Source of the DNA: a virus
Lineage: Duplodnaviria; Caudoviricetes
DNA length: 64,000 nt
IMG/VR virus record: IMGVR_UViG_3300037424_000564
Coordinates: 32,001-96,000 of that record
Reading direction: 5' to 3' (one strand)
Part shown: in pieces, positions 1 through 64,000 of the stretch
How the letters are laid out: each line of letters opens with the position of its first letter
Numbering within the stretch: the first letter of the stretch is position 1
The notes under the pieces: model-generated
Seen by the model: only the letters and a program-made list of their open reading frames with translations
Database searches by the model: none
Told to the model about the DNA's origin: nothing
Position numbers and translations under genes: made by a program

Positions 1-123
1 ACTAGAATGTCCAGTTATAATGTCAACAACATCATCACAATCCCAATGATCTTCTATAAAATAAGTAACATATCTAGATACATCTTCATGCTTAACACCA
101 TGAAGATCAAGTACTTTCTTCAT
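1..123 (-). CDS. Smr/MutS2-C-like small domain protein (runs off window edge)
   Basis: My translation from ATG at 123: MKKVLDLHGVKHEDVSRYVTYFIEDHWDCDDVVDIITGHSS; the DLHG...IITG pattern is the Smr signature; not in the ORF track. Confidence 0.6.
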   Translation of the reverse strand, partial: MKKVLDLHGVKHEDVSRYVTYFIEDHWDCDDVVDIITGHSS

Positions 124-923
124 GGTGTCAATTCTCCATTTGTTACTAATCTGATTCCGTTTAAATAAACTGCTTTAAATTTACTAATTGGGTGTTCTGT
201 ATACACATTTTGGTAAATGACATAATGAGAATCAGGATTTACTTGGTGAACTGAAAAACGAATAATACTATCGCAAATTAGTTTGTTAAGATTTTTTCGT
301 CCATAATCCCCTACAATTTCAACATCAGCAACAACACCATCATAAGTAACTGTAGTCAATCTGTTCATATATTCCTCCATAAAAATATCAATAATCTTCT
401 GTAAAACATTTGATAAGAATGTTAATCTTCTCAAATGTTTCCATTGTTACTTTATGGGCTTGTCCATTAATATTAACTATTTCATATTTCGGTTCATTTG
501 ATTTTTTATAAACATTGGTTTTCTTCCAATCCAAATAGTCATCTGTATCTTTATTGTAAATAACATATCTATCATTATGTTCCGCAATAAAGATTACATT
601 AGCATCAAGCTTAATGCCTTTAACGATAACATCAACTTCTTCCCCATATTTGGGAATCCATTCCATTTCTTTCCATACTTTTTTAAGTTCATCTAAAGTA
701 TAGATAGTTGCTCCATTTTCCAAACAAAAACTTTTTGATCTTGGAGTAAACGTATTATCAATACTTATACAAAATCCAATATCTCTATTATACAAATAAA
801 CATAAGATCCTGTTAAATCTTTAGGCCAAATCAATCCATTTTCTTCACATAGATTAATATAATTCAAGTATTCAATATAATTTGCTAGAAATACGTAAGC
901 ATTTGGAATGGACTTATCCATAA

Positions 924-1409
924 TTAGATTCCTTTATTCTTGGTGCAGAGTTGTTCCGCATCACAACTATAACAGACATCATTATCAGTTGTCAATTTAT
1001 TATTTTCTAGAATTTTACGTTCGGTCACAAGGTCACGATTCTCCGCATGAAATTCAGTAAACTTATCAGGATAACGTGCTTTAAGTTTAGCAATATTGAC
1101 TGACATAACATCGTCTAGAGTTGTTTGGAGGATATCAACAGCAAGAGCGATGTACCACATTGAATCACCAATTTCTTCCCCAAGATTGACAAGATCAAGT
1201 GGTTTGCCATAGAATAGATGTTTCTTAAGCATATCAACAAATTCACCAGCTTCAGTTACCATGCCCATACCAGCATGAAGAAGCCTAATATTAGTTGGAT
1301 CTGAAAAACGTGCAATCATTTCAGGAGTGATTGGAGATTCAGTTGCAGTTGCATTTTTTACGTAAGTTGAGCTATTAATCATATTAGTTTCCTTTTTAGT
1401 AAATTGCAA
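924..1409 (-). CDS. mazG: MazG-like nucleotide pyrophosphohydrolase
   Basis: GMVTEAGEFVDMLKK...LGEEIGDSMWY...NIAKLKARYP, the all-alpha NTP-PPase EXXE motifs. Confidence 0.85.
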   Translation of the reverse strand: MQFTKKETNMINSSTYVKNATATESPITPEMIARFSDPTNIRLLHAGMGMVTEAGEFVDMLKKHLFYGKPLDLVNLGEEIGDSMWYIALAVDILQTTLDDVMSVNIAKLKARYPDKFTEFHAENRDLVTERKILENNKLTTDNDVCYSCDAEQLCTKNKGI

Positions 1410-1754
1410 TTCGATCTAGATAATCTTCAATTAGATTAGAATCGTGTTCAATACTTTCTAATACACTTCGCATTTCGTTAAAATAAGATGGGTACACTCG
1501 ATATGCCACATCAGTTACTTTTGTTGTTGGTAATTCTTCAAATGGCAACATTATAGGTCTTAATTGGGATTCAATTCTAATTTGAATTGAGTTAATTCTT
1601 TCTGAAGCATAACGTAATCGTTCAAGCATTTGATATCCAATAGATATTTCAACATCGACTTCTGATACAGTATCTCTTTTTGGTGTGCATTTATTCATTT
1701 TTTATCTCCTTAATTTTATATGGTATCTTACCATAATTTTCGTTATGTTGCAAT

Positions 1755-2312
1755 TTAGTCTTTAAAGATGTTTCCGAGGATTTGAGTCTGAAATTGTTCT
1801 GGGGATAAATGTTTATATTTAAAGGGATCATGACTATACACATATGTAAAATCAGGATGAACTATTAAGTTATACATTAATTCTTTTGAATATATATCAA
1901 CCATTTCATCTAAATCTTTTAAAATAGGACCAAGTTCTTTTTTATTTTTCCACCATGCACGACATAAAGTTATGTCAGTAGTATAGAATTGTTTTGAAGG
2001 TGTTCCAAAAGCAGTAGTACTACATATAGTTTTATATTCATTTAAATTAAATATTTTTTCTTTAATATTCATGGGTAGATCAAAATAATCATCAATATAT
2101 AAATGGGTTGTTAAAGTTGCCACATGACCAACAAAACATTCATTAGTACAAAAAATAACTTGATCTTTATTTACAAAATTATCACCAACAAATCTTCTAT
2201 ACATTTCTCCATGAGCAACAATAACTTTAGCATTTGGATTTTTCTTCAATTCTTCAAGAATAAAAGTTGTTTTTCCAGTCATTCTAGGTTTAATAACTAG
2301 TTGATTTTTCAT
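1755..2312 (-). CDS. Small P-loop NTPase-like protein
   Basis: KPRMTGKTT Walker A-like motif and LYIDD Walker B-like motif. Confidence 0.45.
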   Translation of the reverse strand: MKNQLVIKPRMTGKTTFILEELKKNPNAKVIVAHGEMYRRFVGDNFVNKDQVIFCTNECFVGHVATLTTHLYIDDYFDLPMNIKEKIFNLNEYKTICSTTAFGTPSKQFYTTDITLCRAWWKNKKELGPILKDLDEMVDIYSKELMYNLIVHPDFTYVYSHDPFKYKHLSPEQFQTQILGNIFKD

Positions 2313-2686
2313 TTTACGCCTCTCTTCTCATATATATCTCTAATTTGTTTCATTTCTATATCATCAATAAGATTACTATATTCTTTAGCTACTTGATGTG
2401 AACAATTATAATACTGCATCAAATAGAATACATCTTGATCTTTTTTTGCTTTAGCTGCATTATACTTTATAAACCGTTTGCCTTGTGGAAGACCATGATA
2501 TAGGCAATCGAAATACATTTTATTTGAAATTTTAAGTTTAGACATTTCATGAGCAATACCAGCAAATAATTTATCACAGGATAAGGTCATATTAATAATG
2601 TATTGATTACAATCTTTATTAATTTCTTCTGTGGAAGGAATTGATTTCTTTTCGAAGAAAATATTTAGAAAGTCGAAAGGTTTCAT
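2309..2686 (-). CDS. gp62: Clamp loader small subunit (T4 gp62-like)
   Basis: Directly after the gp44-like gene; YIINMTLS, YFDCLYHGLPQGKRFIKY, QYYNCS..AKEY pattern. Confidence 0.8.
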   Translation of the reverse strand: MKPFDFLNIFFEKKSIPSTEEINKDCNQYIINMTLSCDKLFAGIAHEMSKLKISNKMYFDCLYHGLPQGKRFIKYNAAKAKKDQDVFYLMQYYNCSHQVAKEYSNLIDDIEMKQIRDIYEKRGVK

Positions 2687-3621
2687 TTAAACTCACAATC
2701 GCGCATGATTTCAGTAATACATGCACATAGAGAAATTTCAGGAGCAATCGATAGAGAAGCCTCATATACAAATCTACCTAAAATCATAATAGCAGTAGGT
2801 TTAGATTTATCCACAAGAATTTCATCCAACTTAGAATAAAATTCAGTATAGAAAGTGGAATGGTCAATTTGAGTTACAAGTTTTCTAACGTTATTGAATT
2901 TTTTATTCTTGATTTCTTCCAGAATATTACCAAAGATTGCACCATCAATGTTACGAAAGATAGCGTCATCAATTTTCCCAAACATTTTATAAAACTTCTG
3001 CAATTCGTTTAATGTTTTTCTGAAGTCAGGATAGATTTGTTGAACAAACTCTGCTAGGATTTGTTTATCATATTGGACACCTTCTTGATCGAGAATCCAG
3101 CATACACGTTTAAAGTATGCAACTACCATTGATTTCTTTTCTTTTTGATTGAAATTGAAATCAATCAACTGGCATCTAGATTTGATCTGATCAATAATTT
3201 GTGACATATTATTAGTTGTTAAAATAAATCGACAGTTTGATTCTGTTTGTTCTATCAAAGCTTTCATTGCATCTTGTGCTTGTGGACTTAAACGGTCGCA
3301 TTCGTCAATGAAACAGATTTTTCCGTTATCAGAGAAAGAAGATGTGTTAGCGAACTGTGTGACTTCATATCGCAAGGTATCAATTGAGGTGCTAACAGAT
3401 CCATTTAAAAAAAGTTTATCAGCTTTAAGATCATGAATTAAAGAAAATCCAGCAGAAGTTTTTCCTCTACCAGCAGAAGATGAAAATAAAAGATTAGGGA
3501 TATCACCATCTTTAACAAAATTATCAAATAGATTTTTGATATCTGTAGGTAAGATTAGATCTTTTACAGTTTTGGGTCTGTATTTTTCTACCCATAAACT
3601 TGATTTACCGATTAGTTCCAT
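2683..3621 (-). CDS. gp44: Clamp loader AAA+ subunit (T4 gp44/RFC-like)
   Basis: LWVEKYRP box, AGRGKTS Walker A, FIDECD Walker B, SRC motif (IKSRC). Confidence 0.95.
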   Translation of the reverse strand: MELIGKSSLWVEKYRPKTVKDLILPTDIKNLFDNFVKDGDIPNLLFSSSAGRGKTSAGFSLIHDLKADKLFLNGSVSTSIDTLRYEVTQFANTSSFSDNGKICFIDECDRLSPQAQDAMKALIEQTESNCRFILTTNNMSQIIDQIKSRCQLIDFNFNQKEKKSMVVAYFKRVCWILDQEGVQYDKQILAEFVQQIYPDFRKTLNELQKFYKMFGKIDDAIFRNIDGAIFGNILEEIKNKKFNNVRKLVTQIDHSTFYTEFYSKLDEILVDKSKPTAIMILGRFVYEASLSIAPEISLCACITEIMRDCEFK

Positions 3622-3644
3622 GTATTGTTTTCCTTGTTAAAAAA

Positions 3645-3674
3645 TTCCCGCATAGGTTATTCTATACGGGAATA
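3645..3674 (-). terminator. Intrinsic terminator-like hairpin
   Basis: attcccgcatag-gttatt-ctatacgggaat inverted repeat, with a U-tract on the minus strand. Confidence 0.6.
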
Positions 3675-3676
3675 TG

Positions 3677-3799
3677 TTAATTAGAATGATATGTACCACA
3701 AGTAGGGCATCTATGCTGAAAAATTGGAATACCTTTTTCAGAAAGATATATTACATATTCCTCGCCACATTTTAAGCATATAACTACTTTAGTTCGCAT
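3677..3799 (-). CDS. 40-aa zinc-ribbon microprotein
   Basis: My translation MRTKVVICLKCGEEYVIYLSEKGIPIFQHRCPTCGTYHSN (two CxxC); start overlaps the gp45 stop; followed by the hairpin at 3645-3674. Confidence 0.6.
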   Translation of the reverse strand: MRTKVVICLKCGEEYVIYLSEKGIPIFQHRCPTCGTYHSN

Positions 3800-4511
3800 T
3801 TGGATCTACGATATTAGTAGCAATAAAGTAAGTCACTCCATTTAAATTAGACCATTTAGAGAGATACTTAGTTTTACCTTTTACTTGTTTGCTACCAACG
3901 TTTAGAGTATACTCACCACCAATAAGTTTAAAATCTTCCATAGAGATACGAACTGGTTCAGTTAGATTATTAATGGTGGCGTCATCAATAACAAGTTCAT
4001 AACTGTTCGCAGAAGTTTCTAGTTCATCGCCAATAGTGATACGAACTAACTTTTTAGTGTTAAATGTGATGGATTCAATGAACATGTATTTTGATTTGAA
4101 TTGAGCAGATGCTTTCATGATAATAGCGATACGATCAGCAGGAAGAGATAGCGCAACACTTTCATCTAAAGTTTTGAATAGTGAATTAGTATCTGGAACA
4201 ATTGGTACTAATTCTTTAGCTGTCGTATAATATGTAATTTTATCACTTTTTGCAGTTATTGATAGAAATTTATCTTTGACTTCAATTTCTGCTTGCTTCA
4301 TAATTGAAAGGATACCAATGAAGTCACTTGTATTATACAATCCAAATGGTTCAAAATCAAATGGAGTAGTGAAAGGATAATTAGCAATAACTGATTTACT
4401 GCTACTAATAACTGAAAACTTATCTGGTTCTACTAACATTTGTTGACTGATACTTGAGAAGTTAGCCAATATTTTTAATTGGACTTCATCAAAATTAAAC
4501 TTAGTTGTCAT
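3789..4511 (-). CDS. gp45: Sliding clamp (T4 gp45-like)
   Basis: LKILANFSSISQQM N-terminus, FGLYNTSDFIGIL, ~240 aa, upstream of gp44/gp62. Confidence 0.85.
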   Translation of the reverse strand: MTTKFNFDEVQLKILANFSSISQQMLVEPDKFSVISSSKSVIANYPFTTPFDFEPFGLYNTSDFIGILSIMKQAEIEVKDKFLSITAKSDKITYYTTAKELVPIVPDTNSLFKTLDESVALSLPADRIAIIMKASAQFKSKYMFIESITFNTKKLVRITIGDELETSANSYELVIDDATINNLTEPVRISMEDFKLIGGEYTLNVGSKQVKGKTKYLSKWSNLNGVTYFIATNIVDPNAN

Positions 4512-5115
4512 TTAAATCTCCTTGTGGTTGAAATTTATGTTTGTTGTTCTTCATAAATTTCTTAACTTTTTTAGTGGCGATAGAGTTAAGATAACGTCTA
4601 GCCTTACGTGGCTGATAACCTTGAGCCAGTAAATTTTCATATGCTTTTTTATACCCTTCAGAAAAGGCATCTTCTTGTTTTGGTTCTTCTTGTTTTGTTT
4701 CTTCAAGTGGTTCTACATTAATTTCCATTTAATTTCCTTCATCTAGAATAAATTCTAGCTCGGTTAATGTTTCAAATTGTTTACCAATTACTTTCCAACT
4801 ACCATCATAAATATAATACAGATCGTCAGAAAAGTCAACTGAGTCCTCTAAGTCCTTGAAATTGATGTATTCTTCATACACTCTGGAAATGACAGAATCC
4901 CCATCATCCTCGAATTCAGTATAAAATTCAATTTCACCATCTTCAATGAAATCAACTGTAGTCTTAACAATTAATTTTGATTCAGAGATATCTTTAAAAT
5001 AATCATACAATTCAATACCTAGATATTCAATTTCACCATCACCTAGATATTCAACAACTTTGATTGATCCTTTTTTCTTTGTTACACCGATAAAAGTACC
5101 CATAATTAATCTCCT

Positions 5116-5868
5116 TTAAAAAACAGTACTTGAACATTTATCAATTACGAATAATTTTTTACATCTAATCTTTCCTGCTTGTACTGTGATAATATCATCT
5201 ACATGAACTTTACAAAATAAAACTACTCGACCCCCATTTCCTTCCCAATATGTCGCATTAGATACATGAAGTCCTTTTGCACAAGATCTATTAGATAGAT
5301 CGGCTGAATCTTCGCTAATATATGAATCCAATTTATAAAAGAAATTTGAGTTATATAGTGAACTTAAATCCTCATTAACATGTTTATAACAATAAACATA
5401 ATTACCTACAGTTTCAAGTCCAGTTTGGACTTTAATATTTTCTCTAATGTTTTTGGGATCTGTAAGATCAACTACACACTTAGAATAACTAACTTTCATG
5501 TTTTCAGATACAATAGCATTACCGAATACTCTAGCATTATCGAATACTACAACATCACCGTATACTCTAGCATTATCGTATACTCTAGCATTATCGTATA
5601 CCCAAGCATCACCGTATACTCTAGCATCACCGTATACTCTAGCATTATCGTATACTCTAGCATTATCGTATACCCAAGCATTACCGAATACCCAAGCATT
5701 ACCGGATACTCTAGCATTACCGGATACTTTAGCATCATATCCAATAAAACAGGTAGGTTCTACTGATGCAGTGTCAGCTACCCAACCACCTTCAGATCCA
5801 TCTGAATTTTTATGTCGTTTAGCTGGAACTGCACCTGCTCCATCTTCAAAATCGAATGTAGTTTTCAT
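5116..5868 (-). CDS. Hexapeptide-repeat (left-handed beta-helix-like) protein
   Basis: Tandem VYDNAR/VYGDAR/VFGNAW repeats; 18-nt DNA repeats at about 5520-5730. Confidence 0.75.
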   Translation of the reverse strand: MKTTFDFEDGAGAVPAKRHKNSDGSEGGWVADTASVEPTCFIGYDAKVSGNARVSGNAWVFGNAWVYDNARVYDNARVYGDARVYGDAWVYDNARVYDNARVYGDVVVFDNARVFGNAIVSENMKVSYSKCVVDLTDPKNIRENIKVQTGLETVGNYVYCYKHVNEDLSSLYNSNFFYKLDSYISEDSADLSNRSCAKGLHVSNATYWEGNGGRVVLFCKVHVDDIITVQAGKIRCKKLFVIDKCSSTVF

Positions 5869-6251
5869 TAGATATCCTCATTTCGCATTTTGGTACGTTT
5901 TGTGTGTGGAGTATTTTCATATTCATATTCATGGTCATCGCACTGAAATACAATATAACGACCATTAATATACTCACATTTACATCCACATTCTAATTCA
6001 TATGTTCCGTTTTCAGCCGACACTTTTTGTTCTCCTTGAGTTTGTTTAAGATTATTCATATTTCACGAAAATTGCATCAATAATATCTGTATAGTACTCG
6101 AAAAATGCAGCTACAACCATCTTCCCATTCTTCAATGATATATGCAATGGGAAATAAAATTGGGGATAAAATAAAGATAACAATTCCAGCAATAGGTAAT
6201 AGCCAAATATGTTTCTGAAAAAATGGGCGAAGAGTTTCTTTTTTATTCATA

Positions 6252-6836
6252 TTACCTCTCATGATGTTTAATTAATGGTACGTCTTTAAATCTAAGAATC
6301 AGTTGATCCATTGATACTGGCTTATAATTCCAAGCATCAACTCCTACATCACATGACCTACAATAATCAGGCATTCCACCATGTGAATGTCCAAATGCAT
6401 GATAGACTCCATAATGCGCTCTATTCCAAACTCTATGAGCATAATGAGAAAGGAAAATAAACTCTTTTTCTACTTTGATAGTTGCTACCTCACGGCACCA
6501 TTTGAATCCGGCATCTTTCCAGTCATTGCCTTCATGATTACCTTTAATAAGATAATGTGTTCCATTTAGTTGTCGGAGATATTGTTTGTGATTTTTGAAA
6601 GCAAAGTCGCCTAGATGATAAACTTCATCTTCTGGTTTGACTACAGCATTATGATTTAGAATAAATGTTTTGTGCATTTCTTCTAAATTGACAAATGGCC
6701 GATTACAATACTTAATAATATTGTTGTGGTTGAAATGTTGATCTGATGCGAACCATACTTTTGACATTAGAAATTTACCCACCTTACTAGATCTAGAATA
6801 ATTAAAACAGAATACATAAAGACAAAAAATAAACAA
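6252..6836 (-). CDS. Calcineurin-like metallophosphoesterase
   Basis: SDQHFNH, HLGDF, KGNHE, HAFGHSHG motifs; probable true start at MSKVWF. Confidence 0.9.
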   Translation of the reverse strand: MFIFCLYVFCFNYSRSSKVGKFLMSKVWFASDQHFNHNNIIKYCNRPFVNLEEMHKTFILNHNAVVKPEDEVYHLGDFAFKNHKQYLRQLNGTHYLIKGNHEGNDWKDAGFKWCREVATIKVEKEFIFLSHYAHRVWNRAHYGVYHAFGHSHGGMPDYCRSCDVGVDAWNYKPVSMDQLILRFKDVPLIKHHER

Positions 6837-7133
6837 ATATTATAAATCCATTTGGTTTCTTGTAATTTAGGTTCATTCACAGCCCACAGATAGGCAATAA
6901 AAAGGAAAGCATCCAAAAAATATTTGAGAATAACGGCAGTTAGTGTCATATTATTTTCCTTTAAATGTGATGAACATAATTATAGAGTTTGACAATCATA
7001 AGGATAGTATGCATATTTACAAAAAATACACTAATTGCTAGAGTATACACCTTTTCTTTTGAAGTTGTTTCAAAAATGTAAAGCCATACGATAAACATAA
7101 AGGCACTTAAAAAATACTCAATCAATGGTTCCA

Positions 7134-7532
7134 TTATTCGTTCCCCTTTTGTAGTATATTTGCGTCATTTGTCGAATAATACACATTTCGGATACCTACA
7201 TAATCGATAAATTCTTGGCAAAATTCACACGGTTTAGCCATACGAAGTTCACCATTTGAATTTATGCGAACTACTAGTATATTATAATCTTTTAGATTTC
7301 GTCTGGCTTTGATGATAGCATGTGCTTCTGCGTGACTTGATTCCAAATAGTTCTTAAATTTATAAGGAATTTTATTAGATCTTACCGCATTATGAGCTAT
7401 AGCGATAACTCGTTTCCCCTTAAAAATAACAGCGGCTATCTTATGCTGTTTATAGGTTGAAAGCTTTGCCTCTTCAATTGCAAGCTTCAAGATAGGAGAA
7501 AATATAAATTTTTTGGTTACGTTGATTTCCAT
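7134..7532 (-). CDS. Zinc-dependent nucleoside/nucleotide deaminase family protein
   Basis: HAEAHA and PCEFC motifs. Confidence 0.85.
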   Translation of the reverse strand: MEINVTKKFIFSPILKLAIEEAKLSTYKQHKIAAVIFKGKRVIAIAHNAVRSNKIPYKFKNYLESSHAEAHAIIKARRNLKDYNILVVRINSNGELRMAKPCEFCQEFIDYVGIRNVYYSTNDANILQKGNE

Positions 7533-7592
7533 ATACAGAATATAACAGAGAGGGAGATATTTGTCAATTTAAAATATCTCCCTCTCAATTAA

Positions 7593-7820
7593 TTACCCAT
7601 CGTAACTAGCACCATACGAAATATCAAGGTGAGTGATTCCTTTTGCTTTTGCTTCTTCTAGTTGTTTCATGAGTGAATTGATTTCAAGTCGTGTAGTATC
7701 TACCTTATTTACCTCGCAATCTTCGTCATACCCTTCATTCAAAATTTCATCTTCTCCAAGACTAATAAGAATGAAACTAGAACTTGAACTATTTGCTACA
7801 AATGATTGTCTTGTTTTCAT
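7593..7820 (-). CDS. NSSSSS-motif protein 1 (75 aa, acidic)
   Basis: Begins MKTRQSFVANSSSSSFI. Confidence 0.8.
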   Translation of the reverse strand: MKTRQSFVANSSSSSFILISLGEDEILNEGYDEDCEVNKVDTTRLEINSLMKQLEEAKAKGITHLDISYGASYDG

Positions 7821-8287
7821 TTATTCTCCATTCTACACCATTCCATAAATTCAGTGTAATTTTTAAATTGTGTTTTGATTTCTTCTTCTACTTGTGTTGA
7901 TGTGATATTAAAATTACGATAGACATAATCAATATATTCACAATTGTAGAGTTTCTTCCTGCGTTTATTCATTTCTTTGATTCCAGCAAATACAATTGCA
8001 CGATCAACTTTGTATTTTGCTGTGAGATATGATGTGATATCACTTTCAGCAAAATTTAGAAATTGACAGAAAGGACAGTTTTCTTCTGGTGCTTCATACA
8101 TACAGATTTCTTCACCATCAACAGGTACATTTACCAAACCTTCATCACAGAAGATATGCCCATGTTCACATTGATAATGATCGAATTGTGATGGAGAAGC
8201 ATCCCAACCTGTAAAAGTTTCTCCACATAGATCACAAATAAAACTTGAACTTGAACTATTAGCTACAAACGATTGTCTTACTTTCAT
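7817..8287 (-). CDS. NSSSSS-motif protein 2 (156 aa, Cys-rich)
   Basis: Begins MKVRQSFVANSSSSSFI; then CDLCG, CEHGH, CPFC. Confidence 0.8.
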   Translation of the reverse strand: MKVRQSFVANSSSSSFICDLCGETFTGWDASPSQFDHYQCEHGHIFCDEGLVNVPVDGEEICMYEAPEENCPFCQFLNFAESDITSYLTAKYKVDRAIVFAGIKEMNKRRKKLYNCEYIDYVYRNFNITSTQVEEEIKTQFKNYTEFMEWCRMENK

Positions 8288-8289
8288 TT

Positions 8290-8694
8290 TTAATTATCTC
8301 CTTCTAGTTTAAACATACCATCGCCTCGATCTTTATCTGACATATAATCATAGAAATCACTATCTTCATTATTATCAATTTCAATAAATGCAATTGAATA
8401 TTTGTCATTAATGGTCTTCACGTATGTATTATATTTTTCTTTATAATCTGGATCTGAGCATATTGATTCTACGGTATCTGTATCACAATATCCATATCGC
8501 TCAATAAAATGCACATTCAATTCTTCAATATTATCCGCAATACTATTACCTAATAATTTAGTTGCTGTTTTTTTGATTTGCTTCTTAGCCCAATCTGGTA
8601 GATTGTCAAAATTAGGAGCAGTAGTAGGATTTTTGAATGCAATAACAAATGAAGATGAACTTGAATTAGCTACAAATGATTGTCTAATTTTCAT
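8290..8694 (-). CDS. NSSSSS-motif protein 3 (134 aa)
   Basis: Begins MKIRQSFVANSSSSSFV. Confidence 0.8.
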   Translation of the reverse strand: MKIRQSFVANSSSSSFVIAFKNPTTAPNFDNLPDWAKKQIKKTATKLLGNSIADNIEELNVHFIERYGYCDTDTVESICSDPDYKEKYNTYVKTINDKYSIAFIEIDNNEDSDFYDYMSDKDRGDGMFKLEGDN

Positions 8695-8992
8695 AATGAT
8701 TCCTTTATTGTTGGTATATATTTTAAAAATTGGGTTAAATGACCAGTGTTATAACGACCTGTTGTTGCGCAACGTGTACAATCAACATCTTCTGCATCGT
8801 TATGATAGATACTATGTGTGGTATATCCTTTGCCTTCACAAGAAGGGCATATATCATGAATTCTATACAAATCTTCTCTAAGAATTTTAAACTTATTTTC
8901 CGCTACAAATTTACGGATTCTTTCATATTCTTCAAGTTCATCCACTTTCAATAGATCTTTTTTTAATTCTGCAAGCTTATTCATAATTATCC

Positions 8993-9676
8993 TTAATGAT
9001 TACTAAATCTTACTGCTGTATTGATTTTATCCCAATGTCCACCATGTTCCAGTTCGCTACCCAAAGATCCATCTTCATCACAAAAAGTTCCATATAAAAA
9101 ATTAGTGAATTTGTCAGGTTGATATCCTTGGATTTTATGGATGAAACTTTCTACATTTAATAAGAAATTTTCTTTGATTCTTTTAAGTTTAAAGTAATCA
9201 TTTATAATTTCAAAACGTTTCATATCTGGAATATCATATTCAGAATATCTATCAAGTTCTTCTTCTGATTTATTAGGAAATTGTTTGGTTAATATTTTTC
9301 TAACTCGTTTATCGATATAATTGTCATAGTCTGTATCATCATATCTAAACGAAAAATGAGTAGACAACTTATACAGAATTTTCCATTCATTATCCATTGT
9401 GATATCATCGTACTCATTTTCTGCAAATTTAGGTGCTTCTTCCCACACTCTATTAATACATTTGATATTTTGTGCGATAGATCTTAATTTATTCAGATCA
9501 AGTGGGAATGGTGTGAGTCCAGAGAAAAGATTTTCCATAATAATAGGAGCGACATATTCTTTGGTACGACCAAATACAATATCACCAAATTCTCCTATTG
9601 TATTTGGAATAGCTGATACTCCAATGATGAAACTAGAACTTGAACTATTTGCTACAAATGATTGTCTTGTTTTCAT
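8993..9676 (-). CDS. NSSSSS-motif protein 4 (start re-assigned to MKTRQ)
   Basis: MKTRQSFVANSSSSSFI at 9676, overlapping the upstream stop; the ORF track over-extends it to 9715. Confidence 0.8.
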   Translation of the reverse strand: MKTRQSFVANSSSSSFIIGVSAIPNTIGEFGDIVFGRTKEYVAPIIMENLFSGLTPFPLDLNKLRSIAQNIKCINRVWEEAPKFAENEYDDITMDNEWKILYKLSTHFSFRYDDTDYDNYIDKRVRKILTKQFPNKSEEELDRYSEYDIPDMKRFEIINDYFKLKRIKENFLLNVESFIHKIQGYQPDKFTNFLYGTFCDEDGSLGSELEHGGHWDKINTAVRFSNH

Positions 9677-10725
9677 GAGTCGATTCCTTTCCACCAAGAA
9701 GTATAAGTAATCCAAAACGAAGGACGTTCATCCAAATCACGTAGAATTTTATCTGTAATTGGAATTAGCTTAGGGCCTTCTGTTGGACGGGAATCCCCCA
9801 GACGAGGCTCAATACCACCGTAACAAATATGAAGAAATTTATGTAATTCAATCAGATCACGATGAATACTTGTTCCATCACAATATGTATTACCATTAGT
9901 ATGATACCCCATCCAATTCAAAATATATGCAGTTGGTTGATTATTTGTTGGTGTGATATCAAGTTTCGTAGTGGAAATATCAGTAAAACAAGATTCAGTC
10001 ATAGTAAAACAATCATATCCATCTAAATCAACTTTGATAGTAGGTTCCAGAATATAGATATTTACTGGACCTATATATGAAACTCCTTTAACTTTAGCCA
10101 CAAGTCCATCTAAAATTGGAGATCCTGTTGAATGAATTTTTACCAGTGTGCCATTAGTGTATTTCATACTAATTTTCCTTTATAAATTTAAAGAACTTCG
10201 GTGAGAATTCGCCATGATTTAAGTGTCATCCCATCAAATGTTAGTTCAACAGGTTTACCTCGTAGATTAGTGATATCATCAACTTTAGCATCACTCATAA
10301 TAGTTTCAATTCGGTTAATCATTTCAAGCCGTGACTTCGAACGATCTTCTTCTGTCCATTTAGTATATTCTGATATAGTTATTGTATTTACCCATCCACC
10401 GGAAATGAAATCTCCACAACCACAACAACCATTAAATGTGAAATTAAAATTACATCCAAACATTGCTTCATTATATCCACCAACCCCAAACTGAATACTA
10501 TCAATTTTTCCTAGTTTCTTTTCCATTATAATTTTTATACTCCTATATCAACTGTTGGTTGTATATTACAACCAACAGTTGTATATTACAACCATAAGCT
10601 TCATTAAAATGATCCAATCGAACTAATCCATCAAACATAATGTCCATATCTCTAAAAAACTTAGTTGAATATTGCTCTCCTGTAATAGGATTAAGATAAA
10701 CGATATATGGTGGGCTAAGATCCAT

Positions 10726-11820
10726 TTAAACCTCAAAATACGGGCATGATCTACCATTATCCATGATACGTTTACGTTCAACACATGTTAATTTATTATG
10801 CCATACCTGTTCCTGAAAGTCAATTACTTCCAACATATCAATTCCGGTAGTAACATCTTCAGCAAAAGAGCAAGGAAAGAAGCGACAATCAACACTAGTA
10901 TACATACTAAAAGCAGTTGATTCACATGGTTCGATAAACTGGTCGTATTTTTCAAAAATACCCATCTTTTTAAATACTTGGGATACTTTGTTTGCTGAAC
11001 ATGAATCAAATCCAATAGGAACTTTACCATGCATCGCATATTTGATTAGAAATTCAAAATTAGAATCATCAAGCACATGATAGCTTTCACCACGACCTTT
11101 TTGTTTCAACCCAAGAAACACAATGGCATTCAGTTGTTCTAGACGAGGATCATTTAGATACGAAGTAACTACAGAAAGACAATTATTAAAGGTTTCTTTT
11201 GAAACCATTTGATGGATATTAACATACTTCATACCAGCATCAGTAAGACGCTTTACCGCATCATAACAAACGTTAGCGTCATCGTAACAAGAAACAGAGA
11301 TAGCACCACAAAAACTAACTAGCTTTTCAACTAGACGATCAGTTAGACGATCCCCATTGATTGTAATATTTGGAATAACACCATTGTCACGGCAATACTG
11401 CATCATAAGCCATAGATCAGGATTGGAATCAATATCTCCAATTCCAAATGCAACTTGAGTTAGAAAAGGAATACCATCATATTTTGGGAGTTTGTCAAAC
11501 ATTTTAATGAAATCAAAATATGAAGTATTGCGACCTTTATTACCAACATTACCTTTATAGCAGAAAGGACAAGGAATATTATTAACACCATGACATTTCT
11601 CTGAAACTTCAGCATCCCAGATTTCAGGACCAAAAGGAGAATATGTAGGATCTTCTTCTACAGTTTTCCCCCATCGTTCAAAGTATCCTGTTTTGACATT
11701 GAAGTTGTAATTATATTCTGGTGAACGAAATTGTTTAACATCACCAACCATGACAAGAGACACATTTTCCAGATTCATTTTTTTCTCCATTTTATTGAAA
11801 ATTATTTTGTTGGCTTCCAT
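10726..11820 (-). CDS. Radical SAM protein with CX7CX2C motif and C-terminal Twitch/SPASM-like Cys cluster
   Basis: SEKCHGVNNIPCPFCY, QVAFGIG, NITING; C-terminal PCES...FFPCSF...CPYF; probable start MNLENV near 11778. Confidence 0.85.
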   Translation of the reverse strand: MEANKIIFNKMEKKMNLENVSLVMVGDVKQFRSPEYNYNFNVKTGYFERWGKTVEEDPTYSPFGPEIWDAEVSEKCHGVNNIPCPFCYKGNVGNKGRNTSYFDFIKMFDKLPKYDGIPFLTQVAFGIGDIDSNPDLWLMMQYCRDNGVIPNITINGDRLTDRLVEKLVSFCGAISVSCYDDANVCYDAVKRLTDAGMKYVNIHQMVSKETFNNCLSVVTSYLNDPRLEQLNAIVFLGLKQKGRGESYHVLDDSNFEFLIKYAMHGKVPIGFDSCSANKVSQVFKKMGIFEKYDQFIEPCESTAFSMYTSVDCRFFPCSFAEDVTTGIDMLEVIDFQEQVWHNKLTCVERKRIMDNGRSCPYFEV

Positions 11821-12146
11821 AGTTTGAAAAATTTGAATGGCTTCACATCTTCTGTTGGAAACACACCAATAGCAACCTCTCTACCACCAAGAGCAGATTC
11901 TGTGAATACCTTATGTTTATACTCTGATTTTTTAATATTGTCAAATTCTTTTTGATTTACTGTACAAACAACTTTCTTAAATGAAAATTTCTTCCATACA
12001 ACCATATCAATATCATATTCAAATACAAGATAAGTACCTAATGCAGTATGGGCAGCGATAACAGGAACAAAATTATCAGGAACATCGTCTTTTATAAGAA
12101 TATACATTTTTAGGTTAGAATCATTTTTATAAGTTTCCATTTTCAA
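11802..12146 (-). CDS. Peptidyl-tRNA hydrolase, PTH2 family
   Basis: KMYILIKDD..., IAAHTA, FKKVVC, VAIGVFP pattern. Confidence 0.75.
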   Translation of the reverse strand: MKMETYKNDSNLKMYILIKDDVPDNFVPVIAAHTALGTYLVFEYDIDMVVWKKFSFKKVVCTVNQKEFDNIKKSEYKHKVFTESALGGREVAIGVFPTEDVKPFKFFKLWKPTK

Positions 12147-12979
12147 TTAAGTCTCCCCTTATGTTATTTGTATTCCTTTGGATTTTTTTTGTTCATGTAA
12201 GCGAACATTAGCAATAAATTCATCGTGTCTTTTTTGTTCTTTTTCTTTATATGTGATAACTTTTTCAATAGTATTAAATCGTTCTGATACGCTATCAAAA
12301 TCTTGTTCTTTAAATAAATATATGGACCAACTTGCTACACTGGAATTAATAACTCCAATATGAAACCAATATCGCACTTTATGATATATCGGAAAAAGTC
12401 TATAGTATGCATATTCTACACAATAATACTGATCCCCACCATAATATCTAATTCTACTTTTAAATTTATACTTAGGAATCATTATTAGCTCCATTAATAT
12501 TGATTGATGGACTTTTCACTTTTGCCATAGCTTGTCCGACTGTGATATTTTTACCAGTATGAGTTATAGAAACTCCACCAACAATTGAATATCCCATATT
12601 CATATATGCGGTGACTGTTTGTGTAAATTCATCCCAATCTTCATCTGTATTTTCTATATTAATTCTTCGAACGACAATATACTCATTTTTTTGCTTTTCT
12701 ACAACTTGAACATCTAGAACAGCAATTTGATGATTACAATTATTTTGCTTTTCGTTCACAAACTTACAAACTTGACTGTCAGTATATCCATAACAACCAT
12801 CACATAAGTTGCCCAGATTGGGAATTAGTTTAAAATTTTTATCATTGTATTTAAAAGTTTTACCACTCATAAATATGTTCTCCTTTTTAGTTTAGGTATG
12901 ATAACAAAAAACTCCTTCAAAGTGACTGTTAAGTACACTCTAAAGGAGTTTGAATTGTTTGTCAATTTTTATTTAAGAA

Positions 12980-14536
12980 TTAATCGATATAATCAAGGAA
13001 ACGTTTATATGATTCTTTCACAGGAGGTTCATCACCAGTTAATTTATCAGTATCAACTGGTTCAGTGCATTTTGACACACCTTTGACACCACATTTTGCT
13101 TTACAGTGATGACATTTTCCTCCTGCTGCTTTTCCTTCACTTTCACCAGCACAGCACATTTTATTTTCCATTTTACTAATCAAATGTTTAGCATCTTCAT
13201 CAGTAAACACATGAGTAAATGGAGGATTTATATGATCAAACTCTTCTTCTATATTAGGAATTACATTTGCTTTTGTTTCAGTGCGGGTTCCATCTGTAGA
13301 AGTTGTTACTTGTTTCCAAATATCTCCTTCACGAACTAAAGTAGTAACTACATTATGATGTGTTTCAGGATTGAATGCTTCTTCTATTTCTGCTTCTTCT
13401 TGATCTTTACCTTTACCTACATTAACTTCTAGAACTTTTATAGTTCCTTTTTTAAGAGCAGAACTAGCAGCGTCTCTTAATTTATTATATCTTTTAGCAT
13501 AATCATTTAGTGCATCAGTAACAGCACTAATACTAGGATATTTAACATCACCGTCTAACCAATGCATGAGTTTAGCAGGGAAGTTTGCTTGCATGATTAT
13601 TGTCTTAGGTGAAAAAGGTTCTTTCGGTTTCGATGGAGTAAATCTAACTCCATTACCGGGAATATCATGAGCAGATGTTATAACTCCAATATGTGCATCA
13701 TCCCCTTTAGATTCAAGAATTTTTGTTAAATCAAATGGGGTATGTGTTACTGTTCTTCCAATAACTTTATCGGAATGTTTCTTAATATTTTTAGCATCTT
13801 CTTTAGATAATTTTGATTTCAAATGTTCTTTGTCAGCATCAGATAACTCTTTATGATCATGATTACCATGTCTCAAAGCTTTAACTGCTTCATGAGAAAG
13901 TCCAAATACTTGAGCATTCATAGAAACATCAACACCCTTTAATGCAGGATGATGAATATGGTCTTTAAGAAATGAGATTTCTTTAGTAATAGCTTTTACA
14001 TGCCAACCATGTTGTTTTGCATCATCTAAGAAAGCAGTAACATTATGTCTAAAGTAGTCTTTATCTGTTACGTTATATTCTTTCATCAATTCAGCATAGA
14101 AAGGATCTGATGAATCAGGATAATCGGCTGCACTAAACATGCGAATTCCGCCATTTGCATTGATTTGTTTTTTAGTGTCTTCTAGAATTTTTTTATTTTC
14201 AGGATTCTTATTTCCCCATTCTTCCCATTTATTAATATCCCCTTTATATTCTTTGATAGGTAAATCTTTTACTGCATTACATGCAATTTCTTTTGCTCTA
14301 TCTACATAACAACCGGGACAACCACGATTGCATCTATTGGTCAAGTCAAAAGAGTAAAACATATTTTTACCATTATGAGTTAATGCAGTAGGAATGCCAG
14401 CATGTAGTTTACGCCCCCTTGAATACTTATCACCTTCTTTTGCTGATACTAATGCAGGTTCAAATATTTTAATGGCTCCTGTTTTATCTTTCTTCCAACC
14501 TTCGAAAATAAATTTAGTTAATGGTTTGATATCCAT
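12980..14536 (-). CDS. Radical-SAM-like Fe-S protein (CX3CX2C) with C-terminal Cys cluster
   Basis: LTNRCNRGCPGCYV, GGIRMFSAADY, terminal CC...KCHHCKAKC. Confidence 0.6.
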   Translation of the reverse strand: MDIKPLTKFIFEGWKKDKTGAIKIFEPALVSAKEGDKYSRGRKLHAGIPTALTHNGKNMFYSFDLTNRCNRGCPGCYVDRAKEIACNAVKDLPIKEYKGDINKWEEWGNKNPENKKILEDTKKQINANGGIRMFSAADYPDSSDPFYAELMKEYNVTDKDYFRHNVTAFLDDAKQHGWHVKAITKEISFLKDHIHHPALKGVDVSMNAQVFGLSHEAVKALRHGNHDHKELSDADKEHLKSKLSKEDAKNIKKHSDKVIGRTVTHTPFDLTKILESKGDDAHIGVITSAHDIPGNGVRFTPSKPKEPFSPKTIIMQANFPAKLMHWLDGDVKYPSISAVTDALNDYAKRYNKLRDAASSALKKGTIKVLEVNVGKGKDQEEAEIEEAFNPETHHNVVTTLVREGDIWKQVTTSTDGTRTETKANVIPNIEEEFDHINPPFTHVFTDEDAKHLISKMENKMCCAGESEGKAAGGKCHHCKAKCGVKGVSKCTEPVDTDKLTGDEPPVKESYKRFLDYID

Positions 14537-14898
14537 AGTGTTACTCCTAATAATTTGATGTTTTAATTATTTAGGAAAGTTTGAATTTGATGTTTTCTTT
14601 AAAATAATCATAAACTTTATTTGCAAATTTATCAGGATTTATTAAGGAAAGATCATTACCAAATTCTGTTTTACCTTGCAATAAGAAATAATTTAAATTT
14701 GTATTCTTATTGAATTCTGTTTCTATTGTTTGTGCTTTAGACCATTCCCATAGCAAACCAAATCCATCCCATGTTGAGAAGTCAGTTAATTTATCTTCAT
14801 CAATATCTTGATTGCATTTAATACAATGAATAGTTCCATAATTATTAAATCCTTCATGAACGCAATTATTCATCAATTCAATAATAAAGTTATCTCTT

Positions 14899-15465
14899 TC
14901 AGAATTTATTTGCATAATAAAATACTCTTCTACGATAATGGTTAGGATCAAATTTCAATCCATGTTTATTAACATTTCCCGGTCCTACGTTATACGCCAA
15001 TACAGCTTTTTTAATATCACCATGATAATATCCAATTAGATATTTAATATAACGTGAACCTACCATAATATTAAAATCATCATCATATCGCAATGCCTGC
15101 GCTAATTGTTTGTCAGTACCATAAAAGTTAAAGAGTTTCTTTTTAATCATAAATTTTGCAGTAGCCAATTGAACTTGCATAACACCAAAGGATCTACCAT
15201 CATCCCCAATTCGCCCAAGTTTACCTGCAAGAGTTTCTTGCATCAAAACACCTTTTACTGTTTTGGGATACCCAAACATAGCTCCATACTTACCAGCAAT
15301 AGATAACAGATAATTTTGTTGATCTGTAAATGCAAAACAAATACTCGGAATGAAACTAAGGATACAAAAAATTATAACAATTTTCTTTTTCATCGTTTTT
15401 CCTTTCAGTTGTATTTGACAAACTATATTTGATATCAATTTGTTTGTCAATATAAAAAGTCCCAA
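14899..15465 (-). CDS. Lytic transglycosylase (SLT domain)
   Basis: LMQET catalytic Glu, SFGVMQV, AVLAYNVGPG; hydrophobic N-terminal segment from MKKKIV. Confidence 0.9.
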   Translation of the reverse strand: MGLFILTNKLISNIVCQIQLKGKTMKKKIVIIFCILSFIPSICFAFTDQQNYLLSIAGKYGAMFGYPKTVKGVLMQETLAGKLGRIGDDGRSFGVMQVQLATAKFMIKKKLFNFYGTDKQLAQALRYDDDFNIMVGSRYIKYLIGYYHGDIKKAVLAYNVGPGNVNKHGLKFDPNHYRRRVFYYANKF

Positions 15466-15521
15466 AGACTTATAATAGTTACTTTGGGACTTTTTATTAA
15501 ATAAAATTTAGAGTAACAGTA

Positions 15522-17627
15522 TTATACCCAATCAGTCATAATACGATCCAAATCAAAAGGACTTAGATCCCCATCTTCTGCAATAACATAATCTGCATCA
15601 GATCTACGATAAACGATATCTGCACCTTGAGCAATAATATTTGAAACAAAAATATCATATAGAGAAGCAGATGTGTTTGCCATTTGTGTTGCTTTAGCAG
15701 CAGTAGCAACAGTAATTGGAAGAGTATTCTCTACACGAAATCCACTACCATCAATAGTAGTAGCTAGATCACACCAAATAATTTGATTATTTCTAATATC
15801 AACAATCAAAGGACTGGTTGAAGTAGCGTCAGCAGTTAAATCACAACGACCTTTGACAGATTTTGGTTCAAAGATTTCTCCTGAATTTACAGAAGAACGT
15901 TCCATCCATCCCATAAAACCAACTTCTAATTGATTCATTTTTTGACCAGTATAGCTATTAACATTACATACAACGTAAGCAACATTTGGATCAAGAGAGT
16001 TAAGATTTACATCAATAAATTCACTTGCACCAGTAGGAGCATCAACAATATCTCCAGAATGGTAGTAAGCATTATTACTACCACGTAGGTGTGTCCAAGA
16101 ACAATTACCTAAGTAATTCCAATCTGCGTCAAATGTAACAGCAGAAAGATCTAAATCAACTCTATTAGAGCCAATATTCTGCCAGTACATGAACAATCTA
16201 ACAGTAGGTGCAGTCAAATCAAAACGTGAACCTCGTCCAACTTGACGTAGTGCTGATGATGCACTACGATTACTAGAAGGAATTAACAGATTTTGACAGA
16301 TATCATCAATAAATACGTTTTTTCCCTTGATTTCAGTTTTGTCTTTATATTTTTCAATGATGGCATCAATAATAACTCTGACGATTCGATGCGTAATATC
16401 GTCTGTAAGTGGTTTTAAATTATTTTCAATGGTAATCACAGCATGAGATTTTTTAGGTAAAAAGATCCTATTTTTATAAGAACAAAGTTCATTACGACCA
16501 CGGAAATATCCATATAGTTGCCAAAGGACAGTTGTTGAAACTGAATTTGCAACTTTAGCAAATTCATTAATAACCTTATTAGGATTTGTTGCTTTATTAA
16601 TTAAAGCATTCAAACGTCTAGCGAAGTCACCGGGACGAGTTGCACATTTAGACAGAACTTCATCAATTAATCCAAGTTCAATGAAATATTCAATAATAGA
16701 ATTATAAGTCTTACAACCTTCATTACGAAGAGCATGAAAACAATCTACTGTTTGTGGGAATTGGGTTGAATATTCTCTTGGATGAAGCTTTTCAGCAACA
16801 CGAATCCATTTGTTGCGATGACGCATCAAATCTTCCCCAACATTGCTTGGATTCATTGATTCAAGTTTAGATAGAATCAATCTACGAAGTGAACGAGGGA
16901 TATTTTTATATTTGGTGTTTTTACCGAGAGATACATCACCACCAGACAGACTTGTAATGAAACGAAGAACATCAGTTGCAGTGGTTACTTGAGTATCCCA
17001 AACATTCATAATCATTTTGCGTTGATTTGATGTCGCTGTTTTACCATCACCAATAATACCAAATAGAGTTGCCATTCTTTCTTTATTGGTGAAGATTGCG
17101 TTACAAGAGAATCCAAATTCTACAAAGGTTTCAATATCAGAAACATCCTGAACTGAAGGAGAAGCTTTGGATTCGAGAATAGTTTTAAAACAATCAACAA
17201 TATCCTCCATAACACCTAAACCAATCCATTTTGCTTCGGTGATATCAGTGAAAGGAAAACGATATGATGTGTTATAATTTGGAATAAAGGAAGGATTGAG
17301 ATAATGACAAATAGCATTAATATAAAGTTCTTCCTCAGAAGCGGTAGCTACTTGTACAGGAAAATTACGATACATAGGACGATGATATACTATCCCATTT
17401 TGCTCTTTGATAATAGAAACAACAAAGTCATACAATGACTTTAACGTAGAAGAACTGGCAAGTTTCATTTCACCAATAAATTTTTCATCAAACACATAAC
17501 CTAGATCAGCAACATTCGCTATAATTGCACCAACCATACCGATAGGTGCTACATTTTCAGTAGACTCCGCACTGAAAACAATTTTAGATTTACGGCGAAA
17601 AATGATTGCATCGATTGAGTTAGTCAT
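15522..17627 (-). CDS. Large (701 aa) protein with C-terminal TerD-like domain
   Basis: VDLDLSAVTFD, HSGDIVDAP.GASEFIDV, VNSYTGQ TerD motifs; long helical N-terminal region. Confidence 0.8.
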   Translation of the reverse strand: MTNSIDAIIFRRKSKIVFSAESTENVAPIGMVGAIIANVADLGYVFDEKFIGEMKLASSSTLKSLYDFVVSIIKEQNGIVYHRPMYRNFPVQVATASEEELYINAICHYLNPSFIPNYNTSYRFPFTDITEAKWIGLGVMEDIVDCFKTILESKASPSVQDVSDIETFVEFGFSCNAIFTNKERMATLFGIIGDGKTATSNQRKMIMNVWDTQVTTATDVLRFITSLSGGDVSLGKNTKYKNIPRSLRRLILSKLESMNPSNVGEDLMRHRNKWIRVAEKLHPREYSTQFPQTVDCFHALRNEGCKTYNSIIEYFIELGLIDEVLSKCATRPGDFARRLNALINKATNPNKVINEFAKVANSVSTTVLWQLYGYFRGRNELCSYKNRIFLPKKSHAVITIENNLKPLTDDITHRIVRVIIDAIIEKYKDKTEIKGKNVFIDDICQNLLIPSSNRSASSALRQVGRGSRFDLTAPTVRLFMYWQNIGSNRVDLDLSAVTFDADWNYLGNCSWTHLRGSNNAYYHSGDIVDAPTGASEFIDVNLNSLDPNVAYVVCNVNSYTGQKMNQLEVGFMGWMERSSVNSGEIFEPKSVKGRCDLTADATSTSPLIVDIRNNQIIWCDLATTIDGSGFRVENTLPITVATAAKATQMANTSASLYDIFVSNIIAQGADIVYRRSDADYVIAEDGDLSPFDLDRIMTDWV

Positions 17628-17655
17628 TAGTTTATTCCTTAATTAGTTAGTTAGT

Positions 17656-17756
17656 ATGTGGTGATTGTCAGGCGAACCGTACAGGGTGAAACTCCAATGA
17701 TAGAATATAGAAGGATGCCCTTGGTAAAACCCCTGTAACAGTTAACATAGCCACAT
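17656..17756 (-). ncRNA. Structured leader RNA motif, copy 1
   Basis: AUGUGG/CCACAU closing stem, UACAGGG/CCCUGUA helix, conserved GGCAUCCUUCUA; begins at the predicted start of a TTGACA-17-TATATT promoter. Confidence 0.7.
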
Positions 17757-17760
17757 TCTT

Positions 17761-17789
17761 AATATAGAACAGTTTTGAAAATTTGTCAA
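17761..17789 (-). promoter_or_regulatory. Sigma70-type promoter (one of about 20 AAATTGACA-type sites in the window)
   Basis: TTGACA-N17-TATATT on the minus strand. Confidence 0.75.
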
Positions 17790-18277
17790 ATCCAAATATC
17801 TTTAAGATCGATTCCTAGAGTTCTCATTTTGAAAAACATGTATTCAGAGAAGTTAGGGTGAGTTGCTGGTTTGATCAAAGTCATATTTGTCTGATGAAGC
17901 AATTTATCATCCTTCCAATTATTGCAGGTTTTACAAGCAGTTACACAGTTAAGGTAAGAACTTTTGCCACCTTTTGAAACAGGAAGAACGTGGTCAATGG
18001 TGCAAGTTTTTGGAGTTAGAACTTTACCACAGTATTGACAAGTATGGTTATCTCTAACCAAAACAGTTTTCTTTGAGAATGGAATTTTTTTATTCAAAGA
18101 TTGTTTGACTGCTTTAAGTAAGCGAATAACCTTTGGTAGATACATACCACCATGAATCAATCTATCAGTATTTTTAACAACTTCTACTCGATTTTTCACG
18201 ACTAGTTTAATTGCTTTTTTGATAGATACAACATTCAAAAATTGGTAATCATGAGTTAGAAGAAGTACGGTTGCCAT
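17786..18277 (-). CDS. HNH endonuclease
   Basis: CQYCG, TIDHVLPVSKGGKSSYLNCVTACKTCN. Confidence 0.9.
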   Translation of the reverse strand: MATVLLLTHDYQFLNVVSIKKAIKLVVKNRVEVVKNTDRLIHGGMYLPKVIRLLKAVKQSLNKKIPFSKKTVLVRDNHTCQYCGKVLTPKTCTIDHVLPVSKGGKSSYLNCVTACKTCNNWKDDKLLHQTNMTLIKPATHPNFSEYMFFKMRTLGIDLKDIWI

Positions 18278-18298
18278 GATAGATTTTCCTTAATTAGT

Positions 18299-18366
18299 TT
18301 GCGGTGATTAATAGGCTGATTTAGTTTAATAATATTAAGTAGAAGGATGCCTTAATATAGCCGCAA
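18299..18366 (-). ncRNA. Structured leader RNA motif, copy 2
   Basis: UUGCGG/CCGCAA closing stem, AGGC/GCCU, GGCAUCCUUCUA; about 20 nt upstream of the HNH ATG. Confidence 0.7.
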
Positions 18367-18703
18367 TGTCTTCTCTATTTAACAATACTCAATGGATTTG
18401 GTTTTACTGTTCCTTTAATGACAATACCTGTAGTTGATTCGATATATGCATTTTCTAATTCTTTAGGGCAAGGCATTTTACGAATGATATGTTTAATATC
18501 AATATCGCAACCAACAGTTTCAAATGGATACATATACGGAACTAATTCAATTCCAACTCGACCTTCATGTGAAGGAGCAAAATTAACCATAAAAACATTT
18601 TCGAGGTATTCAGGATTCGTATCATATGTACGACCAATAACAATTTCTCCTGTACAAAGTTTTACAACTACAATTTCATTCATTATATTTTCCTTTGTTT
18701 GTG

Positions 18704-19258
18704 TTAATAACTTTTACTTTCTTCGTATCGTTGTCTTCTATAAAATCTACCATTACCTATATTTTTTGATCTATGGTTATCAGTTTGAGTATGACAATTA
18801 GGACACAAAATTTCTAAGTTATCTGGTTTGTTATTAGAAGAATTCCCATCTTTATGATGTATTTCGAGTGTTAAGGCAATACCATTCCATTCTGAAATAT
18901 TACACTTACAACAAGATGAATATATTTCTTTGATATATTTTCTTACCGTAGCAGGATCTAATACTTCCCCTAAGCGAAATTTATTTCTATAATATTCTTT
19001 ATTTTTTACTACCTTATTTTCTTTAATTTTTGAAATAGTCCTACAAACACCTAAGTTATTAAAAGAAGCAGCACATGAATGATTGCAATATGTTAATTTC
19101 TTTTTTTCATATGATAATGGAGTCAGGCAAAACTTGCACAATTTTGGATCTTTATTATAATCTTCGATTCGTTTTGACTTTTTTGTTGCTTGTGTTTCTC
19201 TTCCTCGTTTAGCCGCTTCTTCAATTTTATTTTTGTTTTCTTCTGATATGCTTCTCAT
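18704..19258 (-). CDS. HNH homing endonuclease
   Basis: LEIHHKDGNSSNNKPDNLEILCPNCH; TATAAATA upstream; adjacent to tRNA-Thr. Confidence 0.85.
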   Translation of the reverse strand: MRSISEENKNKIEEAAKRGRETQATKKSKRIEDYNKDPKLCKFCLTPLSYEKKKLTYCNHSCAASFNNLGVCRTISKIKENKVVKNKEYYRNKFRLGEVLDPATVRKYIKEIYSSCCKCNISEWNGIALTLEIHHKDGNSSNNKPDNLEILCPNCHTQTDNHRSKNIGNGRFYRRQRYEESKSY

Positions 19259-19320
19259 AAAAATCTCCTATAAATGTTTCTTATAGTTATTTATAAAAAG
19301 CCCATCAGTTTATTCGGACT

Positions 19321-19407
19321 TGAGCCGGAAGAGGGATTCGAACCCCCGATGTAGTTTCCATACCTGATTACAAGTCAGGTGCAATCGACCAACTATGCGA
19401 TTCCGGC
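19321..19407 (-). tRNA. tRNA-Thr(UGU) with long variable region
   Basis: GCCGGAA/UUCCGGC acceptor, CCUGA-CUUGUAA-UCAGG, ~15-nt variable region, GGUUCGAAUCC T-arm. Confidence 0.85.
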
Positions 19408-19972
19408 ATTTTAAGGATTTGAACAAATATGTTGTTCTCTCATTGATTCTGTATCTAATATATTAGACCTCGTAGAATTCCTTTTACAACAGCAACGAGT
19501 TTTATTTAAATAATTTATCCCATTCATCTACTATTTTTTGCATTTTTTCTTCCTGATAATCCCAAAAACCAATAAATTCAGCTTCTTCAAATAATCGATT
19601 ACCTTCTGTCATAAATGGTTCTTCTGCATATAAAATCTTACATGGATCGACACTACATCCTTTATTAAGGACAAGGATATCACCCTCACTAAAAAAATCT
19701 TTCCAACAATTAATAGCGCACTCAATTACTTGTGATTCTGAATCAAATCGTTCAGTTTCATCACCCTCACGATAAAAACCACGCTCTTTAAACTTGTTTA
19801 ATTTTGCAGCACTTTCTTTATCTAGAACACGATTTAATGTAATCTTTTCAAGATCATTGTTAGAAAATAGTTGCAAATATCCATAATAATGAATAGCACC
19901 GGGACAAATACCAGCATAGCTTGAAGTTTCTAAACTAACTATTTTTGATGACATTTCGATAGTCCTTTAACT

Positions 19973-20052
19973 TAGCGGGGATAGTAGGAGTTGAACCTAC
20001 ATGTGTCCAATTACACTTTCAAGTGGGTAGAAGCCACAGGTGATATATCCCC
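19973..20052 (-). tRNA. Atypical tRNA-Arg(UCU)-like RNA lacking a normally placed D-arm
   Basis: GGGGAUA/UAUCCCC acceptor, GUGG-CUUCUAC-CCAC, AAUUGGA 3' of the anticodon arm, GUAGG-UUCAACU-CCUAC T-arm. Confidence 0.6.
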
Positions 20053-20067
20053 AAATTATTAATTTTT

Positions 20068-20152
20068 TGGTAGGGAAGGAGGGGATCGAACCCTCACCCA
20101 ATTAAGGACAGGATTTTGAGTCCTGCGCGTCTGCCAGTTCCGCCACTTCCCC
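20068..20152 (-). tRNA. tRNA-Leu(CAA)
   Basis: CAGGA-CUCAAAA-UCCUG, class II variable arm, ACCA end. Confidence 0.95.
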
Positions 20153-20199
20153 ATGAAAACTGGTCTTTTTAAGGTATGACCAAACCTATCAAGGCTGTG

Positions 20200-20343
20200 T
20201 TAGCCTTGACCAACACTTAGTTTCTTGCCACGTTTTTTATCTCTTTTCTTACGAATTTTAGTATTGGTTGATTTACCAATAGAAGTAACTTTAGTTGATT
20301 TCCGTTTGACTTGCTTAGTCGCATCTGATGCTTTAACTGCCAT
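20200..20343 (-). CDS. 47-aa highly basic microprotein
   Basis: MAVKASDATKQVKRKSTKVTSIGKSTNTKIRKKRDKKRGKKLSVGQG; AAGGAG SD upstream. Confidence 0.65.
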   Translation of the reverse strand: MAVKASDATKQVKRKSTKVTSIGKSTNTKIRKKRDKKRGKKLSVGQG

Positions 20344-20383
20344 TGTATAACTCCTTTGGTTGTTTGTCAATTTAATTAAAAAT

Positions 20384-20477
20384 TGGTACTCCGTGAGGGA
20401 CTTGAACCCCCATCATGCGATAATCTGTCGCCAAGCCTGTGTATAAAACAGGTGCTTTGCCATTAAGCTAACGGAGC
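20384..20477 (-). tRNA. tRNA-Ile(UAU) with long variable arm
   Basis: CCUGU-UUUAUAC-ACAGG, ~24-nt variable region, ACCA end. Confidence 0.8.
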
Positions 20478-20485
20478 ATGATCTT

Positions 20486-20570
20486 TGGTAGGGAAGGAGG
20501 GACTCGAACCCTCAAGCAATTAAGCGACGGATTTTAAGTCCGTTGTGAATACCAATTCCACCACAACCCC
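20486..20570 (-). tRNA. tRNA-Leu(UAA)
   Basis: ACGGA-CUUAAAA-UCCGU, variable arm, ACCA end. Confidence 0.95.
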
Positions 20571-20576
20571 ATGTTA

Positions 20577-20903
20577 TTACCTTGAATGTGGTGGATGCAG
20601 ACCAGTAGCAGATCGTGCCAGATCAACTAGATCTTTTGCTTCCTTAAGTCTAAAAGAAAAATTTGAACTAAGTTCTTTGATACAAGGAATCGGCGCATTC
20701 CCTTCTTTCAGAAGACGAACAGCAAGAACATAAGCTTCTTGATCTTCGCTTTTAACACCATCAGGAAGACGATATTCGGATACTTGTGAATCAGCGAAAT
20801 ATGCACAGAAACATGCCGGATCTTCTTTAGCGAGACGAATAGCAATTTTCTTGTAATCAACTGCAACATCACCAGTAAGGATATCGATAGCTTTTTTGTA
20901 CAT
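20577..20903 (-). CDS. Protein with ribosomal L7/L12 C-terminal-like motif
   Basis: IPCIKELSSNFSFRLKEAKDLVD resembles the L7/L12 IKxVR...LKEAKDLVE helix pair. Confidence 0.5.
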   Translation of the reverse strand: MYKKAIDILTGDVAVDYKKIAIRLAKEDPACFCAYFADSQVSEYRLPDGVKSEDQEAYVLAVRLLKEGNAPIPCIKELSSNFSFRLKEAKDLVDLARSATGLHPPHSR

Positions 20904-20970
20904 TATGAACCTCCGTTAGTTAGTTATAAGACATTGTAAACTAAGTTTACTTTTTTGTCAATTTAATTTG

Positions 20971-21043
20971 TGCGGAATGTAGGGATCGAACCTACTTATC
21001 AAGATCTTCAATCTCGCGCATTGACCACAATTGCTTATTCCGC
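20971..21043 (-). tRNA. tRNA-Phe(GAA)
   Basis: GCGGAAU/AUUCCGC, CGAGA-UUGAAGA-UCUUG. Confidence 0.9.
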
Positions 21044-21231
21044 AGATATTAACCTTCTACCATATAGATGAAATGTTTGATTGAGTTACAACGTTCACAC
21101 ATACCACGTTTAGCATAACCAATATTCATCATTGTTTCTAATTCTTTATGACATTCTAAACACAACCAAGTACCAGTATGAATTGTCGGATTCTTTACAG
21201 TATCTAGCATTTTTAGTTCCTTAGTTAAATT

Positions 21232-21315
21232 TGGCAGACGCAGGGGGAGTCGAACCCACAACACAAGTTTTGGAGACTTGCCTAACTCGCCCGGTTAGAT
21301 GAAGTTCCTGCATCT
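21232..21315 (-). tRNA. tRNA-Trp(CCA) with enlarged D region
   Basis: AGAUGCA/UGCGUCU, CAAGU-CUCCAAA-ACUUG, GCCA end. Confidence 0.75.
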
Positions 21316-21320
21316 ATTTT

Positions 21321-21391
21321 TGGTAGTTTACCTTGGAATTGAACCAAGCTATATTTCGATATGAGCGAAACATGATCCCAGATCGTAAACC
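21321..21391 (-). tRNA. tRNA-Met(CAU)-like with reduced D-arm
   Basis: GGUUUAC/GUAAACU, UUUCG-CUCAUAU-CGAAA, ACCA end. Confidence 0.7.
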
Positions 21392-21400
21392 GTGATACTT

Positions 21401-21572
21401 CGGGCCAGTAGAAGGATTCGAACCTCCAAAGATCATTAGAATACAACCGCCAGATACGTCTATCTACTTTATGCATTCCCGATCCAACTGTAGCCTTTCA
21501 TATACTTTCAGTCATGACTCCTGCCATATATGAACACTTTCTGTCTGCGTCTTCCAATTCCGCCATACTCGC
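21401..21572 (-). ncRNA. tRNA-framed RNA with a ~110-nt structured insert replacing the anticodon arm
   Basis: GCGAGUA...GGCGGAAUUGGAAGACGC Leu-like 5' half and GGAGG-UUCGAAU-CCUUC T-arm; inner helices UUCAUAUA/UAUAUGAA and GAAUGCA/UGUAUUC. Confidence 0.6.
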
Positions 21573-21928
21573 CATGTTTGTATTTAAATAATTCTACTAT
21601 ACTTTTTTATTCTTGTCAATATTTCTTTGCAACAAATTTGATTATCGTCAAAAGATGATTCTATCCTAATTAAGATTCTTTCGTATGTCCAACCAACTGA
21701 AATTCCGGTCAAATAAAATTCATACCAATCAATAACCATATCATTATTATAAATTGAATTCACTATTAAGTCAAGTGGTATTCCTAACGAATCCGACATT
21801 TTAAAAGCATCAAACCCAGAAATAACCATTTTATCTTCAGTAGTTATTCCTACAGATCTTAAACCGTAACATTTTTTCCATTTGCGTTTAGCTGTTTCAT
21901 TTGTACCTCGCCTATTCTATTAAATATT

Positions 21929-22002
21929 TGGAGCTAACATTCGGAATCAAACCGAAATCCAGACTGTACCAGAGTCTTATTCTATCATTGAACTATGCCA
22001 GC
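21929..22002 (-). tRNA. tRNA-Thr(GGU), degenerate D/T loops
   Basis: AGACU-CUGGUAC-AGUCU; T-loop UUUGAUU; D-loop lacks GG. Confidence 0.7.
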
Positions 22003-22003
22003 A

Positions 22004-22092
22004 TTGCGGAGAGTGAGGGATTTGAACCCCCAGATGTTTTACCACCGGACTGTTTAGCAAACAGCGTCCCTACCAGATTAGGCCAACTCTCC
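22004..22092 (-). tRNA. tRNA-Ser(GCU)
   Basis: GGAGAGU/ACUCUCC-G, loop UUGCUAA, long variable arm. Confidence 0.92.
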
Positions 22093-22336
22093 AAATGTTC
22101 TAATTCCTACTTGATTCCCTATATCCCAAGCATAATACATTTCATAATCGTTAAAGAAATTATAAGGATTTTCGACTAAACTTTTCAATCCTGCTTGGTA
22201 TCCATCATTATATTCTTGTGTTAGATCTAGTCTAACTGCTTTCCCTTTTGGAACACCGGGATATTTCCTACTCATTATTTTAATTCCTTTAGTATAAATA
22301 GGCTCGATTTGCTGATAGATTATCTTCACACCTATT

Positions 22337-22480
22337 TTGCCAAGGGAGTTGGATTCGAACCAACATTCTTCTTATTACTTGATATTACCCTCTCTTATCT
22401 AAAATCAGTGATATCAACTCTGATTTGTCCATTGAGCAATAATACCTTTCATAAGGTGCTTTCCAGTCAGCTATCCCCCG
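22337..22480 (-). ncRNA. tRNA-framed RNA with large central insert (no anticodon arm)
   Basis: CGGGGGA/UCCCUUG acceptor-like stem, AGCUGACUGGAAAGCA D-arm, GUUGG-UUCGAAU-CCAAC T-arm, inner AAUCAG/CUGAUU helix. Confidence 0.55.
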
Positions 22481-22499
22481 AAAGTTAATCTATTATATT

Positions 22500-22582
22500 T
22501 GGTAGCTCTGGGGAGACTCGAACTCCCAATCCTTTCGGCAACTGCTTCTAAGACAGTCATGTATACATTCCAACACAGAGCC
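22500..22582 (-). tRNA. tRNA-Leu(UAG)
   Basis: ACUGU-CUUAGAA-GCAGU, variable arm, ACCA end. Confidence 0.92.
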
Positions 22583-22589
22583 ATGTTAA

Positions 22590-22736
22590 TTAAAAATTTT
22601 TAATCTGTTTAAAATATCCACGATATAGACGTTTCATGCTTGCAGGATGAACAGTTTTACTACATCTATCACATGCTTTAGTTTTACTAGTAATTCTTCC
22701 ACATACAACACAAAAACATTTAGAATGTGATTTCAT
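22590..22736 (-). CDS. 48-aa Cys-rich microprotein
   Basis: MKSHSKCFCVVCGRITSKTKACDRCSK...; AGGAGG SD upstream. Confidence 0.55.
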   Translation of the reverse strand: MKSHSKCFCVVCGRITSKTKACDRCSKTVHPASMKRLYRGYFKQIKNF

Positions 22737-22745
22737 TAAACCTCC

Positions 22746-22821
22746 TAGTGTGACGTGTCGGTATTGATCCGACTAACAACTGATTCACAGTCAGTCTGCT
22801 CACTTTTTGCACTACGTCACC
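22746..22821 (-). tRNA. tRNA-His(GUG)
   Basis: G-1 plus GUGACGU/ACGUCAC, ACUGA-CUGUGAA-UCAGU; unusual T-loop AUCAAUA. Confidence 0.8.
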
Positions 22822-23061
22822 ACAACTGTAGTAAATAGTCTCAGGTCGCTACATCGTCTCATACATATTAGTTAATTTAAATTTCATGCCTGAAAGATAA
22901 TTAGAAAAAAATAAGTGCGTACTTTAATGCCCCTCAATGAACTATAATTAGTATCTCATTCTCCGTGATCAGTTAGAGCGATACCTGTTAATTCAGGTCA
23001 ACTGGTGCGCTGTCTTGTATATATGATAAATCATATCACATCTTTAGCGTTTGAGATTATA

Positions 23062-23196
23062 AGAGCCGATAGTCGGAGTCGAACCAACGCTTGTCTTATC
23101 AATGATTTCTTAGATTTAACTAGTCATCTAAAAGCTATCTAAAGACATTATAACAGGATTTTGCAGTCCCTGCTCTAGCCACTGAGCTATACCGGC
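23062..23196 (-). tRNA. tRNA-Cys(GCA)-like with ~65-nt structured variable-region insert
   Basis: GCCGGUA/UAUCGGC-U, canonical D-arm, CUGCAAA loop, insert closed by UGUCUU/AAGACA. Confidence 0.65.
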
Positions 23197-23205
23197 AATA
23201 TTTTT

Positions 23206-23323
23206 AGCTTTTGATTGTAATCGAACCAATCTATACAAAACCTCAAGGTGACTAGTCTTGATTCAAGCCTTTAGTTGTCAACTACCTGCATTTAGTTTTG
23301 TATAAAATCCATCTTTAAAAGCT
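23206..23323 (-). ncRNA. Acceptor plus T-arm RNA with a long central helix (resembles the tRNA-like domain of tmRNA)
   Basis: AGCUUUU/AAAAGCU, unpaired GGAUU segment, UAUACAAAAC/GUUUUGUAUA 10-bp helix, GAUUG-GUUCGAUUA-CAAUC. Confidence 0.6.
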
Positions 23324-23401
23324 TGAGCAGAATGGGAGAATCGAACTCCTAATTGTCAGCTTGGAAGGCTGATGTTGCTACCTTACAACTTATCATTCTG
23401 C
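23323..23401 (-). tRNA. tRNA-Gly(UCC)
   Basis: GCAGAAU/AUUCUGC-U, UCAGC-CUUCCAA-GCUGA. Confidence 0.9.
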
Positions 23402-23404
23402 ATT

Positions 23405-23557
23405 GCGGTAGATATGTCAGGTCTACCTTCCTTATTCCAGAGTCGCGTCATGGAAAACCAGAGGACTATTTAAGTTTTCGTATCCTTTAAGACCAGTTGC
23501 CAATTCTGGTCAGGATACTTATTTACCTTAGACGAAAGGTGGTTAATAGTCAAACCT
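23405..23557 (-). ncRNA. Multi-hairpin structured RNA candidate
   Basis: GACUAUU/AAUAGUC, GUAUCCU/AGGAUAC, GACCAG/CUGGUC, UUCCA/UGGAA and GGUAGA/UCUACC helices. Confidence 0.55.
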
Positions 23558-23581
23558 TTAACATAAAATCATTTATTATAA

Positions 23582-23668
23582 TGGTGGGTGTGGAGGGATT
23601 CGAACCCACGCTGGCGTAAACGCCTCCTGATTAAAAGTCAGGTATATTACCACTATATTTACACACCC
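23582..23668 (-). tRNA. tRNA-Lys(UUU) with class II-like variable arm
   Basis: CCUGA-CUUUUAA-UCAGG, GGCG-UUUA-CGCC arm, ACCA end. Confidence 0.85.
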
Positions 23669-23674
23669 CAAAAA

Positions 23675-23750
23675 GGGTGGATGCGGTGAGGTTCGAACTC
23701 ACGGCGTATCGGTTAAAAGCCGATTACTCTACCAACTGAGTTACGCATCC
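23675..23750 (-). tRNA. tRNA-Lys(UUU), canonical size
   Basis: GGAUGCG/CGCAUCC, AUCGG-CUUUUAA-CCGAU. Confidence 0.92.
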
Positions 23751-23760
23751 ATAATATTAA

Positions 23761-23835
23761 GTCATTTTCGTGACTACATACTATGAATGCATGTAGTCAC
23801 GAAAATGACTACATACTATGAATGCATGTAGTCAC
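23761..23835. repeat. 19-bp perfect inverted repeat plus 30-bp tandem repeat
   Basis: gtcattttcgtgactacat / atgtagtcacgaaaatgac; tgactacatactatgaatgcatgtagtcac at 23771 and 23806. Confidence 0.9.
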
Positions 23836-24145
23836 TATTGTTTATATTTTTTCATAATTTCATCATATTCCTTTTCTTCTTTGCTTTTAATTGAAAGGTT
23901 AGCTGCATTATCTAAGGTACAAGCAACAATAACAACCAACGTTGCCTCCCATGAAATAAAAAACCCAATGATAAGACAAATAATACCAATAAACCATAGA
24001 ATGCTACTTTTAATCATTTCAGTATCCTTTTTATTGTTTGGTAGCTCCTGCCGGTTACGATCCGACTGCTTCATCTTATCAGGATGATGTGTTACCATTA
24101 TACCAAGGAGCTATGTTTTATATAAGACACTTTAACATCTTTATT

Positions 24146-24499
24146 CTAGTCTGTCAATTTATAAATCATGACATAAACTTTTAAACCTTTTTTAGTTGCA
24201 TAATCAATCATACCTTTTGTCCCGGCAGACTTTCCGTCCCAAATAGCAATGAGCGCATCTGCATAGTCTACCATTTCTCTATTTCGGATATGACCAGCGG
24301 CTTTACCTTTACCATCCCAATCAGGAATAAAAAACTTTATAGAAATATGATTCTTTTCTGCAAACTCTTTACCTAGTCTATCTACCCCTCTAGCACCACC
24401 ACAAACAACTTCAGTTATAACAAATCTAGCTTCTTTAACAGCTTTGAGTATTAGATTATAGTCCGTTATATCTCTACTACCTGCGATGATTACTTTCAT
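24146..24499 (-). CDS. SLOG family protein (DUF2493/YspA-like)
   Basis: VIIAGSRD, VVCGGARGVD, AAGHIRNREM, WDGKSAGTKGM. Confidence 0.85.
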   Translation of the reverse strand: MKVIIAGSRDITDYNLILKAVKEARFVITEVVCGGARGVDRLGKEFAEKNHISIKFFIPDWDGKGKAAGHIRNREMVDYADALIAIWDGKSAGTKGMIDYATKKGLKVYVMIYKLTD

Positions 24500-25044
24500 T
24501 CTTTTCCTTTGAGATTACCTCTTCAAAAAACCCATGACAAGTTTGATTATTTCTCAAATGAGGAACAGGAAATCTCATTTTATCATTATTTTTCGTATTG
24601 AAGTTTCTTCTTAATTTAATTACAGTTCCGCATATTTTACAAATATATATCATCTTAGCATCATCTTATATACCTTTGATATATAATCTTCCATTCCTAA
24701 ATCTTTTAAAACAATACCTTCATTGATATATCGTTCAACTAATTCTGCTTCTATAGGATACCATTTACCTTGTTTGATATACCATCGTGTTCTACCTGAT
24801 GGATAAGTTCTACATTCTACCTTTTCAAGATACGAATTAATCGTGACATATTTTTCTATTTGAGTCATGGTGTCCTTTCGGGATCGAACCGTTGCAATTA
24901 TATTATTATAGCTATACACCCCGTATTAGCATTAAATATAATCTCTTGTCCATCATCTACTCTACCATTACTTAACATGTATTTCATGATATTTCAACTT
25001 TGCCCAAGTATCACATAGGAGTTGAACCTATGAGGGACATAATA

Positions 25045-25121
25045 TGGTGGGGCTTATCAGACGCTACCCTGATCCTTGTCCCTGATGTACGGTCAGGTTG
25101 TGCTACTTACACCATCACCCC
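25045..25121 (-). pseudogene. Non-canonical tRNA-like gene, GUA loop
   Basis: GGGG/CCCC-ACCA end, CCUGA-CCGUACA-UCAGG (no U33), T-arm replaced by AUCAG/CUGAU hairpin. Confidence 0.45.
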
Positions 25122-25133
25122 ATATTTGTTATA

Positions 25134-25212
25134 TTGAGATTGCAAAGGGAGTCGAACCCTTTATTCGAAGTTTTGCAGACTAAGCCCATTACCACAATGA
25201 GGAAATGCAATC
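25134..25212 (-). tRNA. tRNA-Cys(GCA)
   Basis: GAUUGCA/UGCAAUC-U, CUGCAAA loop, weak anticodon stem. Confidence 0.75.
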
Positions 25213-25235
25213 ATTTTTTTGTTCTAGATATTTTG

Positions 25236-25763
25236 TTATCTCTGAGAGGACCAGTCAGATGAACCACTGTCGATACAGACTAATGTATTGCAATAGTGTT
25301 CTTCTACATGACATCTACAACATAATGGAACACAATTTTGAATCTCTTTTAATATTCTATCCCAAGACCATCCTCTTAGGTTTTTAAATTTACTGTCTTT
25401 CTTTGTTGGGTCTACATGATGTAAATCAATAGCTCCATAATACTTATCATACCCACATTTAATACATTTTCCACCTAAATATTCAATAGCTTTTTTACGT
25501 TTTTCATTACCAACTTTTATTGTATATTTGTTGTGACATTTCGAACAAAATGATCGTTTTTTCCCATAAAATTTATCTGGATTTGTTTCACCACAAATGC
25601 ATTTATGTGTTATATTTCTAGGTGAAATTTCTATCTGTTTAGTATTATGTTCCCCATAAGGAGAGCATTCCAAACAATATTTTCTTGTATTAATTATTTT
25701 AATCTTCCCATCAATATTAACTCTATTTGGGAATTCTTTATTACATTTAGTACAGATTGGCAT
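25236..25763 (-). CDS. HNH homing endonuclease inside the tRNA cluster
   Basis: CIKCGY, IDLHHVDP, CVPLCCRCHVEEH; TATAAATA upstream. Confidence 0.85.
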   Translation of the reverse strand: MPICTKCNKEFPNRVNIDGKIKIINTRKYCLECSPYGEHNTKQIEISPRNITHKCICGETNPDKFYGKKRSFCSKCHNKYTIKVGNEKRKKAIEYLGGKCIKCGYDKYYGAIDLHHVDPTKKDSKFKNLRGWSWDRILKEIQNCVPLCCRCHVEEHYCNTLVCIDSGSSDWSSQR

Positions 25764-25843
25764 AACAGCATCCTTTGTAAGATAGATACTATTATTTATA
25801 AAAAATTTATCTTACATTCTCATAATATTATCCTTAGTTGAAT

Positions 25844-25919
25844 TGGCGGGGGATGAAAGAATCGAACTTTCGTCTTCTGGGTCAAAGCCAGATATGTTAC
25901 CACTACAATACAATCCCCT
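25844..25919 (-). tRNA. tRNA-Gln(UUG)
   Basis: UCUGG-CUUUGAC-CCAGA, GCCA end. Confidence 0.9.
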
Positions 25920-25920
25920 A

Positions 25921-25995
25921 TGGTCGGTGAGGCAGGGATCGAACCTGCATGATCTACGCCCCAAACGTAGTGGTCAGCCATTGACCCACTCACCG
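25921..25995 (-). tRNA. tRNA-Pro(UGG)
   Basis: CGGUGAG/CUCACCG, CUACG-UUUGGGG-CGUAG, ACCA end. Confidence 0.92.
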
Positions 25996-26018
25996 AATTA
26001 CTAATTAACTTTACCATA

Positions 26019-26094
26019 TTGTCGCGGAAGCAGGATTCGAACCTGCGACCTCTTGGTTATGAGCCAAGCAAGATAGCCTCTTCTCTATTCCGCA
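26019..26094 (-). tRNA. tRNA-Met(CAU), initiator-like
   Basis: U1-G72 weak first pair, AUAGAG D-stem like fMet, CUUGG-CUCAUAA-CCAAG. Confidence 0.8.
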
Positions 26095-26269
26095 ATAATT
26101 TTAAATAATTCTTTATTGAGTCTATCTTTTTGAACCCTTCGTACACTTCTTGAAATTAATTTTCTTTCTTTCCCATGATAGACATTACAACAGTAACATT
26201 TAAGTCCACCAATTCCACAACGAGAATTCATTTCTTGCCTAAAAATATCAGACATTATAATCTCCTATT

Positions 26270-26347
26270 TGGCACTCCTGATCGGGATCGAACCGACAAT
26301 TTTTGCCTTGAAAGGGCAACGACTTTAACCAATTTGTCTACAGGAGC
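26270..26347 (-). tRNA. tRNA-Glu(UUC) copy 1
   Basis: UUGCC-CUUUCAA-GGCAA, GCCA end. Confidence 0.92.
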
Positions 26348-26388
26348 ATGTTTAGGGATAGAATAATTGAGGGATTGAACCTCATATT

Positions 26389-26466
26389 TGGCACTCCTGA
26401 TCGGGATCGAACCGACAATTTTTGCCTTGAAAGGGCAACGACTTTAACCAATTTGTCTACAGGAGC
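26389..26466 (-). tRNA. tRNA-Glu(UUC) copy 2 (identical)
   Basis: Exact duplicate at +119 bp. Confidence 0.9.
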
Positions 26467-26477
26467 ATGTTTAGGGA

Positions 26478-26621
26478 TAGAATAATTGAGGGATTGAACC
26501 TCATATTTCGAACCATCAATATAAAGACCCATTTTCTTTATACACAAAGGGAATCGAACCCTTACTTGATACGACCAGTATTTAATAGGAATTGAACCTA
26601 ACTACTCACCAAGTTATTCTA
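26478..26621 (-). ncRNA. RNA with three T-loop hairpins
   Basis: UAGAAUAA/UUAUUCUA closing stem; UAGG-UUCAAUU-CCUA, AAGGG-UUCGAUU-CCCUU, UGAGG-UUCAAUC-CCUCA. Confidence 0.6.
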
Positions 26622-26696
26622 TGCGCCCTAGACGGGGATCGAACCCGCTACTTTCTGCTCGACAGGCAGACTCCACTACCAAATGGACTCTAAGGC
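26622..26696 (-). tRNA. tRNA-Asp(GUC)
   Basis: UCUGC-CUGUCGA-GCAGA, G73. Confidence 0.88.
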
Positions 26697-26709
26697 ATTA
26701 TTAAATTAT

Positions 26710-26799
26710 TGGCTCCAGTGACAGGCTTCGAACCTGTAAGTTCCTTGCGAGAACGCTTGATTAACAGTCAAGTGGGTTTGCCAATTCTCCTACACTGGA
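26710..26799 (-). tRNA. tRNA-Asn(GUU) with class II-like variable arm
   Basis: UCCAGUG/CACUGGA-GCCA, CUUGA-CUGUUAA-UCAAG, GUUC...GAAC arm. Confidence 0.85.
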
Positions 26800-26812
26800 A
26801 TGATATTAATTT

Positions 26813-26887
26813 TGGCTCCGAGAGCAGGGATCGAACCTGCGACAGGGTGGGTAACAGCCACCTACTCTACCACTGAGTTACCTCGGA
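26813..26887 (-). tRNA. tRNA-Asn(GUU), canonical size
   Basis: GGUGG-CUGUUAC-CCACC, GCCA end. Confidence 0.92.
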
Positions 26888-27037
26888 ATGTTATGCTACC
26901 GATTTACATTAGGCTGATAAAGTGAAATAATCATTTCCTAACTATCTTGTAGCGATGGAAATTCTATCACAATGAATAAGCAGTCTCACATGGAGTTAAA
27001 GTATTCAATTGTGACTTAAGATTGTAGCCGTATTCTT

Positions 27038-27106
27038 TGGTGGAGCGACTAGGACTTGAACCTAGAATTGATGGGTTACAGCCATGCGTGATACCAATTT
27101 CACTCC
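27038..27106 (-). pseudogene. Shortened tRNA-Tyr(GUA)-like gene
   Basis: AUGG-CUGUAAC-CCAU, normal T-arm and ACCA, but the acceptor 5' strand and D-stem share the same GUGA. Confidence 0.5.
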
Positions 27107-27112
27107 AAAATT

Positions 27113-27194
27113 TGGTGGGTATGGTAGGACTCGAACCTACATGCTTTCGCTACGGTGTTACAGACCGCTGGACCACCAATTGTCCAACATACCC
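27113..27194 (-). tRNA. tRNA-Tyr(GUA)
   Basis: GCGGU-CUGUAAC-ACCGU, short variable arm, ACCA end. Confidence 0.92.
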
Positions 27195-27199
27195 AAAGT

Positions 27200-27640
27200 A
27201 TGGAGACTAGTTATCGGACTAATCTTTATCCACATTTACTGATCCGATTCAGACTTAAGTTTATATTATTGTTAGACTACACACAGATCATTGTCCAGAG
27301 TTAATAGGCTCCTTCCTCCCTGATATCATCTTCAAATATAATTCAAAAGATTTAAGTTTTCGGGCATACCCAAGGTACTTATTACCTTAAAACTGAAGTA
27401 TAGCAAATAGGTAAATCTAAAATCTAACAACAATGGCTTTGACAGGGAGTTAGTTCCCTCCGGTAGGTATCATGTTGCAAATCATCGAATAGCCACTATT
27501 CATCGAATGATATTGAGAGTTTATTATTGGGATTGGGAAACTCTCTCTTTTACGCAACTGCTTAATAAGCATGGACCCAATTTTGATGTAAGATATTTTA
27601 ATATCTCTTGGAGGGCTTTTCATCCTCGTCGTTATCTTAC
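27200..27640 (-). ncRNA. Large structured non-coding RNA candidate
   Basis: No ORF in track; TTGACA-17-TAATCT promoter at about 27648-27680; helices GAUGUAAGAUA/UAUCUUACAUC, GAGAGUUU/AAACUCUC, AGGGA/UCCCU, UUGUUAGA/UCUAACAA. Confidence 0.55.
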
Positions 27641-27685
27641 ATCTTGTAATAAGATTACTACTTAATCATTTGGTTGTCAATTTAA

Positions 27686-27967
27686 ATCTTCAAGTTTTCA
27701 GGCATACCCAAGGGACTTGATACCTTGTATCTGAGAATTGAGAATTTTGATTTCAGGTGGTTATTCCAAGGACGTCTCCATTCTAATTAGCATTAGAACT
27801 TCACAGACTCACCACTATCCTATACATCCATCAAAACTTATCACTTTTGAAATTATAAACCGTGTCGTAATCTTTTCAGACCCAACAACCATACCTCAAT
27901 AAATAATGGCTGGCTTATAATTCTAGTCAAGCTACTCAATTTTTTCAAATAACTCGTTCAACATTGA
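27686..27967 (-). ncRNA. Structured non-coding RNA candidate
   Basis: Own sigma70-type promoter; AAUUGAG/CUCAAUU, UUAUAAGCC/GGUUUAUAA, UUUUGAU/AUCAAAA, UUCUAAU/AUUAGAA helices. Confidence 0.55.
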
Positions 27968-28402
27968 AATAATCTTACTACTTAACCATTTGATTGTCAA
28001 TTTAATTCCAAAATAAATTAATTAAGTTAGAGTTCACATCACACACCTTCCTTTCACAAAAGTAGGAGTTATTGATTTTTGATTTTCTCTATCGTAACAT
28101 GATGATTTTACTTTGTCAATTTATTTGTATAAACAGATAGTCATTGATTGCATTTAAACTAAACTCTGCAAAGTTAGATCGCACCTACCTATCGTCAAGC
28201 CTTATTGTCGCCCCCTCTGGTTATCGTCAGGCTCTATTGTCGTATACATCTATCCACTTCTATTGAGTGGGTTTTATTTCTGATTGCAGTCAGAAGGCAC
28301 TTCAATCAATGACTTTCTGTTTATACAAATAAATTGTCTTGTCAAATAACTCGTTCAACATTGAAATAATCTTACTACTTAACCATTTGATTGTCAATTT
28401 AA
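27945..28402 (-). repeat. Two ~60-bp identical promoter cassettes (27945-28005, 28342-28402)
   Basis: tcaaataactcgttcaacattgaaataatcttactacttaaccatttgattgtcaattta repeated; TTGACA-17-TAAGAT on the minus strand. Confidence 0.9.
28117..28336 (-). ncRNA. RNA closed by a 34-bp near-perfect helix, with internal tandem repeats
   Basis: Arms 28117-28150 and 28303-28336 with one mismatch; 21-nt repeats at 28190 and 28222. Confidence 0.65.
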
Positions 28403-28411
28403 ATTTTGATA

Positions 28412-28490
28412 TGCGCCCCGAGTAGGACTTGAACCTACATGTATCCAATTAACCTTTCAATCGGTTCGTAGCCGAAGGGTATACCGAGAC
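28412..28490 (-). tRNA. Atypical tRNA-Arg(ACG)-like RNA lacking a normally placed D-arm
   Basis: UCGG-CUACGAA-CCGA, UUGAAAG..UAAUUGGAUACAU then GUAGG-UUCAAGU-CCUAC; same layout as 19973-20052. Confidence 0.6.
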
Positions 28491-28501
28491 AATAAACTAG
28501 T

Positions 28502-28590
28502 TTGCAGCGAGTGAAGGCATCGAACCATTGACGCTATTAACGTCACCACTGTTTTCAAGACAGCTTGGGGAGCCAACCCCGGCACTCGCC
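28502..28590 (-). tRNA. tRNA-Ser(UGA) with 8/4 acceptor/T-stem fold
   Basis: GGCGAGUG/CACUCGCU 8-bp acceptor, GGGG/CCCC D-stem, CUUGAAA loop, UGACG/CGUCA arm, 4-bp T-stem. Confidence 0.75.
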
Positions 28591-28734
28591 ATTGATTAAA
28601 CTTTACTACATCTTTATTCAGTTGTCAAATTAAATATAGTAATTTCAACCCTAGAAGGACTTTCGTTAAACACTGCTAAAGCATTTTAAGTGTTAGTTGA
28701 AATCTTTACTGTCCATTAACTATATTATTGCTGT

Positions 28735-28808
28735 TTGTAGCTCTTAACAGAATCGAACTGTTGTTTATGGTATGTAAAACCACCACTCTACCATTGAGTT
28801 AAAGAGCT
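28735..28808 (-). tRNA. tRNA-Val(UAC)
   Basis: AGCUCUU/AAGAGCU, GUGGU-UUUACAU-ACCAU. Confidence 0.85.
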
Positions 28809-28815
28809 ATATTAC

Positions 28816-28888
28816 TTGTGGAGATAGGCGGAATCGAACCCCCTGCTGAGATTTGCAAGACCTCTGCCCTTTACCAAAACATACCCCC
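28816..28888 (-). tRNA. tRNA-Ala(UGC), short D-arm
   Basis: G3:U70 pair, GAGGU-CUUGCAA-AUCUC. Confidence 0.8.
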
Positions 28889-29401
28889 AAAACTAAAAAA
28901 CCCTTGTCACATAAGCAACAAGGGTGATAAATCTAACTATCCCTGTTACCGTTTACATTGTATCCCCACCAAATGCCCAAATAAGATATGAGCGCACATC
29001 AGCTTTAAAGGATGCAGTCATAGCACTCTCTAAATTGACTTTATTAATTGTGGGTTGATTTATATTCATATATATTTTTCCGTGTAAATTGGTTATCTTT
29101 ATTTATAAAAGATAAATTTTATCTATTCATGAAATAGCGTAACTAGTTGAAATAGTTATTTAAATTATTGATTTTTTCTATTCATTATAATCGATGCAAT
29201 ATAACTCACCAGTACCATGTAAATATTTTTGTAATGCTACAATTAACCCAAAACTTTCATTTTCTAGCTCACCATATATAACAGAACAATTTATTTCAGC
29301 CATAACTTTGTTGCATCGTTCATGTAACTTTAATGCTTCTTTTTGTCGTTCTTCTGGTTTGTTAGTTAAATAGTTGAATTCCATATTATCCTTAATTAAG
29401 A

Positions 29402-29484
29402 CTAGTGGAGATTAGCAGGCTTATATCAATTAACAGTTGAGTCCCCGAAGGGAGTAGAAGGATGCCTCTTACTATAGCCACTAG
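29402..29484 (-). ncRNA. Structured leader RNA motif, copy 3
   Basis: CUAGUGG/CCACUAG closing stem, AGGC/GCCU, GGCAUCCUUCUA, UUCG hairpin; TTGACA-17-TACAAT promoter at 29494-29522. Confidence 0.7.
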
Positions 29485-29523
29485 CTTTAAATAATTGTAG
29501 CATGTTTTTATTTAGGTGTCAAT

Positions 29524-29967
29524 TTAAATATCTATAATTCCGAAAACAACGTAATCTGGTTGTTGCTGAAAACTAGTAACATAGGAAATCTGTTTGTTAA
29601 TTTCTCTTCCAGTATAAAATCGGTCATCTGAAAGAATTTTATATTCTTTTAAAATTACAAAATCACCTTTGTTGAAGGTACGATCACCGTTATAACGAAT
29701 TTCGAATGTCTTTTCACCACGTAGAATAGCTTCAAAAAATTCAGGTAGTTCTTTTAGTTCATGTGTTTGTCTCTTCTTAATTGGTTCTTTATATGCACAT
29801 GGAGCACAAGTAAATGCTCGTTTATCACCTAAAAAAATTTGTTTACAAATATGACATACATTTGAGTAGTTTCCACCAGCCCATCCTGCTCTAGGTGGTC
29901 TTTTATCACAATTAAATGTATCATAGAATGGTATATTCATATAATTACTTCCTACGTTATAAACCAA
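29524..29967 (-). CDS. ASCH/DUF3850 domain protein
   Basis: HELKELPEFFEAILRGEKTFEIRYN.DR.F..GD.VILKEY. Confidence 0.85.
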   Translation of the reverse strand: MVYNVGSNYMNIPFYDTFNCDKRPPRAGWAGGNYSNVCHICKQIFLGDKRAFTCAPCAYKEPIKKRQTHELKELPEFFEAILRGEKTFEIRYNGDRTFNKGDFVILKEYKILSDDRFYTGREINKQISYVTSFQQQPDYVVFGIIDI

Positions 29968-30555
29968 CTAACTCCAAATAAACAATATTACCGATACAAT
30001 TAACGACATAAATGATAACGCACCAATTGCAGCGACAATACGTGATACTGTGTTGCTTACATCGTCAAAACACAATGCAATAAAAACACAAGCAAATATA
30101 ATAATAAATGATGTCTGCATTATTTTAATTAACATTATTATTTTTCATCCATAGTATTAATATCTTTAACAGACAGTTTTCTAAATTTAGAAGCATGAAC
30201 ATCATAAAGAAGTAGAGTATCATCATCAGTTAGTGCTGATTTACCAGAACCAATATAATTACCGAGATACTTAGATTCAAGGGAAAATGTTTTAAAGAAA
30301 TTCATACCATTATGTGAGTACGAAACTTCATAAGTACCAGAGCGAAGTTTAGTAAGAACTTCTTCCTTGGTGAAGCCATTCCCAATATTGGCAGAAGTTA
30401 CTGCTTGAGTAGAATTCAGAGGAGCCGACATGAATTTTCCACAAATAGAACAACGACCTTGATGTTTATAAGTATTAGCGATACAGGTATGCATTATGAT
30501 TTCCTTTCGTTGATTGATTTAATTAAATGTAACATGAATATTGGTTCTTGTCAAT

Positions 30556-31302
30556 TTAATTATTATCTATAATATTTTCTTTTGGTAACATTGCGTGAAT
30601 AGAATCAATTTCTATTTCAGATCCATGTGCATCTTGTTTCTTCAGATCTTCTAGTGACATGTTTCGACGTTTTGCTCTAGTTTCATCTGATGCGACAACA
30701 CCATAAATCTTAACAGAATAACCAGTATATTTACCAAATTTCAATAAAGATTCATATTCATTTACAAATCTACAATCCGATATAATAGCATAAGTTGCTA
30801 ATTTTTCATCGAATGCTTTTTTAATTTTATTAAATGCTGTATCAATCCAGATAGTATCATTAACATATCTACCTAATTCCGTACCTAATAGTTGACCTAA
30901 TTTACGGAATGAATTATTATAATCAATATTCATTGCACAATTATTTACATTCTTAACAAATTCTTCTTGATAAATTTCATAATTTGTTCTTATGCTTTGT
31001 AAACGATATTGTTTATTTTGTGTAATATATGTTGTAGTATCTAGGTTTTCCAACAATGACAATATATTTTTAATGGTATGGTGAGTAATATAATTATGAG
31101 TAAAATTAGATCTAATTGGGGTTGATGTATTTGATTTAGTAAACCCAAAAGAATCATATAAAATTTGTTTGATTGGATCAGCAAACGAAATCATCAATAT
31201 TGAATTACCATCATCTTTAAGTTTTTCAATTTGTCTCATTGCACTATAATCTTTACCTGAGCCTAATTTTCCAGAAAAGGCTAAAACTTTATTCATAAGC
31301 AT
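30556..31302 (-). CDS. Deoxynucleoside monophosphate kinase (T4 gp1-like)
   Basis: SGKLGSGKD P-loop, SFADPIK, LGQLLGTE, ISDCRFVNE. Confidence 0.85.
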   Translation of the reverse strand: MLMNKVLAFSGKLGSGKDYSAMRQIEKLKDDGNSILMISFADPIKQILYDSFGFTKSNTSTPIRSNFTHNYITHHTIKNILSLLENLDTTTYITQNKQYRLQSIRTNYEIYQEEFVKNVNNCAMNIDYNNSFRKLGQLLGTELGRYVNDTIWIDTAFNKIKKAFDEKLATYAIISDCRFVNEYESLLKFGKYTGYSVKIYGVVASDETRAKRRNMSLEDLKKQDAHGSEIEIDSIHAMLPKENIIDNN

Positions 31303-31895
31303 TCCTTAATTATTTGTTTAATTTCTTCGTAACTACCAGCAGATTTAAATTTAGACATATCAATATTATTCTCCATAATTAGAGGAAGATGATTATTAAT
31401 ATTTGACCAACCATTGTTATGTAAGTTGATGCATATACCTAAGTTATTGTTTTTATTGATATGTTGTAAAATATGATACGGGTAATCATCAACTAAAATA
31501 CATTTTTTAGTAAAGTTATATTTTTCGATAATATTATTAGAAAACTGGATATCAGTTATACCATAATTATATTTAACAAACTTACTTTTTGCTTCTTTAT
31601 TTTTATATGTGTCTGCATGACTTAATATAGAAACTTCATCAAAATTTTCTTTACACCATTCTACAAATTCTTTTGAACCTTCATATGGTTGAATTAGTTT
31701 ACCATAGATGAAATGGGGATCTTCAAGATAAAAATCAGATGCTCCCTTTCCAAAAGAACGACATAGGAAATCATAGGTAGTAACTTCAGGTAAAGTTAAA
31801 ATCCTATCAGCATATCCTTCAGAGTATAACCAAACTAACCAAGTTTCAATGAAATCACATAGAGTATTATCTAGATCAAGTATAATTCTTTTCAA
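31293..31895 (-). CDS. HAD-family 5'(3')-deoxyribonucleotidase
   Basis: LDLDNTLCDF motif I, LVDD motif IV. Confidence 0.8.
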   Translation of the reverse strand: MKRIILDLDNTLCDFIETWLVWLYSEGYADRILTLPEVTTYDFLCRSFGKGASDFYLEDPHFIYGKLIQPYEGSKEFVEWCKENFDEVSILSHADTYKNKEAKSKFVKYNYGITDIQFSNNIIEKYNFTKKCILVDDYPYHILQHINKNNNLGICINLHNNGWSNINNHLPLIMENNIDMSKFKSAGSYEEIKQIIKECL

Positions 31896-33823
31896 GCGTA
31901 TTCTCTCCTTAATTTTACTTTACCACACTTAGTACATTCTTTCGATTGTAATACAAATTGAGCAGTTACAATGCCTTCTGATGTTCCTGTATCAGTTTCG
32001 GTGACAAGCTTTTCTGATTTCCATTTTGAATAATTGTGTAAACAAATCATCAATCCCACCATTCTCTCATTTTACTTAAATTTTTTATATATAAGTTCCA
32101 TACCTTTTCATCAAGTGCATGTGCTTTTTTAGAATCTTCCCGATATAATTCAGCAACATCATCTGGCATCCCTCTCATTTCAAAATAAAGAGGATTTACA
32201 ACACCATCTTTTTTAAGTGGTAAGAAATCAAAATAAGATGATTGGTAATGTTTATCAAAAACAAGCATCGAATAATATTCATCTTTATACATTTGCTGTA
32301 GTTTTCGAGTCCATCTAATACGTTTTGCTATATGATATTTTCCACAAGTCATTGGATTATCTGATGCCCAAAACTTCTCCATTTCTTGAAGTTGTTTATC
32401 AATTAGTGCAGATAGATAATAATGGTCAAAAACATCATTATTCCAGATTAATTTACCCCAGACAAAAATATTTCGAATTCCTCGTTTAACCCAATACCAA
32501 GGGTATACGAATAAACGATCTAAAAATGCATCAAATTTATATTTGAATTCATTAGTCATTTATACATCCTTTTTCTTTTTATGAAATTTTTTATATACAG
32601 TTCTATAGTTAGAACGTGACATTGAAATTTTACAAAGTAAACGCCAAGCTTCTTTGATTTCAAATACTAGATGGTTTGTTGTTTTATGTATCACAGAAAC
32701 AATAACACAAATTAAAATTAATGGTAACAACATAATTACTATAAAACACCAGACATAATAATTTAGTGTTATTAATTGAAAAATATTCATATTAATCTCT
32801 AGTTGCTTTTTCTGCCGCCCAATGTTCTAGAGCAAGACGAAGTTTTGGAAGTGAATCAATAAGACGAACAAGATTTTTATTTTTAGCGCCGTCAAAGCTT
32901 ACGTCAGCAGAAGTTCCAGTTCCTTCTTCTTCGCTTTGATGATAAAAACTAAGAGTATCAGGAAATGCGTAATTGATTTCTTCCCCATCATCCATTTCAA
33001 AACTAATTGAAACTGTTACTGGTGTTCTATTGCTTCCCGGTGAAGCTGAATTTTCGCTAAGATGTTTCATAAATTTTTCTGATGCCATGTCATTCTCCTT
33101 AAGTAATATTATCTATTATAGCGACAATCCATATGATTGTCAACTTTATTTATTAATAGATAATCAATCCTTATAGAAAGAAACAACACAGGAATTTACC
33201 ATTTCAGGATAATACCCAGTTCCAGCAAAGGCATCGTGAAATTTGGTGTGAACACCCCAACCGAATTCACCAGACAGATAAGAATACAGATCTGATGACT
33301 CGAAGATCAGACAAATAGGATGACCATCCCAGTTAACTCTGATGATACATCCCTCACTGCAATCAACTTCAGAAAAAAACTTATTCAGTGCTTTCTTCAG
33401 TTTAGCCGGAACTTTACCACCTTGATCCATCATTTTCTCGACATAATCAATCATAAAAAATCTCCTTTGGTTGAATTAAATATACCAAAGGAGATTTTTA
33501 TTGTCAATTTTTTTCTTTGTATACTTTATATAATGGATATAGATTTTTTGTATGCTTAAAAAATTCAATATTCACTGGTTTCCAGTATGTAAAAAACATT
33601 TGATTATATGAAACTGTATGAAATTCAGATAATAGATCTTTATAAGAAATATCATCATGTGATTCGTCATTAAAAATAAAAGTAATCAAATCTTGTCTAA
33701 AATTAAAAACTTTATCATTACGTAATTCTACATATTTAACCCATACAATACACATCAAAACAGTGACAGTTAAAATACCAACAAATACTAACCAAACTAA
33801 AAGTATATCCATTTCAATCTCCT

Positions 33824-34882
33824 TTATTTACGATAGAGTTCATATTCTACTTTTTTATTAAAAGCGACAAGTTTCTTATTACATCCATACTTACATTTAT
33901 CATGAAGTGGAGTAAACGCATATCTATCTTTAGCTTTGAAGAAAACCTGTGATAGAGACATATCGCTAATGTTTAATCCAGTGTGACCAACTCCATCCCG
34001 ATATAGATGTGAGCAATTAGAAGCGTCACCATCTTCGTTTACAGTTAACTCTGATAATTGTAGATAACAAGGCATATGCATGTTTTCTCGGAATCTAACT
34101 TTGCTATCAAATGTATTTTCATCATGACTAGCATGAAACAAGAAACGAGATTCAGTATCACCTGCACTTTCCATAACATGATTTAAAATTGGAACAATTT
34201 CATCAAACAAACTACCAATATCAGTAGGAGTGAAAGTAAATCTTTCGTTGGTTCCTTTATATGCAGAAAAGAATACAGCATATAGATGTGGAAGTTCTTT
34301 GTAATACATTTCCAGAAAATTAGGGATATGTTTATAATTTTCTCTTGTCATCGTATAAGTGATACTTACGATTGGACCCTCATTACGAGAATTAAGTTCA
34401 TTAATTTTCTTAAGATTTTTCATGACTAATTGGTGTGCATTTGGAATACCAACCAGCGAATCGAAATATTCTGCATCATGACTATCCAAAGAAACTTTAA
34501 GTCTCTTGATGCGTGGAATAACATCATCAGGAAGATTAGTCATAAGATTTGTGTTAAGATGAATATCAACATTATCATAATATACAGTATCACGAATAAC
34601 ATCAAATAGATATGGAACACAAGTAGGCTCACCACCAGTAATATGAAGTATACCCCCACCCATTTGAGAATATTCTTTAATAAGCTTAAAGAACAATTCT
34701 TTAGATAGTTGTTTAGGAGAATGACATTCATTACAATAACTACATTTCATATTACATTTATTTGTAATATGAAGAGAAAGTCTACGCAAAGGAGGAAGAG
34801 TATTCTCCCTAAGAGCATTATGAGTTTCATCAATACGTTGTTCAAATAAATCCCAATATTTACTTCCAATTGCTTCTAACAT
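33824..34882 (-). CDS. Radical SAM protein with C-terminal Cys cluster
   Basis: HITNKCNMKCSYC, HITGGEP, LNTN, VSLDS; C-terminal C..VNEDG..SNC...CKYGC. Confidence 0.9.
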   Translation of the reverse strand: MLEAIGSKYWDLFEQRIDETHNALRENTLPPLRRLSLHITNKCNMKCSYCNECHSPKQLSKELFFKLIKEYSQMGGGILHITGGEPTCVPYLFDVIRDTVYYDNVDIHLNTNLMTNLPDDVIPRIKRLKVSLDSHDAEYFDSLVGIPNAHQLVMKNLKKINELNSRNEGPIVSITYTMTRENYKHIPNFLEMYYKELPHLYAVFFSAYKGTNERFTFTPTDIGSLFDEIVPILNHVMESAGDTESRFLFHASHDENTFDSKVRFRENMHMPCYLQLSELTVNEDGDASNCSHLYRDGVGHTGLNISDMSLSQVFFKAKDRYAFTPLHDKCKYGCNKKLVAFNKKVEYELYRK

Positions 34883-35700
34883 TATTCGCTCCTTTTTGTA
34901 TTTCGTTGTCTTAATGCATCTAATTCAAAACAAATTTCAACATGAATAATTGAAGGAATTTGGTTATCGATACCAATTTCATGTTGAAATTCATACATAA
35001 CTTTATCAAATTCACTTTTAGTCATACATGTTCTAAATTTAGGTTTCCATATATTATTAAAAATATCATTCATTTGAAGATTTATATTTAAATTAAGTTC
35101 GATAAGATCTTTAAAGGTATTCATTGCAATCTCCTTACCTAGGAAGTATACATTTCCATTTCGCACATAATTTTAGATAGTCGCTTATAAGCTTTGCCAC
35201 AAATATTGACTAGACTATATGTTTCATCACCTTTATACCATGTGATATATACAATCCATTCGTTAAATTGAGGGATAATAAATGCAGTGCCATCGTGAAT
35301 TTGCGTAATGAAAATCTCTTTTCCTTCAGCTTCTTCTTCAGTAAGATAGTCAATTAAAGCCTGTGGATATACGTACATAATTTCTCCTTAGTTCAGCCAG
35401 CAAAATTTAATAAATTTAACAATACCATAAAAGATACAACAAAGTAACCCCATTTTAAAAATAAAACTAAACATTGAAAAAGTAAGATCAATAAAAGAGT
35501 TCCATGCTTTTTTAGCATTTCGATGGCTAACCCATGCATGGAGTTCTTTTTCTGATTTAAATGAAATACCCTTATACTGAGGACTCCAAAACTTATGACT
35601 TTCCGTTGAATATAAAACTGTATAATCTCGTTTCATAAAAAACTCCTTTGGTTGAATTGAATATACCAAAGGAGTTTTTTCTTGTCAATTTAATTATTAC

Positions 35701-36135
35701 TTAAAACGAAGAAACTAGTGCATCTAGAATAGGGATTTGTTTAGGATTAATAATATCATACGCTTCGTCAATATCAACCCATTTATAATCATCAATTTCT
35801 TTAATCATAAGTCCAGACCCAATAGGGTATTCACACTCATTAGAAAAACATTCTTCTGGGTCAACATCCATATTGATTCCGTATGCACAAACCATTTTAT
35901 TTGGATTTTGTTGTACTTGCCCTAGATATTTGTAATATTGTCTATTTCTTGTACGAAGAGTTGTTCCAGTTTCCTCTTCAAACTCTCGACATGCAGCATC
36001 TAATTTATTCTCCCCTTCTTCTAGTTCACCTTTAGGGAATGACCAGAAAGGAAACACATTAGTTGAATGTGCTAGAAAAACATTAAGTTGGTTATTAACA
36101 AATTTATAACAAATAATCCCGGCTGAAAATTTCAT
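35701..36135 (-). CDS. NUDIX hydrolase
   Basis: PKGELEEGENKLDAACREFEEETG Nudix box. Confidence 0.92.
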   Translation of the reverse strand: MKFSAGIICYKFVNNQLNVFLAHSTNVFPFWSFPKGELEEGENKLDAACREFEEETGTTLRTRNRQYYKYLGQVQQNPNKMVCAYGINMDVDPEECFSNECEYPIGSGLMIKEIDDYKWVDIDEAYDIINPKQIPILDALVSSF

Positions 36136-36776
36136 TTTTTCTCCATTAAAGTTTTTCTATTATGATTTGGGTTTTTTAGTTCACCACGTCTACGTTTGGC
36201 CCATACCTCTTTCATTTTTAGACTTCTATCTTTTTTTTGTTCTTTTGTTAGTTCTAATCCAATCAATTTATTTCTAATTTTAATTTTAACTTCTTCTGAT
36301 CGTGGTATACCAAACGAATGATGGTTTTCTCCTGATGTTTTTTCTTTAAAGGATTGGATACCTTTATCACTTCTACACCATTTATCCCCAAACATTGGAT
36401 TTTTATCTCCCAATCTAGCTTGTCTAAGTATTTCTTTGGTTTTAGCTGAATGTTTTTTTCCTAGAAAAGCTTTAACCCCTAATACTCCTTGACCACCATA
36501 AGTAATATTTGTTAAATTATCTTTACCAATTTCTAAAATAATTTCTCTTTCTTTTAGCAATGATTCTGAATGTGATAAATTACAATAGAGGTATGTAATA
36601 ATAGGCATTAATCCATCATTAAAAATATCCTTTATCAATCTATTTTTTTCAGTATCTTTTGCTAATTGATTAGGATATAAATGTTGTTTTGCTCTATATT
36701 TTTTACCTTTACCTATATAAAAAATCTTACTATCTCTGGGGTCAATGTACGCATACACATAAAAAATATTATTCAT
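36132..36776 (-). CDS. GIY-YIG endonuclease with NUMOD3-like repeats
   Basis: YVYAYID...FYIGKG..YR..H; GKKHSAKTKE and GENHHSFG repeats. Confidence 0.85.
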   Translation of the reverse strand: MNNIFYVYAYIDPRDSKIFYIGKGKKYRAKQHLYPNQLAKDTEKNRLIKDIFNDGLMPIITYLYCNLSHSESLLKEREIILEIGKDNLTNITYGGQGVLGVKAFLGKKHSAKTKEILRQARLGDKNPMFGDKWCRSDKGIQSFKEKTSGENHHSFGIPRSEEVKIKIRNKLIGLELTKEQKKDRSLKMKEVWAKRRRGELKNPNHNRKTLMEKK

Positions 36777-36838
36777 ATAAAAATCTCCTTTATTTTATTT
36801 ATAAAAAAATTAGATTTTTATATGAATACATCCTTCCA

Positions 36839-37954
36839 TTATAGTTTATACTCCCGATTAATAATTTTAAAAGACCACCAATCACGACTACATTTACTAA
36901 TGAAAGGTTCACAAGGACGAACAACAATTCCTTCTGCAATTTCACCATTCAAATAAACCTGTTTATCAGCAAGTTCCTGTAGTTCATCAAAAGTCATGTT
37001 GAAATTATCAACAATCATAACAAGAGGAACAGCAGGGATTCCCAACCACTGCATAACGGTACGAGAGTCATCATAATCCAAAGGTTTTTTAGTTCCTTTT
37101 TCAATGATGTTAAAGGTAGCCATATCAACACCTTCAATACCAAGTTTGTTCTTTTTAATACCAGAACCATAACATTCTGCTTGAATAGCTATATTGATAT
37201 TAGGTTCTTTCAGTTTTTCTTTAAGATTATATTTATTGACTGCTTGCCAAAACTTATTAGTTTCATGTTCACCAATTTGATTATTACGTGAACAAACCAT
37301 CAATTCATCTTGTTCATTATCCCAAAGAGTAGTAAGAGAACTACCTTCAATCTTTAGAGTAATATAGACTCGCATTCCTTGAATTTCATCAAGTGCTCGA
37401 ACCTTAGAAGCAAGATTCACTTCATCAGTCTTGGATACAAGATAATTAGGAAAATCACCTTTAGTTTGCATTTGACCAAACCCAGATCCCCCGCCTTTTT
37501 GAACAGGAGCGATATATTTTTTGACACCTAGTTCGTGAGTCAAGTCAAGGCCACATTCCTGATTTTGATTATAAATAGTTCCATCACTATCAGGAAGAGT
37601 ATTCAAATAATCAAGAACCAATTTCAAAGGAAGCACAATTCCTTGGCTATAGATTTTACGAATAATGAAATCTTCATCATCACGTTCAGTAAATGATTTC
37701 TGTTTAACTCGATATTTGGTTTCTTTCATAAAATCAAACATTTCGATTTTAGGTAGAACGGAATCATACTTAACAAACATGACAAGATCACCAACCTGAT
37801 GACCTTTCTCACAAATTGCATCATATCCAAAATTTTTAAATTTTACTAATTCAATTCTATCTTTATTTGGAATAGCAATTAGTTCATCAATCATAGCAAC
37901 TACTGCTAAATTATTACGATCAATTACTTCTGTCATTTCAATTTCAGTATTCAT
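36839..37954 (-). CDS. RNA ligase (DRB0094/Rnl5-like, N-terminal OB fold)
   Basis: KTDE, TLKIEGSS motif I, CSRN, IQAECYG, EGIVVRP, SFKIIN. Confidence 0.88.
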   Translation of the reverse strand: MNTEIEMTEVIDRNNLAVVAMIDELIAIPNKDRIELVKFKNFGYDAICEKGHQVGDLVMFVKYDSVLPKIEMFDFMKETKYRVKQKSFTERDDEDFIIRKIYSQGIVLPLKLVLDYLNTLPDSDGTIYNQNQECGLDLTHELGVKKYIAPVQKGGGSGFGQMQTKGDFPNYLVSKTDEVNLASKVRALDEIQGMRVYITLKIEGSSLTTLWDNEQDELMVCSRNNQIGEHETNKFWQAVNKYNLKEKLKEPNINIAIQAECYGSGIKKNKLGIEGVDMATFNIIEKGTKKPLDYDDSRTVMQWLGIPAVPLVMIVDNFNMTFDELQELADKQVYLNGEIAEGIVVRPCEPFISKCSRDWWSFKIINREYKL

Positions 37955-38802
37955 TTGTTATTCCTTTGTCTCAAAGTTTTAGCAATTTCATCGCCGTATA
38001 TTTCTTCGTATGTTTTACCTTTTGTTATATTTGATTTTTTTCTTTTTTTTCTTATATTTTTAGGTTGTTTATTTTTTAACATAAATTCTTGTAATATTTT
38101 TTCTATATGATCTTTATTATAGGATTTAATTTTATTACAATTTTCAATATCAGTCAATTTTATTATATCTAATATTACCCAATTAGTTTTAAATCCTTTT
38201 ATTCTATAAAATGTATCATTACATACAAATTCAAGTTCTTTTCTATCATCTATATATAAATATTCTTTTGTTATTATGTTAATAATGAAATATAATTTTC
38301 GATTTATATTCTTTGTTTTTTTTCTTGTATAATCTGATACCTCTCTATTTTTCATTTGAATACTTCTTAATTGTTTTAATCTAATGGATTCATCTTTTCC
38401 AAATATTTCTTCGTATGTTTTTCCTTTTCTTATATTTGATAATTTATTTCTTATTTCATTTTCATATGGGTGATCTTTTAAATTATATGAATATCGTTCA
38501 CCACCAAGAGTCATATTATATCCATTACTATTATCAAATCCTATATATGAATTAAAATATTTTATATAAAATATTTCTCTATTACATAAATCATTTTTTG
38601 TTTTACATTCTTCTAATATTTCCCATATAAAATTATTAAATCCATATTTACGAATAGCTTCATGGAAAGCTTTATATTTTTCACTTTTTCTTTTTGATTG
38701 TAGATAATGTCGTCTTTGATATTTCTTAAAATCTTGAGTCGTTATGCCTATATAACATTTATCATTAATTGTATTTGTTACTTTATAAACTATACCAAAC
38801 AT
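37951..38802 (-). CDS. GIY-YIG homing endonuclease (Seg-like)
   Basis: GIVYKVTN..NDKCYIGIT, REIFYIKYF, GYN; two GKTYEEI.G repeats. Confidence 0.88.
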   Translation of the reverse strand: MFGIVYKVTNTINDKCYIGITTQDFKKYQRRHYLQSKRKSEKYKAFHEAIRKYGFNNFIWEILEECKTKNDLCNREIFYIKYFNSYIGFDNSNGYNMTLGGERYSYNLKDHPYENEIRNKLSNIRKGKTYEEIFGKDESIRLKQLRSIQMKNREVSDYTRKKTKNINRKLYFIINIITKEYLYIDDRKELEFVCNDTFYRIKGFKTNWVILDIIKLTDIENCNKIKSYNKDHIEKILQEFMLKNKQPKNIRKKRKKSNITKGKTYEEIYGDEIAKTLRQRNNK

Positions 38803-39239
38803 AAAAATTCTCCATAAATAGATATAAATTCTGTATACTTCTATTTATGAAAAACTACTATTTTCCTTTTTAATATTTAAATTTTCCTTTTCTTTTAATA
38901 GTTCAAGATATAGTTTCATAAGTTCAGGCGCATGAATAATATCTGCTTTTTCTTTTATTTTCACAGTACCATCCCTGAAATATCCAGTACCCATATATAC
39001 ATATTTGCTGTAATCTTTCATATTATCACAATAAGTATTTTATCTTGTTTGAGTAAAATTGCTACATGCCTCGCATGGCTGTATCAACACTGTACATGAA
39101 CAATCTGCACAACACAACGATTTCTCAATTTTTCTATATTGACACAAGAAAAAAGAGTCATCTTCTTGACATTCTATAGTTATATACGGACAATCACCAT
39201 AATAAATACACTTCATATTCATGATTTTTTCCTTGAAAG

Positions 39240-39315
39240 TTGTGGGCCTTGTAGGACTCGAACCTACACAAAACCTGTTATGAGCAGGCTGATCTACCAA
39301 TTGAACTAAAGGCCC
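39240..39315 (-). tRNA. tRNA(CAU), probably Ile2 (lysidine type)
   Basis: GGGCCUU/AAGGCCC, GCCUG-CUCAUAA-CAGGU; body resembles bacterial Ile2. Confidence 0.85.
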
Positions 39316-41034
39316 GGTTAAATATTACAAACAGGCTCCATTTAGCGAATCTGCTTTTGCTTTCTCTTCTATAATTTCTTGTTCAATTATGCCAGAATCC
39401 AAACGCAAACCAAATTCTTTCATAGTCTGTTGAAGTTTTAATGCCAACTTATCAAGAATTGCAATAGAAGGCATTGGATGTTTTGGGTTGTCCATTGTAA
39501 ATCCATTTTTACAATGACATGACCTCATGTGGTCACATCCACTCTTACCCAGACCATAATATTGATCTTTACAGTCAGGACAAGAATTTACATAATAATA
39601 ACCATTACCTTTACATGTAGGACAAATTTTTGTATATGTTGGATTTGATTCAACCCAACCACATTTACCATCATTAAATACTACATGCCAGCCATCTTTT
39701 TCAACAAATGGTTTATACATTATATACTCCCATTAATAAGTAACTGCGATATTCAAAGCACAAGCAGCCGACCAGTAAAGAATTTTTCGCCAATCAGTCC
39801 AATCTACCAATGTATAATTGATAGCAGAAATAGCACAAAGAATTATCATAATCGTTGGAAATATTTTAGGATTCATTAATCTTGACCAAACTGAACAAAT
39901 ACTTTTCCGTATCGATCCCCATATTTTTCTTTATCCTTATAGATGTCTTCTCTATAGTCAAGAATATAAAATCCATCAGAATATTCATCAACCCCTTCAA
40001 GAGGAACAAATTCTGAACATGTCTGATATCCTGAAGTATATGTTTTCAGAACTTCAACAATCGCACCTTTAGGCAGACTTTGGAGTTTTTCTATGAGTTG
40101 TTCAACTGTTACTTCCATATAATTCCCTCCTTATTTGTTCCTTACAATAACAACAAATAAATTTATTGTCTATTTAATTATGCGTACCATGACATATAAT
40201 GTTTGGATGTTTCGGTTGTTGATTGCATCGACCCGTACTTAGTCGAGAAATAAGCCTTAGATCCATAACATTTAATACGTTTCTGCATAGGGTCATCATT
40301 CGTAAAATTATCTTTATCAGGGGATACTTGACAACTCATAAATCCATCGCTACCATTAACATGTTTACCATGGATACGTTTGATCGTAGCAGTTTTGCCT
40401 TTGACTTCAATGACTTGGTAGAAGTCAACGTTGGTTTGATCGTATCCCCATGAATGACAAAAGATATCACCAACATTAACAATGATATTATCATTATCTA
40501 CTTTTTCTTTTGCTTTCTTTTCAGCTTTTGCTTCGAATGTGGATTTTACAAATTCAAACTGATCATTGATATATGATCGCATTTTATCTTCTGAATTGAA
40601 CCTAATATAGAAATCATGTTTAGTACGTTTTCCACCATAACCAATCGCAAAGAAATAACCATTAACCGCAGCTACAGTATAGAATACTTCGTATTTAACG
40701 GTAGAGTCTTCACGATGACCGTTACAGAAACTAGGAACCATGCGGTTTGGATTGATTTCGGATTTCATGTTTATCTCCTTTGGTTGGTGTGAAATCAATA
40801 TACCAAAAGAATATTTTATTGTCTATTTAAAAAGTTGCAATTGCTGGAATAGAATCTAAAAGAATTTTAACAATCTTCAAAGCATATTCACTTACCTCTG
40901 GCATAAACATTGATAAAATTGAGATAATAATTACTACACCAACAATTGAGACAAGAATAATATTTTTTATTTTTGACCATTTAGATGTATCTTCTTCTTT
41001 TGTCATATAATCTCCTTATAGGTTTTAGATATTG

Positions 41035-41781
41035 TTAAAAATTAATTTCGTATTTGTCTCTATCTTGTTTCATTGATTCTGGAATCATATCTTCGAATTT
41101 TCTGGTTACTGTATTGAAACACATGAATTTATCACAATCTACACAGACATGCATTGTAACCAATCCTTCTGTTGATAACTGTAGTGTAGATCTAGGTTCT
41201 TTTTTATGTGTATGACCACATACTATATTAAACCGTTCATCGAATTTATCATATCCATAACTAGCCCAGAAAACACCAGAAAATGCATCATTTCCGCCTC
41301 TGAAACTATTAATATTAAAAATAATAGATGGATTTGTTTCTACTATAGGTAAATTTTTAAATTTATCAAATTCAGAATTACAAAAATCATTCATATCTTC
41401 AATTGTATTAAATTTTTCGCCAAACAAATATTGAACACCACCATGACAAATAAAAAATCCATCACGAATACAAGAAGCATTAATTTTATGTTTATTCTTT
41501 TCAACAAGAGTTTGAAATATTTGAATCATTCCATACCTACAACCACTACACATGGTAAAATCACCAGAAGATTTGAAATACTGATTGTCATGATTACCAC
41601 TTAAAATAGTTGCATTTGAATTATAAATCATTTCTGCTGTCGTTAATATAGTATAATCTGTTGCTGTATAAGAATCATATAAATCACCAACAAAAATATG
41701 TTCCTCTTCTGGTTTATAATCTAAGAAAGCTTTAGCTTTAGCGTAATTACCGTGAATATCTCCTACTATTAATGCACACAT
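41035..41781 (-). CDS. Metallophosphoesterase (Ser/Thr phosphatase-like)
   Basis: GDIHG, GDLYD, GNHD, CHGG, GHTH. Confidence 0.9.
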   Translation of the reverse strand: MCALIVGDIHGNYAKAKAFLDYKPEEEHIFVGDLYDSYTATDYTILTTAEMIYNSNATILSGNHDNQYFKSSGDFTMCSGCRYGMIQIFQTLVEKNKHKINASCIRDGFFICHGGVQYLFGEKFNTIEDMNDFCNSEFDKFKNLPIVETNPSIIFNINSFRGGNDAFSGVFWASYGYDKFDERFNIVCGHTHKKEPRSTLQLSTEGLVTMHVCVDCDKFMCFNTVTRKFEDMIPESMKQDRDKYEINF

Positions 41782-41791
41782 ATATTATCCT

Positions 41792-43138
41792 TTATTTAAT
41801 TTTGTTTTTTAGTTCCTTAAGATCATTTAGCCACATATCTTCCAATGAAGTTTCTGTGATAATTTTAAGTTCTTCTTTTTTGTTGGATATTTGTTTCTTT
41901 AATTCATCAATTGTGTCAGATGAAAAACTATGGATTGGCATTCTCAATAGATAATCAAATGAATCATCTACTTTATAAAAAGGGAAATCTTTATTATCTT
42001 CAATCTGTTTTATGATAATTGATTTGCTTGTTTTAAATACTTTAATCTTTTCTTCAAGAATAAACTTGACAAAATAAAATTTACTTCCAATTACCATTAA
42101 TTCTTTTTTTACTTTTTCAATTAAATGTATTTTACGCAGATCATAATAATGCAATCTAACTTCCATGTACTTATCTAGTATTTCTTTAATACTATCAAAT
42201 TCAACAATTTCATTATTAATACCAATACATGTATAGTTTTCTGTGATCTTACGTACTAATTTTAATTTATCAATAATATATTCATCATCTTTTTTTGTAA
42301 ATTCTCTAGGAACTTTAATTTCGAACAGAAATTTATTTTGTTTTGGTTCTGACATATCAGTATAGTCAGCTATAACTTTATCTTCTTCTAATTTGGTTAG
42401 TATATCATTATATTTTTTAAGATTATATCCAACAGGAAGTTCGGTAACTAAAATAGTTGTAGTATTTTTAATTTCATATGTACCAAAAATTTCAAATGTA
42501 TTTGGACTAGTCTGTAAGATTCTACCCTTAAAGCCATTAAAATAAGGCAACAGAATTTTAGGAGTCTGTCTCCTACCTTTGCCAGAGATTTTATCAACTA
42601 AAGTTTCTATAATTTCTAAAGGATTTCGAGATAGAATCTTTTGGCTGAACCCTGTTCCGATACCTTCAGATCCATTGACAAGTATAATAGGTATAATAGG
42701 AACATAATACTTAGGTTCAATACGCTTACCTTCAAATTCTTGTTCAATCAAAATAGCTTCATCTTCAGGATGGAAAATGGATTCAAACATTTTTTCTTTT
42801 GTCACGTAGATATATCTAGATGAACCTGCTTCTGGAATACACACAGATCCAAAGTTACCTTTTGGTTCAATTAGATTAATATTATTTGTACCTACGAAAC
42901 TTTGAGCCATTCCTGTAATTACATCTTCAAGAGACTTTTGCCCATGAAGATATTCGAGCATATCAGTAACTCTAGCTGCTAATGATGCTACTTTTGTTTT
43001 TTCTTTGAGAGTATTTGCTGAACATAATGCTTTGCGAGAAGATGGTTTCTGTCCATCCATAAAATTACCAAGTCCACGAAAGGCAGAATAGGTAGCAAAA
43101 GCACTAAAATCATCACGGAAGAAATGTTTTATTTTCAT
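41792..43138 (-). CDS. gp52: Type II topoisomerase medium subunit (T4 gp52/GyrA-like)
   Basis: DGQKPSSRK, YLHGQKSL, AGSSRY catalytic RY, LVNGSEGIGTGF. Confidence 0.93.
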   Translation of the reverse strand: MKIKHFFRDDFSAFATYSAFRGLGNFMDGQKPSSRKALCSANTLKEKTKVASLAARVTDMLEYLHGQKSLEDVITGMAQSFVGTNNINLIEPKGNFGSVCIPEAGSSRYIYVTKEKMFESIFHPEDEAILIEQEFEGKRIEPKYYVPIIPIILVNGSEGIGTGFSQKILSRNPLEIIETLVDKISGKGRRQTPKILLPYFNGFKGRILQTSPNTFEIFGTYEIKNTTTILVTELPVGYNLKKYNDILTKLEEDKVIADYTDMSEPKQNKFLFEIKVPREFTKKDDEYIIDKLKLVRKITENYTCIGINNEIVEFDSIKEILDKYMEVRLHYYDLRKIHLIEKVKKELMVIGSKFYFVKFILEEKIKVFKTSKSIIIKQIEDNKDFPFYKVDDSFDYLLRMPIHSFSSDTIDELKKQISNKKEELKIITETSLEDMWLNDLKELKNKIK

Positions 43139-43147
43139 TTATTATCC

Positions 43148-44326
43148 TTAAAGTGTGTTGATATTAAATTCAATACCACGCATTTGTTCTTTTCTAAAGT
43201 CAACTGCTTTAGAGTGCATCCAATTATATATAACTTCATCATCACCTTCTTCATATTCAAAATCTTGAATAAAGTGATCAATTCCATATGTAGTAATCAA
43301 TTTACTTAGATCACTAGCTTCCCATGTCGCCAATCCTTTATAATAAGTATATTTTAATCCTGCTTTTTTATTAGTATTATAATCAGTTAAAGTAAAATAG
43401 AAATCTTTAATATTTCCAGATTTATCAAAACCAGCAACAATTGGTGTTCGAAGGAATTTAATTTTATTAGCTTTCAGTAATGATTTCCCATATTTGAAGA
43501 AAAATACCAACAATAATCCACGAATCGCCATACCATCCAAATCTTGGTCTGATGCTATCAAAACATATTGATAGTTTAACTCAGTTTGGATATCTTTGTC
43601 AAGTCGCATGTTCAAAATTTGAGAAATGTTTCGAATTTCATCATTAGATTTGAGTTTGTCAATCTTAACTTCCAATACATTTAATGGTTTACCTTTGAGA
43701 GGAAAGAAAGAAAATGTATCCCTTCCAAGCACACTCATAAGACCATTATTTGCAGAATCACCTTCTGTGAGAACGAGATATTTTTTTTCCTTAATAGCAG
43801 GATAATATTTCTCAACTCTCATTTTCTTTTTTTGTTGATTTAATTTCCGTAGCTCGACATTCTCCTTAGTTTGTAGTTTCAATTTATATGATTCTACAAT
43901 AGGAAGAATGATTTCATCGTTTTTAATAATTGATTTCAAAAGAGTTTCGTTGATCAGATCATCAATTAACTCTTTGAAATTATTAGATGAAATCAATCTC
44001 TCTTTAGTTTGACTGTCAAACTGAGGATTACTCATTCGAATTGAAAGTAAAAGAAATATTTTAGATTTAATATCAATAGGCTTTACTTCGAGTTTATGTT
44101 TCTTTTTCAAGAATACTCTAATATATTCAACGATTTTGGCCACTGCGTACTCGACATGAGTACCACCACGAATAGTATAAGCACCATTGACAAAACTCAT
44201 TTGCTGAAATTCTGTATCTGAATAAAACAAAGCAACACGACCATTATTAATCTCATTTGATTCATAGATAGGGTAAATCTTCTCAACAAAACCTTTCAGT
44301 TTCGGAACTGCTATTTTAGTGTACAT
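43148..44326 (-). CDS. Type II topoisomerase large subunit, transducer plus TOPRIM part
   Basis: GGTHV, FDSQTKE, LTEGDSA, FPLKGKPLN, ASDQDLDG, YKGL. Confidence 0.93.
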   Translation of the reverse strand: MYTKIAVPKLKGFVEKIYPIYESNEINNGRVALFYSDTEFQQMSFVNGAYTIRGGTHVEYAVAKIVEYIRVFLKKKHKLEVKPIDIKSKIFLLLSIRMSNPQFDSQTKERLISSNNFKELIDDLINETLLKSIIKNDEIILPIVESYKLKLQTKENVELRKLNQQKKKMRVEKYYPAIKEKKYLVLTEGDSANNGLMSVLGRDTFSFFPLKGKPLNVLEVKIDKLKSNDEIRNISQILNMRLDKDIQTELNYQYVLIASDQDLDGMAIRGLLLVFFFKYGKSLLKANKIKFLRTPIVAGFDKSGNIKDFYFTLTDYNTNKKAGLKYTYYKGLATWEASDLSKLITTYGIDHFIQDFEYEEGDDEVIYNWMHSKAVDFRKEQMRGIEFNINTL

Positions 44327-45450
44327 TAATTTTTCCTTAATAAATTTAATATATTTTTAACATCGATAAGTGATGATATTCTTATTAATTTAATATTATT
44401 TTCATTACAAAATTTTGTTTTTATCTTATCACGTTTTTTTACTAATTCAAAACTTTTTAAGGCATTATCAGTATTAGAATATATAACAGGCTTGAAATGA
44501 TGAATACCATCATATTCAATACATATATTATATTCTGGTAGATAAAAATCAAATGGTAATGGTAAAATATTTCTACATTCTTTAAATCTCTTTTGTTCTT
44601 CAAATATTAAATTATTTTTTAATAAAATTTCACGTATTAAAGTTTCACCTACTGACTTATTATTTACTGGATAACACTTATTGCATATTCTATTATTAAT
44701 TATTTGTTCTGGTGTTTTAATATATATTTTTTTACATTTTAAACATTCTATTTCAATTTTTGTAAATGTATCAACATATTTTGTTTTTAAATTAAAATTT
44801 TCAACATCAACTAATTTAACAAAATCAAAATGAGACTTTCTTTTGGAACATACTTTACATCTAATGTGGGTATCAATGTGGTATTTAAAAGTCTGTTTAA
44901 ATTCAACACCACAAATATTACATTTTATTATTGAAGGGGAATTAGAATTTTTATAGTCAAATTTAGAATAATCATAAATATTTCCAAATTTATTAATAGC
45001 AAGATTTGTCATTTCATCAAATGATAAATTACCATATTTACTATCATTTCGTAATGAACATATTGGACACCCATGACCTTGTAAATGTAAATTAGGTGTT
45101 CTATTAAATTCGCTAAAACATTTTAAACATTTTATACTAATTTTAATATTTGCGCTTTTATATTCCTCCAAATATTCAAATGATTCTATACCATATATAT
45201 TTTCTGTTTCAGCAATAAAATCAATATGAGATTTTCTCTGATTATTTGATCTTTTTTCTATATTACATAGAGAGCAAATACTTCCTCTTATGTGATCATT
45301 AGGTATTTGTTTAAATATTCCGTGTTTTTTACATTTTATTTGTACTTTCGTTTGTGAGTTTACATATTCAACAAAGGAATAATCATACATGTTTTTATGT
45401 ACTGTATTTGATTTTTGAATAAATTCATCTGTATTTAATTTTCTTCCCAT
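44326..45450 (-). mobile_element. Free-standing endonuclease gene (Zn-ribbon repeats plus C-terminal PD-(D/E)XK-like domain) splitting the topoisomerase gene
   Basis: Repeated YDYS..Y.....K..I.C..HG/C modules; LPFDFYL...IEYDGIHHF. Confidence 0.8.
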
Positions 45451-46181
45451 ATGACATTCTCCCCATCTTTTATGTTATTTATAAAAGATGTGAAAAAAGT
45501 AATTTCTGGATAACAAAATGCCAAATCTCTAATACGTTTTTCATACAGTATTGGTAAATATTTTATAACTTCATCAGATACTTTAAAATAATCATAATTT
45601 GGATCATATGATATCGAAGTATAATTATCTTTTGATTTTGTTATTACTGGGTTATGTTTGATTGCTAAATGATTCTCAAAAGTTTGTTTGTATTTTTTCT
45701 GTCCATTTGCTGTGTCAATAGAGAAGTTACGTGAAAAGATAGGAACTAAAGATCCACCAACACCATATTGACCTACTAACATTTCTTTGTTGGTATCATC
45801 GAAGTTAGAACCAGCTTTAAGGTGAGTGAATATAATTTCAGGAGTCCATTTTTTTAATGCCTCATTATACTCAATAGGAAGACCACGACCATTATCTTCT
45901 ACTGTGACTGTTCCAATTTTATTATCAAATGTAACTTTGATTTTAGTAGCATATTTAAATGATGTTCGGATAGCTTCATCTATACTATTTGATACAATTT
46001 CATCAAATAATTTAAGAAGTGCTGGAATTTGTGGGATATCTTTCAATACAATTTTGTTATTTTCATAAATGTATGTTGGATAAATTTCTTCATTCACATT
46101 ACCACAATACATTCCCGGTCGTTTTAGAACGTGTTCAATATCTGATAAAACTTGAATATCATCTTCTCTTAATGGTTTCAT
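45435..46181 (-). CDS. gp39: Type II topoisomerase large subunit, GHKL ATPase part (gp39 N-terminus)
   Basis: EHVLKRPGMYCG, FDEIVSNSIDE, EDNGRGLP, GSNFDD, GQYGVG. Confidence 0.93.
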   Translation of the reverse strand: MKPLREDDIQVLSDIEHVLKRPGMYCGNVNEEIYPTYIYENNKIVLKDIPQIPALLKLFDEIVSNSIDEAIRTSFKYATKIKVTFDNKIGTVTVEDNGRGLPIEYNEALKKWTPEIIFTHLKAGSNFDDTNKEMLVGQYGVGGSLVPIFSRNFSIDTANGQKKYKQTFENHLAIKHNPVITKSKDNYTSISYDPNYDYFKVSDEVIKYLPILYEKRIRDLAFCYPEITFFTSFINNIKDGENVIWEEN

Positions 46182-46445
46182 ATTTTTCCTTATCTAATTC
46201 TGTCACAGTCATGTAAATGATATGGTGCGTATAATTTTTCTGAATCAATAACTTTTCGTACTGGTCTACCTTTACTAAAAAATGATCTAATCTCAGATGA
46301 ATTACCAAAAAAGTTTTTCATATATGATGGATATGTCATGAATACTTTTGGAAATTCAACATTTTGTTCAGTACAATATACTCTGCCTCTAATAATACAC
46401 TTAGCCCTATTTCCCATAGGGATGAATAAAATCTCAATTCTCATA

Positions 46446-47165
46446 TTATTTCATTCCTTTCAATTTGTTGAGTTCAAGCTTTTTGAACATCCAATGTGTA
46501 TCAGTCACCACATGGTTTTCACGAACATATTTAGCGATGGATTTATTGAAATCTTCGTATTCGAATCCATCACTAAGTCTTAACACGAAACCTTCTTGTT
46601 TGTCAACATTTAATGTTTCAATAAGATTTCTAATAACATTTTCATCATAGATTCCCTCATACATAACAGGAACGGTAATGAGATTTAAAAGTTCGCAATA
46701 TTCGATAGTTTCAGCCCATGATAGACATTGTGTTTCATTCCAAATTGAAAAAACTTCAAAATATGAATCAAGATCATCATAATAGATTGAATGTGTAGCA
46801 AAAAGATTTTCACCACAAATTCTCATTTTTTCGGGAATATGGTGTCTCATTTCTCCCCAACAACGTTTTACAAAACGCCTTGAAATATGATCTTTTGAAT
46901 CAATAGAACGAGCATGATAATACTCTCTAGCGATGGTAGTATTTTCACCATCACGTTTTTCTGTAATAACAACTGATTTGCCAATAAAATGATCCATTGA
47001 TTTTAGAATCTTATCGTCAGAAGTTGTGGTCTTTGATTCAGGAAAATGAAATGTTTTTGGATATTTGAATTTCATAATTTCATCCTTATATACTTTAGCA
47101 ATGGTTTCGTTGATAATTTCGTTAGATGTTTTTATTGGTTTCTCCTTTAAGCCAAGATATACCAT
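46446..47165 (-). CDS. RNA ligase family nucleotidyltransferase
   Basis: KYPKTFH, TEKRDGEN motif I, ARS, CGENL, EGFVLR, AKYVR. Confidence 0.85.
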   Translation of the reverse strand: MVYLGLKEKPIKTSNEIINETIAKVYKDEIMKFKYPKTFHFPESKTTTSDDKILKSMDHFIGKSVVITEKRDGENTTIAREYYHARSIDSKDHISRRFVKRCWGEMRHHIPEKMRICGENLFATHSIYYDDLDSYFEVFSIWNETQCLSWAETIEYCELLNLITVPVMYEGIYDENVIRNLIETLNVDKQEGFVLRLSDGFEYEDFNKSIAKYVRENHVVTDTHWMFKKLELNKLKGMK

Positions 47166-47261
47166 TACGATTTAAATGTCAACTTTAAAAAAGAAAAGCA
47201 CCCTTTAATTAAAAAAGAGTGCTTTGTCCCTATTTGGGTATTATCGTTCCTTATTTGGGTA

Positions 47262-47729
47262 TTATTTGTCTTTTCTTCCTAGACTGAATGATGAGTCTGA
47301 ATCATCAGATCCGTCATCGGTAGTGTCATACATATGACTTTCTGCATCATCATCAACTTCATTTTCACCAATTTTCTTGGTGATTTTGATATCATCAGCA
47401 TCATATTTATATTTTTTGTGAAGAGCTTTTTCATATTTTTTGATTTCTGCATCAAGGGCATCCATTTCAACACCATCGATTTTGACTTTTTTATTCATAT
47501 CAAAATCTTTTAATACTTTAGTATCTTCTTCTTTTTGCCCATCAATTTTGATTTTTGCAGTCAAAGTTATAGTACGAATACCTTCTTTACCAGAATCATC
47601 ATTATCGTCATCAGATTTCTTAGGGCGACCACGTTTACCTTTTTCTTTAGGAATTTCATCCTCTTCAGTTTTTTCTTTTTTAGGGCGACCACGCCCTTCA
47701 TCTAGCATTTGTACGAATTTTTGATTCAT
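47262..47729 (-). CDS. Charged protein with two AT-hook-like motifs
   Basis: GRGRPKK and KRGRPKK; acidic C-terminus. Confidence 0.55.
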   Translation of the reverse strand: MNQKFVQMLDEGRGRPKKEKTEEDEIPKEKGKRGRPKKSDDDNDDSGKEGIRTITLTAKIKIDGQKEEDTKVLKDFDMNKKVKIDGVEMDALDAEIKKYEKALHKKYKYDADDIKITKKIGENEVDDDAESHMYDTTDDGSDDSDSSFSLGRKDK

Positions 47730-47816
47730 TTTATTTTTCTCCTATTTAAATTTGACAGATCTGAAATCTGATGTTATAATCAACCTTAGTTGCCGCTGGA
47801 GCAGATAGATATAAGG

Positions 47817-48419
47817 TTAGCCAGTCTTTCCTTCTAAGTATTTAGCTATAAAATATGCATCTGTTAAATCTGCTCCACCTTTATCAAATCCAACTTCTTC
47901 CTCGAAGACTGAACGGATATTAGCAGGTAACTTCAACCATGTCAAATATTTTATATCAGAATTTAAAACTATTTCCATATTATCTAATTTAAGCTGTTTC
48001 TTATCTTTTAAAGTTTTCAATGCTTTAATTTTTACCTTCAAAGATTTCATTTTAATTGAATATTCTTTGAGTAACTTTCTATCTTCTTTTGTGAATAGAG
48101 GACTGCGCCATGTTAGAACAGGAATAATTTCAACATGGCGATTTAATTCTTTAAAAATTTCAGTTCTTAAATACCAAAAATTACCAGCAATAATATCTTT
48201 TGCTCCTGATAAAGATCCAAAAGATAATCCTTCCAATCCAATCTTTTCAGGATCATGCTTCTTGATAAAATCAATAACTTCTTTAGCAATATGAATCAAT
48301 AACTGTTCATCGTTTAATATTTTTGAATCGGTTTTTATTAATTTATATTCAAATTTATCACCATCAACAAAAGATAATCCTGTTCCTCTCATTGATAAAT
48401 CTATTCCAATTGTTTTCAT
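47817..48419 (-). CDS. RuvC-like Holliday junction resolvase
   Basis: IGIDLS..GTG, IGLEG, DLTDAY acidic triad pattern. Confidence 0.8.
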   Translation of the reverse strand: MKTIGIDLSMRGTGLSFVDGDKFEYKLIKTDSKILNDEQLLIHIAKEVIDFIKKHDPEKIGLEGLSFGSLSGAKDIIAGNFWYLRTEIFKELNRHVEIIPVLTWRSPLFTKEDRKLLKEYSIKMKSLKVKIKALKTLKDKKQLKLDNMEIVLNSDIKYLTWLKLPANIRSVFEEEVGFDKGGADLTDAYFIAKYLEGKTG

Positions 48420-48916
48420 ACAATTTCATTCGCAATAAAAAAAATTTCATCAACTTCATGATAAGACATATTTAACATTTTTCCTAATTGTAATATAAAA
48501 GTATTCAATCTGTCAAATGAAGTAGCATAATCCCACCCATCCTTAATATCTTGTGTTGAATTTTTAACTATAATTTCAATTTGATCTCTCAATCCTAATC
48601 TATTTAAAGCCAATCTGAACTTCCATGGAGTTGCTGTTAATGTCTCCCTATATTTATAAATGATTTCATTACCAGAAGTTGATACACTAGAAATCTGATT
48701 AGGTTGAATATTATTAATATAATAATATATGTCTCCTGATAAAATTCCTAATCTATCTGATAATTCTTGTTCAGAATTGACAATTTCTAAATTTTTTTGT
48801 CCCGTTGTTAATACTTTATTTGGATGTAAACTACCGAATTGAATCGAATTGAATTTGATATTATTATAAATTATCCAAAATTGTATATTAGATGTTTCAT
48901 TTTTATATATTTGCAT
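48416..48916 (-). CDS. Probable tail-fibre/baseplate-associated protein
   Basis: C-terminal TPWKFRLAL...WDYATSFDR...F resembles domains often found next to tail fibre genes; position after the structural genes. Confidence 0.4.
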   Translation of the reverse strand: MQIYKNETSNIQFWIIYNNIKFNSIQFGSLHPNKVLTTGQKNLEIVNSEQELSDRLGILSGDIYYYINNIQPNQISSVSTSGNEIIYKYRETLTATPWKFRLALNRLGLRDQIEIIVKNSTQDIKDGWDYATSFDRLNTFILQLGKMLNMSYHEVDEIFFIANEIV

Positions 48917-48947
48917 ATTATATCCTTATTATATTCTTAAACCTATA

Positions 48948-51900
48948 TTATACACCAACGGAATCACCAACAAATGTCCAACCTTTATAAGTTATAAGAA
49001 AACCTCTAGCTTCTTCTGCTGTTCCTGCTGGTTCTTCACTACCGTAAGTATAAACAAGTCCATTTACACCTACTGTCATATTATCAGGTAGATTAGCTTC
49101 ATTTGCCCACCAAGCAAGTAATAATGAGCTATAATATAATTCTGACATTGCTGTATTATCTAACATATTAAGTAGAGAGTTTGAACCACTTAAATTATTA
49201 AAATTCCATCCTGAAATATCTTGATTAAATAAAGTAGCATTATTGAACATAGAAACCATATCAGTGACATTAGAGACATTCCAAGAATTTAATGGTTGAT
49301 TGAATGATGTAGCATTATTGAACATAAGCACCATAAAAGTTACATTAGAAACATTCCAAGAATTTAATGGTTGATTGAATGATGTAGCACCATTAAATAA
49401 ACTAGCAACATATATAAGAGAATCAGTATTCCACCCAGAAATATCTTGATTGAATGATGTAGCATTCTTGAACATTTCAAACATATTATTTACATTACTA
49501 GTATCCCACCCAGAAATATCAGAATTAAATGATGCAGCATCATAGAACATAGCAGACATATTAGTTACATTACTAGTATCCCACCCAGAAATATCAGAAT
49601 TAAATGATGTAGCAGTGCGGAATATGCTATCCATAGTAGTTACATTTTTAGTCCATATAGGATTATTTTCAATGAATGTTAGATTAGAACATCCATAAAA
49701 TCCACCAGCTAAACTAGTTAAACCTGAGTAGCCACCTGATAATACTGATGTTATTTTAAGTTTATCTCCTGTATTATTAAAACTCCAATGTGTCATTAAA
49801 CCTGTGACAGATACAGTTTTAATACCACTAGTAGCATATGTATGTTGATTGCCAGAGTTATACGCTGTTACTGGGTTAGTATTACCATCACCCCAATCTA
49901 CGATAAAATCATAAGTTCCAGCTACAGGTAGTGGTAATGTAACAGAGTTATCAGTAGTTAATGACCATTCTGTTATCATTGGTTCATATCCAGCTTCCAA
50001 TCCACCATCAGTAATAATCCATCCTTTAGTATTAATTAAATAATCTCTAGAAGCTGAACCAGCCTCTGTATATGCAGTAGGTCCACAGTCAAAATATACT
50101 CCTGTTTGTACTGGTTGAGAAGCCCATGAGTTTAAAGCTAGATCGTAATTTAAAGATATCCACGCTGTTGATTCAATCATATGACTCATACTATAACTTA
50201 ATGTATTATCTATTGAAGATACAGACCATGATGAAATATCTTGATTAAAATTACTATCAGAATAAAACATAAATGCCATACTTGAAACACTACTAGTATT
50301 TAATATGATAGATGCATTAAATGTAGATCTATAGAACATATAAGAAGTATCATTTATAGACGAAGTGTTCCAGTTTATAGGTTGATTATAAGCAGTAGGA
50401 CCTTTAAACATTCCATTCATTGAAACTACATTACTAAAATCCCATGAATTTAGTGATTGATTAAATGCTGTTGGATTAGTTGATACACCAGCAGCACTAA
50501 ACATATTGGTCATATTAGTTACATTACCTACATCCCAAGATGAAATATCTTGATTGAATGCATGTGCCGAAGAAAACATATACTGCATATTAATTACATT
50601 ACTTACATCCCATGATGAAATATCTTGATTAAATGCAAACGCCCCATTGAACATATCTTGCATTGCAGTAACAGAACTAGTATTCCATAAATTTAATGGT
50701 TGATTAAATATGTTAGCTTCATCAAATGTTTCCTGCATATTATTTACATTACTTACATCCCAATTATTAATATTTCCATTAAAATTGGATAGTGAGAAAG
50801 TACCATATAAATTATTAACATTAGATACATCCCAAGAATACAAATCTTTATCAAAAAGAGTAGCTTCATAAAACATAAAACTAATATCAGTTACATTATG
50901 GACATTCCAACTATTGAGAGGTTGATTAAAAACAGAAGCACCTCTAAACATTTGATACATATTTGTTACTTTAGATACATCCCAAGAATCTATAGATTGA
51001 TTAAAAGAAGTAGCACCAAAAAACATACCAGACATATCAGTTACATTACTAGTATTCCAGTCAGAAATATCAGAATTAAATGAAGTACAACTTCTTAACA
51101 TATCTCCCATGTTTGTAACATTTTTAGTCCATATAGGATCATTTTCTATATATATTAGATTTTGACATAGAAAAAATCCTTGGTATAAACTGGTTAAACC
51201 AGTGTATCCAGTTTTAACTACGTGAGTTAATTTTTCTGCGGAATAATGAAACATAGGAAATCTCCATTGAGTCATTAGACCAGTTATAGTTACTGTTTTA
51301 ACTCCACTAGTAGCATATGTATGACTATTACCGGAGTCATATGCAGTAACAGCATTAGTATTACCATCACCCCAATCGACAATAAAATCATAAGATCCAG
51401 CTATAGGTAATGGTAATTCAATTTCGTTATCATCAGTCAATAACCATTTAGTTACCATCGGAGTATATTTATCAATCAAATTAGTAGCAGACACAGCAAG
51501 TCCAGCTACTTCGGCGTAATATACATCACTGATATCAGTAGTTTCACCAAATTCAATTAGACCTCTGTAAATTGAAGTGTATTTAATAGTGATATCAACA
51601 TCAGATCCTGTAGGATTTGATATATTAAAATATACACCACCTGAAACTTCAACAACATTTGTAGAAAATTGGATTACATATTTGGACGCAGAAGTAACAT
51701 CAGCAGTAATTGTAGCTGAATTTATTTCAGTAGATCCTTGTTGTAAATTAAAAATTTGAGAATCATTATCAGCAGTGACAGAAAACTCAATTCCAGTTAC
51801 AGGCATACTTGCATACACTAATACTGTATAAGGAGTATTAGGTAATAGTTTTTCTGAAATATTTTGAGAAAATGAAGATCCAGTACCAATAGAACCAGAC

Positions 51901-52121
51901 GCAGTATTACTGTCAATATATTGGAAATATCCAGTACCTGTTAGATCCCATTGCAAAGGAGTTCCACTAATAGCAGGAGGCTCAAACAAATTTAAACGTT
52001 GATTCTTTACAATACTTTTTGGTGATGTATTAGAAATATCATCAAAGAATCTATCAAGACTTTGTTTTAAATTATAAGGAGACGCTATACCAGAACTTTT
52101 ATATCTATCATTAATATTCAT
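48948..52121 (-). CDS. DUF285/BspA-type repeat protein, two modules
   Basis: Many ~25-aa WNVSNVTNMxxMFxxATSFNQxxxx repeats; two VDWGDG PKD-like domains. Confidence 0.9.
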   Translation of the reverse strand: MNINDRYKSSGIASPYNLKQSLDRFFDDISNTSPKSIVKNQRLNLFEPPAISGTPLQWDLTGTGYFQYIDSNTASGSIGTGSSFSQNISEKLLPNTPYTVLVYASMPVTGIEFSVTADNDSQIFNLQQGSTEINSATITADVTSASKYVIQFSTNVVEVSGGVYFNISNPTGSDVDITIKYTSIYRGLIEFGETTDISDVYYAEVAGLAVSATNLIDKYTPMVTKWLLTDDNEIELPLPIAGSYDFIVDWGDGNTNAVTAYDSGNSHTYATSGVKTVTITGLMTQWRFPMFHYSAEKLTHVVKTGYTGLTSLYQGFFLCQNLIYIENDPIWTKNVTNMGDMLRSCTSFNSDISDWNTSNVTDMSGMFFGATSFNQSIDSWDVSKVTNMYQMFRGASVFNQPLNSWNVHNVTDISFMFYEATLFDKDLYSWDVSNVNNLYGTFSLSNFNGNINNWDVSNVNNMQETFDEANIFNQPLNLWNTSSVTAMQDMFNGAFAFNQDISSWDVSNVINMQYMFSSAHAFNQDISSWDVGNVTNMTNMFSAAGVSTNPTAFNQSLNSWDFSNVVSMNGMFKGPTAYNQPINWNTSSINDTSYMFYRSTFNASIILNTSSVSSMAFMFYSDSNFNQDISSWSVSSIDNTLSYSMSHMIESTAWISLNYDLALNSWASQPVQTGVYFDCGPTAYTEAGSASRDYLINTKGWIITDGGLEAGYEPMITEWSLTTDNSVTLPLPVAGTYDFIVDWGDGNTNPVTAYNSGNQHTYATSGIKTVSVTGLMTHWSFNNTGDKLKITSVLSGGYSGLTSLAGGFYGCSNLTFIENNPIWTKNVTTMDSIFRTATSFNSDISGWDTSNVTNMSAMFYDAASFNSDISGWDTSNVNNMFEMFKNATSFNQDISGWNTDSLIYVASLFNGATSFNQPLNSWNVSNVTFMVLMFNNATSFNQPLNSWNVSNVTDMVSMFNNATLFNQDISGWNFNNLSGSNSLLNMLDNTAMSELYYSSLLLAWWANEANLPDNMTVGVNGLVYTYGSEEPAGTAEEARGFLITYKGWTFVGDSVGV

Positions 52122-52130
52122 ATTTTTACC

Positions 52131-53888
52131 TTAAATTATAATTTTGAATTGTTCATTTGTGCTTGCCCATTTGCGATAGATTGGAACTTTGTTTGATATA
52201 TAAATTATAAGACCATTATCATAGCTCCAAGTATCTTGATTGAAGTTTACACCATACACACTTAAATCCCCATTATAAGTATCAGCAGTAAGATAATTTC
52301 CACTTGAATCTTTAGGTCTATAAGCAATGAATAATTGTCTGTAAATATTTTCAGTAGGGCTATTAGCGCCAATCAAATCAACTTCTTTTGAAATCAAAAC
52401 GTTAAAAAATCCATAACGTAATGCTTTATCTTTATCTTTTGTTTTTGCTACAGTAATAATTGCATTGATATCAGTTTCAGTTGATGATAGAACTGTATTA
52501 GTATTTATAGGAGTAGAAATTACGATATTTAAACCAGCATCACTATTATTAACCAAAGTTATACTATTACTTCCGGGTGTGTAATCAACAGCAGAAACAG
52601 TGTATGTTAGAGATTCAATTGCAATTTGATCACTAACAACAAATCCATTAAAATCAAATAGATTAATAATACTATCACCATTTGATACGGTTGATTTAAC
52701 AATTCCATTATGTACTGATGGAGAACCATTAAGAATTAATTGTTCAATAGTAAAACCAGCGGCTGAATAAAAAGCTTGCTCACTACCATTATTTACTTCT
52801 TTAACAAAATCAACATCAGCAGTTACTACTTTACTAAATCCATTAATATCAAAAAGAGAAGATCCTACTAAACTATTCTTTAAATATGATACATCTAGTG
52901 CTGGTGGATTACCATCAGAAGTAGGTATAATTGATTCATAAGGTAGAGCTTCATTCCAAATTCCAAATTCATCATATTGATTTGGTCCAATTATCATCTT
53001 GATATATTGTAATTCATTATTTGCAAATGAATAACTAAATGTAGTATATTTTTGTGAATTTCCTAAACTAGTTACTTCAGTATAAATTGCAGTAGAACTA
53101 GTTTCTTCCGCATTCACAAATTTCATATCATTTAGAATAATAGATCCAGATTCATCAACCAAAGAGAATGCATAAGAATTTATAAGAATATTTTTATGTT
53201 CTTCTGCACTAACAGCATCATTGAAAATAGATTCATCTGATTGTAGTTCAGATGCAGGTAATCCTGTTATATAAGTTTCGCCTAACACATTAATTGTTCT
53301 TTGTAGACCAGATGCAGCTAAACTCCAAGCACCACCAGAAACTGACTGAACATACATATCACAGTTAGACACGTAGTAAGGTGAATTTGCCAAGCTTTTT
53401 TCTAATATTTTTACAGGAAGATTTGTATTATTATTGTAGTTAAATAGGTAGTATGACCCTGATGAACTTGGAGTTAAATACTGATAGTAATATTTACTTA
53501 ATCCTTGAATGATAGCCCAATTTTTTCCCATATACATTAATTTGAGATCACCAATAGTTTGAACAGTCTGAACGTTACTAAATGTAACATCAGAGGTTTC
53601 TACAAATCCAATAGTAATTGTTTGTTGACCTTCTGTTGATCCAGCAATATCAATAATAGAATTTCTATCAAAATATAAATCAGAACTAGCGGAAGCACTA
53701 TTAAAAGTATTAGCCATGTTAGCTGGAAATGATTCATTTTCTAAAAGAAGAAGAGTATTAACTCCCCATTGCATATCTGGAGTTCCTTTTGAAAATCCTA
53801 GATAACAGTCCTCTGACAACATTGCGTCAAAAATGAACTGAGTATAGTTGTCAATAGTTGAACCACTCATGTAGTTATATAATGTCAT
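52131..53888 (-). CDS. Baseplate wedge protein (gp8-like)
   Basis: N-terminal YLGFSK...W and C-terminal GLIIYISNKVPIYR...EQFKIII as in T4-type gp8. Confidence 0.6.
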   Translation of the reverse strand: MTLYNYMSGSTIDNYTQFIFDAMLSEDCYLGFSKGTPDMQWGVNTLLLLENESFPANMANTFNSASASSDLYFDRNSIIDIAGSTEGQQTITIGFVETSDVTFSNVQTVQTIGDLKLMYMGKNWAIIQGLSKYYYQYLTPSSSGSYYLFNYNNNTNLPVKILEKSLANSPYYVSNCDMYVQSVSGGAWSLAASGLQRTINVLGETYITGLPASELQSDESIFNDAVSAEEHKNILINSYAFSLVDESGSIILNDMKFVNAEETSSTAIYTEVTSLGNSQKYTTFSYSFANNELQYIKMIIGPNQYDEFGIWNEALPYESIIPTSDGNPPALDVSYLKNSLVGSSLFDINGFSKVVTADVDFVKEVNNGSEQAFYSAAGFTIEQLILNGSPSVHNGIVKSTVSNGDSIINLFDFNGFVVSDQIAIESLTYTVSAVDYTPGSNSITLVNNSDAGLNIVISTPINTNTVLSSTETDINAIITVAKTKDKDKALRYGFFNVLISKEVDLIGANSPTENIYRQLFIAYRPKDSSGNYLTADTYNGDLSVYGVNFNQDTWSYDNGLIIYISNKVPIYRKWASTNEQFKIII

Positions 53889-53943
53889 AATAAATCCTTA
53901 TGCGTTTAGTTTATCTTATTTATACTAATTTATTTGATGCTAT

Positions 53944-55482
53944 TTAAGGTGCTAATCCACCATCACTTATAATCCATCCTTTAGTATTAACTAGAGAATC
54001 TTTAGAAGCAGAACCACCCGCTGAATATTTTGTTGGAGAACATCCAAATGCTACATTAGAATTTACATTTTGTGATGCCCATGAATTCAATAATAAGTCA
54101 TAGTTAGTTGTTGAGAATGATGTATTTGATAAAATTGAAGCCATACTAGTAACGGAAGAAACAGACCAAGAAGAAATATCTTGGTTAAATGAAGTTGCAT
54201 TAGACAATGTATAATTCATATTTGTTACTTTAGAAATGTCCCAAGAGTTTAAAGGCTGATTAAATGAAGTAGCACTATCCAACATACCAGACATATTTGT
54301 TACATTGGATACATTCCAAGAATTTAAAGGCTGATTGAAATTAGTTGCACTTAAAAACATATAACCCATATCTATTACATTACTAACATTCCAAGCAGAA
54401 ATATCTTGATTAAATGGTGAATTATCAAATAATTGATGCATGTTACTTACATTACCAGTGTCCCAAGAATTTAAAGGTTGATTAAATCCAGATAATCTAA
54501 ACATTTGATTCATATTTGTTACATTAGAAACATTCCAAGAATTTAAAGGCTGATTGAAATTAGTTGCACTTAAAAACATTGATGACATATCTGTTACATT
54601 ACTTACATTCCAACTAGAAATATCTTGGTTAAAGGAAGTAGCATTATTGAACATAGAAACCATATCAGTGACATTAGAGACATTCCAAGAAGAAATATCT
54701 GAATTAAATGATGTTCCTGATAACATTCCAGTCATAGTAATTACATTACTGGTATTCCACCCAGAAATATTTTGATTAAAGGAAGTTGCTCCACCAAACA
54801 TATAATACATATCAGTAACATTAGATACATTCCAATTAGAAATATCTGAATTAAATGCAGTTGCAATATGAAACATAAGATACATAGTATTAACGTTTCT
54901 TGTCCATATTGGATTATTTTCTATAAATGTTAGATTTGAACAACCACGAAATCCACCTGATAAATTAGTTAAACCAGTATAACCACCACTAAGAACTGAA
55001 GTAATTTTTAATTTATCTCCTGCGTTATTAAAACTCCAATGAGTCATTAAACCAGAAACAGATACTGTTTTAATTCCACTAGTAGCATATGTATGTTGAT
55101 TTCCAACATTATAAGCAGAAACTGTATTGGAGTTACCATCACCCCAATCTACAATAAAATCATAAGTTCCAGTAGAAGGTAGAGGTAATGTAATAGAATT
55201 ATTAGTAGTTAAACTCCATTCTGTTATCATTGGAGAATATGATATAGGTTTTGTATAAACAAAATCATTAATTAATTGATAACTACCACCTTTATAAAAT
55301 ATAGTTAATTTGATTCTTATTTCTGAATCAACTATATGGTCAGGTATATTAAATATAATATTGTTTAATACTGTATTTTTTGTTTGATAAAAAATACCAT
55401 CAACATATAAATCCCATTGATAACTATTAGCAATACCAACTTTTTCATATGATACAGATATTTTTAGTGCATTAATAGACAT
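53944..55482 (-). CDS. DUF285/BspA-type repeat protein, one module
   Basis: Same PKD-like plus repeat module as in 48948-52121. Confidence 0.9.
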   Translation of the reverse strand: MSINALKISVSYEKVGIANSYQWDLYVDGIFYQTKNTVLNNIIFNIPDHIVDSEIRIKLTIFYKGGSYQLINDFVYTKPISYSPMITEWSLTTNNSITLPLPSTGTYDFIVDWGDGNSNTVSAYNVGNQHTYATSGIKTVSVSGLMTHWSFNNAGDKLKITSVLSGGYTGLTNLSGGFRGCSNLTFIENNPIWTRNVNTMYLMFHIATAFNSDISNWNVSNVTDMYYMFGGATSFNQNISGWNTSNVITMTGMLSGTSFNSDISSWNVSNVTDMVSMFNNATSFNQDISSWNVSNVTDMSSMFLSATNFNQPLNSWNVSNVTNMNQMFRLSGFNQPLNSWDTGNVSNMHQLFDNSPFNQDISAWNVSNVIDMGYMFLSATNFNQPLNSWNVSNVTNMSGMLDSATSFNQPLNSWDISKVTNMNYTLSNATSFNQDISSWSVSSVTSMASILSNTSFSTTNYDLLLNSWASQNVNSNVAFGCSPTKYSAGGSASKDSLVNTKGWIISDGGLAP

Positions 55483-57169
55483 ATACGCTCACTTCTCCAA
55501 TTATACTTGTAGGTGTATCAAATTCAGCAATAAATTCAGCAAGACTACTTTCAAAAGTATAATCAAAATCATTAGTAATAGATAGTCTAGCCGCAGTTTT
55601 TTCACTATTAAATGAATCAAACGATAAGAAATCAAAATACACATTATTATAATTTCTTATATTATTAAATTTGAACGAATTATTTTTAGATACCCAAGAC
55701 TCGAATAATGATATATATTGAATATATCTAGTATTATCATATTTAAGAGTACTAGTAATCCAATCATTATTTTTAAGTTTTAGAATAACATATTCATCCT
55801 TATTTATAGTAGTATCATAGTAGTTTAAAAAAGTATGTTGTATATCAAGCAGTGTATTACCTTTATATTTTTCCCAAATATAACTATGAGCAATACCAGT
55901 TTGTTTATATGTAAATCTAGTGATATTATCTATACTTGTATATGATGTTATAAAATTAGATGTATCATGAGTAACTTTAAGCAAAGGATTTGCTGATACT
56001 GGCGCAATATAAAAATCAGTATCATGGTATGACATACCAACCTTTAAATTAAAATTATATTGATCTAAAACATTTATAAATTTACAATTTGAATGCCCTG
56101 TGAAAATGTGAGCAGAAACATTATATGATTCCAATGCACCTTGATTATGAAACACTTTTCTTAATTTAAAGAAATGAGGATCTATAGGTAGGGATGTTGA
56201 ATAATATTCAGCGTCTAGATAAGACACAGAATTGATATTCCAGTTCAAATGTCTTAGCTTTTGTTGATAGTTTATTAAATCAAAATCAGCATAGGTATCT
56301 CCGGTAAAAGAAGTAATTTCATTATATACTGAGTTCCATCCAATAGGGTGAACAACTGGTTTAATATATTTATTCCAGAAGGATTTTGGTAGAGAAGTAG
56401 AAACACGGTATACAAAATTATTAGACAAATCTTCTACAACAGAAATAAAGTTATAACCAAGAAATTTAGTATATAATCCCAAAACGAATGATATAAGATA
56501 AATATTACCTTTAAGTGCCCCATACCTAACAATATTTTTCATAATTGCTAAGTTAATATTATTAAGATATTCATCGCTATAATCTTCAATTGTTATATCA
56601 GGATTATCGGCATTCAAGTAGTTTTTATTTTTTATATTATAGAATAAAGTATTAAATTCAGAAAAATATTGATTAATATAATTTTCTAAAACCAATTGAT
56701 TACTATTAATTAATAATGTGTTATCATCATACTCATATTTTTTGGTTACAATATTATAAGAAGATGGAGTTAAATTAAAATCATAATGATCACTTTCAGT
56801 CACAACATTATCAATTGATATAATGTTATCGATATTTCTTAATTGGTGATATATATCATTATAGTTACGTTCAAATACATCATCAAAAACAAAGAAACGT
56901 TTTATATCAACAGTCAATAAATCATCTAGAGTAATTGAATTTATCATATTAGATATCAGAACATAAATTTTATTATGTTCCAAAATTTCTGGTACGATTG
57001 TTATAACACTTCCAGAAGAAGATGCGTTAACTACAATAGGTGTATAATCACCACCATCAACTCTATATAATTCAAAATTAGAAGCTGATACTGGATAAAC
57101 ATCAACATCAGAATTTAAAATAATAGATTCTGATGTTGAGTAAGTTTTCTTCGATAGTGTTAAATTCAT
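55472..57169 (-). CDS. Baseplate wedge protein (gp7-like)
   Basis: Position after gp6; LKGN...F and VHPIGW motifs. Confidence 0.5.
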   Translation of the reverse strand: MNLTLSKKTYSTSESIILNSDVDVYPVSASNFELYRVDGGDYTPIVVNASSSGSVITIVPEILEHNKIYVLISNMINSITLDDLLTVDIKRFFVFDDVFERNYNDIYHQLRNIDNIISIDNVVTESDHYDFNLTPSSYNIVTKKYEYDDNTLLINSNQLVLENYINQYFSEFNTLFYNIKNKNYLNADNPDITIEDYSDEYLNNINLAIMKNIVRYGALKGNIYLISFVLGLYTKFLGYNFISVVEDLSNNFVYRVSTSLPKSFWNKYIKPVVHPIGWNSVYNEITSFTGDTYADFDLINYQQKLRHLNWNINSVSYLDAEYYSTSLPIDPHFFKLRKVFHNQGALESYNVSAHIFTGHSNCKFINVLDQYNFNLKVGMSYHDTDFYIAPVSANPLLKVTHDTSNFITSYTSIDNITRFTYKQTGIAHSYIWEKYKGNTLLDIQHTFLNYYDTTINKDEYVILKLKNNDWITSTLKYDNTRYIQYISLFESWVSKNNSFKFNNIRNYNNVYFDFLSFDSFNSEKTAARLSITNDFDYTFESSLAEFIAEFDTPTSIIGEVSVYVY

Positions 57170-57916
57170 ATATTTACTCTATTGTGTTTAGAAAAATATC
57201 ACTTGATAATATATTAACAAGCTCACTTGTTGTCCCGTTTGATTCCAACATTTTTGAATAATTACTTAAAAGATCAGGAAAAAGATTCTCTTCCTCGAAT
57301 ATCTTTTGTTTGTATAGTAATGGTGCTTTTATCTCTAGTAAATTTGATTGTATAAATTTATCGTCATAAAAATCATCAACTAATATTTCAAATGAAGTAA
57401 ATCGTATTGGTGAAAATACAGATGGTATCAAATTACTAAGTTCAAATTTTATATATTTAAATTCTAGATTATCATAAATGTATTCATATTCGTTACTGAA
57501 TTCATTTAGTCTTTTGAATATATATGGAAATGTTGAAGTGTCATCATCATACGATAAAGTTGACATATTAAGAAATACATTTTCATCTACTCTTTTATAT
57601 AGATATTTATGGTCATCAATTCCTTCTTTAAAAGGCAATTCATACCAATTGATATAATCAATAGAAGTATAAATTTTATAAATTTGTTCAGAGTTATTGA
57701 CTCCACCAATAATATCATAAGTTATATCGGATAAAGTAATAGTATTACTAGAAGATATAATAATTTCAACGGAACTTACTGATGGATTAATTAATCTCCA
57801 AGATAATATATCACTTGAAGATTTTACTGAATATCCTAGTGAGACAACATTACTAGAAATAACATCATAATCTGAAACTATTATATTATTTTGTTTTTCA
57901 GTTAATAAATCGATTA

Positions 57917-60900
57917 TCATTTAATCACCGTTGCATCGTTAACATTAATAAATGTGAAGTTATTGAAAGATGTATCAAAATCTGTAATTGTATCATTTGT
58001 AATATTACCAGATGAATCAAGTTTATTTTTTGGTAATATTCTAATAAGATTCAAATCAGATTCATCCTCAAATAAAGATGTAAGTGGAACTAGATCAGTC
58101 GTTTCTACTAAGTTATACATACCTCTAACACTTGAATAGAATTTCATTTTACCTACTTCGAATAATTCAGTTAATGAAGTCGATAAGGATTGATATCTAA
58201 AAGTACCAATTTCAGTTCCGTTGAAAATATCATCAAAATAGAATTCATATAACATTGTTGTTGTATTATATACATAATAGAAATTAGATTGAAATCCTAT
58301 ATTATTGATATAATCTTGTCCTGTTAATTCAACATTAATATCTACATATTCAATAGTATAATCTCTCATTTTTGTCCAATTTGTTCCGTTGAAAATGATA
58401 TAATCACCACGAACAAAAGTATCACCAGTAGGAGAAATAATAGTTGAAAGACTAAAATCTCCATCTTCTGTAACCAAAGCAACATCTCCAACATTAGCTA
58501 CTACTGGTAAATTACTAGCAGAGGAAGCATCTAAACTACCAACGGATATTAATTTTTTCCAATTATTAGATCCAATATAAATTATTGAATCCCCTATTTC
58601 ATATACTTCAGGTAATATACCATTAAAATCTCCAGATGCAGCAATAACAAATATATTTCCATACTCCAAATTTACAGGTAAAGTGTTTCCAACAGTACCA
58701 TCAATATTAAAAGTTAATGGATAAGAAGGTTGATAAATGTTCCACTTACCATTACCAATATACAATAATACATCGTTTTCATATGCTTCGATGTAATTTA
58801 AGTTATTCCAGTTTACTCTATCGTATGAAGATCCAAAGTCACCAATACCAACTACTTTAAAAGAAGTTCCGATTGGAAGTCCAGTTACACTATAATCGAA
58901 AATTTCTAATGATCCACCAGAAACAGGATCAGCATCAATTCCAGAGAGTGCAGATGTTTCAAATGAATTGATAATTAGTTTCCATTTATTAGTATCAATT
59001 GATTCTTCTGGATCATAATATATGATATCACTATCTGCAAAGTTGCCACTTCTACCACCAAAGTTAGTAGTTCCGATAACATTAGTAACAATTTTTATTT
59101 CATAATCAATAGCGGCTGTAGGAAGATCAATACCAGCATCCAATCCATTTAGTGCATCATATGTTATGAATTTATAATTTAATTTTTCCCATTTATTAGA
59201 AGGATTCACAGTTGAATTTACATTAAAAATAATATAATCACCTGCTGATACTGTTTCAGTTAAAGTACCATCAAAATCACCACTGGCGCTAATTTGATAT
59301 ACAACATCATTGCCAATTGATTTGAATAGTTCAGTATCATCTTCTGCTGAAATATTTCCTAAATCAGTTGTTTTAGTCCAAATACCACCACTTAATGAAG
59401 AATTATATATTATATATTCTCCTTTGGTAACTGAAGTAAAGTTTGTAGCTGATAATGCAACAGAGAAAGTAGCTATAGCTTCATGAAAATCACCATTTGA
59501 AGGCACTGTTGTAATGTCAGCTTCTTTGCGAATGAATCCTTTATAGCCATTTTCTTTATTAAATGTACGTTTAATAATAGCAAACTCTGGATCAGCACCG
59601 ATATTAATAGTATAATTATCTTTTTGGTATGGATAAGTTCCAGTAACTGACATAGTAGCAACCAAAGGAGAATCTTCATTATTAATAATGAATTCTTTTT
59701 GGTTTCCTACTATATTAGAATTATTATCGGATTCAAATCTATAAACAGTAAAAAACTTATCAACTCCACCAATTTTTATTTTACATGTTTCTACATTTTC
59801 AGTCGAATCATCTTCATTATAAATGAATCTGTCGATATTAGTATTTGCAATATTCCCATAGATAGTTCTTTGATTGTAAGGTAGAAAATCATTAACTCCT
59901 AAAGATAGTAATTGTTTTTGTTCAGCATTTGTTTTAACAAAATTTGTTATAGCACTTGGATATCCATATTGATCTTTTTCAGTAATCTTGATAGGAAGAA
60001 ATATAATATTAATATCTTCATCACCAGTAGGATATAAACTATTTTTTGATATAATAAAATTATATTCATAATTTATATTAGATGATATAACATTATCGTA
60101 ACCACCTATAACACTATTCAAACGTGAAGATCTAAGTGAAGTATTAAATTGATTATAATTAGAAACAATATAATCTTTCAATGCAGTTGTAGTTTCATTG
60201 ATCAATTTTTGAGTTTCAAAATCATTTAAATCTGTAGAAATTTCTAGTTCAGGAGTAGCAGTAACATATATATATGAAGGTTTCATGAATGCTAATTTAG
60301 TAGAAATAATTCTATATTTGTTAAATTCAGATAAGATAGCAATTTCTTGTGCAAGGGTTAAATAAATTTCAGAACTTGATAATACATCTGATGTATTAAC
60401 GTATAATGGAATAGCAGTTAAGAAAATATTACCTAATTTAGACGCATCTCCACGAAACAATTCATCACCACCAATAACATTAGATCTATAGATATATGCA
60501 TTTTGTGATAATAATGTATTATAGTCATTCTTTGTCACTGCTCTACCAGCCATTGAGAAACTTTTAGGTGCTGATAGTTTGATTACTTCAAGAGTTTCAT
60601 AAGGAGAACCACCATATGAAGCAATAGTAGTTGTTGAAATATCATTAAAGTTACTCACATCAAAAGGGAATGATGCTGATAAAGTAGATGTATTAAATGA
60701 TACCAAAGAAAGACCATTAGCCAATTCTCCACTGGTTTCAAGATAATCTATATTTACAATTTGATTATTTGCAGGGTAATCGCTAATATTTCCATCTCCA
60801 AATGCAATTTTAACATGACCTTCAACAGAGATATCTTCTTCTACGAAGTAAGACAAAGGTGATAGTAAATTGAAAGATTGTTTTACTTCCTCCCATTTAA

Positions 60901-61492
60901 CGCTGTTGGCATCGTTATTATTTTTTACATATAAAAAGAATACATTTTCTTCAACGTTTTTTGCAGGAATAATGAATGTTTGGAAGGGCAACCCAGTTCC
61001 AAGGTATGAGAAAGTTTTGAACATACCTTCAAATAATTCAATATCAGCAACTAGCATTCTGTTATCATCAGGAGATACAGTTAAAGTAATATTAGTAAAG
61101 TTGTTATACTGGAATCCGCCAGTAGCAGTGAATATAGTTTTTGCAGGAATAATGATTTTATCTGTATCAGTAAAAGATGCAGTTGAATCATAGTATTTAA
61201 TTTTTCCAGTAATTTTAGATGAAGTTGCACGTTTAGGTCTATATCCCATAGTTTTTGCTATAGATACAGCATTCTTTCTTAAGGTAGTTGTATCAAGAAA
61301 AAAGTTATTAGTTGTATTTGATAATTGATATGACATTAACATTGAAATATATGCCATACTATCAACAATCATTGACATATTAGATGCAGTGAAATCAAAT
61401 ACAGCAGAATATTCAGAATTATCTTTTAGATATTTAATTATTTCACTTCTAACATCTTCAAATTTAAGTGCATTTAATGCAAATTGACTCAT
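57917..61492 (-). CDS. gp6: Baseplate wedge protein gp6-like (extended, 1191 aa)
   Basis: LKFEDVRSEI..YLK, FLDTTTLRKNAVSIAKTMGYRP, AP..F....RAVTKNDY. Confidence 0.88.
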   Translation of the reverse strand: MSQFALNALKFEDVRSEIIKYLKDNSEYSAVFDFTASNMSMIVDSMAYISMLMSYQLSNTTNNFFLDTTTLRKNAVSIAKTMGYRPKRATSSKITGKIKYYDSTASFTDTDKIIIPAKTIFTATGGFQYNNFTNITLTVSPDDNRMLVADIELFEGMFKTFSYLGTGLPFQTFIIPAKNVEENVFFLYVKNNNDANSVKWEEVKQSFNLLSPLSYFVEEDISVEGHVKIAFGDGNISDYPANNQIVNIDYLETSGELANGLSLVSFNTSTLSASFPFDVSNFNDISTTTIASYGGSPYETLEVIKLSAPKSFSMAGRAVTKNDYNTLLSQNAYIYRSNVIGGDELFRGDASKLGNIFLTAIPLYVNTSDVLSSSEIYLTLAQEIAILSEFNKYRIISTKLAFMKPSYIYVTATPELEISTDLNDFETQKLINETTTALKDYIVSNYNQFNTSLRSSRLNSVIGGYDNVISSNINYEYNFIISKNSLYPTGDEDINIIFLPIKITEKDQYGYPSAITNFVKTNAEQKQLLSLGVNDFLPYNQRTIYGNIANTNIDRFIYNEDDSTENVETCKIKIGGVDKFFTVYRFESDNNSNIVGNQKEFIINNEDSPLVATMSVTGTYPYQKDNYTINIGADPEFAIIKRTFNKENGYKGFIRKEADITTVPSNGDFHEAIATFSVALSATNFTSVTKGEYIIYNSSLSGGIWTKTTDLGNISAEDDTELFKSIGNDVVYQISASGDFDGTLTETVSAGDYIIFNVNSTVNPSNKWEKLNYKFITYDALNGLDAGIDLPTAAIDYEIKIVTNVIGTTNFGGRSGNFADSDIIYYDPEESIDTNKWKLIINSFETSALSGIDADPVSGGSLEIFDYSVTGLPIGTSFKVVGIGDFGSSYDRVNWNNLNYIEAYENDVLLYIGNGKWNIYQPSYPLTFNIDGTVGNTLPVNLEYGNIFVIAASGDFNGILPEVYEIGDSIIYIGSNNWKKLISVGSLDASSASNLPVVANVGDVALVTEDGDFSLSTIISPTGDTFVRGDYIIFNGTNWTKMRDYTIEYVDINVELTGQDYINNIGFQSNFYYVYNTTTMLYEFYFDDIFNGTEIGTFRYQSLSTSLTELFEVGKMKFYSSVRGMYNLVETTDLVPLTSLFEDESDLNLIRILPKNKLDSSGNITNDTITDFDTSFNNFTFINVNDATVIK

Positions 61493-61504
61493 ATAATACC
61501 TCGT

Positions 61505-61894
61505 TTAGCGAATCTTGTTCAATGTAATATTTATTGTTTGTGTTTGACTTGATGTTTTCATCGTGAAGATAACACTAATATCAAATGTATTAGTGTTATC
61601 ATTAGTAGATATAAAAACATTTAATTTATCAATTCTTGATTCAAATTTTTGGATACTATCAATAATTGCAGATTCAATTTGCGTAGCTGTAATATTATCC
61701 AATGGTTCAAAAATAAATCTATGCAAAGGACAACCAAATTCGGGGTTCATAATTCGTTCACCCGGTTCAGTAGATAAAATGTTAATTACTGATTCAAGTA
61801 AAGCTTGTTCATTAGTAATGATAGAAATATCTTTCTTACCAACAAAGTCTTTGCCTAATTTAGATATATCGTAGTAATAAATTATTTTTTCCAT
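61505..61894 (-). CDS. gp25: Baseplate wedge protein gp25-like
   Basis: NILSTEPGERIMNPEFGC, FESRI. Confidence 0.9.
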   Translation of the reverse strand: MEKIIYYYDISKLGKDFVGKKDISIITNEQALLESVINILSTEPGERIMNPEFGCPLHRFIFEPLDNITATQIESAIIDSIQKFESRIDKLNVFISTNDNTNTFDISVIFTMKTSSQTQTINITLNKIR

Positions 61895-61925
61895 ATATAA
61901 TATCCTCGGTTTTATTTAGGTAATA

Positions 61926-61956
61926 AAAAAAGGTTGAGAAATTAATCTCAACCTTT
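61926..61956 (-). terminator. Intrinsic terminator after gp32
   Basis: aaaaggttgaga-aattaa-tctcaacctttt. Confidence 0.75.
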
Positions 61957-61980
61957 TTGTCTTCTTGATACTATTTAGTT

Positions 61981-62910
61981 TTATTTTAGATTCTTGAAAA
62001 AATCTTCATCGTCACTATCTACATCATCCCCGCCACTATTATCACTTTGATCATCTGTTCCAGATGCTGTAGGGAAAGAATCAGGAATGTTATTATCATC
62101 GGTAAATAGATCTGAGTTATCATCTTTTTTTGGTTCAGGCTTCTGATTTGTATCAGAAGCAGTCAATCCAAGAATCGCCCCTAAAGTTGAAATAACCTTT
62201 TCGTTGGTAGGAAATTTATCTTCTTCCATGAATGGTGAAAGATCATACACTTTACTCATTACAGCACCAATTTTTTCTTCATTACCAAGAGGTCTTCTAA
62301 CATCGAATTTGCTGTTGTCGAAGTTAGGATAATCACCTTGTTTCTTTTGAACATAAATGAAGTTAGCGCCATCATAAAGATCGAATGGAATATATTCTTC
62401 ATACATACCTTCACCAAGAGACTTCATTTCGTCAGATGGGAACATTTTCTCTTTGATTTTATCGAAGATTTTTATCCCATATTTCAAAAGGAATACCTTA
62501 CCTTCATCTTCTGGGTTTGCGGGATTTTTGATTACTAGAATATTTGAAGTGTATTCTAATTTACGTTTACGAGCAGACGCAATTTTCTTATCACTATCAA
62601 ATGATGAATTCCAATATTCTTGATTTTTCTTGCAGATAGGACATTCACGATCATATCCAAAAGTGTTGAGACAATTTTGAATCCAATATTTCTTTACACC
62701 ATCAGCCATGTAATTGAAATTGTGGGTGTAGATCTTTGCCCAAGGAGTACCATCTTGATCAGGGAGGAAACGAATAATAGCAGTTGCATTTCCTTTGTCA
62801 TCTAGAGTTGGACGCCAAAAGCGTTCATCTTTAACAAAACCTTTTTTATCTTGTTGCTTTACATCTTCTTTAACTTTGTTCCAGTCAAATTTGTACTTAC
62901 CAGTAGCCAT
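61981..62910 (-). CDS. gp32: Single-stranded DNA-binding protein (T4 gp32-like)
   Basis: DERFW, AIIRFLP, CPIC, NILVIKNPANPEDEGKVF, FDLYDGANF, acidic C-terminal tail; start MATGK with AAGGAG SD. Confidence 0.93.
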   Translation of the reverse strand: MATGKYKFDWNKVKEDVKQQDKKGFVKDERFWRPTLDDKGNATAIIRFLPDQDGTPWAKIYTHNFNYMADGVKKYWIQNCLNTFGYDRECPICKKNQEYWNSSFDSDKKIASARKRKLEYTSNILVIKNPANPEDEGKVFLLKYGIKIFDKIKEKMFPSDEMKSLGEGMYEEYIPFDLYDGANFIYVQKKQGDYPNFDNSKFDVRRPLGNEEKIGAVMSKVYDLSPFMEEDKFPTNEKVISTLGAILGLTASDTNQKPEPKKDDNSDLFTDDNNIPDSFPTASGTDDQSDNSGGDDVDSDDEDFFKNLK

Positions 62911-63005
62911 ATGTTTTCTCCTTGTATAACCCATTTCTAGGGTGTCTAGTTTACTTTCCTACCATAGGAAAGTGTTATTATACTTTTATTTAGGTTTTTC
63001 TATAT

Positions 63006-63254
63006 TCAGAAAAAATCTAAAATATTATTATCCTTCTTCAACTTAGGGATAAATCCCTTGTCGATGAATTCTTGTTTTATTTTTGGAATTATTGATTTAT
63101 CTAGGACTTCGGTGAGGTCTTCATAATCATGAATACCATTTTGTTCGCAGAATTCGATAATTGCAATAATATATGATTTATTTTTATATGCAGATTCTTC
63201 TATCTGTAGTGATACATTATCAATCATTTTCTTTACCGTAAACAATATATTCAA
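63006..63254 (-). CDS. gp33: Late transcription coactivator (T4 gp33-like)
   Basis: SYIIAIIEFCEQNGI..EDL...L...I..KIKQE. Confidence 0.75.
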   Translation of the reverse strand: MNILFTVKKMIDNVSLQIEESAYKNKSYIIAIIEFCEQNGIHDYEDLTEVLDKSIIPKIKQEFIDKGFIPKLKKDNNILDFF

Positions 63255-63424
63255 ACATTTGGTTGACTTTTTTGATAATTAATTCTTGTATTTCAATCTC
63301 TAATAAATCACCGCTATATTTATAGTCTATTGTTATTTCTCCTTCCTTTGATATTTCAGATATATCGGATACCTTAACTAATTCTTTATTTGTGACATAT
63401 AATAAAGTTTCTTTCATATTAATC

Positions 63425-64000
63425 CTAAATTAGATTGCTAATTGCTTCTAAAAACTTTTCATTATCATCATATGATATAGTTATAGCGCCAACTTTATCA
63501 TGTCCTCCTGATGTAATAACATTTATTCCCATTTGTTTTATTATAGCAAACAATTCTTGGATTGTCAAATTTAAGTCCTCGTTATATAAGCGTATTGAAT
63601 AACTAAACTGATCTTCCTGACATTGTTTTAGAATAACGTAGTTTTTGACATCTTTAAATACTAATGTGAAATGGTTAGTGTATTTACAAGCAGGATTTAA
63701 AATAAAAACAGTTGAAGTTTCATCTGATCCAGCAAAATAATTATCAATTGTGTCTTTGACATATAATTCTCTATCTTTTTTAAGATCATTTATAATCTTT
63801 TTGTCTTCATCGTCTAATTTATAACCATATTTGAATTTGCTAAAAAATTTCTCGAAATTATATTCCCAAAATAAATCATTCAATCCATATGCATTATTCC
63901 AGTCTTTATCTGTTTTCATCCATGTATCATATATATTAATCATTCCATTCAAATCATATAAATCAGAATAATTATGGTTTGGATTGATTTGATGTAAAAC
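63425..64000 (-). CDS. DHH/DHHA1 family phosphoesterase, C-terminal part (5' end outside window)
   Basis: SGGHDKVGAI DHHA1 motif; frame stays open to the window edge. Confidence 0.65.
   Translation of the reverse strand, partial: VLHQINPNHNYSDLYDLNGMINIYDTWMKTDKDWNNAYGLNDLFWEYNFEKFFSKFKYGYKLDDEDKKIINDLKKDRELYVKDTIDNYFAGSDETSTVFILNPACKYTNHFTLVFKDVKNYVILKQCQEDQFSYSIRLYNEDLNLTIQELFAIIKQMGINVITSGGHDKVGAITISYDDNEKFLEAISNLI

What the first reader, a model, noticed from the sequence alone, without database searches (positions are those of the whole stretch)
19973..28490. Both Arg 'tRNAs' have the D-loop motif moved to the 3' side of the anticodon arm
Seen: elements 19973-20052 (UCU) and 28412-28490 (ACG) have normal acceptor and T arms, no D-arm after position 8, and UUGAAAG-NN-UAAUUGGA-N-ACAU between anticodon and T arms. 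A 3-bp helix covaries between them (CAC/GUG versus ACC/GGU). They are the only Arg anticodons in an island otherwise covering all 19 other amino acids. Established: ArgRS reads A20 following D-loop G18G19. Inference: the displaced UGGA rebuilds the elbow and A20 determinant in a permuted topology, giving a functional or decoy tRNA-Arg that may resist Arg-specific anticodon nucleases.
Basis: partly seen in the sequence, partly recalled or inferred. Interest (0 to 1): 0.78.

Follow-up and report, generated by a model that had tools for sequence, protein, structure and literature searches.

The report
Phage arginine tRNAs with rewired core
The two flagged elements are real, conserved genes for arginine tRNAs whose D-arm pieces sit in a different order along the chain. 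They belong to a large, almost unannotated, essentially phage-only family that keeps every contact needed for the normal L shape, so the tRNA cloverleaf may not be the only design that bacterial translation accepts.

Summary
Observation confirmed. Both 77-nt elements (minus strand, 20052..19976 with anticodon UCU, 28490..28414 with ACG) have normal acceptor, anticodon and T arms. They have no D hairpin, and a D-loop-like block lies 3' of the anticodon arm.

They are not oddities of this phage. Three capped scans of IMG/VR gave 139 distinct members. About 80 GenBank phage records carry it (Streptomyces, Microbacterium, Rhodococcus, Pseudomonas, Listeria, crAss-like). So do 14 MAG contigs, most of them inside dense tRNA arrays.

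The 3-bp helix that encloses the anticodon arm covaries with all four Watson-Crick pair types. The equivalents of the tertiary pairs 15-48, 19-56 and 54-58 also covary.

135 of 139 anticodons are Arg and 4 are Ile. The A after GG (the A20 equivalent) is kept in all Arg types and is U in 2 of the 4 Ile types.

Where canonical tRNA-Arg genes lie in the same locus, the anticodons almost never overlap: 2 of 55 loci, against 17 expected.

This phage has no other tRNA-Arg. UCU plus ACG match its Arg codon usage.

Best reading: working tRNA-Arg isoacceptors with segments 10-21 and 22-45 swapped. Resistance to nucleases is untested and has no support from the sequence.

I found no paper describing this. 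This scan has met the same family several times on other DNA.

The parts
19976..20052 (-). Rewired tRNA-Arg(UCU), 77 nt, from acceptor position 1 to G73
   Evidence: Sequence. CM R1 scores 91.3 bits. Rfam tRNA scores 31.3 bits with the D arm deleted.
20046..20052 (-). Element 1: acceptor 5' strand GGGGAUA. It pairs with 19977-19983.
   Evidence: 7 of 7 pairs. The family acceptor helix is 97.5-98.7% paired and all 7 pairs covary.
20040..20042 (-). Element 1: strand p (CAC), equivalent to D-stem 3' strand positions 23-25. U8 A9 U lie before it at 20043-20045.
   Evidence: Pairs with 20014-20016. The family helix is 100% paired, with all four Watson-Crick types at each of its three pairs.
20022..20038 (-). 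Element 1: anticodon arm UGUGG / CUUCUAC / CCACU. The anticodon UCU is at 20029-20031.
   Evidence: U33 and A37 are invariant and C35 is present in 135 of 139 family members.
20017..20021 (-). Element 1: linker UGAAA (N44, G45 equivalents, then an AAA connector)
   Evidence: The commonest linker in the family is NGAAA. Distant members replace it with linkers of 4-11 nt.
20014..20016 (-). Element 1: strand q (GUG), equivalent to D-stem 5' strand positions 10-12
20001..20013 (-). Element 1: displaced D-loop block plus joiner, UAAUUGGACACAU (U13, A14, A15, U16, U17, G18, G19, A20, C, A21, C, A, U48 equivalents)
   Evidence: Tertiary covariation for 15-48, 19-56 and 18-55. The motif is the same as the D loops of canonical phage tRNA-Arg.
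19984..20000 (-). Element 1: T arm GUAGG / UUCAACU / CCUAC
28414..28490 (-). Rewired tRNA-Arg(ACG), 77 nt, from acceptor position 1 to G73
   Evidence: Sequence. CM R1 scores 88.9 bits. Rfam tRNA scores 18.9 bits, below the gathering score of 29.
28478..28480 (-). Element 2: strand p (ACC)
   Evidence: Pairs with 28452-28454 (GGU).
28460..28476 (-). Element 2: anticodon arm UUCGG / CUACGAA / CCGAU. The anticodon ACG is at 28467-28469.
28452..28459 (-). Element 2: linker UGAAA (28455-28459) and strand q GGU (28452-28454)
28439..28451 (-). Element 2: displaced D-loop block plus joiner, UAAUUGGAUACAU
28422..28438 (-). Element 2: T arm GUAGG / UUCAAGU / CCUAC
20068..20152 (-). Canonical tRNA-Leu(CAA), 15 nt upstream of element 1. 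Probably the same transcription unit.
   Evidence: ARAGORN and Rfam
20342..20370 (-). Sigma70-like promoter match (TTGACA-17-TACAAT, 11 of 12) upstream of the Leu + Arg(UCU) pair
   Evidence: This is a consensus match only.
28505..28591 (-). tRNA-Ser(UGA)-like gene, 14 nt upstream of element 2
   Evidence: Rfam clan hit; anticodon loop read
28600..28628 (-). Sigma70-like promoter match (TTGACA-17-TAAAGT, 10 of 12) upstream of the Ser + Arg(ACG) pair
   Evidence: This is a consensus match only.

Best explanation
Both elements are genes for working elongator tRNA-Arg isoacceptors. UCU would read AGA/AGG. ACG, presumably deaminated to ICG by host TadA, would read CGU/CGC/CGA.

Their core is wired in a different chain order. 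Canonical order is 1-9 | 10-21 | 22-45 | 46-76. Here it is 1-9 | 22-45 | AAA | 10-21 | 46-76.

The D stem is therefore a long-range 3-bp helix (plus a U.U) that encloses the anticodon arm and can stack on it. The D loop (A14 R15 Y16 Y17 G18 G19 A20 N A21) becomes a single-stranded joiner that runs straight into the 46-48 positions and the T stem. The secondary structure is a three-way junction instead of a four-way one. Every nucleotide used for the classical tertiary contacts is still present: U8-A14, R15-Y48, G18-U55, G19-C56, G10-C25 with G45, and T54-A58.

Inferred steps, not shown here: the RNA folds into the normal L shape; it is cut out of a short tRNA transcript by RNase P and 3' nucleases; it gets or keeps CCA; the host ArgRS charges it through A20, C35 and G/U36; and it is used on the ribosome.

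Why phages keep this wiring is unknown.
For: (1) Family size and conservation. They score 55-97 bits on CM R1, against 25-38 bits for canonical tRNAs.

(2) Helix p/q. It is 100% paired, with all four Watson-Crick types at each of its three pairs: p1-q3 CG64 AU50 GC17 UA8; p2-q2 CG92 GC18 UA16 AU13; p3-q1 CG125 GC5 AU5 UA1 (tool counts). RNAalifold predicts it independently. In a mutual-information ranking its pairs stand 4th, 7th and 18th, and the top 15 are all helices of this structure. The rival local hairpin is only 52.6% paired.

(3) Tertiary covariation: 15-48 AU134 GC4 GU1; 19-56 GC130 AU6; 54-58 UA136 AU3; U8 and A14 are invariant.

(4) Identity. 135 of 139 anticodons are Arg. U33 and A37 are invariant, C35 is present in 135, and position 36 is G or U. 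The base after GG is A in all Arg types, and U in 2 of the 4 Ile-type members and in crAss-like cr130_1. The bacterial Arg identity set is A20, C35, G/U36 and A/G73, and U20 belongs to the Ile set (PMC9976931).

(5) Complementary anticodons. Of 55 loci that also hold canonical tRNA-Arg genes, only 2 share an anticodon with the rewired gene. Shuffles give a mean of 17.2 (sd 2.7), and the minimum over 10,000 shuffles is 7.

(6) This phage. There is no other tRNA-Arg in the 205 kb and no ArgRS gene of its own. Arg codon usage is AGA 51%, CGU 28%, CGA 10%, CGC 4%, AGG 5%, CGG 1%.

(7) CCA follows N73 in 81 of 139 members.

(8) Both genes sit 14-15 nt behind a canonical tRNA and downstream of sigma70-like promoter matches.
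Against: - There is no expression, processing or aminoacylation evidence of any kind.
- Single-sequence minimum-energy folds of both window elements do not contain the p/q helix; z-scores are -2.7 and -1.5. A 3-bp helix needs tertiary support.
- Element 2 scores below Rfam's tRNA gathering threshold.
- The first anticodon-stem pair is U.U in 99 of 139 members.
- The three-dimensional equivalence rests on positional mapping and on my recollection of tRNA crystal structures, not on a model.
- Covariation counts include related sequences, so they are not independent events.
It does not say which part.
Confidence: 0.8

Rival explanations
1. The RNAs are working tRNA-Arg, and the rewiring itself is the adaptation. 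The changed backbone path through the core hides the phage's tRNA-Arg from a tRNA-directed nuclease or defence system that recognises the canonical D arm or core. That nuclease could be the host's, or the phage's own host-shutoff enzyme.
For: - The family is essentially confined to phages. 14 of 19 pattern hits in 185,579 species genomes were confirmed; all are MAG contigs, most of them in dense tRNA arrays, and none is in an isolate genome.
- It occurs in unrelated phages of Actinobacteria, Pseudomonas, Listeria and Bacteroidota-type hosts. That suggests repeated transfer and retention.
- It coexists with canonical tRNA-Arg genes rather than simply replacing them.
- From my own knowledge: phage tRNAs are known to counter anticodon nucleases, and Arg-specific ones such as colicin D exist.
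Against: - The anticodon loops are ordinary tRNA-Arg loops, so enzymes that read only the anticodon stem-loop would not be evaded.
- No nuclease or defence gene was found linked to the elements.
- The same phages keep canonical tRNA-Arg genes for other anticodons. That is odd if canonical Arg bodies were under attack.
- Nothing here was tested at the bench.
Confidence: 0.2
2. The RNAs are tRNA-shaped decoys or sponges. They would bind ArgRS, a nuclease, a modification enzyme or another elbow- or anticodon-reading protein, but would not be used in translation.
For: - The non-cloverleaf topology might be incompatible with some step of translation.
- The same island holds other tRNA-like RNAs without a clear decoding role: orphan T arms, and the other readers' notes.
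Against: - A decoy has no reason to carry an anticodon that complements the canonical set of the same locus.
- It has no reason to be the only Arg species in an otherwise complete tRNA set.
- It has no reason to match the phage's Arg codon usage, or to keep acceptor stem, N73 and encoded CCA.
- It would not lose A20 just when the anticodon becomes Ile.
Confidence: 0.08
3. The RNAs are charged with arginine but serve a process other than ribosomal decoding, for example as an aminoacyl donor for a transferase.
For: Nothing specific. It is compatible with the conserved acceptor end and the identity elements.
Against: - Anticodon diversity within the family (six Arg anticodons), its complementarity to the canonical sets and the invariant U33 and A37 all point to codon reading.
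- No transferase gene was found beside the elements.
Confidence: 0.04
4. The elements are decayed or mis-assembled tRNA genes, or are really tRNA-Phe(GAA) read from the UGAAAG linker, as one copy in Streptomyces phage Mildred21 is annotated.
For: - ARAGORN misses 138 of 139 members.
- GenBank records leave them blank, or label them tRNA-OTHER or tRNA-Phe.
Against: - Compensatory changes occur in every helix and in tertiary pairs across 139 sequences.
- For a GAA anticodon, the base at the would-be U33 position (model position 32) is not conserved (U78 A42 C13 G6), and no stem flanks that loop.
- Distant members replace the linker with unrelated sequence.
Confidence: 0.01

Closest known systems
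Canonical bacterial and phage tRNA-Arg (class I cloverleaf, Rfam RF00005), including the canonical tRNA-Arg genes in the same phage loci
   Same: - 7-bp acceptor stem, N73 and often an encoded CCA.
- Anticodon arm with C/U32, U33, NCK, A37, A38.
- T arm with a UUCRANY loop.
- D-loop sequence A-R-Y-(Y)-G-G-A-Y-A, identical in type to the canonical phage tRNA-Arg D loops.
- Identity nucleotides A20, C35 and G/U36.
- Overall length of 75-78 nt.
   Different: - Chain order: the D-stem 5' strand and the D loop follow the anticodon arm instead of preceding it.
- The D stem encloses the anticodon arm.
- The D loop is a junction strand, not a hairpin loop.
- There is an extra AAA connector, and the variable loop is split (44-45 before it, 46-48 after the D loop).
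- The junction is three-way, not four-way.
D-armless mitochondrial tRNAs (metazoan mt-tRNA-Ser(AGY), nematode mt-tRNAs; reviewed in PMC7609411 and PMC4013460)
   Same: There is no D hairpin between position 9 and the anticodon stem. Standard tRNA finders score them poorly.
   Different: - Mitochondrial forms have lost the D arm and the G18G19 elbow contacts, and they rely on adapted mitochondrial factors.
- Here every D-arm element is kept, only moved.
- The RNAs must work with ordinary bacterial ArgRS, EF-Tu and ribosomes in hosts of several phyla.
Circularly permuted and split tRNA genes (Cyanidioschyzon merolae; archaea, PMC3218864)
   Same: The order of tRNA segments in the gene differs from the textbook order.
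   Different: - Those genes place the 3' half before the 5' half, and they are processed through a circular intermediate into a canonical mature tRNA.
- Here the 5' and 3' ends are already the acceptor ends.
- No simple excision or circularisation gives a cloverleaf, so the permutation must persist in the mature RNA.
Class II tRNAs with long variable arms, and other noncanonical bacterial tRNAs (tRNA-Sec, allo-tRNAs; PMC7609411)
   Same: There is extra sequence between the anticodon and T arms. Rfam treats the displaced block as a variable-region insertion.
   Different: The extra sequence is not a hairpin: the local pairing is only 52.6% kept. Class II tRNAs still have a normal D arm.

Membership tests
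tRNA cloverleaf (Rfam RF00005) | A 7-bp acceptor stem joins the 5' and 3' ends and is followed by a discriminator base (and CCA). | tested here: met
   7 of 7 pairs in both elements. The family helix is 97.5-98.7% paired and all pairs covary. CCA is encoded in 81 of 139 members, but not in the window's two.
tRNA cloverleaf (Rfam RF00005) | A D-arm hairpin lies between positions 9 and 26. | tested here: not met
   Only UAU + 3 nt + C lie between the acceptor and anticodon stems. Rfam aligns 4 nt in place of 15.
tRNA cloverleaf (Rfam RF00005) | Anticodon arm with a 5-bp stem and a 7-nt loop carrying U33 and a purine at 37. | tested here: met
   U33 and A37 are invariant in 139 members. Four stem pairs covary; the fifth is U.U in 99 of 139.
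tRNA cloverleaf (Rfam RF00005) | T arm with a UUCRANY loop. | tested here: met
   (98.7-99.1% paired).
tRNA cloverleaf (Rfam RF00005) | Score at or above Rfam's gathering threshold (29 bits). | tested here: inconclusive
   31.3 bits for the UCU gene and 18.9 bits for the ACG gene.
tRNA L-shape (tertiary core) | Elbow pairs G18-U55 and G19-C56, Levitt pair 15-48, U8-A14 and T54-A58. | tested here: met
   By covariation only: 19-56 GC130 AU6; 15-48 AU134 GC4 GU1; 54-58 UA136 AU3; 18-55 GU136; U8/A14 invariant. No three-dimensional model or probing.
Bacterial tRNA-Arg identity set (PMC9976931) | C35 and G36 or U36. | tested here: met
   Both window genes have them, as do 135 of 139 family members.
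Bacterial tRNA-Arg identity set (PMC9976931) | A20 in the D loop, directly after G18 G19. | tested here: met
   By positional equivalence. The base after GG is A in all Arg-type members. It is U in two Ile-type members and in cr130_1.
Bacterial tRNA-Arg identity set (PMC9976931) | Discriminator A73 or G73. | tested here: met
   G in both window genes. In the family: G64, A51, U23, C1.
Bacterial tRNA-Arg identity set (PMC9976931) | Actual arginylation by ArgRS. | not testable with these tools
   Needs in vitro charging or charged tRNA-seq.
D-armless mitochondrial tRNAs | The D arm is replaced by a short connector, with loss of the G18G19 / T-loop elbow contacts. | tested here: not met
   The GG-A block is kept and covaries with the T loop.
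Circularly permuted tRNA genes | The 3' half is encoded upstream of the 5' half, and the mature ends are created by processing of a circular intermediate. | tested here: not met
   The acceptor 5' and 3' strands are at the two ends of the 77-nt gene, in normal order.
Class II tRNA (long variable arm) | A base-paired hairpin in the variable region, together with a normal D arm. | tested here: not met
   The local hairpin 37-39/48-50 is only 52.6% paired, and there is no D hairpin.

The most novel reading that the evidence does not exclude
A natural topological isomer of tRNA is accepted by ordinary bacterial ArgRS, EF-Tu and ribosomes in hosts of several phyla. Phages keep and exchange it because its altered backbone path makes their tRNA-Arg invisible to a host defence, or to the phage's own host-shutoff nuclease, that recognises the canonical tRNA core.
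Probability: 0.2. Interest if true: 0.95.

Novelty: new variant of a known kind. Interest (0 to 1): 0.85.

Why it matters
tRNA architecture is treated as nearly invariant outside mitochondria. Gene finders, Rfam's model and annotation pipelines all assume the cloverleaf order.

If these RNAs are charged and decode, four things follow:
- The L shape can be reached through a different chain topology that works with unmodified bacterial translation machinery.
- ArgRS recognition of A20 would be shown to depend on three-dimensional position, not on the hairpin context.
- Phage tRNA inventories are undercounted and sometimes mislabelled: ARAGORN missed 138 of 139, and GenBank records show nothing, 'tRNA-OTHER' or 'tRNA-Phe'.
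- A ready-made scaffold for orthogonal tRNAs would exist.

Several carriers are cultured phages with laboratory hosts, so the question can be tested directly.

Tried and rejected
- **Sequencing runs.** A search for public runs holding window 19300-29000 listed three sediment DNA runs and no RNA holder. Nothing can be said about expression, and no reads were laid.
- **Single-sequence folds.** The minimum-energy folds of both elements do not show the p/q helix. I kept this as a caveat rather than a refutation, because the alignment-based fold does show it.
- **Local hairpin.** A hairpin q/48-50, that is a long variable arm, is rejected: 52.6% paired.
- **tRNA-Phe(GAA) reading of the linker**, as annotated in Mildred21, is rejected.
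- **Phage-encoded ArgRS.** None found with PF00750.
- **A base triple between the variable base after A20 (model position 48) and pair p1-q3.** There is no significant covariation.
- **The A19-U56 elbow variant as a trait of whole phage lineages.** It is not: canonical tRNAs of the same loci have C56.
- **Whether canonical Arg is missing more often than other amino acids in loci with 15 or more tRNAs.** Uninformative, because the loci are fragments.
- **Long variable arms of the window's Thr, Ile, Lys and Asn tRNAs as possible intermediates.** They are plain hairpins with no D-loop motif.
- **Literature.** Eight full-text searches and four papers read found no description of this architecture. 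One search was badly designed and uninformative.
- **The earlier scan note 'part of it fell'.** I could not find out which part.

Full report
**What is there.**

On the minus strand of the window's tRNA island lie two 77-nt genes, at 20052..19976 and 28490..28414. Read 5' to 3', each has:
- a 7-bp acceptor stem;
- U8-A9-U;
- a 3-nt strand p (CAC or ACC);
- one C;
- an anticodon arm with a 7-nt loop (CUUCUAC with anticodon UCU; CUACGAA with ACG);
- UGAAA;
- a 3-nt strand q (GUG or GGU) complementary to p;
- UAAUUGGA-N-ACAU;
- a normal T arm, the acceptor 3' strand and G73.

ARAGORN tRNAs in the window but neither of these. Rfam's tRNA model aligns them with the D arm deleted and an 18-nt insertion in the variable region, at 31.3 and 18.9 bits. 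The shared 32-nt motif occurs exactly twice, against none expected.

**It is a family, not a local oddity.**

A 20-nt pattern taken from the displaced block found 59 IMG/VR loci, about 50 of which have the same full layout. Two relaxed patterns left the D-loop block or the linker free.

I built a covariance model from 45 members (R1). It recovers 139 distinct sequences at 55-97 bits, while canonical tRNAs in the same loci score 25-38 bits. Carrier contigs range from 4 to 553 kb.

In GenBank the element is present in about 77 Streptomyces phages and in Microbacterium phages. With R1 I confirmed copies in Streptomyces phage Mildred21 and Rhodococcus phage Trina, and in Pseudomonas phage HHBS10_2, Listeria phage LPML1 and the crAss-like phage cr130_1. 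These copies are unannotated, labelled tRNA-OTHER, or in one Mildred21 copy mislabelled tRNA-Phe(gaa). ARAGORN misses 138 of the 139.

A specific pattern scan of one genome for each of 185,579 prokaryote species gave only 19 hits. Fourteen were confirmed. All 14 are on MAG contigs, most of them inside dense tRNA arrays typical of phages. The single hit in an isolate genome was not confirmed.

**Secondary structure.**

Helix p/q is paired in 100% of sequences and shows all four Watson-Crick types at each of its three pairs. RNAalifold predicts it without being told. In a mutual-information ranking, the top 15 column pairs are all helices of the proposed structure; p1-q3 ranks 4th and p2-q2 ranks 7th.

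The alternative, a local hairpin that would make the block a long variable arm, is kept in only 52.6% of cells. Single-sequence energy minimisation does not find p/q. That is expected for a 3-bp helix which needs tertiary support, but it remains a caveat.

**Tertiary structure.**

The block after q reads U-A-R-Y-Y-G-G-A-N-A and is followed by C-A-U and the T stem. I mapped it to positions 13, 14-21 and 46-48. On this mapping the classical long-range pairs behave as in real tRNAs:
- 15-48 is A-U in 134 members, G-C in 4 and G-U in 1.
- 19-56 is G-C in 130 and A-U in 6.
- 54-58 is U-A in 136 and A-U in 3.
- U8 and A14 are invariant (tool count).

The invariant G of the linker fits G45 next to the G10-C25 pair (q1-p3, C-G in 125 of 139).

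So the chain order is 1-9, 22-45, AAA, 10-21, 46-76. Two internal segments are swapped and all contact nucleotides are retained. Distant members replace NGAAA with unrelated linkers of 4-11 nt, which fits a mere connector. That the three new backbone joins (9 to 22, 45 to 10, 21 to 46) are sterically easy is my inference from remembered crystal structures. It was not computed.

**Identity and function.**

Of the 139 anticodons, 135 are Arg: ACG 61, UCU 47, CCU 17, UCG 8, CCG 1, GCG 1. Four are Ile (UAU 2, GAU 2). U33 and A37 are invariant.

The bacterial Arg identity set is A20, C35, G/U36 and A/G73 (PMC9976931). C35 and G/U36 are present in all Arg-type members, but N73 is G 64, A 51, U 23 and C 1 across the family. 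The base after GG is A in every Arg-type member. It is U in two of the four Ile-type members and in the Ile-type gene of cr130_1, and U20 is an Ile determinant in the same table. With both U's falling among the 4 Ile members out of 139, the chance is 6 in 9591.

The strongest functional argument is complementarity. In 55 loci that also carry canonical tRNA-Arg genes, the rewired gene shares an anticodon with a canonical one in only 2. Shuffling gives a mean of 17.2, and the minimum over 10,000 shuffles is 7. Selection treats the rewired genes as members of a non-redundant decoding set.

CCA is encoded after N73 in 58% of members.

**This phage.**

The window belongs to a 205-kb, 31% GC virus record. 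The whole genome has no canonical tRNA-Arg, only these two R1 hits, and no ArgRS gene.

The other tRNAs cover 18 amino acids by tools. A tRNA-Trp(CCA) candidate that I read by eye would make 19. The two rewired genes would then complete the set.

Arg codons in 150 long ORFs are AGA 51%, CGU 28%, CGA 10%, AGG 5%, CGC 4% and CGG 1%. UCU together with ACG (read as ICG) would therefore serve nearly all of them.

Each gene lies 14-15 nt behind a canonical tRNA (Leu-CAA, Ser-UGA) and downstream of a sigma70-like promoter match. HNH endonuclease genes are scattered through the island, but none is immediately adjacent.

Nothing in the sequence supports resistance to Arg-specific anticodon nucleases. 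The anticodon loops are ordinary tRNA-Arg loops, and the same phages often keep canonical tRNA-Arg genes for other anticodons. Evasion of something that reads the tRNA core remains possible, and the phage-only distribution makes it attractive. I give it about 0.2. A decoy role is unlikely given the complementarity, the identity switch and the codon match.

**Comparison with known things.**

The RNAs work like, and by function are, tRNA-Arg. They fail one defining feature of the cloverleaf, the D hairpin.
- They are not D-armless in the mitochondrial sense, because the D elements are retained.
- They are not circularly permuted genes, because the ends are normal and no processing restores a cloverleaf.
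- They are not class II tRNAs.

Rfam 15 has no family for them other than a weak tRNA match. Full-text searches and a 2020 review of noncanonical tRNAs gave nothing.

**Earlier notes of this scan.**

This scan has reported the same family on other DNA many times since mid-October 2026, with the same reading. I reached mine before reading those notes. One of them is flagged as 'part of it fell' on a later check, without saying which part. For that reason I avoid claims of absolute absence from cells or of being the first of its kind.

**Verdict.**

- The structural interpretation is supported.
- The functional reading (working tRNA-Arg) is likely, at about 0.8.
- The nuclease-evasion motive is open.
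- No expression or charging data exist. Cultured carriers make the decisive experiments straightforward.

Noticed in passing
window 21229-21316 (-): Candidate tRNA-Trp(CCA), read by eye. It has acceptor AGAUGCA/UGCGUCU, G73 and an encoded CCA, anticodon arm CAAGU/CUCCAAA/ACUUG, and an unusually large D loop of about 15 nt. Neither ARAGORN nor Rfam (E up to 1) calls it.
   Followed up: partly
window 27041-27106 (-): A 66-nt tRNA hit found only by Rfam (37.6 bits). It has a GUA (Tyr-type) anticodon loop and a D region that seems to lack a stem. It lies directly upstream of the canonical tRNA-Tyr.
   Followed up: no
window 23064-23196 (-): A 133-nt tRNA hit (Rfam 38.3 bits). It has a normal acceptor, D and T arms, a GCA (Cys-type) loop, and an insertion of about 60 nt between the anticodon and T arms.
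   Followed up: no
window 21332-21348, 21411-21427, 22348-22364, 25015-25031, 26368-26384, 26487-26503 (-): Perfect 5-bp T-arm hairpins with UUCRANY loops that belong to no called tRNA. Other notes on this window describe tRNA-like RNAs without anticodons in these places.
   Followed up: no
window 19322-19407, 20384-20477, 23582-23668, 26710-26799 (-): Class I tRNAs (Thr, Ile-UAU, Lys, Asn) that carry long hairpin variable arms, 86-94 nt in total. The arms are plain hairpins with no D-loop motif, so they are not intermediates of the rewired family.
   Followed up: partly
window 17786-18277, 18704-19258, 25236-25763 (-): HNH endonuclease genes lie in and beside the tRNA island. The first is a clear Pfam match; the other two are weak.
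   Followed up: partly
G000:C1:202687-202759 (-), outside the window: ARAGORN calls a tRNA with anticodon CUA (labelled Pyl). It may be an amber suppressor tRNA of the phage.
   Followed up: no
L184 2504-2579 (Streptomyces phage Mildred21, record 91367-91442): A rewired tRNA-Arg(UCG) scoring 82.6 bits on R1 is annotated in GenBank as tRNA-Phe(gaa). A second copy at record 94857-94933 is unannotated. The phage also has a canonical tRNA-Arg(cct).
   Followed up: yes
L071 89-170, L169 1498-1575, L123 785-860, L167 13043-13117, L093 14212-14288: Divergent members or relatives of the family, scoring 39-55 bits on R1. They have other linkers (7-11 nt, or AGUA/CAGC types) and partly different p/q registers. 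They may be separate sub-families of the same topology.
   Followed up: partly

Follow-up and report, generated by a model that had tools for sequence, protein, structure and literature searches.

A recurrent short RNA module in the tRNA/small-RNA array of an uncultured T4-like sediment phage

The tRNA arrays of large phages are interspersed with unexplained non-coding RNAs, and little is understood of how their long precursors are punctuated and processed into mature RNAs. Non-tRNA pieces that are co-transcribed with tRNAs and freed by precursor processing include the T4 species 1 and 2 RNAs and the Escherichia coli 3'ETS-leuZ. The preQ1-I riboswitch, a small pseudoknot, lies in the 5' UTR of queuosine-related genes and is built of helix S1 and loop L1, followed by helix S2, which forms from loop bases with its 3' strand placed after an A-rich run. 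T4-type phages also carry promoter-early stem-loops, or PeSLs (PMC2839356, PMC4122927), in which a stem-loop stands just upstream of a promoter (PMC4122927). Theta ribozymes are known beside phage tRNAs, where they are recognized by a catalytic C at the first J4/2 position and a cleavage site within ~5 nt of the tRNA, and a C-to-U change at the catalytic position inactivates HDV-like ribozymes (PMC10879173).

Here we describe a short module that recurs three times in an uncultured T4-like phage from sediment, whose genome measures 205,056 bp (IMG/VR record IMGVR_UViG_3300037424_000564); all the copies fall in a 4.3-kb part of its tRNA/small-RNA array. Positions refer to the window, the 64,000-nt stretch analyzed, which spans positions 32,001 to 96,000 of that record. 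The three strings were confirmed on the minus strand, the transcribed strand of the tRNAs, in spacers without ORFs, and the distances of the copies from the nearest tRNA are 51, 66, and at least 155 nt. Copy 1 (23468..23530, 63 nt) reads S1a UAAGGU (23530-23525), L1 AAA (23524-23522), S2a UAAGU (23521-23517), an imperfect S1b AUCCUG (23516-23511), a 30-nt hairpin-forming insert (23510-23481), CGAAA (23480-23476), S2b ACUUA (23475-23471), and a tail AAU. Copy 2 (27350..27389, 40 nt) has S1a UAAGGU (27389-27384), L1 AA, S2a UAAGU (27381-27377), S1b ACCUUG (27376-27371), the insert GGUAUGCC (27370-27363), CGAAA (27362-27358), S2b ACUUA (27357-27353), and the tail AAU. Copy 3 (27688..27727, 40 nt) consists of S1a CAAGGU (27727-27722), L1 AU, S2a CAAGU (27719-27715), S1b CCCUUG (27714-27709), the same insert GGUAUGCC, UGAAA (27700-27696), S2b ACUUG (27695-27691), and a tail AAG.

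The recurrence of the module is real and goes beyond chance. A 13-nt block common to copies 1 and 2 was matched in only 6 of 1000 dinucleotide-shuffled controls, a count that leaves the collinear 5' block out of consideration. Scanned with a regular expression, the entire 205,056-bp genome yielded the three modules and no further copy, and a looser descriptor (AGGU, any 5-bp stem, GAAA) found 18 occurrences elsewhere in the genome compared with 6-25 in Markov shuffles, which is background. All three copies share ~20 invariant bases in collinear blocks that flank an insert of 8 nt in copies 2 and 3 and of 30 nt in copy 1 (MAFFT misplaces the 3' block of copy 1), and an insert whose length varies in this way typically marks a variable hairpin within a conserved fold. 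This conservation operates at the nucleotide rather than the protein level, since the 3' block falls in one frame in copies 2 and 3 and in another in copy 1. A coding reading, in which copies 2 and 3 open as K-V-x-S-x-L-G-M-P-E-N-L, was rejected for this reason and because no ORF with a credible start spans any copy. The sole nearby ORF (27450-27623) has lost 2 nt in a related strain.

The conserved blocks would fit two helices of 5-6 bp, S1 (YAAGGU/ACCUUG) and S2 (YAAGU/ACUUR), which are joined by a linker of 2-3 nt, with an unpaired YGAAA strand leading into S2. The order of these strands in copies 2 and 3 would give a compact H-type pseudoknot. For copy 1 we infer the same two helices in a different wiring, with a perfect S1 partner upstream and a long hairpin as the insert. 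That partner, ACCUU (23536..23540, minus strand), is a perfect complement of the AAGGU of S1a 6 nt away and pairs with it as a hairpin in the minimum free energy (MFE) structure; it amounts to the S1 helix of copies 2 and 3 closed on the opposite side, and the background rate of a partner of this type is 6.3%. Every copy offers AAGGU either ACCUU or CCUUG as an exact partner within 25 nt, on the opposite side in copy 1, with a background of 6-14%. Paired with its downstream strand, S1 of copy 1 would contain an A.C mismatch and two wobbles.

The original prediction had pointed to a compensatory change in the third copy, from UAAGU/ACUUA to CAAGU/ACUUG, and this is present in the sequence with the helix still paired. 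There is also a third co-varying base, as the base 5' of AAGG is U, U, and C in copies 1-3 and matches the base before AAGU. Copy 3 thus changes three positions together (U, U, A to C, C, G), which keeps S2 and converts a U.G at the end of S1 to C-G. Copies 2 and 3 differ at 7 of 40 positions, and when 7 random substitutions were simulated a compensatory double change arose in the S2 helix in 1.4% of trials, or in 0.017% if the base before AAGG was required to change likewise. This signal is a single covariation event and not a family-wide pattern, because a single genome supplied all three sequences and two of them, copies 2 and 3, are tandem paralogs. Thermodynamic calculations lend the modules weak predicted support. 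An 81-nt segment over copy 1 folds with a z-score of -3.25; the scores are -1.5 for copy 2, -0.1 for copy 3, and -0.9 and -1.2 for whole transcripts. S2 appears in the MFE structures of the 454-nt transcript with copy 2 and of the 280-nt transcript with copy 3, and its pair probability in copy 2 with flanks is 0.5-0.9. For copy 1 it is ~0, since the GU of S2a can be drawn into the long hairpin. On balance, these observations make it slightly more likely than not that the module is a selected RNA structure.

A protein-binding or catalytic core had also been suggested, with an AGUA/GAA arrangement resembling loop E. In copies 1 and 2 these letters do occur, one string on each strand of the pairing; however, the AGU is already taken up by helix S2, the flanks in the sarcin-ricin register are unpaired (A opposite A), copy 3 has AGUC instead, and in copy 1 UAC separates the inner helix from GAA. 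A loop-E or sarcin-ricin protein-binding internal loop is therefore scarcely credible. We give equally little credence to a small ligand-sensing pseudoknot with preQ1-I or SAM-II riboswitch topology. The proposed fold does have the preQ1-I topology, with an S1 of 5-6 bp, an L1 of 2-3 nt, and the 3' strand of S2 after an A-rich run, but L2 measures 0-1 nt and it is in L2 that the ligand-pairing C of preQ1-I sits. Nor does any Rfam riboswitch class match, RF00522 included, and no controlled ORF or ribosome-binding site lies downstream.

The catalytic suggestion fares little better. A pseudoknot with a conserved CGAAA strand beside a helix recalls the J4/2 and P2 of HDV-like ribozymes, and the neighborhood of phage tRNAs is one in which theta ribozymes are found (PMC10879173). 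HDV-like ribozymes are nested double pseudoknots of P1, P1.1, P2, and P3, with P4 optional. Against a self-cleaving core, copies 2 and 3 offer only 15 nt from S2a to GAAA, too few for P3, L3, P1, and P1.1, and a search of copy 1 gave no HDV-like P1 partner. At the would-be catalytic position, copies 1 and 2 have C but copy 3 has U, and every copy is more than 5 nt away from a tRNA end. Hammerhead ribozymes have three stems, CUGANGA and GAAA cores around stem II, and an NUH cleavage site, and the CUGANGA box is absent from and beside every copy. No Rfam ribozyme family matched the short stretches at E-values up to 10. At gathering thresholds, Rfam returned only tRNAs over the 64-kb window; when 23380-23600 and 27180-28750 were scanned with permissive E-values, nothing but noise fell on the modules (snoRNA and lncRNA models and one Staphylococcus aureus sRNA model). 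Covariance models of pistol, twister, twister-sister, hatchet, riboswitches, and the phage RNAs GOLLD and ROOL, with which a comparison had been proposed, produced no module match. A self-cleaving ribozyme core is very improbable on these grounds, and in our preferred explanation the module is neither a ribozyme nor a riboswitch. Readings as a K-turn, a CRISPR-repeat mimic, a late promoter, or an anticodon-loop mimic were dropped by eye, as their defining bases are missing.

In another alternative, the S1 hairpin could be a tRNA-derived fragment, a decayed T-arm acquired as the tRNA array was rearranged and perhaps a partial tRNA mimic. S1 of copy 2 has the dimensions of a T-arm (5-bp stem, 7-nt loop), other degenerate tRNA pieces are present in the array, and a 17-mer of copy 3 (repeat family D12) lies 4 edits from the phage T-arm AAGGGUUCGAYUCCCUU, a closeness reached by only 6 of 1500 background hairpins. 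Copies 2 and 1, however, are 7 and 9 edits away, which is the background distance, the T-loop signature UUCRA is absent, there is no conserved acceptor partner, and neither ARAGORN nor the Rfam tRNA covariance model found a match in the modules. We regard this origin as improbable.

The main rival holds that the region grows as early-promoter units duplicate and recombine, much as PeSLs do, and that the module is a DNA-level leftover, a stem-loop or flank carried along without an RNA function of its own. Copy 3 lies directly upstream of an early-type sigma-70 promoter (TTGACA-17 nt-TAATCT; 27652..27680, minus strand; repeat family D7) that drives the unit with copy 2, and the 7 nt between the end of copy 3 and the near-consensus promoter's -35 box reproduce the PeSL layout (PMC4122927). 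The unit with copy 3 is itself driven by an early-type promoter, TTGACA-17 nt-TAAGAT (27972..28000, minus strand). These two units, U3 and U4, are tandem paralogs in which the module starts ~240-255 nt from the start of each; only promoter and module can be aligned between them (80% over 51 nt), and the interior cannot. Nearby, a 59-nt promoter-plus-leader has been duplicated almost exactly. S1a of copy 1 also doubles as the -10 box of a promoter-like string, TTGACT-17 nt-TAAGGT (23525..23553, minus strand), which is atypical for the phage in having TTGACT rather than TTGACA and a displaced A-tract.

Related strains bear on the same question. Three sediment DNA sequencing runs contain the stretch or parts of it, and no RNA run is among the listed sequencing runs that do. 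Modules 1 and 2 are invariant in contigs of two related strains from other sediment samples, which carries little weight because these strains are ~97-99% identical. Joints in a related strain are rearranged at the promoter-unit repeats, and in a low-depth contig of a related strain module 3 and the adjacent -35 box are replaced by 23 other bases, so module 3 may be dispensable. This plasticity would suit the leftover reading. Yet, with about eight promoters in the region and 64 promoter-pattern strings genome-wide, the module stands upstream of a single one, and copies 1 and 2 have no downstream promoter. PeSL stem-loops are terminators, whereas no U-tract follows any copy, the terminator scan made no call, and no ORF lies downstream. 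Neutral relics would not be expected to retain 20 bases around a replaced insert or to undergo concerted, pair-preserving changes. We therefore consider a promoter-unit leftover unlikely, while taking it more seriously than the T-arm, ribozyme, riboswitch, and loop-E readings.

The original prediction spoke of a family of paralogous phage RNAs. A recurrent sense-strand module in three ORF-free elements stands, but 'family' is too strong a word for copies limited to one genome and near-identical strains, two of the three having come from the tandem duplication of promoter units. Three pattern scans of IMG/VR gave no homolog among the matches listed, and those inspected closely (L065, L053, L207/L208) were coding sequence or otherwise unrelated. 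Searches with nhmmer, using the three host elements and the modules as queries against ~3 Mb of fetched loci, found no real match. A scan of GTDB genomes yielded 71 loci, of which ~35 are a conserved terminator-like hairpin in metagenome-assembled genomes of gut Bacilli that fits the pattern by chance; the others are mostly single, unrelated matches. No homolog of the module was found in the fetched metagenome loci, in GTDB genomes, or in cultured phages. Sister phages were sought through four anchors: a YspA-like gene within the array (in IMG/VR, JGI metagenomes, a 5.8-billion-protein set, and contigs), a dNMP kinase, a topoisomerase, and an ASCH protein. The best YspA relatives share 66-77% identity in unrelated gene contexts, and one relative at 77% has a gene-free flank of 1.3 kb. 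Relatives of the other three anchors are below 40% identity or absent, and no close relative of the phage emerged from the collections searched. Within these collections the module is confined to this genome and near-identical strains, and we take it to be lineage-specific.

As our preferred explanation, we tentatively put forward that the tRNA/small-RNA precursors contain a single type of small cis-acting RNA structure, of which the three copies are paralogs. The module would be transcribed as part of the precursors of the phage tRNAs and small RNAs and, more speculatively, may serve as a recognition mark in a long precursor. A host or phage RNase might cut beside it, it might protect an RNA end, or it might act as a handle for a protein; such a role in processing or stability is possible, if rather doubtful. 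As a long shot, the two helices and YGAAA could form a new compact RNA core that can be rewired (a pseudoknot in two copies, a hairpin plus helix in one), comparable to permuted ribozyme types, and used as a specific recognition or cleavage signal that punctuates the non-tRNA RNAs among phage tRNAs; it would be either a small RNA that cleaves itself or the binding site of an RNA-binding protein dedicated to it by the phage. With no homolog found outside this genome, three sequences and a single covariation event underlie the proposed structure. A short conserved fold that recurs in the spacers would nonetheless be a concrete handle on precursor maturation, small enough for cleavage, probing, and pull-down tests, although its wider importance is unproven with three copies in one uncultured lineage.

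Among described systems, PeSLs are similar in setting, as both involve a T4-like phage, a repeated short stem-loop upstream of a sigma-70-type early promoter, and a plastic, duplication-prone region linked to indels between close strains. Here, however, only one of three copies abuts a promoter, most promoters of the phage have no module, a U-rich terminator tail and a downstream Shine-Dalgarno sequence and ORF are missing, and the stems are conserved in sequence with a possible pseudoknot. The T4 species 1 and 2 RNAs and 3'ETS-leuZ are single-copy, whereas the present module is repeated. HDV-like and theta ribozymes (PMC10879173) offer a likeness, since they too are small RNAs with a pseudoknot (putative in the module) that are situated among phage tRNAs and have a C-G-A-A strand running into the closing helix, but the module has no P1, P1.1, or P3, its key C is U in copy 3, it is not beside a tRNA end, and it matches no covariance model. 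In architecture, the closest counterparts are H-type knots with an A-rich loop 3, such as preQ1-I (RF00522), the luteovirus frameshift element, and the T-even gene 32 operator. They differ from the module, which lies outside any 5' UTR or coding frame, carries an insert in L3, is rewired in copy 1, and has no ligand-binding residues or Rfam match; in common they have the strand order S1a-L1-S2a-S1b-L3-S2b, a short L1, an L2 of 0-1 base, and adenines at the 3' end of L3 beside the helix junction.

Three copies of one short module lie on the minus strand at 23530-23468 (copy 1), 27389-27350 (copy 2) and 27727-27688 (copy 3), the motif strings of the original prediction having been confirmed at their positions. 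A composite pattern occurs only these three times in the whole genome, always on the tRNA strand, and a purely structural descriptor recovered no further copies above background genome-wide. The 13-nt 3' block alone was equalled in 6 of 1000 dinucleotide shuffles. The module is most economically read as a lineage-specific paralogous RNA structural element inside tRNA/small-RNA precursors.

The phage itself (IMG/VR record of 205,056 bp, G+C 30.5%, with bases 32,001-96,000 in the window) carries baseplate wedge, RNA ligase and split topoisomerase II genes that identify it as a distant T4-like myovirus, and its topoisomerase is <40% identical to that of every cultured phage. The two topoisomerase II genes are found at 43148-44326 and 41792-43138, and directly upstream is an HNH-type homing endonuclease gene (44326-45450, 374 aa) which overlaps the start of the first by 1 base. 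Searches by anchor proteins found no close relatives of the phage; the YspA gene inside the array has its best neighbours at 66-77% identity, in different gene contexts, and the remaining anchor proteins gave nothing close. The tRNA array (window 19,300-29,000, minus strand) contains approximately 26 tRNA genes together with small ORFs, an HNH gene, a YspA/SLOG gene and ORF-free stretches between tRNAs, several of which are driven by near-consensus early promoters (ttaaaTTGACA, 17 nt, TAnnnT). A 119-nt tandem duplication at 26259-26496, perfect to 98%, contains tRNA-Glu(UUC) and a T-arm-like fragment. A long-arm tRNA-like gene at 28505-28591 scores 38 bits with the Rfam tRNA-Sec model, under threshold and without an ARAGORN call; its anticodon loop carries UGA rather than UCA, and it is probably an unusual tRNA-Ser. 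A 59-nt promoter and transcript leader is duplicated without mismatch at 27945-28003 and 28342-28400 while the remainder of both units differs, a sign that promoter cassettes recently underwent duplication or gene conversion.

Copy 1 sits in a 180-nt spacer, with tRNA-Lys on one side and tRNA-Gly on the other. Two tandem promoters, at 27680 and 28000, precede copies 2 and 3 by approximately 255 and 240 nt, respectively; tRNA-Tyr follows copy 2 by 155 nt, and copy 3 ends 7 nt short of the -35 box belonging to the next promoter. In the two tandem units, alignable sequence is limited to the promoter, at 64%, and the module, at 80% over 51 nt, and copy 1 has two flanking blocks in common with the other copies and nothing else. 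Copies 2 and 3 are open in one reading frame by chance, but the 3' block of copy 1 falls in another frame, which means that conservation is not at the protein level. The sole sizeable ORF nearby (27450-27623, 57 aa), within a promoter-driven unit, loses 2 nt in a related strain from sediment run X3 and has a GAGG box directly abutting its ATG, and is very probably not a gene. Between the conserved strands, the insert measures 8 nt in copies 2 and 3, and the 30-nt insert of copy 1 folds as a strong hairpin (z = -3.25); variable hairpins within conserved RNA folds typically look like this.

The compensatory change originally proposed was upheld: helix S2 (YAAGU/ACUUR) has U-A in copies 1 and 2 and C-G in copy 3. 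The base preceding AAGG co-varies with it (U, U, and C in copies 1, 2, and 3), so that the 5' half consists of a direct repeat (YAAGGU ... YAAGU). In a simulation of seven random substitutions on copy 2, the S2 compensatory pair arose in 1.4% of trials, falling to 0.017% when the matching third change was also required. The first repeat has an exact nearby partner in all three copies, a partner found within 25 nt of 6% of AAGGU sites in the genomic background. This helix, S1, is completed in copies 2 and 3 by ACCUUG or CCCUUG immediately 3' of S2a, the 5' strand of S2, and in copy 1 by ACCUU 6 bases upstream, a hairpin also predicted by folding. The S1 hairpin is possibly of T-arm origin: copy 3 differs from a T-arm by 4 edits, a closeness shared by 0.4% of background hairpins; this would concern origin, not function. 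By strand order (S1a, L1 of 2 nt, S2a, S1b, L3, S2b), copies 2 and 3 are modeled as an H-type pseudoknot in which loop L3 carries the invariant YGAAA at its junction end. In copy 1, S1 and S2 may both form, wired differently, and AGGAU in the long hairpin is a better pairing partner for the downstream strand AUCCUG. A nested alternative, S2 closing a small GGG/CCY hairpin, is present in the MFE structures predicted for both long transcripts. The z-scores are unremarkable for copies 2 and 3 and for whole units, and the S2 pair probability is ~0 in copy 1 because the bulge can migrate; predicted thermodynamics are not decisive on the fold.

Two further sediment runs (X2 and X3) hold strains ~95-99% identical to this phage, in which modules 1 and 2 are identical, while module 3 and the neighboring -35 box are replaced in one low-depth contig of a related strain. 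This polymorphism, together with the position of copy 3, favors the main rival explanation, in which duplication of promoter cassettes in a plastic region carried the module along as baggage; however, changes in the module preserve pairing, and no promoter lies downstream of copies 1 and 2. An X2 contig omits 75 nt (27036-27110) holding a weak tRNA-like match (27041-27106), indicating that this pseudo-tRNA is polymorphic between strains. Within 27404-27415, both X2 and X3 strains lack 3 nt at 27406; if correctly read, this loss generates an ACCUUG upstream of module 2 and puts TTTACC exactly 17 nt before TAAGGT, and would give a second S1 partner or promoter-like spacing. Returning to the structural element, its strong sequence conservation exceeds what pairing alone would need, suggesting that a protein or nuclease recognizes it; its favored role would be that of a mark for processing, stability or binding. 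The finding is real and uncatalogued, yet narrow.

Module homologs were absent from three IMG/VR pattern scans (among the matches listed), from nhmmer searches of ~3 Mb of fetched loci, and from the JGI metagenome and GTDB scans. A near-identical intergenic hairpin in gut "uncultured Bacilli"/Mollicutes MAGs (L330:3886-4050 and ~35 other GTDB loci, L293-L356) has a 13-bp stem (AAGGUAWUAAGUU / AACUUAAUACCUU) and a 15-nt loop; it is nested and terminator-like, lies between two genes on the opposite strand with a U-run next on the gene strand, and resembles a strongly conserved terminator or the end of a mobile element. As a homolog it was rejected, being a nested hairpin that matched the search pattern by chance. 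At gathering thresholds Rfam returned nothing but tRNAs, and over the short module regions at E up to 10 nothing but noise. The suggested loop-E motif did not hold, as its register fails and copy 3 carries AGUC. A hammerhead ribozyme was dismissed for a missing box, and an HDV-like or theta ribozyme, by the criteria of PMC10879173, for too little space, a U in copy 3 where the catalytic C would be expected, and modules too far from tRNA ends. The PeSL layout (PMC4122927) is found in copy 3 but not in copies 1 and 2, and the modules have no U-tract. The module has its topology in common with the preQ1-I riboswitch but lacks L2, a controlled gene and a model match.
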